Below are positions 1-25,073 of a stretch of 25,073 nt of DNA, in pieces. Location of the stretch: positions 1-25,073 of IMG/VR virus record IMGVR_UViG_3300032225_001599; one strand, written 5' to 3'. Made by a program: the position numbers and the translations under genes. Position 1 is the stretch's first letter, and every line of letters starts with the position of its first letter. The stretch comes from a virus. Its lineage: Duplodnaviria; Caudoviricetes. Below the pieces are notes generated by a model. It searched no databases and was not told the DNA's origin. It saw only the letters and a list, made by a program, of their open reading frames with translations.

Positions 1-171
1 CCGTCCAATATCTTCGAGCGAACGCGGGGCGCAGTTAGCCGCCGCTTGCACCGCAGTGCAGTAGAATTGCTCCAGCGCGAAATCCAACCCCAACACATGT
101 TGACAAATAAGCCGTTCAAACGCCGCATTATGTGCATAGATCATTCCTATGTGGTTGCGGACGCGGGCGGG
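1..171 (-). CDS. Fragment of a phage family A DNA polymerase 3'-5' exonuclease domain (APSE-like); probably foreign/chimeric sequence
   Basis: Manual translation gives PARVRNHIGMIYAHNAAFERLICQHVLGLDFALEQFYCTAVQAAANCAPRSLEDIGR, with the ExoII-type AHNAxFE motif. It runs off the window end, is visibly GC-richer than the rest, and lacks a polymerase-like N-terminus upstream. Confidence 0.7.
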
Positions 172-217
172 GTGTGAGTTGAAACAGCTGCCTGATGATT
201 TTGCCCACTCCCCCCTT
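163..217 (-). other. Probable phage genome end / cos-proximal sequence
   Basis: Minus strand reads AAGGGGGGAGTGGGCAAAATC...CACACCCCGCCCGC, a G-run/GC-rich pattern at the end of the HNH-containing arm, where terminase genes would follow in a circular map. Composition changes abruptly here. Confidence 0.4.
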
Positions 218-221
218 AGTT

Positions 222-251
222 TATTTACCTAGGTAATATTTACCTCGGTAA
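222..251. repeat. Two tandem 15-bp units, each containing a palindrome TTACCT(A/C)GGTAA
   Basis: TATTTACCTAGGTAA (222-236) and TATTTACCTCGGTAA (237-251). Confidence 0.8.
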
Positions 252-270
252 GTATTTGGTTTAGGTTAAA

Positions 271-307
271 GCTAATCCCCCTAACCTGATTAGGTTAGAG
301 GGTTAGC
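271..307. terminator. Hairpin, likely intrinsic terminator of the leftmost cassette
   Basis: GCTAATCCCCCTAACCT-GATT-AGGTTAGAGGGTTAGC, just past the stop at 320. Confidence 0.7.
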
Positions 308-319
308 GGTGGTTAATTG

Positions 320-460
320 TTATAGGAATTCGAACGGGTCTCTATCTTCAAACATTTCCTCAAACTCGCTAAGGCTGTATTGTCTTTCGCTTTCCCAGAA
401 TTCTTTAACCCTTTCTTTAATCACTTCGGCTTGCTCATCTACTATCTGTTTATTAGTCAT
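320..460 (-). CDS. Hypothetical acidic microprotein (46 aa; not in ORF track)
   Basis: MTNKQIVDEQ...EEMFEDRDPFEFL; AAAGGGAAAG RBS; TAATG overlap with upstream stop. Confidence 0.7.
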   Translation of the reverse strand: MTNKQIVDEQAEVIKERVKEFWESERQYSLSEFEEMFEDRDPFEFL

Positions 461-621
461 TACTTTCCCTTTCTTTCGTTAATGATTAGTATTGCCGCTT
501 TTAGTCTTAGTTCATCTTCGGGCGTGTTAAGCCAAGGTAACATATTTAACGCTTTTGTCATGTTTCTTAATTCCCATGTAGGTCTATTGCGTAATAGGTT
601 TCTTGCCTGAGTTATGTCCAT
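460..621 (-). CDS. Hypothetical protein (53 aa; start revised from 768)
   Basis: MDITQARNLL...NERKGK; AAAGGGAACTAATG RBS and coupling. Confidence 0.75.
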   Translation of the reverse strand: MDITQARNLLRNRPTWELRNMTKALNMLPWLNTPEDELRLKAAILIINERKGK

Positions 622-734
622 TAGTTCCCTTTCTTTCTTTCGTGTGTTGTGTCGTTTGCTTGGTTTAGTAACGCTTGAAAGCCACGCCCTAAGATGAAAG
701 CGCCTAGGGCTATAAGTAGTGTTAAGCCGTTCAT
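621..734 (-). CDS. Small membrane microprotein (37 aa; not in ORF track)
   Basis: MNGLTLLIALGAFILGRGFQALLNQ...KKGN; hydrophobic N-terminus; TAATG overlaps at both ends. Confidence 0.65.
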   Translation of the reverse strand: MNGLTLLIALGAFILGRGFQALLNQANDTTHERKKGN

Positions 735-910
735 TAGTTCCCCTTGGCTTGTGCCGTCTCAATAGCATAAGTAGCCATTTCTAACAATTCGCAAAAGTAA
801 GCGCTTTCGTTGCCTGTTAGTTTAGGCATCTTATAATCGTCTGTCAGTGTTCCTTGTTTCTCTAATCTGATTAGTTCTCTGACTAGTTCCCTGATGTTTG
901 CCTTGGTCAT
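734..910 (-). CDS. Hypothetical protein (58 aa; not in ORF track)
   Basis: MTKANIRELVRELIRLEKQG...AQAKGN; AAAGGGAACTAATG RBS. Confidence 0.7.
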   Translation of the reverse strand: MTKANIRELVRELIRLEKQGTLTDDYKMPKLTGNESAYFCELLEMATYAIETAQAKGN

Positions 911-993
911 TAGTTCCCTTTCGTTGTGTTGTTTAGGTTATTTAGTTGTAGTCCTATTCTCTCACAATTCAGCCGTTTAGGCTAGATATTCAG

Positions 994-1009
994 ATAACAA
1001 AATGGTAAA
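994..1009. promoter_or_regulatory. RTAAC-N6-RTAAC-type direct-repeat box (MtrA/GlnR-like)
   Basis: ATAAC-AAAATG-GTAAA upstream of the 320-910 cassette. Confidence 0.45.
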
Positions 1010-1134
1010 GATTAGGTCTCAAAATTGTTATCGTTTGCCTATTGACTTTTAGGCGTTACATATGCTATAAGTTTTTAGTTTTTGTTTGGCGTGTGTTGTA
1101 TAGCATATTTTAGGTTTAGACACGCCATAAGTTG

Positions 1135-1150
1135 ATAACGATTTGGTAAC
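1135..1150. promoter_or_regulatory. RTAAC-N6-RTAAC direct-repeat box (MtrA/GlnR-like)
   Basis: ATAAC-GATTTG-GTAAC. Confidence 0.55.
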
Positions 1151-1154
1151 GGTG

Positions 1155-1170
1155 TCGAACATTTGTTCGA
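1155..1170. promoter_or_regulatory. LexA operator (actinobacterial SOS box)
   Basis: TCGAAC-ATTT-GTTCGA, exact match to TCGAAC-N4-GTTCGA; immediately followed by TAAAAT (1171-1176). Confidence 0.8.
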
Positions 1171-1349
1171 TAAAATCGGCTTGCGAGGTTGCGCGTAGAG
1201 ACACTTTTAGAGGGGGGTTGGTGTGATAGTTCATTCTAGGGGGTAAGGCTGTGTAGCGGGCTTATAGGGCTTTTTAGAGGGTGGTCGCTTTGGCAATTTT
1301 AGGATATCAGCCGTTAATCGTTTGTATCCTAACGACTTTTTAGGGTAAG

Positions 1350-1387
1350 ACTAAACCCCTTGACCTATCGGCTAAGGGGTTAGTTTT
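1350..1387. terminator. Hairpin, likely bidirectional terminator
   Basis: ACTAAACCCCTT...AAGGGGTTAGT followed by a T-run, just past the stop at 1399. Confidence 0.7.
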
Positions 1388-1398
1388 GTAGCTTTAAA

Positions 1399-1845
1399 TT
1401 AATTGCCTGAGATGTCGCTAATATCGTAATCCTGTACCTCATATGTATAGTCTCTGGTCAAGATATCACAATCAATCAACTCAGACATATCCATATCTTC
1501 CAAGTCAATTCCCCTAGAATGCTTAATCGTTGCCGTTCCTGTAATTGTAAAAGTAACCTCGGTTTCCTGTTCAATTTCAAGTTTAAAGATTTCCGCTAAA
1601 TCTCGATTAAGTCCGTCTAAATCTTCCCAATGTTCGTTAAGATATGCGTCTAATTCAATCACCCTATTTTGTAAAGTTTCTAGATTCACCTCGGTTGCCT
1701 TAACTAGTCTGTTAAGTCCATCTATCTCGGTTTGTTTAGCCTTAAGTAAGGTGATTAGGTTAGCGGTGATATCATCACCTTGCATTAATATGCCTGATAT
1801 CTCCTGCTCAACTTTTGATATGTTGATATCGTTAATCTGTTCCAT
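1399..1845 (-). CDS. Hypothetical protein, N-terminal coiled coil and acidic beta-rich C-terminus
   Basis: 148-aa ORF, GAAAGGGA RBS, heptad-like N-terminal half. Confidence 0.8.
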   Translation of the reverse strand: MEQINDINISKVEQEISGILMQGDDITANLITLLKAKQTEIDGLNRLVKATEVNLETLQNRVIELDAYLNEHWEDLDGLNRDLAEIFKLEIEQETEVTFTITGTATIKHSRGIDLEDMDMSELIDCDILTRDYTYEVQDYDISDISGN

Positions 1846-1924
1846 GTTATCCCTTTCTAACGGTGGCTATTTACTACTCGTCTATATCTTCGCATATCCC
1901 CAATGGTAAACCTAGGATATTTAG

Positions 1925-1940
1925 GTTACAGTTTGATAAC
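1925..1940. promoter_or_regulatory. Direct-repeat box (MtrA/GlnR-like)
   Basis: GTTAC-AGTTTG-ATAAC upstream of ORF 1399-1845. Confidence 0.5.
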
Positions 1941-2014
1941 GATTTCTTTCTGTAATCTTTATCTTTTAGCCTTGCTTTATCGTGTCTAATCTGCTAAGAA
2001 TTGTTAAAATATCT

Positions 2015-2047
2015 AACCAGATTTTGAACAGATTTCGACCAGATTCT
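2015..2047 (+). repeat. Three degenerate 11-bp tandem repeats
   Basis: AACCAGATTTT GAACAGATTTC GACCAGATTCT. Confidence 0.75.
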
Positions 2048-2483
2048 AGCAAGTAGTCAAAACTTTATCCGTATAAACATACGCATATCGCCAAGGGTTA
2101 GACTCAAAATCAACACCGAACCTAGCCTTAATGTCTGTAAAATCTGCCCAATTCAACAGGCGAGATATCGTTAAACCTAAGTCATATATAGCTTTAAACC
2201 CTCGTTCAATACCAACACCCGAACCCTTCAAATATATTTCGTCTTTAAGTTTGCCGTAACCAAAATATTGGCTTAAAAGATAGTTTAAATCCCAAGAAGT
2301 GACCTGCTTTCGTTTATCGTCAAAATACCACAATTTGACCGAATAATAATAAGTCAAATTGCTTTGGCTTGTCTTATGAATAATTACTTCAAAAGACCCG
2401 CCACACTCATTAATTAAGGCGTGTATCTGCCTTGCATAATATTCGGCTTGTGTCTGTAATTCTTGCTTTTGTTCCTTGTTCAT
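2046..2483 (-). CDS. Hypothetical phage protein (start revised to MNKEQ)
   Basis: AGAAAGGGAAAGA RBS before the ATG at 2483; 145 aa. Confidence 0.8.
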   Translation of the reverse strand: MNKEQKQELQTQAEYYARQIHALINECGGSFEVIIHKTSQSNLTYYYSVKLWYFDDKRKQVTSWDLNYLLSQYFGYGKLKDEIYLKGSGVGIERGFKAIYDLGLTISRLLNWADFTDIKARFGVDFESNPWRYAYVYTDKVLTTC

Positions 2484-2570
2484 TCTTTCCCTTTCTTGTG
2501 TTGTGTAATGCTTATAGTTAGACCATACACCGAACACAACTAAAAAACTATAAAAAACTATAAATTCTTT

Positions 2571-2586
2571 ATAACAAAATTGTAAT
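2571..2586. promoter_or_regulatory. Direct-repeat box (MtrA/GlnR-like)
   Basis: ATAAC-AAAATT-GTAAT upstream of ORF 2046-2483. Confidence 0.45.
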
Positions 2587-2639
2587 CTTTTTTAGTCGTG
2601 TCTAGCGTGTTTATATGCTAAGACTAAGGCAGTTAGATT

Positions 2640-2679
2640 AGCCTAAATCCCCTAACTAAATATAGCTAGGGGATAGGCT
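2640..2679. terminator. Hairpin, likely terminator
   Basis: AGCCTAAATCCCCTAACTA...TAGCTAGGGGATAGGCT. Confidence 0.65.
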
Positions 2680-2705
2680 TACGGTTTAGGCTGAGAGGTT
2701 GCCCA

Positions 2706-2749
2706 GACCGAAACTTGACCGAATTCTGACCGAATTCTGACCGAATTTT
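2706..2749 (+). repeat. Four 11-bp tandem repeats, consensus GACCGAATTCT
   Basis: GACCGAAACTT GACCGAATTCT GACCGAATTCT GACCGAATTTT. Confidence 0.9.
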
Positions 2750-2954
2750 AGTCGCTATGTTGAATATGACCTGCAAAACTAAAATTATCGCAATCAGTTT
2801 CACCATAATAAGACCGTCTGACCGAAATTTGAACCAAATTACCTAACTCAGACCGAATAATCTTTACTGCTTCACCAATATTGTTGGCTTCCACCATATC
2901 GCCTACACTTTGATTGAAACCAGAAACACCAACCGAAAACGAATACCAATTCAT
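2748..2954 (-). CDS. Hypothetical protein (68 aa)
   Basis: ORF track; ATGA overlap with upstream gene; GAGGGGG RBS. Confidence 0.65.
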   Translation of the reverse strand: MNWYSFSVGVSGFNQSVGDMVEANNIGEAVKIIRSELGNLVQISVRRSYYGETDCDNFSFAGHIQHSD

Positions 2955-3121
2955 TCCTGACCCCCTCTCAAAGTGTCGCTAATACTTGTGAAACATAAAA
3001 TAAAACCAAAAGTTAAAAGAACTATCAATAAAGTTCCAATCCATTTAGTTAGTTCAGAACCAATAGTTTTTTCTTTTATAGCAAATCCAAACCATTTAGG
3101 CATCAATTCTTCTTCATTCAT
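2951..3121 (-). CDS. Small single-TM protein (56 aa; not in ORF track)
   Basis: MNEEELMPKW...WIGTLLIVLLTFGFILCFTSI...GGQE; RBS and coupling. Confidence 0.65.
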   Translation of the reverse strand: MNEEELMPKWFGFAIKEKTIGSELTKWIGTLLIVLLTFGFILCFTSISDTLRGGQE

Positions 3122-3241
3122 TTATTTTCCCTTTTCTTTTTCTAAACATTTTTCACAAGTCATTTCATCATTTAATTCATCTGTATCAAAATCATCTAAA
3201 CATTTATTACAACTACTTATAGGCGATATATAACTATTCAT
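3122..3241 (-). CDS. CxxC...CxxC microprotein (39 aa; not in ORF track)
   Basis: MNSYISPISSCNKCLDDFDTDELNDEMTCEKCLEKEKGK; AAGGAAAAGGAAA RBS. Confidence 0.65.
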   Translation of the reverse strand: MNSYISPISSCNKCLDDFDTDELNDEMTCEKCLEKEKGK

Positions 3242-3259
3242 TTTCCTTTTTCCTTATCT

Positions 3260-3439
3260 CTAAACTAAATTCACAAACTTAGTTTCATCAGATTGTTCAT
3301 CAACAACATAACCGCAACTCTCACACATATAAACATCACCATTAGCGACAGGTTTTAGAAATGTTGCCCCGCAATACTCACAACCATAAGTAAACGGTTG
3401 GCAAGATTTACATTTACGATTACCACAACCCCAGGTCAT
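3260..3439 (-). CDS. Cys-rich zinc-ribbon microprotein (59 aa; not in ORF track)
   Basis: MTWGCGNRKCKSCQPFTYGCEYCG...CESCG...; TAATG coupling. Confidence 0.7.
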   Translation of the reverse strand: MTWGCGNRKCKSCQPFTYGCEYCGATFLKPVANGDVYMCESCGYVVDEQSDETKFVNLV

Positions 3440-3540
3440 TAGTTATCATCCATTTCACTAGGGCAAGAACAATTATCGGGGTATCGTTCAAAACAAATTT
3501 CACATTGTGTGCCACACGCTACGCATAAACACTCACTCAT
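3439..3540 (-). CDS. Cys-rich microprotein (33 aa, 7 Cys; not in ORF track)
   Basis: MSECLCVACGTQCEICFERYPDNCSCPSEMDDN; TAATG overlaps at both ends. Confidence 0.6.
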   Translation of the reverse strand: MSECLCVACGTQCEICFERYPDNCSCPSEMDDN

Positions 3541-3731
3541 TAGTTATCTTCCTTTTCTTCATTGACAATATCAATCACACTAACATCGGCAGAAACCAAC
3601 ATAACATTATCTAACCCTTTATTAGTTGTGTGATAAAGTTTTTCATCATTAATAATTACTTGATGCCAATTTAAGTCTTTATCGCTAGTAATCTCAAAAA
3701 TTCTTACTAACTCGATTACATAAGTTTTCAA
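3540..3731 (-). CDS. Hypothetical protein (63 aa, TTG start)
   Basis: ORF track; AAAGGGAG RBS; overlap coupling. Confidence 0.65.
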   Translation of the reverse strand: MKTYVIELVRIFEITSDKDLNWHQVIINDEKLYHTTNKGLDNVMLVSADVSVIDIVNEEKEDN

Positions 3732-3976
3732 TTTTCATCTCCCTTTATCTCTTTAACGATAAACCAATCATCACCGTTATCTTTACTGAAATAGCTTTTA
3801 AATTCTTCTTCATCTCCAAAATAAAACCATACCCTTTGGTCAAAAGCATCATTAGCACATAACTGTTCATACCTAGTTTTATCGTTCATAATATAGACTT
3901 CTTGAATTTCAATTTCATCATTCATAAGCCATTGAACCTCTATTTCAGCCCAACGACCATTATCTGTATAGTCCAT
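3728..3976 (-). CDS. Hypothetical acidic protein (start revised to MDYTD)
   Basis: GAAAGGGAAA RBS, TAATG overlap. Confidence 0.75.
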   Translation of the reverse strand: MDYTDNGRWAEIEVQWLMNDEIEIQEVYIMNDKTRYEQLCANDAFDQRVWFYFGDEEEFKSYFSKDNGDDWFIVKEIKGDEN

Positions 3977-4155
3977 TATTTCCCTTTCTTTACCCATAGA
4001 ACAGCAGACCTAGGCGCTCTCTCAATGTTACAAATGCGTTCAATGGCTTCATCTGTGTCTTGCGCCCAAATACCAAGACGAATTCTGCCTTTATCGTGTT
4101 TTAGACACACAACAAACATACCGCCATACTGACCGTTATCGTTCCAATTAGACAT
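3976..4155 (-). CDS. Hypothetical protein (start revised to MSNWN)
   Basis: AAGGAAAAAA RBS; in-operon position. Confidence 0.7.
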   Translation of the reverse strand: MSNWNDNGQYGGMFVVCLKHDKGRIRLGIWAQDTDEAIERICNIERAPRSAVLWVKKGK

Positions 4156-4300
4156 TTTTTTCCTTTTCTTCTTGTATTGCCAAACAATAAGTTTCAATAA
4201 ACGCCGTAAATAAATTCAAGCCGTAATGATTATTTACTTGGTCTGTATCGCATAATAGGTTATGTATCTCTAATAATTCCCAAATCTGTTCCTTAGTCAT
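4148..4300 (-). CDS. Hypothetical protein (start revised to MTKEQ)
   Basis: GAGGAAAA RBS; overlaps both neighbours. Confidence 0.6.
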   Translation of the reverse strand: MTKEQIWELLEIHNLLCDTDQVNNHYGLNLFTAFIETYCLAIQEEKEKNV

Positions 4301-4412
4301 TATTTTCCTCGCAATCGTGTCCATTGAACCATTCATCACTTTCGGCATCACTAAACAAGTCAAATACCCTAAAACATTCAGGACATTTTGGTTGTGTTGT
4401 AAATTCATTCAT
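4293..4412 (-). CDS. CxxC...HxC zinc-binding microprotein (39 aa; not in ORF track)
   Basis: MNEFTTQPKCPECFRVFDLFSDAESDEWFNGHDCEENND; TAATG coupling. Confidence 0.7.
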   Translation of the reverse strand: MNEFTTQPKCPECFRVFDLFSDAESDEWFNGHDCEENND

Positions 4413-4558
4413 TAGAAACCAACTCCCATAATTACAAAATGGTCATCAAGCCACTTTTTAGTTTCAGGGTCAGTTTTATCATCTTTTTTGATTGTATTGA
4501 AAATAGCGTCAATAATAGCTATTTTTTCTGCTGTTTGTTGCTTTTCTTGCTCATTCAT
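4412..4558 (-). CDS. Hypothetical microprotein (48 aa), first gene of its cassette
   Basis: MNEQEKQQTAEK...FVIMGVGF; AAAGGGAAAAA RBS. Confidence 0.65.
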   Translation of the reverse strand: MNEQEKQQTAEKIAIIDAIFNTIKKDDKTDPETKKWLDDHFVIMGVGF

Positions 4559-4641
4559 TTTTTCCCTTTGTTTAGGTAGCCGTTAGTGGCTACAACAAAG
4601 ACATTACCAAAACGACACGACAAAACAAGCACATTTCATAC

Positions 4642-4663
4642 ACCGTTATAAAACCGTTATAAA
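4642..4663. promoter_or_regulatory. Perfect 11-bp direct repeat box (MtrA/GlnR-like)
   Basis: ACCGTTATAAA ACCGTTATAAA (ATAAC-N6-ATAAC on the minus strand), upstream of a TGgTAATGT extended -10 at 4601-4609. Confidence 0.6.
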
Positions 4664-4664
4664 A

Positions 4665-4703
4665 GCCAAAAACCCTTAGTGGACAAAGACTAAGGGTTTA
4701 GGC
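4665..4703 (-). terminator. Intrinsic terminator downstream of HNH
   Basis: AAACCCTTAGT...ACTAAGGGTTT stem with a minus-strand T tract. Confidence 0.75.
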
Positions 4704-4757
4704 GTGTTATTCGTTATCGGGTATCACAACCGAATTTTAGAACCGAATAACCAAAAT

Positions 4758-5090
4758 TTAGGTTAGCGGTTTATTGCCCCGCTTTTCATTACAACTCTTA
4801 TGAGCAGGTAAAAGTGTTGCAGTAGAACCAAATTCAGCAGGAACAGCATGGTCAGCAACCCAAGGGTCTTCAAACCTAGCCCCACTATCGCACAAATGAC
4901 AAACCAAAGCAGTTTCTCTAACCAATTTAGCCCGCTTTTGATAATCACCCGAATACTGTCCCGTCAATTTTTTTACCGCAGCTCTTTTAGCGTTATGAAG
5001 TTGTTGAACCAAATTTTCGTGTTCATCACAACGATTACCGCCAGCAGTCAAAATACCACAATCAAGGCAAGGTTTACGAAACTTACCCAT
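4758..5090 (-). CDS. HNH endonuclease (packaging-associated type; start revised to MGKFRKPC)
   Basis: N-terminal CxxCG...RCxxH, then CHLC...ADH...LLPAHKSCNEKRG. Confidence 0.85.
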   Translation of the reverse strand: MGKFRKPCLDCGILTAGGNRCDEHENLVQQLHNAKRAAVKKLTGQYSGDYQKRAKLVRETALVCHLCDSGARFEDPWVADHAVPAEFGSTATLLPAHKSCNEKRGNKPLT

Positions 5091-5265
5091 TATGTTTTTC
5101 ACAATGAGCGATAACCGAATTTTCAGTCGAATACTTGTTCCAACAATTTTCAACCGAATTTCCGAAATTAGAAAGCAAATATAGGACAAATCCGATAAGA
5201 ACCAAATTTACACCAAATATTAGTTTTTCAAACAAAGTTAACTCAGGCATAACATTCCCTTTCAT
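5083..5265 (-). CDS. Small membrane protein
   Basis: One TM helix followed by CW...C; start may be 5250. Confidence 0.65.
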   Translation of the reverse strand: MKGNVMPELTLFEKLIFGVNLVLIGFVLYLLSNFGNSVENCWNKYSTENSVIAHCEKHNG

Positions 5266-5435
5266 TTATCTTTACCCCAGCCAGTTCCATTGAACCGAAT
5301 ATTAGGGCTACCAAACATTCTAACCAAATTTTCTTTACATTGCTTACATTTAGTTGGTGGTTTATGTGTATTAGTTATAGGTTCAGTAATAATAAATTTA
5401 TGTCCATTAGAACATTGGTATTCATAGACTGGCAT
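5262..5435 (-). CDS. FmdB-family zinc ribbon protein (57 aa; not in ORF track)
   Basis: MPVYEYQCSNGH...CKQC...LVRMFGSPNIRFNGTGW. Confidence 0.85.
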   Translation of the reverse strand: MPVYEYQCSNGHKFIITEPITNTHKPPTKCKQCKENLVRMFGSPNIRFNGTGWGKDK

Positions 5436-5638
5436 TATTCCTCATCATTCAAAGGGTCGTAGATAGCTTGAAAACCTAAAGCTATGTCTGTGTTAGTAAG
5501 TAATGTTGAATCTTTTGTTTCTTGTGATAATTGTTTATCAGCGTGTTTATGTGTCCTACGCCAATTCTTAACCAAACTAACCGAATCTCGGTCATCAGTT
5601 TCAAATTCTGCACCACAAGAACAAACCTCACGAATCAT
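5435..5638 (-). CDS. Hypothetical zinc-binding protein
   Basis: CSCGA...WRRTHKH; TAATG coupling. Confidence 0.75.
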   Translation of the reverse strand: MIREVCSCGAEFETDDRDSVSLVKNWRRTHKHADKQLSQETKDSTLLTNTDIALGFQAIYDPLNDEE

Positions 5639-6804
5639 TACAACTTCCAGACAGTCCCTGTAAAGTCCTTTTCCTTTTCTAACTCAAAACAAACTAAACC
5701 AGGCTGTGAATCTTCACCAGAGTTTAATCTCCACCAATTACTTCCATTATCGAGAGTTGCAGCTTGAATCCAGAAACGACTTGTCCCTCTGTTAGTTGAC
5801 CCAAGTTCTTGAACTCGCAAATGATGAAAATGACCTGAAACTAAAATTGTTGAAGCAGTTACAGGTTGTTTACTGAAAGATTGTTTACGCCACCAATCAG
5901 GTATGCTTTCAGGTCTGTTCGCTTGATGTCCATGAACCATACCTAAAACATGGTAAGAATCTTGAAATACATCTAGGGCAAGCGATTCATCATGCATTGC
6001 AGGTTCATGGAAAGTTATGTCAAGTCCAACTTCTTTACTCAACCTAGCCAAAGTCCTACCAATGTGAATACCCCAATCATCTATCGGAGTACCAACTTTC
6101 TGCTTATTCACCCTAAACTGACAATGATTACTACCAATCGAAAGATAAGTTACAGGTGCAAACTTGACAAGTTCCTTCAAAGTTTCCCACGCCATACTCG
6201 TAGCAACATCAATCTGTTGCATCAAAGACATTGAATTTGTGGCTAACTGATGCAAGTCCTGACTGCTAGTAATACCCTCAATAGTGTCACCAACATCACA
6301 AAAAATAATGCGTTCAGGTTTAATTTCTTTTACCTTGTTTATCAACTTGACTTGCGTTTCAGCAATACGAACAAACATAGCTTCAGTTCCGCCCCTATGG
6401 TCAACTTTACCTACCTGTAAATCAGACCACAGCACAACAAAAGCCTTACCAGATGCAACAGATTTAGATACAACAGGTTTAGTTTTCTTAGCCAAAGCAT
6501 AAAGTAAAGGCAAATCAAGTTTTGCATTTTTTCTACGCCAGCGAATCCTGACAGCAGTCATCCACATAGGGTCTAACGGAAAAGGTCTAGCAACCTGCCA
6601 GCGACTAATTCTAGGTTCACCAACAATATCAATCTCATCAGGATTAATACCTGCATCACGCAAAAAACCTTCAATATCTAAAGGATTATCGCCTTCAACA
6701 GCAGGAAGAGTTGCTTCTCCACCCTCACCATCAAAAACAATACTTGGATTCCAACCTTCAGGAACAGTAACCTTTGGTGCAGGTGTAGCTAAATTCTCCA
6801 ACAT
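5638..6804 (-). CDS. Calcineurin-like metallophosphoesterase (Mre11/SbcD-like)
   Basis: SDLQVG, VGDTIE, SNH, HGH and GHFHH motifs. Confidence 0.85.
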   Translation of the reverse strand: MLENLATPAPKVTVPEGWNPSIVFDGEGGEATLPAVEGDNPLDIEGFLRDAGINPDEIDIVGEPRISRWQVARPFPLDPMWMTAVRIRWRRKNAKLDLPLLYALAKKTKPVVSKSVASGKAFVVLWSDLQVGKVDHRGGTEAMFVRIAETQVKLINKVKEIKPERIIFCDVGDTIEGITSSQDLHQLATNSMSLMQQIDVATSMAWETLKELVKFAPVTYLSIGSNHCQFRVNKQKVGTPIDDWGIHIGRTLARLSKEVGLDITFHEPAMHDESLALDVFQDSYHVLGMVHGHQANRPESIPDWWRKQSFSKQPVTASTILVSGHFHHLRVQELGSTNRGTSRFWIQAATLDNGSNWWRLNSGEDSQPGLVCFELEKEKDFTGTVWKL

Positions 6805-7013
6805 GAGCAACGCTTTCCTGTATGGCTATCAATTGAATAGCGACTAACTTTTAAACCACGCTCATTTAGAGCAGTTGTAAGAGCCGAATTGTTCCACACA
6901 GGCGAGTCTAATGCTTCAGCCAAGATTTTTCTATCTACTTCAGATAGCGAACCTAAAATTGTTTTAATTTTGCACGAATACTGGCGTGTAGAAGGAGTCA
7001 AATCTTCAAGCAT
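6789..7013 (-). CDS. Small helical/zinc-binding protein upstream of the phosphoesterase
   Basis: C...H..KRCSC pattern with an HTH-like middle; start revised to MLEDL. Confidence 0.75.
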   Translation of the reverse strand: MLEDLTPSTRQYSCKIKTILGSLSEVDRKILAEALDSPVWNNSALTTALNERGLKVSRYSIDSHTGKRCSCWRI

Positions 7014-7206
7014 CAGATTTCTCAATCAAAACAGGGCTAGTCAAATGATGGCACAAATTACGGATACTAGCCAAAATGACAGGATGGGTTACAGTATTAG
7101 CTTCCTCAATAACATCTGCTATCTTATGGCGAACCAAATCAAAATCATTAGACCACAACAAGTTATCGTCTCGTAACAGTTTCACTGCTTCATGCGAACT
7201 AATCAT
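7006..7206 (-). CDS. Hypothetical protein
   Basis: ORF track; GGAGA RBS favours MISSH. Confidence 0.7.
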   Translation of the reverse strand: MISSHEAVKLLRDDNLLWSNDFDLVRHKIADVIEEANTVTHPVILASIRNLCHHLTSPVLIEKSDA

Positions 7207-7330
7207 CTCTATCTCCATCATCAAATAAATCTTTATTATTTATTAGTTGTTCAAGCCACCAAATAACCGAAAATCCAACTATCAACATGACAATACCGAT
7301 AACACCTATTGAACTAAATATTTCAAACAT
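7199..7330 (-). CDS. Small single-TM protein (43 aa; not in ORF track)
   Basis: MFEIFSSIGVIGIVMLIVGFSVIWWLEQ...; GAGGGAAA RBS; fills the gap with overlaps. Confidence 0.6.
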   Translation of the reverse strand: MFEIFSSIGVIGIVMLIVGFSVIWWLEQLINNKDLFDDGDRDD

Positions 7331-7517
7331 TATTTCCCTCTACTTCTATCTTGTGTTCCTTACTGTTATAAACACGCATAATTAAGATACAAGGGTCACC
7401 TTCTTCAGATTCTTTCCACTTAGATTCACTCATAGGAGTTCCATCATGGGTCTCGCAAATAATTTGACTAACCCAATGGTTATCTCTGCCTATTTGTAGC
7501 CATTCACTTAGTTCCAT
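7323..7517 (-). CDS. Hypothetical phage protein
   Basis: WLQIG...W...CETHDGTPM...EGDPC motif. Confidence 0.75.
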   Translation of the reverse strand: MELSEWLQIGRDNHWVSQIICETHDGTPMSESKWKESEEGDPCILIMRVYNSKEHKIEVEGNNV

Positions 7518-7816
7518 TAGTTTTCCTTTTCTTTGCAGTAATCACACTTTTTTGCATAGCAAGAACAATTCTTATCATCACAAGGGTCGCACTCACAATA
7601 CTCAACCTTTATCAATTTGATAAGTTCAGAAGTATTCCAAGTAACTTCATCCTCAGCAGAAACATCATCAATCAAATTGATGATGCGTTCTTGCTCTAAC
7701 TCTGCTTGTTCTTCTCTATGAGCTTCAAGCATTAATGCAAGTGTTTCTTTGAAATGTTTTTCAGATTCTTTAGCCATCTCTAACAGCCATATTGGGTCAA
7801 AGTTAGGGTTAATCAT
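7517..7816 (-). CDS. Hypothetical protein with Cys-rich C-terminal tail
   Basis: EQERIINLI motif; CECDPCDDKNCSCYAKKCDYC; AAGGAG RBS before MINPN. Confidence 0.7.
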   Translation of the reverse strand: MINPNFDPIWLLEMAKESEKHFKETLALMLEAHREEQAELEQERIINLIDDVSAEDEVTWNTSELIKLIKVEYCECDPCDDKNCSCYAKKCDYCKEKEN

Positions 7817-8000
7817 TTTTTTCTCCTTTAATGAGCTCAATTAATTTATCTTTACTTGTTTGTATTAATTGAACATCACCCATCCAAATAAAAGGTGTTC
7901 TTTCAAGCAAATTTATTATGCGTTGCTGTTCCTTAGAAATGCCATTTTCGTATGCTCGTTGAATCCACTCATCAAGTTTTTCATTTTCAGCCCAAGACAT
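7809..8000 (-). CDS. Hypothetical protein
   Basis: EQQRIINLL...LIELIKGE motif; AAAGGA RBS. Confidence 0.75.
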   Translation of the reverse strand: MSWAENEKLDEWIQRAYENGISKEQQRIINLLERTPFIWMGDVQLIQTSKDKLIELIKGEKND

Positions 8001-8115
8001 TTTTAATCCTTTTCTTTAGGTCTGGTTTGACAAAGAAACGCCAACGATTCTGAAGGCGTAAATATTGTTGAAATAAGCGACCACCAAATTTGTAGTTGCC
8101 CCTATGTTTAGCCAT
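7987..8115 (-). CDS. Basic microprotein (42 aa; not in ORF track)
   Basis: MAKHRGNYKFGGRLFQQYLRLQNRW...; GAAAGGGA RBS directly after a promoter. Confidence 0.65.
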   Translation of the reverse strand: MAKHRGNYKFGGRLFQQYLRLQNRWRFFVKPDLKKRIKNVLG

Positions 8116-8143
8116 TTGTCCCTTTCTCGCTTTCATAGACCTA

Positions 8144-8185
8144 AATCTAGCCCAGCAAGTATCCCAAAGTCAATAGCAACACGCC
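8144..8185 (-). promoter_or_regulatory. SigA-type promoter
   Basis: TTGACT-N18-TAGATT, with GGCGTGTT just upstream of the -35. Confidence 0.6.
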
Positions 8186-8192
8186 AAATAAA

Positions 8193-8582
8193 TTAATCTT
8201 TTATTTCAGTAATTTGAACCTGAACACCAGTCCAACCATCAACCGAATAACGCTTATAAGCATGTAAATCAATAACCCTACTGTCATCCACAATAGCCTC
8301 GCCTTTAGTCAAACCATCCAAAACAGCCCTACACAGTTTATCCGTATCGGGTATCACAGTTGGATACATCCTAGAAACAGAAGAAGGCCTTGGAAGATAA
8401 AACCAAAGTTCCACTTCCAAAGCCCCATCCATAGGTTCTTCAAATAAAGACTGACATTCCAATTCAATAGCTTTACGCCAAGCAGGAAGATATTTGCTCG
8501 CTTCAATCATGCGACCATTGCCAACATGGCGTTTAGACCCCTGCGGTGCTGGAACACCAAAAACAGCAAACTTAGTTATCAT
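8193..8582 (-). CDS. rusA: RusA-like Holliday junction resolvase
   Basis: GVPAPQGSK...PDTDKLCRAVLDGL...DDSRV. Confidence 0.92.
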   Translation of the reverse strand: MITKFAVFGVPAPQGSKRHVGNGRMIEASKYLPAWRKAIELECQSLFEEPMDGALEVELWFYLPRPSSVSRMYPTVIPDTDKLCRAVLDGLTKGEAIVDDSRVIDLHAYKRYSVDGWTGVQVQITEIKD

Positions 8583-8730
8583 GCCTTTTATAGTAGTTCA
8601 CACAAAGAACAATAAACCAAACAGCAGCAAAAAAATAAGGTAAAAATGCTTGCTCAACAGATTTACTGTTCATACCTATCCAAATAAATTCAACAACAGT
8701 TGAAAACAAAATTAGATAGGCGAGTTTCAA
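8572..8730 (-). CDS. Small two-TM protein (TTG start; not in ORF track)
   Basis: LKLAYLILFSTVVEFIWIGM...PYFFAAVWFIVLCVNYYKRHDN; overlaps both neighbours. Confidence 0.55.
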   Translation of the reverse strand: MKLAYLILFSTVVEFIWIGMNSKSVEQAFLPYFFAAVWFIVLCVNYYKRHDN

Positions 8731-9029
8731 AATGTATCCCAATTAGTGGTTGCAGGTTGAGAAACAATAGAAACTTCCTTAGCGTTAATAGTGAGTTGTG
8801 CATAAACCACAGGATTACCCGTACCCTGCTCAACAAACTCATTAACATTTGCTGAAGCAGAACCAATAATGTTCACTACCTGCCCAACCTCAACAGGAAT
8901 AGTTGACCAAACTTTATAGTTTTGTTTTCCTTCAGTTCCATCAACCTTTTTAAAAGTATCGAACGCAACAAAAAACTTTGCAAAAGATTTAGTTACAGTC
9001 AGATTTGTTGCTTTAATTGTGTTAGGCAC
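8727..9029 (-). CDS. Putative single-stranded DNA-binding (OB-fold) protein
   Basis: Beta-rich 100 aa ending NWDTF; lies between the initiator and RusA. Confidence 0.55.
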   Translation of the reverse strand: MPNTIKATNLTVTKSFAKFFVAFDTFKKVDGTEGKQNYKVWSTIPVEVGQVVNIIGSASANVNEFVEQGTGNPVVYAQLTINAKEVSIVSQPATTNWDTF

Positions 9030-9032
9030 AAT

Positions 9033-9302
9033 TTACCCTTTCTCTATATGTTTTGGATTTACACAATCAGAATGATTGCATATTCTTACACCTGGTAAAA
9101 CTTCAACCCCACCAGATAAGGGAGTAACTCCATCAGCATCAAAATCGCCTTTATGAGGAACACACTTCAGGCTACCATACTGAACAATTTTTGCAGGTTT
9201 GGCACGACATGAAGCACAAAATAAATCAGTTTGTCCACGCTTATCAGGCGAAACCACCCAACTGTAACCGCATCTATTACAGATAATTTTGTTGTCATCC
9301 AC
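9033..9302 (-). CDS. Zinc-finger hypothetical protein
   Basis: CNRCG, CASC, CNHSDCVNPKH. Confidence 0.8.
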   Translation of the reverse strand: MDDNKIICNRCGYSWVVSPDKRGQTDLFCASCRAKPAKIVQYGSLKCVPHKGDFDADGVTPLSGGVEVLPGVRICNHSDCVNPKHIEKG

Positions 9303-9306
9303 ACCA

Positions 9307-10107
9307 TCAGTTTATTTCCTTCTGACCATTGTGCAACTTACATTCAAAACAGTTATAGATAATTCGTTCATGCACACACAACTTAGGGGCATTTCGTTTC
9401 ACTTCCTCTTCACGCAATTTATCTTCCAAAGCCTGTTTCTTCTGCAACTCCTTCAACTTCAAAGTTTTAGCTTCTTCACTTGCCTTAATTTCAGCAATTA
9501 TCTCTTCCTTAGATTTAGTTCTCTCAGGAAGCAACCCATCACCCCAACGGTCACCATTCAACCAAGTTGTCGGATAAGGGATGAACTCTGCTGGCGGAAG
9601 GTTAGGGTCATGGGCGAAACGGATAGCACCAGCCAAAATTTCGTCATGCGTAGCCCTAGCCAAAGCGGATTCAAATGCTTTCAAAGCAGCTCGTTTAGAT
9701 ACCTTACGAGGATAAACATTCCAAAATTCTTCAAAATGAGCATATAGGTTAATATATGTTTCTTTTAAAGGTTTGTGTGCCACATCTGTCACCCCTGATT
9801 TACCCAGTCTGTCACCCCTGCTTACCTGACCTGTCACCCCTGACAAAATAATCCAATACTTATTTGTCTTGTATTGACCACCAAAATCAGAGCCATTTAC
9901 CTCAACAGTAATCTCCCCAATTTCTTGAAGATACTGCAAATCTCGTTTAATTGACCTTTCAGACGAATTAGCGTACCTAGCTAAAGTAGCGATAGCAGGC
10001 CAAGCACCATTATCGCCATGATGATTTGCTATCCCTATCAAAACAAGTTTTGCACGCCCCTCAGCACGACTATTATTCAAAACAAGGCTTATCATCTCTA
10101 CACTCAT
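9307..10107 (-). CDS. Phage replication initiator (N-terminal winged HTH; lambda O-like organisation)
   Basis: AKLVLIGIANH...AWPAIATLARYANSSERSI; FEEFWNVYPRK...IPYPTTWLNGDRW; internal iterons. Confidence 0.85.
   Translation of the reverse strand: MSVEMISLVLNNSRAEGRAKLVLIGIANHHGDNGAWPAIATLARYANSSERSIKRDLQYLQEIGEITVEVNGSDFGGQYKTNKYWIILSGVTGQVSRGDRLGKSGVTDVAHKPLKETYINLYAHFEEFWNVYPRKVSKRAALKAFESALARATHDEILAGAIRFAHDPNLPPAEFIPYPTTWLNGDRWGDGLLPERTKSKEEIIAEIKASEEAKTLKLKELQKKQALEDKLREEEVKRNAPKLCVHERIIYNCFECKLHNGQKEIN
9786..9842. repeat. Three iterons CTGTCACCCCTG, probable replication origin
   Basis: Copies at 9786, 9809 and 9831 (22-23 bp period) in the initiator linker, next to AT-rich 9748-9770. 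Confidence 0.8.
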
Positions 10108-10159
10108 CAAAAGCCCCCTAGAAGGCATTTAAAGGCGTTTTTGCGTAGGTTTAACATGC

Positions 10160-10489
10160 TTACCCTTCAGACTCTAATAAAGCATCCATAATTTTGTGTG
10201 ATGACAAAGCAACATCATCAGTAGCACCAGCCGCATACCTGCCAGCATTAAAAAACAACTTATCTCTCTGTTCACGCATAGCTTCTAACTGTTCCAGTTC
10301 AGCATCAAAATAAGCCCGAATATGTTTAATCTCAGGTCTAGTCAAATTCTTGCGAATTTCAACCAAATTATTGGCGTTCTCAAGATAAGTCAAATCAAGG
10401 CGTTCCTTCTCCAACGCTAAAAGATAAGCCAACCACTCAGAATCATCTAAAACCTTCTTCAAAACCTGTGAATCATCAAATTTACTCAT
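10160..10489 (-). CDS. Hypothetical helical protein
   Basis: 109-aa ORF in operon. Confidence 0.75.
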   Translation of the reverse strand: MSKFDDSQVLKKVLDDSEWLAYLLALEKERLDLTYLENANNLVEIRKNLTRPEIKHIRAYFDAELEQLEAMREQRDKLFFNAGRYAAGATDDVALSSHKIMDALLESEG

Positions 10490-10495
10490 AAATCC

Positions 10496-10837
10496 CTAAC
10501 CTAAATGCAAACGATATAAAGTTTTATTCCAGTCATTATCAATCAAAAACCAGTCACCATTCATAAAATCATAGACAGGCGTATGCTCAGGAAACTTGAA
10601 TCTCTCCAACTTCCAACCACACATCAAAGCCTTATCCCTAAACTCAGCGTTAGATTCCATAAAAACATTAGATTCACTACACAAAACAATCAAATTAGAA
10701 GGAACATCCAGCAGCTTAGAACCACCCATACCCCGATTAATGCGGTGTTGCGGAACAAGAGTGTCATCAATACGCCCACAATGCCAACAACACTTATCAC
10801 GCTCTAAAACCTTAGCCCAAACAGATTTACTAACCAT
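10496..10837 (-). CDS. HNH-family endonuclease
   Basis: VLERDKCCWHCG...QHRINRGMGGS...NLIVLC..SN. Confidence 0.8.
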   Translation of the reverse strand: MVSKSVWAKVLERDKCCWHCGRIDDTLVPQHRINRGMGGSKLLDVPSNLIVLCSESNVFMESNAEFRDKALMCGWKLERFKFPEHTPVYDFMNGDWFLIDNDWNKTLYRLHLG

Positions 10838-11168
10838 GCCTAAAAGTCAACTCCACCTGTTTAGCAATAACAGCAGTCAAAGTACCAGCATCCGAAATCT
10901 GCTTAATTTTAGCCTTCACACGACTCAACTCAACTTTCGCCATATCATGTTCAAACTTCAACTCAGCGGTCTTTAAACGAGCAACAGCAGTCCTATCAGC
11001 AACCGTACCCTGCGCTTCAAGAAAAGCAGACTGAAAAGCCTTCTCATAAACCAAATCCCTATCAGCAACCTTAATCTCAGCATCATAAAGAGCATTAATA
11101 CCCTTCTCACCAGACTGAATAAGCTCATTCAGTTTGGCAATAACCTGGTCAGGACTAACTATTTCCAA
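10830..11168 (-). CDS. Coiled-coil hypothetical protein of the recombination operon
   Basis: 112-aa helical ORF, GTVADR motif. Confidence 0.75.
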   Translation of the reverse strand: MEIVSPDQVIAKLNELIQSGEKGINALYDAEIKVADRDLVYEKAFQSAFLEAQGTVADRTAVARLKTAELKFEHDMAKVELSRVKAKIKQISDAGTLTAVIAKQVELTFRHG

Positions 11169-11643
11169 GTTCTTTACCCCACATCACAATCTTCTCCAAC
11201 TGTTCTTTAGGCAACTTAGCCTGTTGAGCTTCAACATACAAAGCCTTCAACTTCACTAAATCCTTATTAAAATACGCTTCACTAGACTGAGAATAAATGT
11301 CATCATTAGCACGATTTACTTTATCCATCTCTTGTGCTGAAGGTCGTTTACCTTTAGGGCTGAACTGCCCGCCGAGAGCCGAAATTGCTCTTCCGTAAGA
11401 ACTGGTAGCACAATTTTCGACAAAGGACACCTTGTTCACATTGCTAGTTCCAATACGCTCTTCAGCGAAATCAACTGTCGCAGGTTTCTCATCAGCCTTA
11501 TCTAAATAAACTTCAGCCTTCATAACAACTTGAGTTTCTGTAAGTGAAACAATTTCAAGATTCAAACGACCATTTGGAAAAGCACTCCAAAATAAATCAA
11601 TTCTCTCCTGAACTGTCTGATATTGCGAAAGGTCGAAGCCCAT
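11155..11643 (-). CDS. Putative single-strand annealing protein (partner of YqaJ)
   Basis: YQTVQERI...ENCATSSYGRAI...SAQEM; position after the exonuclease; function inferred. Confidence 0.6.
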   Translation of the reverse strand: MGFDLSQYQTVQERIDLFWSAFPNGRLNLEIVSLTETQVVMKAEVYLDKADEKPATVDFAEERIGTSNVNKVSFVENCATSSYGRAISALGGQFSPKGKRPSAQEMDKVNRANDDIYSQSSEAYFNKDLVKLKALYVEAQQAKLPKEQLEKIVMWGKELGNS

Positions 11644-11828
11644 TATTTTTTCTCCTTCATGTCAACAGTTTTTAACCAGATAATAAGTTCGTTGCGTTCC
11701 TCTTTAGTTAACTCGATAGCAAACCTAGAAAAATAGCCGTAACCACTATGTTTTAACACCGAAATCTCTAACTGTGCATCACCATCACTGCCAAAACCAA
11801 AACCATCAAATTCGTATCTTTTATTCAT
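11643..11828 (-). CDS. Hypothetical protein
   Basis: 61-aa coupled ORF. Confidence 0.65.
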   Translation of the reverse strand: MNKRYEFDGFGFGSDGDAQLEISVLKHSGYGYFSRFAIELTKEERNELIIWLKTVDMKEKK

Positions 11829-11830
11829 TT

Positions 11831-12697
11831 TTAGCCCTTTGTCTTAACTGATAAATAAGGTGTCCCACCATTACGGGAAGAACGAGTAGCAACAACTTTG
11901 CCATTTAAAGAACCATACTTTGCTTTACCCATAAGGTCAAGGATTTGACTCTTTAACTTAGTTACTCTTTCAGAAGTCAAATCAAGGTCAGCTTGAAGAA
12001 ACAACAAACTTGTACCCAATTCACCTAATTCAACTTCTTCTTCCACAATTTCAGGATGCATGACCCTAACAGTTTGAAAAGTGCTTTCAGAGCCATCCCA
12101 ATCAGGTGCAACATCTTTTTGCAACTTAGCCCAAAACTCTTCAACCCTAGCAACCATACGGTCAGCGTAATCAGCGTTATAGTCTAAATGAAAAGTCTCT
12201 AACTGATTACCTTGAAACAAGACAACAACCTTACACCACTTCAACCCAAGAAGATGCATGTACCAAATACATTGAGCTGCATAATGTTCAGGAACATAAT
12301 CCCACCGATAACCAGCAGTTTTAATCTCTAACAAACCATAAGTGTCACCATCAAACAAAATGCCGTCAGGGTTAGCATGTTTCCAACCATCAGCCCAAGT
12401 ACCAGTAGTAAACATTTTGTATTCAGGGTTACGCAAACCCCATTCATCAAAAATGAGTGGTTCAACAATAGTTCCCCAACGCATCTTCTCGTTTTGTTCA
12501 AAAATATCATCAATACGCTTAGTCAACTTAGCCCACAAAGTAAAGGCTGACTCCCAAGGATTTAACCCTAAAATAGTTCCAACCTGTGAACCACCAATAC
12601 CAGAACCCCTAAGTTCATGCCATTCAGCACTTTGATTCTCAAACTCGCCAATCAACTTAGCCGAACCAAATAACCCATGATTTAATTTATTAGACAT
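11831..12697 (-). CDS. YqaJ-like (lambda exonuclease family) recombination exonuclease
   Basis: EWHELRGSGIGGS...HANPDG...LEIKT...YAAQCIWYM. Confidence 0.92.
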   Translation of the reverse strand: MSNKLNHGLFGSAKLIGEFENQSAEWHELRGSGIGGSQVGTILGLNPWESAFTLWAKLTKRIDDIFEQNEKMRWGTIVEPLIFDEWGLRNPEYKMFTTGTWADGWKHANPDGILFDGDTYGLLEIKTAGYRWDYVPEHYAAQCIWYMHLLGLKWCKVVVLFQGNQLETFHLDYNADYADRMVARVEEFWAKLQKDVAPDWDGSESTFQTVRVMHPEIVEEEVELGELGTSLLFLQADLDLTSERVTKLKSQILDLMGKAKYGSLNGKVVATRSSRNGGTPYLSVKTKG

Positions 12698-12711
12698 ACG
12701 CCCCTTTTCTA

Positions 12712-12747
12712 TTTACAACTGACTGAATTATCAGTAAGGTAAGTGTA
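12712..12747 (+). promoter_or_regulatory. SigA-type promoter for a leaderless whiB mRNA
   Basis: TTTACA-N17-TAAGGT-N6-ATG; no Shine-Dalgarno sequence. Confidence 0.65.
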
Positions 12748-12764
12748 TGACAAACCACCGACAA
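12742..12764 (-). promoter_or_regulatory. RecA-NDp (PafBC-dependent) promoter driving the recombination/replication operon
   Basis: TTGTCGGTG-GTTTGTCA-TACACT matches tTGTCRgtg-N8-TAnnnT exactly; -10 lies about 45 bp upstream of the exonuclease ATG. Confidence 0.75.
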
Positions 12765-13061
12765 ACAATACCAATTTCAAGAAAATTGTTTTCGCTATTA
12801 GAAAAAATGGAAGAAGTAGGCGAACTGCCTTGCCAAAACTATCCTGAAAGTTTTTATCCAGAGGGCGGTGAAATTAAAAGGCGAGAAGAAACCCAAATAG
12901 CTAAATCACTATGCCAAACCTGCCCAATAATTGAAGAGTGTAGAATGTATGCTTTAGAAGCTAAAGAAGAATACGGTATTTGGGGTGGATTAGACCCAGA
13001 AGAAAGACGAAACTTTCTAAAATCTATTTCTTCATCTCGGAGTCAACTGAATCGTCTTTAA
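12747..13061 (+). CDS. whiB: WhiB-family Fe-S transcription factor
   Basis: C...AKSLCQTCPIIEECRMYAL...YGIWGGL..EER. Confidence 0.95.
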   Translation: MTNHRQTIPISRKLFSLLEKMEEVGELPCQNYPESFYPEGGEIKRREETQIAKSLCQTCPIIEECRMYALEAKEEYGIWGGLDPEERRNFLKSISSSRSQLNRL

Positions 13062-13305
13062 CATTTTTCAACTGAACACTCTGCTGAAAAGCTGCGTTAA
13101 TTTCATTTTGACTCAACTTACCATCCTCAAGGAAAGCCAAAGATAAACGCTCAATCACCTTAGCGACAGCAAGAATGCCACCAACAAAAGCTGCTGTAGC
13201 AGGTGCAACACCACCAAGGCTACCTGCCCCAATAACACCCAACGCTGAAGCCACAAAAGTTGCGACAACTCGCAAAATAACATTACCGAACAACTTGTAA
13301 TTCAT
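13024..13305 (-). CDS. Putative holin / two-TM membrane protein
   Basis: Two hydrophobic helices, DGKLSQNEINAAF tail; directly after the endolysin. Confidence 0.6.
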   Translation of the reverse strand: MNYKLFGNVILRVVATFVASALGVIGAGSLGGVAPATAAFVGGILAVAKVIERLSLAFLEDGKLSQNEINAAFQQSVQLKNVKDDSVDSEMKK

Positions 13306-13307
13306 TA

Positions 13308-13769
13308 CTACCCCAAATTAGCCAAAATGTGTTTCAAAGGGTCAACTAAATCATCATAAGCAGCCAAATGAATCTCAGGATTAGACCAAGCCTTATTAGC
13401 CTTACCAATAGACAAATGAAGATGCGCCCCTGTACTAGCTGAACCGCTAGGAGTGTTCTTACCGCCACCAACCTTACCGATAATGTCACCCAAAGCAACC
13501 TTGTCACCCTTCTTCAAAGAAGGTTTCTCAGCAAGATGAGCATACAAAATCCAGTAACCATCCTTACCCGAATGAACAACAAACCAACCTAAAACATCAG
13601 ACCACTCAGCCAAAGCCACAGTACCAGCAGTAATAGCAGGAATAGGACTCTTCTCGGCAGGAGACCAATCCTGACCCCTATGAGGTCTGCCATTACGGTA
13701 AGGGGCAAGATTACCAAACTCATCATTACGAGTTTTAACAGGAAACGGCTCTTTATAGATAACAGACAT
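13308..13769 (-). CDS. M23 peptidase endolysin
   Basis: HRGQD (HxxxD), YAHL, STGAHLH (HxH), VDP. Confidence 0.9.
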   Translation of the reverse strand: MSVIYKEPFPVKTRNDEFGNLAPYRNGRPHRGQDWSPAEKSPIPAITAGTVALAEWSDVLGWFVVHSGKDGYWILYAHLAEKPSLKKGDKVALGDIIGKVGGGKNTPSGSASTGAHLHLSIGKANKAWSNPEIHLAAYDDLVDPLKHILANLG

Positions 13770-13771
13770 AA

Positions 13772-13939
13772 TTATTCCTTCGGATTACGCAAACGAAAAG
13801 TAACAATCCAGATTGCAAGTGATACCAGAATACACCAGCCAACAATACTCTTCGCAGAGCCTTCCAACACAATCCAAGCAACAAACATGCCTAAAAGTGT
13901 CCACAACTGAGCAACAATGTCATTAAAAAAGTTTTTCAC
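13772..13939 (-). CDS. Small two-TM protein (55 aa, GTG start; not in ORF track)
   Basis: VKNFFNDIVAQLWTLLGMFVAWIVLEGSAKSIVGWCILVSLAIWIVTF...; AGGAG RBS, GTGA overlap. Confidence 0.75.
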   Translation of the reverse strand: MKNFFNDIVAQLWTLLGMFVAWIVLEGSAKSIVGWCILVSLAIWIVTFRLRNPKE

Positions 13940-14754
13940 TTTATTCTCCTAATAGATAAAGGTGCTGAAACAGTCAGCCCAACTGCCGTAGTAGCTATCT
14001 GTGTGACAATAACTGCTGCCACAACTTCTTGTTTAGCTTTATGTCTAACCTTCTTAGACATGTCAGCACCAAAATTACCTAAAGCATTAAAAGCATTAGT
14101 CAAACCAACAATGCTTGCACCCAACACAGGAACATTAGCCAACTCTTCCGAAACAACAATGTCATCAGCCTGAGCGACAAATAAAAGTTGATTTAACGCC
14201 AAATTGTATTCCAAAGAACCTTCCACAGCCGTATCAAGCGTATTATTAGCATCATCTGTAAGAAGCATCAATTCCTCTGTTGAAAGGCTCTGAGGGGCAA
14301 TCTGAGTCAAATCAACATCAAGAATAGAAGGCTTAACTTCAACAACAGGCGGCTCAATTACAGGTACTTTTACAACAGGTTTTACAACATCAGGTTCTTT
14401 CACTAAAGGTGGAAAAACTGAAGGCTTCGGCTCAATAACAGGTTTAGGTTCAGGAACAACAGGCGGTTCAGGTTCAACAACAGGTGGTTGAGGTGGTTCA
14501 ACAGGATAAACCACAGGAACAGAAGGCTCAGGGTCAGGAACAACAGGGTCAAGACAATCTTCAAACTCAAAGTCACAAACATTATCTTCAATCCAACAAT
14601 CATCAACCCGAATGTCACAAACATCAGTGACATCAGATGTATCAACATTCACACCCACCACATCAAATGGTTCTGCCTGTGTCGTAGGTGTAAAGGTCAG
14701 AGTTGGTGCAAATGCCAAAAACAAAACAAATAAAAGTCTTGTCAACTTTGGCAT
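13936..14754 (-). CDS. Exported Pro-rich protein with C-terminal hydrophobic segment
   Basis: Signal peptide (..TQA/EP), Asp/Cys-rich segment, P/V/E/K-rich linker, helical domain ending VVAAVIVTQIA...RRIK. Confidence 0.8.
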   Translation of the reverse strand: MPKLTRLLFVLFLAFAPTLTFTPTTQAEPFDVVGVNVDTSDVTDVCDIRVDDCWIEDNVCDFEFEDCLDPVVPDPEPSVPVVYPVEPPQPPVVEPEPPVVPEPKPVIEPKPSVFPPLVKEPDVVKPVVKVPVIEPPVVEVKPSILDVDLTQIAPQSLSTEELMLLTDDANNTLDTAVEGSLEYNLALNQLLFVAQADDIVVSEELANVPVLGASIVGLTNAFNALGNFGADMSKKVRHKAKQEVVAAVIVTQIATTAVGLTVSAPLSIRRIK

Positions 14755-14763
14755 AATACCTTC

Positions 14764-15012
14764 CTATTGCATAAGCCGAATCAAAATACCGACAATTGTA
14801 GAAGTAATGACAGCCGAAAGCACACCAGTAACCCAAGCAGACTGCCAGCGAGCCTTCTCCAACTCCCTGATACGAGTTTCATGGTCAATAACAAGGTCAG
14901 ACTGAATAGTGACATCCTTCTTTATAACAGCGATATCAGTTTTAATTACAGCCATATCATCAACAATTCTTTGTAACAATTCACCATTATTAGGTCGTTT
15001 AACATCAGTCAT
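14764..15012 (-). CDS. Coiled-coil plus C-terminal TM protein (lysis-region membrane protein)
   Basis: DHETRIRELEKARW followed by a TM helix; start revised to MTDVK. Confidence 0.75.
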   Translation of the reverse strand: MTDVKRPNNGELLQRIVDDMAVIKTDIAVIKKDVTIQSDLVIDHETRIRELEKARWQSAWVTGVLSAVITSTIVGILIRLMQ

Positions 15013-15503
15013 TAGCCAGCCGCCGTTCCAGAAGCCATTTGCACTGCAGTCCAATACAAAGTTGAATCAGAACCAGAAGCAGCCGAAACATTACGGACAG
15101 TAGCAACAGCAGAACCAGCAGTATTAGTTCCAACAGAAACAACATAACGGTTTGAAGTAGTCCAAGCCTGAACAATAGGTGCAACACTAAAACGACTTGC
15201 AGGATAAGTAATATTTATTGTTGAAGTAGTATCAGGGCCTAACGCTGTAGTTGTAGAGTCACCTGTTCCAGCAGCCTGAGCATACGCCTGTGGAATCCAA
15301 GTCGTACCATTATAGGCTTGAACCTGGTCAACATCCTTAATATAAGTAACCATACCTTCAGAAAAAGAAGCAGTACCAATTGCAGTAGCACGAGCAGCAG
15401 TACCAGCAAAAACCATAACCGATTGGTCTTGCAAATAATTTTGTACATCAGAAGCACTCAAAACAGACCCAGCTGCAAAAGTTTTACGTCCAGAACCAGC
15501 CAT
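15012..15503 (-). CDS. Minor tail / short fibre protein
   Basis: RKTFAAGSVLSASDVQNYL N-terminus; beta-rich C-terminal domain ending LYWTAVQM. Confidence 0.8.
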   Translation of the reverse strand: MAGSGRKTFAAGSVLSASDVQNYLQDQSVMVFAGTAARATAIGTASFSEGMVTYIKDVDQVQAYNGTTWIPQAYAQAAGTGDSTTTALGPDTTSTINITYPASRFSVAPIVQAWTTSNRYVVSVGTNTAGSAVATVRNVSAASGSDSTLYWTAVQMASGTAAG

Positions 15504-15512
15504 TACTTCTCC

Positions 15513-17168
15513 TTATAAACCCAACGCATAATTATCTAATTTACCAAACTCATTATCATCAATAACAAGATTAGGTGTTTTTAAACTCTCTAAATTAAAT
15601 GTTACCAGATGGCTACCAGCAGTAACATCATGTGTAATACCAATAATACGCACATAACGAGTAATAGCCGAACCGACACCATTAGGGGTAAAAATGACTT
15701 GAGCAAAACCATTCAAAGGCGTACGAGACCTTAAAACAGATTGTTGACCTAAATCTAAAGCAAACATGTTGACAGTAATTGAATTGAACCTATACTCAGG
15801 TTCACTATATTTAGATGAAATATAAGAAGCAAGATTTTGTAACTTATCCCCATTCGTATAAAGCACACCATCAACGCTCAAAGAAATAGGAGAAAATAGT
15901 TTAGAAGAAGTAGGTGTTATAGCAACCCTATTAGCAATACCATCCCAAGCATTAACTTGAATATTATTGTAAAGTAATTGAGTTGTATAACTTACATCAA
16001 GAGCTTCATAATAATAACCTGAACCATCATCAGCAAAAGTAGGAAAACCACCTACCGTACTAGCACCGACACTATTATCATCAAAATAAAGATTATCTTG
16101 ACCCTCAACATATAGTTGACCCTGCTCAGAAACTTCAACCTGTCTCAAATAATCTAAAACATTAGTTCCAAGCACAACAGCAGCTTTATCAAGCATTTGT
16201 GTACCAGCATCAATAGTAGAACCACCAGGCCAAGCAACTTCATCTAAATTTAAGACACGACTTATTCTCGCACCAGATAATTCTGCAGGAAAAGTTCTAT
16301 CTTTAAGAAAAAATTGATTAGCAAAAAGAGTAGATAACTCTGAAGCAACTAAAGAAGCAGAAGCTTCACCAGTAACATCATAAGTAAAAGACCAATCATC
16401 AATCCAACCAGAAAAAATAGAATTACCATTAATAGTTGCATAAACTCTTTGCTTAGGTTTCACATAACCATACAAAGGTGAACCTGCGGAAGAGCCTTGC
16501 TCTAAAACTATGTTATCCCAATAGGAATCTTCATAACCGCCACCATAATTTACAGTAAACAAAACGGCTTCTGCTTTAATAGCACCTGGTGGTGCAACGG
16601 CAGTATTTGTTATTCTCTTCCACGAAGTATTAGAAGAAGGAACATAAGTGCTAGTACTTTGATACATAAAACCGCTTGCACTATACCAGTTGATAGCAAC
16701 CTTTACAGTCGTATTCCAATAAGTACGATTGTAAGCGGATAAAGTATAAGTTTGCCCTGCTGTAACGGTAGAAGAAAATGCTGTGTTAGTAGCAATAAAT
16801 TCTGAACCTATTGGAACGCCAGTTGCAGATACAACCATTAAATACGCTGTCCCAGAAAATGGTTGAAATGGTCTATATGTTGCATCGTATGTGCCACGAT
16901 AAACGCTAGTGGCATAAATTGCAGTATAAGGACTCCAACCAGAAGTATCTGTTTCAAAATTGTTGTTAGAAATCAAATTAGTATTGCCATTAGTAGGGTC
17001 AAAGACACGGCTATAGTTATTGAAAGTAATGTTACAAGTGCCAGGTTCATAATAATCTAAAGCCCTAGATTTACCACGAGAACAACTAAAAGCAGTTACA
17101 TAAGAAGTAACATCAAAATAAGTAGTTCCATCTGAAGCGTAAAGCCAAACAACAACATTATTAGCCAT
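15513..17168 (-). CDS. Minor tail protein with inserted carbohydrate-binding (CBM4/9-like) domain
   Basis: Follows the tape measure gene; NLISNNNFE..SGW...AGQTYTLSAY...WKRIT...YWDNIVLE. Confidence 0.8.
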   Translation of the reverse strand: MANNVVVWLYASDGTTYFDVTSYVTAFSCSRGKSRALDYYEPGTCNITFNNYSRVFDPTNGNTNLISNNNFETDTSGWSPYTAIYATSVYRGTYDATYRPFQPFSGTAYLMVVSATGVPIGSEFIATNTAFSSTVTAGQTYTLSAYNRTYWNTTVKVAINWYSASGFMYQSTSTYVPSSNTSWKRITNTAVAPPGAIKAEAVLFTVNYGGGYEDSYWDNIVLEQGSSAGSPLYGYVKPKQRVYATINGNSIFSGWIDDWSFTYDVTGEASASLVASELSTLFANQFFLKDRTFPAELSGARISRVLNLDEVAWPGGSTIDAGTQMLDKAAVVLGTNVLDYLRQVEVSEQGQLYVEGQDNLYFDDNSVGASTVGGFPTFADDGSGYYYEALDVSYTTQLLYNNIQVNAWDGIANRVAITPTSSKLFSPISLSVDGVLYTNGDKLQNLASYISSKYSEPEYRFNSITVNMFALDLGQQSVLRSRTPLNGFAQVIFTPNGVGSAITRYVRIIGITHDVTAGSHLVTFNLESLKTPNLVIDDNEFGKLDNYALGL

Positions 17169-19357
17169 TATTTACTAAAAACCTTGCCTGTTTTGCGTTC
17201 ATAAATCTGAATAGCATTAACCAAAGCTTTACCAACATCAGCGTTAGTAGCACCAGGTGCAACATTCACAGTTATATTGTAGTTAGTCGCAGTATTTACA
17301 GCATTTTGAAATCTTGTGTAAGCACCAAATTGAGTGTCTTTATTATAAGGATTAGTTATTCGAGAAGCATTTAATAAAATACCAAAATCAGTTTTGACGC
17401 CCTCTTTAGGAACAAAATTATATTTATCGCTACCATGAGGATAGACCTTAGGTACAGTAGAAGTAGTTTCCTTTGGAGTTAAACCAGTAAAAACATTATC
17501 CCTAAAAGTTGTACCAAAATCTTTACCCATACCAGCAGCAACCGCATTTAAACGAGCAGCCTGAGCTTTAAGACCATCAATAAGACCATTACCAATCTCA
17601 TTACCAGTCTTAGTCATAGCCTTAGCTACCTTAACACCAATATCTCCTGAAACCTTTGTAATACCCTTAAAAGTTTTATTCAAACTCGCAATACCCTCTT
17701 TACCAGAATCCAAAATTGCTTCAGCCGTAGCATTACCTGCTTCAGGGCCAGCAGAAGCAATCTGAGCAATCAAAGCAGGGTCAAGATGAGCTGCAGTCAA
17801 TTTATTTATATTTGTCAAAAAAGTTTTAATCTCATTAAACTTTTGTTTATAAACAGTTTTTAAATCAACCGCACCGCTATTGACACCAGAAATAAGAGTC
17901 TTAAACCTACCATTCAAAAAAACAACAGACTTAACAATTTCGTGAGAAGTATTATCTAAAATACCTGTAATATTTGCAGAATCCATAATAGATTTTTGAA
18001 CATCCAAAGCATCTTTCAAAAGACTATTAACAGCCGTTGCAGTTTTTTTAGTTTTTGTAGTTACAGTATCTAAAGCATTATTAGTACCACTAACATCAGG
18101 TTTAGGTAATTTTTTAGATAACTGGTCAACTAAATCATTATTAGCATCCTTAACACCATTAATGCTACTAATAGAACTACCGATACCATCTGTAAAAGTT
18201 TTTAACCCATCATTCATAGACTTAAAAGCATCACCAACAAAAGGAATAGCAGCTAAAGCTTCAAAAATCTTGCCAAGAATCTTAAGGACAATACTTAAAG
18301 CCAAAGATAAAACAGTTACAACAGGAACAACAATTGCACCAATAAGTTTCGCAAAAAAAGTTATAACCACAATAACAGGTTTCAAAACTTGAATTAAAAC
18401 TTTAAAAATCTCCACTAAAGGAAACATTAAAGGCTCTATAAGTGCAGCAAGAACATCCAAAATAGGTGTTAAAGCATCAAATAAAAGCATAATAACTTGA
18501 ACTAGAGGGTCAATTATAGGAGTGAGGACAGTAACAATCTTTCCAAATACTTCAAAAACTGGAGTTAAAGATTTACTAACCAAATCAATTATCGGTTGAA
18601 AAGCACCCATAAGAGCAGCTAAAGGTGCAAGTAAAGATTGACCTAAACTTGCTTTCAAATTCTCAAAACTAGCCGTCAAAGTAGCTTGTTTGCCATACAA
18701 ACTATCTGACATTTTAGCAAAATTGCCTTGACTTTTAGTAGTGGCATTTAAAATCAAATCATATCTAGCTGTGGCTTGAGCAGCAGCTAACATTTGACCT
18801 TTCAACTTACTTTGACCACGAGCCGCCAACAAAGCATTAACCTGAGACTGTTTAAAAGCAACGCCAAAACGCTCAATCGGGTCATACTCACCACGAAAAG
18901 CAGCACCAATACCTCTTACAGCTTCATCAACAGGTAAACCAAAAGTAGCCGCTAAATCAGCAGAAAGACCCATAAGATTTTTAGTTTTAGCAGCAACATC
19001 ATCAATAGGTAACCCAGTAGCGGCAAGACTGCTACCCAAAAGAGTAACATTTCGACTCGCATCTAACTGACTCAAACCAATTGCTTGAGCATCCTTAGTG
19101 AACTGTTGCATTTGTGGTGCAAGATTTCCATACAAACCACTCAAACCAACATTTGCTGCCTGTAAATCACGAGCAGCACCAACAGATTCTTTAATAAATT
19201 CAATGCCCTTTTGAACCCCCATAAGAGCTGCACCAGCAACAGCAGCTCTACCCAAGCCCTTAACAGAACTAGCAAGAGAAGCCAAACCAGTTTTAGCCTG
19301 AGCAATACCCTTAGAATCAAAAACAGAAATTAAAGGAATAAAAATAGAACCAGCCAT
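17168..19357 (-). CDS. Tape measure protein
   Basis: 729 aa, Ala/Gly-rich helical, ADLAATFG...RGEYDPIERFG, amphipathic repeats. Confidence 0.92.
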   Translation of the reverse strand: MAGSIFIPLISVFDSKGIAQAKTGLASLASSVKGLGRAAVAGAALMGVQKGIEFIKESVGAARDLQAANVGLSGLYGNLAPQMQQFTKDAQAIGLSQLDASRNVTLLGSSLAATGLPIDDVAAKTKNLMGLSADLAATFGLPVDEAVRGIGAAFRGEYDPIERFGVAFKQSQVNALLAARGQSKLKGQMLAAAQATARYDLILNATTKSQGNFAKMSDSLYGKQATLTASFENLKASLGQSLLAPLAALMGAFQPIIDLVSKSLTPVFEVFGKIVTVLTPIIDPLVQVIMLLFDALTPILDVLAALIEPLMFPLVEIFKVLIQVLKPVIVVITFFAKLIGAIVVPVVTVLSLALSIVLKILGKIFEALAAIPFVGDAFKSMNDGLKTFTDGIGSSISSINGVKDANNDLVDQLSKKLPKPDVSGTNNALDTVTTKTKKTATAVNSLLKDALDVQKSIMDSANITGILDNTSHEIVKSVVFLNGRFKTLISGVNSGAVDLKTVYKQKFNEIKTFLTNINKLTAAHLDPALIAQIASAGPEAGNATAEAILDSGKEGIASLNKTFKGITKVSGDIGVKVAKAMTKTGNEIGNGLIDGLKAQAARLNAVAAGMGKDFGTTFRDNVFTGLTPKETTSTVPKVYPHGSDKYNFVPKEGVKTDFGILLNASRITNPYNKDTQFGAYTRFQNAVNTATNYNITVNVAPGATNADVGKALVNAIQIYERKTGKVFSK

Positions 19358-20025
19358 CAGGCAGCCATCCTTCGATTTACAACATCATAAGCTTTTTGTA
19401 AACTTTGATTAGACTTAGCAAAAGTCTGTGGCACAGCTCTCTCAGCAGCTGGCCAAACATAACGAGAACTAGAACCACTCAAAGCACGAATCATACCACG
19501 ACCCTGATTATTTATGCGGTGTTTTCTACTACCCGAAGCACTACGAGAATAGCTATATTCAGAAGTCTGCTTGCGTTTATTAATATATTTACCAGATTTA
19601 CCAGCCATGTCAGCCATAACAACAGCAGCATTATCTACACGCAAACGAGCAATAGAAGCAGCACCAACCTTAGCCCTACGCATAGCCCTAGCAGCCTTAG
19701 CTGCACTAGGAGTCTCAATCAATACAGACTTCACAGGTTTATTACGGTTCTGAGTATTAGCACCCCAAGTTAAACGACCAGGCACAACCCTAGGATAAAA
19801 ACCAGACACAGTTCTCTGTGGTCGTTTCTTATGAATACCAGAAGTAGGTGGTGCAGTAGGGATAGCGTTCTTCACGGCAGACTGTACAGGTTTAGCAATA
19901 AGTTTGAAATCCTTTTGCATCTGTTTTATAAGAGTAGGTTGAACACGATTCAACTCACGAATAAGGTCTTGATAATCAGTGAGATACAAGCCAGCACGAT
20001 TACCCCTTTGAATCATAACTGCCAT
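19357..20025 (-). CDS. Basic tail/neck-associated protein (HK97 gp10-like, tentative)
   Basis: LIRELN...RYVWPAAE pattern; structural module position. Confidence 0.6.
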   Translation of the reverse strand: MAVMIQRGNRAGLYLTDYQDLIRELNRVQPTLIKQMQKDFKLIAKPVQSAVKNAIPTAPPTSGIHKKRPQRTVSGFYPRVVPGRLTWGANTQNRNKPVKSVLIETPSAAKAARAMRRAKVGAASIARLRVDNAAVVMADMAGKSGKYINKRKQTSEYSYSRSASGSRKHRINNQGRGMIRALSGSSSRYVWPAAERAVPQTFAKSNQSLQKAYDVVNRRMAA

Positions 20026-20049
20026 AAGTCACCACCAATCACATCTATT

Positions 20050-20214
20050 CTATCCCCTAGATTGTTGCTGACTCTTCCAAATCAAATACCTGCCCATAGT
20101 CCAAAGCATACGGTCACTGCACTCCAACAACGCATTAGGACTAATACCAGTCTCAACCGCTAAAGAAGCAATAAACCAATGAGCAGAACTATCACCCAAC
20201 CCAACTATTTTGGG
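20050..20214 (-). CDS. Tail assembly chaperone, -1 frameshift extension (G-T product)
   Basis: Slippery CCCAAAA at 20208-20214 before TAG; the -1 frame reads IVGLGDSSAHWFIASLAVETGISPNALL... Confidence 0.8.
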   Translation of the reverse strand, partial: PKIVGLGDSSAHWFIASLAVETGISPNALLECSDRMLWTMGRYLIWKSQQQSRG

Positions 20215-20456
20215 TCTAGTTCACTCGCCTTAATAGAAGCAACATCATCAACCCAAATATCAAACTCTTTAGTAGTCGATTTAGTGCGAGACTCAGATGA
20301 CCAAGCCAAAAATAGAAGATGAGTAAGTTTCACATTAGCTTCAAGCACAGCAACTGACAAATCAAATTTAGATTCAAACTTAACTATGTCAGATGCTGAA
20401 CAAATAATTTCTTTTTCTTCACCAGAAACAAATTCAATGCGTAGGTTTAATTTCAA
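20205..20456 (-). CDS. Tail assembly chaperone
   Basis: Follows the major tail gene; ends DPK at the slippery site. Confidence 0.8.
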   Translation of the reverse strand: MKLNLRIEFVSGEEKEIICSASDIVKFESKFDLSVAVLEANVKLTHLLFLAWSSESRTKSTTKEFDIWVDDVASIKASELDPK

Positions 20457-20472
20457 TTGTTTTCCTTAGTTA

Positions 20473-20895
20473 TTAAGCGACGGCCCTAGTGACCGTTCCC
20501 GTAGTCGGCCATGTCACAGATAGTGTGGCGATATCGCCCACGCTCGCCGAGAATGGTTGGTACTGTGAAACTAAGCATACAGCAGTCCAAGCAGGGTTAG
20601 TTGCACCCACTGCTGAAGATGTTGGAAGTACTACAACAGTTGCATAAGCAGCTGTTCCAGAACTATTAAACAAAGTTGAAAGTTTATCATCTGTAGATGC
20701 AGAACCAAAGTCTTGGAAGAAGTTTAGGGTTACAGACCCAGACTTCAAACCAGGAATACGAGTTCTCCAACCACTACCAAAAGCGGTTGTTTCAATTTCA
20801 TCCGCTGAAAGGTCAAGACTTACGCTCTGGAGAACCGTTGAGAGGTTTGTTCCATTTATCGTAATCTTATGGTCTGTTGCTGCATAAACTGCCAC
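20473..20895 (-). CDS. Major tail (tube) protein
   Basis: IETTAFGSGWRTRIPGLK...VGDIATLSVTWP. Confidence 0.88.
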   Translation of the reverse strand: MAVYAATDHKITINGTNLSTVLQSVSLDLSADEIETTAFGSGWRTRIPGLKSGSVTLNFFQDFGSASTDDKLSTLFNSSGTAAYATVVVLPTSSAVGATNPAWTAVCLVSQYQPFSASVGDIATLSVTWPTTGTVTRAVA

Positions 20896-20906
20896 AGTAT
20901 GTTCTC

Positions 20907-21314
20907 CTAATTTGCTTGAACAGCACAGGTAAACTCTGCTGTTAAATATGTATTATCACCAATTATGACAGAGCCGTAGTTACTCATATCAGATACTATC
21001 AAATCAAAACAACGACCTGCTAGTGTCCTATCTGATTCTATCGCACTTTTTATACTAGATGACCCAGTAGAAGCACAATAAGTATCAAGATTATTTTGTC
21101 CAGTACGCTCAGAAACCCTAGCAACATAGACGGCAACAGTAAAGTTGTAAGTATTAAAACCATTAGCAAACGCTTTATGATATTCAATGCTTTGAGGTGC
21201 AACTACAGCCATAGGTGCATTAGGGTTATCAGGCACAAAACTAGAGACACGCAACCCAACAATATTTGAAAGGTTCTCTGCAATACCCTCACGCAAATCA
21301 GATAAACTAGCCAT
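20907..21314 (-). CDS. Tail terminator/completion protein
   Basis: Size and position; SIKSAIESDRTLAG motif. Confidence 0.7.
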   Translation of the reverse strand: MASLSDLREGIAENLSNIVGLRVSSFVPDNPNAPMAVVAPQSIEYHKAFANGFNTYNFTVAVYVARVSERTGQNNLDTYCASTGSSSIKSAIESDRTLAGRCFDLIVSDMSNYGSVIIGDNTYLTAEFTCAVQAN

Positions 21315-21925
21315 TACCCTAAATGCCTTGTCTTACGGTAAGAGTTCAACAACATAGCAACATCAGGGTCAATACGGCTAGACACCCTAAAATAACCTGT
21401 GTCAGGGCTAGAAATAACACCTAAAGGCGAATCAAGGCGTTTAAAAATACGCATAGCTTGAATAATAGTTGCCTGTTTTACAGCTGTAGGAACAGAACTC
21501 CAACCCCAAACACCAGTAATTTGAACTGTCGCTACCTCATCATCAGAGTCATAAGGAAACTCCCAAACACCTACAGCACGAACACGAGTATAAGGCCACC
21601 CAGAAAGACCATCAACAACATTATTTAAAGGCTCTAACTGGTAGTCATCAGTAGTCCAAACTTGGTCATAAGTCTTATTCAACAAAGTAGAAACAGCGAT
21701 ACTAGAAATAGAAATAGCATCATCAATCGCAACACAATCATCATCACTAGGCACAAACAATCTTGTAGCCGTACCAGCGTTATAGAAACTACGCATAGTG
21801 TATTCATCAACAAGACGAGAAGCTGACTCTAAAGCAATCTCCAATAGGCTATCATCCACACCATCTTGGATGCGAAGTGCTATTTTTAGGTCGTTTAGGC
21901 TTGCATAGCCATTGACAACAGGCAT
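21314..21925 (-). CDS. Head-to-tail connector (gp6/gp15-like)
   Basis: YASLNDLK...LESASRLVD...WGWSSVPTAVKQA...DPDVAMLL. Confidence 0.85.
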   Translation of the reverse strand: MPVVNGYASLNDLKIALRIQDGVDDSLLEIALESASRLVDEYTMRSFYNAGTATRLFVPSDDDCVAIDDAISISSIAVSTLLNKTYDQVWTTDDYQLEPLNNVVDGLSGWPYTRVRAVGVWEFPYDSDDEVATVQITGVWGWSSVPTAVKQATIIQAMRIFKRLDSPLGVISSPDTGYFRVSSRIDPDVAMLLNSYRKTRHLG

Positions 21926-21927
21926 GT

Positions 21928-22389
21928 TTACTCCTTGTCTTTACTAAACAATTTTATCCCATTAGCCATACGGGCTTTTAAATCTGTAGTTGAAATGCCT
22001 GAAGTATAGGAAATAAAACATAAAACAATTTCATTTTTATCAAGCCACTCTTCATCAAACTGCATTTGAGAATAATAATCTCGATTAGCCCAATCTGTAC
22101 CTGTAATAACAATATCAGGTTTAGGGTCTTGAAGAATAGTTGGCTTAGAGTCTTGACCGCTAAAATTAACTCGAACTTCATCAACATACTTACAAGCCGA
22201 AACAACAGCAATTCTATCTTCAAGGCTCATTATAGGTTTCACACCTTTAAACTTTTCAACAAATTCGTCTGTATTCAAAGCTACAATAACTTTTCCGTTT
22301 TTACCAGCCATTTGCTTTAGTCTTTTCAAGAGCCTAACATGTCCAGCATGAAACAAATCAAAAGTGCCGCCGTTATAAATTACTCCCAT
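21928..22389 (-). CDS. TagD/RfaE-like cytidylyltransferase (HxGH nucleotidyltransferase)
   Basis: GGTFDLFHAGH...GTDW...YTSGISTT. Confidence 0.9.
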   Translation of the reverse strand: MGVIYNGGTFDLFHAGHVRLLKRLKQMAGKNGKVIVALNTDEFVEKFKGVKPIMSLEDRIAVVSACKYVDEVRVNFSGQDSKPTILQDPKPDIVITGTDWANRDYYSQMQFDEEWLDKNEIVLCFISYTSGISTTDLKARMANGIKLFSKDKE

Positions 22390-23027
22390 GAGTTATCTCG
22401 CCTAATCTGTAGAGACCAGTTACCTTCTGAAAAGTCTTGTTCATTTTGTTTTTTAAAATAAAGTAATTGATTACGGCTAAAAGTAACATTATTTTGATTT
22501 TGAAAACCACTAGACAAAGTAGAACTATTATCGTGAGCCAAACTAGCATCAATAAACTTAGCTTCAAAACCAGCATTAGTTATTCTTCGCTCATAGTCAT
22601 TATCTTCAAAATAGATAGGATGAAAACGCTCATCAAATAAACCAACATCTTTAACAACTTTTTCACCTAAAACAAAACCAGACCAGTAAGGTGCAATGTT
22701 CAAAAAATTGATTGTATTAGGGTCTGCTTCTTGAGCAATCTTTTGTAAAGTACCAGGATTAAGAACACTATCATCATTTAACAAAACCCAATAAGGTGCA
22801 AAAGGGGTGGTCTTTACAATCAAATTTAATCCACCACCATAGCCAAGTCCATGTGGAACTTGAATAAGCCACATTCGTTTCACCAATTCAGGTTTTATAG
22901 GACAATACTCTTGTTTACCAGAATTATCAACAATAACTAAGTTTTCTATTGGGTAGTCAATGCTCGCTAAAAGTCTATCTGCTAGGTCAAAGCGTTTAAG
23001 TGTAAGGAAACCTAAAACTGGTATCAT
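22380..23027 (-). CDS. Glycosyltransferase, GT2 / GT-A fold
   Basis: VIVDN, LLNDD, VGLFDERF..YFEDNDY; start revised to MIPVL. Confidence 0.88.
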   Translation of the reverse strand: MIPVLGFLTLKRFDLADRLLASIDYPIENLVIVDNSGKQEYCPIKPELVKRMWLIQVPHGLGYGGGLNLIVKTTPFAPYWVLLNDDSVLNPGTLQKIAQEADPNTINFLNIAPYWSGFVLGEKVVKDVGLFDERFHPIYFEDNDYERRITNAGFEAKFIDASLAHDNSSTLSSGFQNQNNVTFSRNQLLYFKKQNEQDFSEGNWSLQIRRDNSWE

Positions 23028-24223
23028 GCTAATAGTTTCTTCCATAGAGGTAGCCAAGATTCAGACCATACAGTATCAACATCAAACTGTTTAACAAACT
23101 CTATACTCTTATCCGACTTTTGACCTTTCTTAGCGTAAGCAGCTTCCAAAGCGTTCACAATAGAAGGAATAGAAGGTGTCTGCCACCAAGCATTTTGCCC
23201 TGCATCCCAAGCAGGTTGCCCATCAACAAGGTAAGAATCCTCTGAAACAAGGTCAGGTGTAGCAGCCCAATTAGAACCGACCACAGGTGTACCACAAGAT
23301 TGTGCTTCAATAGTTGGAACGCCAAAACCTTCACCAAAAGAAGGAGTCAACATAACATCCATGACCGTATAGTAAGCAGCAAGTATCTCCTGACTAATAC
23401 CATGACGATAATCACTAATAGAAGGAAAAATTATTTGTTCCTTACGCAAACCTAAAGACTCACACAAAATAAAAAGATTCCATCCACCAGCACCACCAAA
23501 AGGGTCAGTATGTAAATACAATTTAGCATCAGGTCTATTTTGAGCAAAAATACTGAAAGCCATAATGTTTTCAGCAAAAGCCTTACGGTGAATCAAACCA
23601 GAAGCCTTATTAGCTGCGTTCATACCAACAACAAAATCATTATCATCAAGACCCATAAACTTACGGGTATCCATACCATTTATAGTATGAGTTGGTTTCA
23701 TAACTTTAGTATCAACAGCATGAGGGACATACTCACATTCCAAACCGTTTTCTTCCATCTGGCGTTTACCATGCGGAGACATAGCAATAGGAAGCACATT
23801 AGGTTTCTTCAACCAATCTAAAACATTAGGTGGCATAGTTATATGGTCTAAAGGAGTCCAAGAAGCAATCTGTCGAACATTATCAAATGCTTCTCCCTTA
23901 AAAACCCAAACATCATACAAAGTAAATAAAACATCATTCAATTTTGTTTTAGAAAAATGATTTGACTTACCGACATGATGAGCATGATTCATCACAATAA
24001 CATCATTAGAATACGCTTCAAAACCACGAGCATAATGAGGAATCTCACCATAAGGAGTTCTCAAAGTACTATTCATCCCATCAAGACCAAAATTACTTTG
24101 AGCAGCAACATCAACGCCATCACGCTTCAAACGGTCAACAAGATAACCAGACTGAATACCATAACCAGTAGGAAGATACGGGCTATTAGAAACAACAGAA
24201 ACTGCACCCTTTATTTTTCCCAT
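23024..24223 (-). CDS. Glycosyltransferase, GT4 / GT-B fold
   Basis: PTGYG, VPHAVD, PSFGEGFGVPTIEAQSCGTPV. Confidence 0.92.
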   Translation of the reverse strand: MGKIKGAVSVVSNSPYLPTGYGIQSGYLVDRLKRDGVDVAAQSNFGLDGMNSTLRTPYGEIPHYARGFEAYSNDVIVMNHAHHVGKSNHFSKTKLNDVLFTLYDVWVFKGEAFDNVRQIASWTPLDHITMPPNVLDWLKKPNVLPIAMSPHGKRQMEENGLECEYVPHAVDTKVMKPTHTINGMDTRKFMGLDDNDFVVGMNAANKASGLIHRKAFAENIMAFSIFAQNRPDAKLYLHTDPFGGAGGWNLFILCESLGLRKEQIIFPSISDYRHGISQEILAAYYTVMDVMLTPSFGEGFGVPTIEAQSCGTPVVGSNWAATPDLVSEDSYLVDGQPAWDAGQNAWWQTPSIPSIVNALEAAYAKKGQKSDKSIEFVKQFDVDTVWSESWLPLWKKLLA

Positions 24224-24262
24224 TTAATTGCCTTTCGTAGTAGGTAAGACTAGACTAGCATA

Positions 24263-24303
24263 AGAAAACCCCCCTAATGCCTACGCACACTAGGGGGGCT
24301 TTC
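24263..24303 (-). terminator. Intrinsic terminator after the major capsid gene
   Basis: Minus strand CCCCCCTAGTG-TGCGTAGG-CATTAGGGGGG-TTTTCTT. Confidence 0.8.
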
Positions 24304-24319
24304 CGCTTAACTCAAAGGT

Positions 24320-25073
24320 TTAGGTAGCTGCACCCTTGAAATATTGAACATGGCTTGCATGTGTTAGGTTACCGTCAACACGCATCTTGACTCTGAAAGT
24401 AGTTAAGTCAGTGTTGAACGCATAGTCAGTTGACTGTGCAATGTCAATTCCACCAGCAATACGAACCTTGTAAGAAGGTAGGTGGCCGAATAGAACAGAC
24501 TTAACACCAGTAGCCACAGCTGCTACAGCAGGGTTCTCATACAAGTTGTATCCAAGAACAGTATCTGGCTGGCCAGCAGTACCTGGAACGAAAATGTAGT
24601 TACCTGCACCATCCTTCAACTTACGAAGAGTTGCTAGACCAGTAGATGACATTTGGAAACCTACACCTGGAAGGGCGCGAGCAGCACCATCAACCTTATA
24701 GATAAGGTCAATCAAGTCGTTGTAGCTAAATGCACCAGATACACCAGTTGCAGTTCCAGTAACAGCAGAACCAGCCTGAGTAGCAAGACCATAAGGCTTG
24801 CTAGAACCATCACCAACAGTTAGGTCATTGTTTACAGCATAGCCAATAGCATTACCAGCCTGTTCTGCAATCAATGATGTTAGGTCAAAACCAGCATCAG
24901 CGATAAGTTCATTTGCCACAGGCACTAGGAAGCTATATTTATAAGCTCCGAGAGTGATTGATGAGAATGTTGGGTCGCTTGCACCAATAGCAGCAGTCGC
25001 AGTAGCAATAGCAGCAGTTGAACGGCCAGTCATAGTAGGTATAGTCAAGTTTTCACCAGAAGTAGTGTTGAAA
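24320..25073 (-). CDS. Major capsid protein, HK97 fold (5'-partial)
   Basis: ITLGAYKY...ELIAD...LRKLKDGAGNYIF...FGHL..Y...FRVKMRVDG; frame open to the window edge. Confidence 0.93.
   Translation of the reverse strand, partial: FNTTSGENLTIPTMTGRSTAAIATATAAIGASDPTFSSITLGAYKYSFLVPVANELIADAGFDLTSLIAEQAGNAIGYAVNNDLTVGDGSSKPYGLATQAGSAVTGTATGVSGAFSYNDLIDLIYKVDGAARALPGVGFQMSSTGLATLRKLKDGAGNYIFVPGTAGQPDTVLGYNLYENPAVAAVATGVKSVLFGHLPSYKVRIAGGIDIAQSTDYAFNTDLTTFRVKMRVDGNLTHASHVQYFKGAAT

Follow-up and report, generated by a model that had tools for sequence, protein, structure and literature searches.

The window, that is, the whole stretch of DNA analysed here, is a 25-kb phage fragment (25,073 nucleotides) with a GC content of 38%. 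Its sole conserved counter-oriented gene is whiB, the product of which matches PF02467 with an E-value of 2.7e-18 and has four cysteines, a GxWGG turn and an aromatic patch, as expected of a Wbl protein, with the patch positions assigned by eye. Residues C29, C56, C59, C65 and W79 are invariant and F36 is almost invariant. Divergent from whiB is a putative operon, which begins with a YqaJ/RecE-like exonuclease. Exonucleases of this type generate ssDNA. A first-pass annotation of the same DNA read the operon as exonuclease, SSAP, HNH, initiator, SSB and RusA. Here, the exonuclease, HNH, initiator and RusA labels are borne out by Pfam or PHROGs, whereas SSAP and SSB stay leads from Atlas, these two ORFs having no match in Pfam or NCBIfam and no named PHROG. 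Elsewhere in the window, the interval between the capsid and neck genes (21928-24223) encodes a cytidylyltransferase and two glycosyltransferases; Pontimonas phage phiPsal1 shares the latter pair, and the trio possibly serves virion glycosylation.

Table 1. Features of the window, with those of the whiB/exonuclease junction listed first.
Feature	Position	Strand	Remarks
PafBC-type -26 element TTGTCGGTG	12756..12764	-	GTC at 12762-12760; overlaps whiB codons 4-6
Exonuclease -10 TACACT	12742..12747	-	N8 from TTGTCGGTG; first T pairs with A of whiB ATG
Predicted exonuclease-operon start (A)	12735	-	From -10 spacing
whiB -35-like TTTACA	12712..12717	+	17-nt spacer
whiB -10 TAAGGT	12735..12740	+	12-bp bidirectional geometry; 6 nt before ATG at 12747
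SD-like purine-rich stretch ahead of exonuclease ATG	12701..12710	-	Read from sequence; kept in close relatives
5-bp inverted repeat CTGAY-N6-RTCAG	12718..12735	-	Predicted exonuclease mRNA 5' end; in whiB promoter spacer
whiB	12747..13061	+	104 aa; PF02467; four Cys and GIWGG; predicted leaderless
YqaJ/RecE-like exonuclease	11831..12697	-	First gene of operon; PF09588, phrog_434
Downstream operon, five labelled genes	8193..11828	-	Co-transcription suggested by abutting ORFs
Possible SSAP	11155-11643	-	Atlas lead only: dsRBD-like PF27148 at 0.96
HNH	10496-10837	-	PHROGs
Replication initiator	9307-10128	-	PHROGs
Possible SSB	8727-9029	-	Atlas lead only: SSB clusters at 0.91-0.92
RusA	8193-8582	-	PF05866
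Perfect LexA-box-like palindrome	1155..1170	.	Distant non-coding region; accessory, outside junction

The junction between whiB and the exonuclease holds two predicted promoters back to back. On the minus strand, TTGTCGGTG-N8-TACACT spans 12742-12764 and on the plus strand, TTTACA-N17-TAAGGT ends 6 bp before the whiB ATG, both exactly where the first-pass annotation had placed them. The exonuclease-strand promoter has no -35 upstream in the window and the whiB ATG has no SD. With a 6-nt discriminator, starts are predicted at 12735 (minus) and 12747 (plus), and each of these is the first base of the opposite -10, which confirms the earlier claim that each predicted start falls on the other promoter's -10. 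This arrangement is called the interlock below. The PafBC motif had also been assigned to the first codons of whiB, which is correct for its -26 half, whereas the -10 only overlaps the A of the ATG.

The window contains a single perfect match to the strict motif, and none of 200 Markov simulations produced one. The looser TGTCRG-N10-TAnnnT arises in 30.5% of these simulations, so the window by itself is weak evidence and it is the comparison with relatives that carries the case. A sigma-70 scan of the window called neither promoter. A competing minus-strand promoter that had been named earlier, TTGTCA-N17-TAATTC, is rejected as a conserved promoter, its -10 departing from TAnnnT both in the window and in all 17 aligned sequences. 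The inverted repeat CTGAY-N6-RTCAG has arms that are kept in 15 of the 17 close relatives; its folding energy is -4.9 kcal/mol (z -0.8), RNA covariation among close relatives, scored with the outermost pair misplaced, did not rise above shuffles, and it is a candidate hairpin or operator.

Relatives were selected by protein similarity and not by motif. The motif is present in all of the first 23 exonuclease relatives. Wider searches gave 187 sequences including the window, with many contigs present more than once: whiB is divergent from the exonuclease in 159, there is no exonuclease in 24, the two genes share an orientation in two and whiB is missing from two. Loci were dropped if the exonuclease start was truncated or if less than 200 nt lay upstream of it, and the 160 that were kept reduce to 84 distinct regions and, at 80% identity, to 37 clusters, with pairwise identities of 29-77% (median 42%). 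The first-pass annotation had proposed looking for the motif at whiB/exonuclease junctions of related phages, and GTC-N12-TAnnnT is found there, upstream of the exonuclease, in 37/37 clusters, always with the same spacing and strand. The longer form TGTC-N12-TAnnnT is found in 35 clusters, and the remaining two read CGTC and AGTC. By comparison, other spacers give 0-1 clusters, the other strand gives 0-2 and the background rate is 16 of 1664 windows. The -10 is kept as TAnnnT across clusters with variable middle bases. On the whiB strand, the PafBC motif is seen in 2/37 clusters, which is near background.

A further 79 loci from metagenomes form a second set, which partly overlaps the first; its longest contig is 36.5 kb and six loci were dropped. 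Here, the GTC form is present in 71 of the 73 usable loci and in 19/21 new clusters. One miss, L389, has no whiB. In the other, L394, TGTGGG replaces TGTCGG so that the GTC is changed, but the 12-bp interlock and leaderless whiB are retained, making this junction a natural negative control. At whiB loci without a divergent exonuclease, the motif is present in 0/25. When DNA alone was scanned, a WhiB ORF starts at the CAT of the motif in 47 of the 119 matches listed, and most of the remaining matches among those listed look like chance. In two unrelated viral contigs (L255:640-740 and L254:640-760), there are near-symmetric elements with TGTCG...TA motifs on both strands.

The window and its relatives fit the consensus of PafBC-dependent promoters, tGTCgg(N10)tA(N3)T, in which the GTC triplet at -27 to -25 is read by PafB (available text of PMC8635444), the GTC of the phage motif occupying these same positions. 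In addition, the motif is present at 35 of 38 host-family recA promoters, where its base profile is the same as that of the phage motif. Two of the three exceptions are off-spacing in genomes that have two WYL genes and the third is from the one sampled genome of the family with no WYL hit. PafBC probably reads the exonuclease-side motif, as judged by comparison of sequences. A PafBC-type promoter at the head of the exonuclease operon is supported, as a prediction, by the 37/37 clusters, the recA-profile match and the 19/21 new clusters. The motif is the one for which the first-pass annotation used the name RecA-NDp.

The phage promoters are not uniform in their upstream part. On the exonuclease strand, TTG occurs at -36/-35 in 14/37 clusters, versus 0/35 host recA promoters and a background of 5.8%; it is absent in the window. 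Basal, PafBC-independent firing is likely in these 14 clusters, judging from the triplet, and because of this -35-like TTG, PafBC probably boosts rather than gates the exonuclease operon there. Some junctions have further elements of their own. L052, L053 and L060 carry another inverted repeat, GTCTNAC-N10/11-GTNAGAC, which overlaps the exonuclease -10, is operator-like and shows a paired change in L060. Exonuclease leaders of approximately 100 nt are found in L084, L094, L100, L155 and L179, some with strong inverted repeats (compare the L065 group).

A different reader of the GTC element, whether a phage protein or host WhiA acting together with WhiB, or else its retention for the WhiB N-terminus or a whiB SD with a superficial likeness to PafBC sites, is highly improbable. 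The appeal of this idea is that GACAC, from the WhiA motif GACAC(GCC) (PMC10243135 and PMC13473873, each available in part), shares GACA with the reverse strand of the element, that whiB adjoins the element and that GGACA precedes the whiB start in leadered relatives. However, GACAC requires a G at -29, which is present in 2/37 clusters, and a WhiA box at the junction was rejected on this ground. WhiA sites are also variably spaced (PMC10243135), whereas the GTC element is fixed, and the profile of the element equals that of the host recA promoters.

The coding region provides a second way of separating these ideas. An in-frame whiB ATG occupies the -12 position in 20/37 clusters (L084 is out of frame and is excluded from these coupled clusters). 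In 20/20, whiB codon 5 is NGA (CGA 14, GGA 4, AGA 2), specifying Arg or Gly, and codon 6 begins with C, with residues that vary. The element is wholly outside the whiB ORF in nine clusters, the start is shifted in six and no start was found in two; in a midpoint-rooted FastTree phylogeny, the uncoupled clusters are spread over several supported clades. Since changes of residue leave the motif intact and it is also retained outside the ORF, the constraint acts on the DNA, and protein constraint on the WhiB N-terminus is rejected as the cause of the motif. In the leadered loci L140, L148, L149, L183, L385, L386 and L399, whiB seems to use the reverse strand of the -26 element, GGACA, as its SD as well.

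Bidirectional promoters have opposite -10 elements with starts 7-25 bp apart. At the junction, the predicted divergent starts are 12 bp apart in a symmetric -10 configuration, and this spacing is one of the listed bidirectional configurations (Warman et al., bioRxiv 10.1101/2020.01.31.928960, available in part). A reverse TAnnnT one base past the PafBC -10 is found in 26/37 clusters versus 0/35 host recA promoters, with a p of 3e-11 that treats the clusters as independent, which they are not fully. Reverse -10 configurations of 18 and 23 bp, one extra base each, were left out of the evidence. In the second set, the reverse -10 is present in only 6/21 new clusters, so that the interlock is absent in 11/37 and 15/21. 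The -35-like TTTACA/TTTACT is confined to a close clade and the corresponding DNA is T-rich elsewhere. A predicted leaderless whiB with a back-to-back -10, as originally proposed, is supported in the clade of the window. As many clusters have lost the interlock but retain the -26 motif, the PafBC element is, on this comparative evidence, the core of the junction and the interlock is optional.

How the two promoters would influence each other is informed by work in E. coli, where an activator of one side of a bidirectional promoter represses the other via polymerase competition, and where such promoters at basal activity do not compete (PMC12825309, in its available parts). The claim that the promoters are mutually exclusive is weakened: the back-to-back geometry is a known 12-bp type, is often lost and, in E. 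coli, leads to competition only on strong activation. The same facts give some ground to the proposal that PafBC activates the operon while the whiB overlap reflects no more than a compact genome and the usual symmetry of -10 elements, with both genes early and whiB not meaningfully repressed: 12 bp is generic bidirectional spacing, the motif survives many uncouplings and competition requires high activity. But a reverse -10 needs three independent bases, its frequency contrasts with that in host promoters, and it is kept across clades that are approximately 40% identical, at the cost of fixed whiB codons 5-6. This compaction reading is quite unlikely. If PafBC does act at the junction, damping of whiB is quite likely.

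The best annotated match for both WhiB and the capsid is phiPsal1, with which 19 of the 30 tested proteins are shared. This phage is described as lytic, non-integrated and no longer available, and the genes annotated in its host include pafB, pafC and lexA (PMC6106888, in part). In phiPsal1 (MG835450), a cI/Cro HTH gene is in the whiB slot and the motif is not there; this cI/Cro-like gene (L239:18564-18869), counter-oriented and following the holin, is a swap of the regulator module. A related contig falls in the bin of a Microbacteriaceae MAG (G001), which has a tandem WYL pair with RxxxR beside tatAC, an arrangement like pafB-pafC-tatAC. NCBIfam gave the G001 WYL pair no name, and the link between contig and MAG may be a mis-bin. 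WYL genes are present in 40/41 genomes of the family and in 118/121 of the class (a set that includes the unpublished genomes G066, G071 and G078 and, by name, no Nanopelagicales), a WYL match alone not being proof of pafBC. The terms pafB, pafC and WYL are absent from the supplements of PMC12817590. Sequence likeness makes Microbacteriaceae the likely host family, and the phages form a large aquatic family, likely infecting actinobacteria. For this likely host family, the presence of pafBC is supported by the tandem pair of G001, the 40/41 Microbacteriaceae genomes and the annotation of the phiPsal1 host.

Five relatives that are 93-100% complete have no integrase or resolvase (PF00589, PF00239), a search that divergent systems could escape, and no cI-type repressor (HTH_3, PF01381). 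Moreover, no repressor, partition or maintenance family was found among 106 of 208 ORFs (non-core, from three relatives), in agreement with the description of the system as repressor-free. An integrated copy was not seen in a genome scan, where the matches were two short contigs. As the five near-complete relatives have neither integrase nor cI-type repressor, the junction does not serve prophage induction. Most likely, it is a control of timing or gain for a phage that does not integrate, and not a lysis-lysogeny switch. The proposal that host damage is the trigger is weakened by the same finding: with no integrase in the five relatives, triggers other than host damage are possible, and the phage itself could be the source of the ssDNA signal.

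These results also bear on the strict, repressor-free, two-state switch of the first-pass annotation, in which a WhiB-on phage would wait, non-replicating, for damage to the host, such as that caused by UV, to flip the junction through PafBC, LexA providing a second input. Several features are compatible with it, namely the exonuclease side of the window having no -35, each start being on the other's -10, whiB occupying the slot of the phiPsal1 cI/Cro gene, the five relatives having no cI-type HTH, and deferment via host regulators having been proposed for other phages (PMC9437464, available in part). Nevertheless, it is quite unlikely, as integrase, resolvase and maintenance genes were not found in the sets described above, the interlock is often lost, and 14/37 clusters have the -35-like TTG. 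The second input fares no better. The LexA-like box of the window matches host SOS boxes but is 11.5 kb from the junction, is perfect in 1/5 relatives and is deleted in one aligned relative. It had been suggested that through this box both host damage pathways would be tapped, a proposal weakened by the accessory nature of the element.

The region around the box (910-1400) is largely non-coding, follows a terminator-like hairpin and could be an origin or a genome-end region. It also contains the window's only perfect WhiA box, GACACGCC at 1119-1126, and a DnaA-like TTATCAACT at 1138 on the minus strand. GACAC motifs are likewise paired with an SOS box in the host recA regions L225 and L207.

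Taken together, the favoured reading, which we hold with moderate confidence as a prediction from sequence, is that ssDNA-activated host PafBC boosts the replication operon and would thereby damp the predicted leaderless whiB promoter. On entry, SigA polymerase would mostly fire whiB, which has both a -35 and a -10, the exonuclease side in the window having no -35. Next, ssDNA, arising from host damage or from phage DNA processing that may include the phage's own exonuclease, would activate PafBC. According to the available text of PMC11804915, PafBC is activated by 6-12-nt ssDNA and associates with polymerase that has already bound the promoter. By homology, PafB would then recognise the GTC triplet (-27 to -25), redirecting SigA to the exonuclease direction, which could feed forward. 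Finally, both promoters would open the same ~13 bp and, as in E. coli, strong activation would compete whiB down.

In a bolder version, WhiB would be produced first, from its leaderless promoter, and ssDNA arising from sunlight damage or from the phage exonuclease would then cause PafBC to flip the ~13 bp as a self-amplifying, repressor-free clock, with whiB shut off. Since WhiB proteins and PafC both bind SigA region 4, as phage Wbl proteins do (PMC13013590, in part), WhiB may in addition restrain the switch at the protein level, this deferment being released by damage. This version is unlikely.

On the sequence evidence, the junction is real and family-wide, and is a novel combination of known parts. 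If the favoured reading is true, the phage borrows the activator-type, ssDNA-sensing damage pathway of actinobacteria, for which the known precedent is the LexA repressor, and pafBC status or UV would alter infection timing in abundant planktonic actinobacteria. The motif is kept across fresh and marine relatives that are ~40% identical. The junction may also bear on the link between pafBC and mycobacteriophage resistance (as cited in the available text of PMC12848934), and, as a natural fragment of 50 bp, it would suit tests of how an activator drives competition at a bidirectional promoter.

In the titles or abstracts of the literature surveyed, a scope outside which subscription papers fall, no phage PafBC promoter is described. 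The window WhiB is a four-Cys Wbl like those of actinophages, with aromatic residues at the positions reported to serve SigA region 4 binding (PMC8612146, PMC13013590); the available parts of these two papers do not describe the promoter architecture or a promoter analysis of actinophage whiB. With phiPsal1, the window has the virion and lysis modules in common and differs in the whiB slot, as explained above.

Other phages also place sites for a host stress or state regulator on their promoters: LexA is used by GIL01 and CTX, Spo0A by phi29 and CtrA in lytic deferment (available text of PMC9437464). Unlike LexA-type borrowing, PafBC is an ssDNA-sensing activator and not a repressor, the phage may make the signal, and no integrase was found. 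With known PafBC promoters (PMC8635444, PMC11804915, both in part), the junction shares the tGTCgg(N10)tA(N3)T consensus, the invariant GTC, the missing -35 in the window and its place ahead of recombination genes. Unlike them, it is phage-borne and known here from sequence, has its -26 element in the codons of a divergent gene, is paired with a reverse -10 and, in about a third of the phage relatives, adds the -35-like TTG. Divergent starts 12 bp apart are shared with bacterial bidirectional promoters (bioRxiv 10.1101/2020.01.31.928960; PMC12825309), for which the available text reports competition in E. coli only. In contrast to these, the phage junction is conserved across a family, with one side leaderless and the other sigma-adapted.
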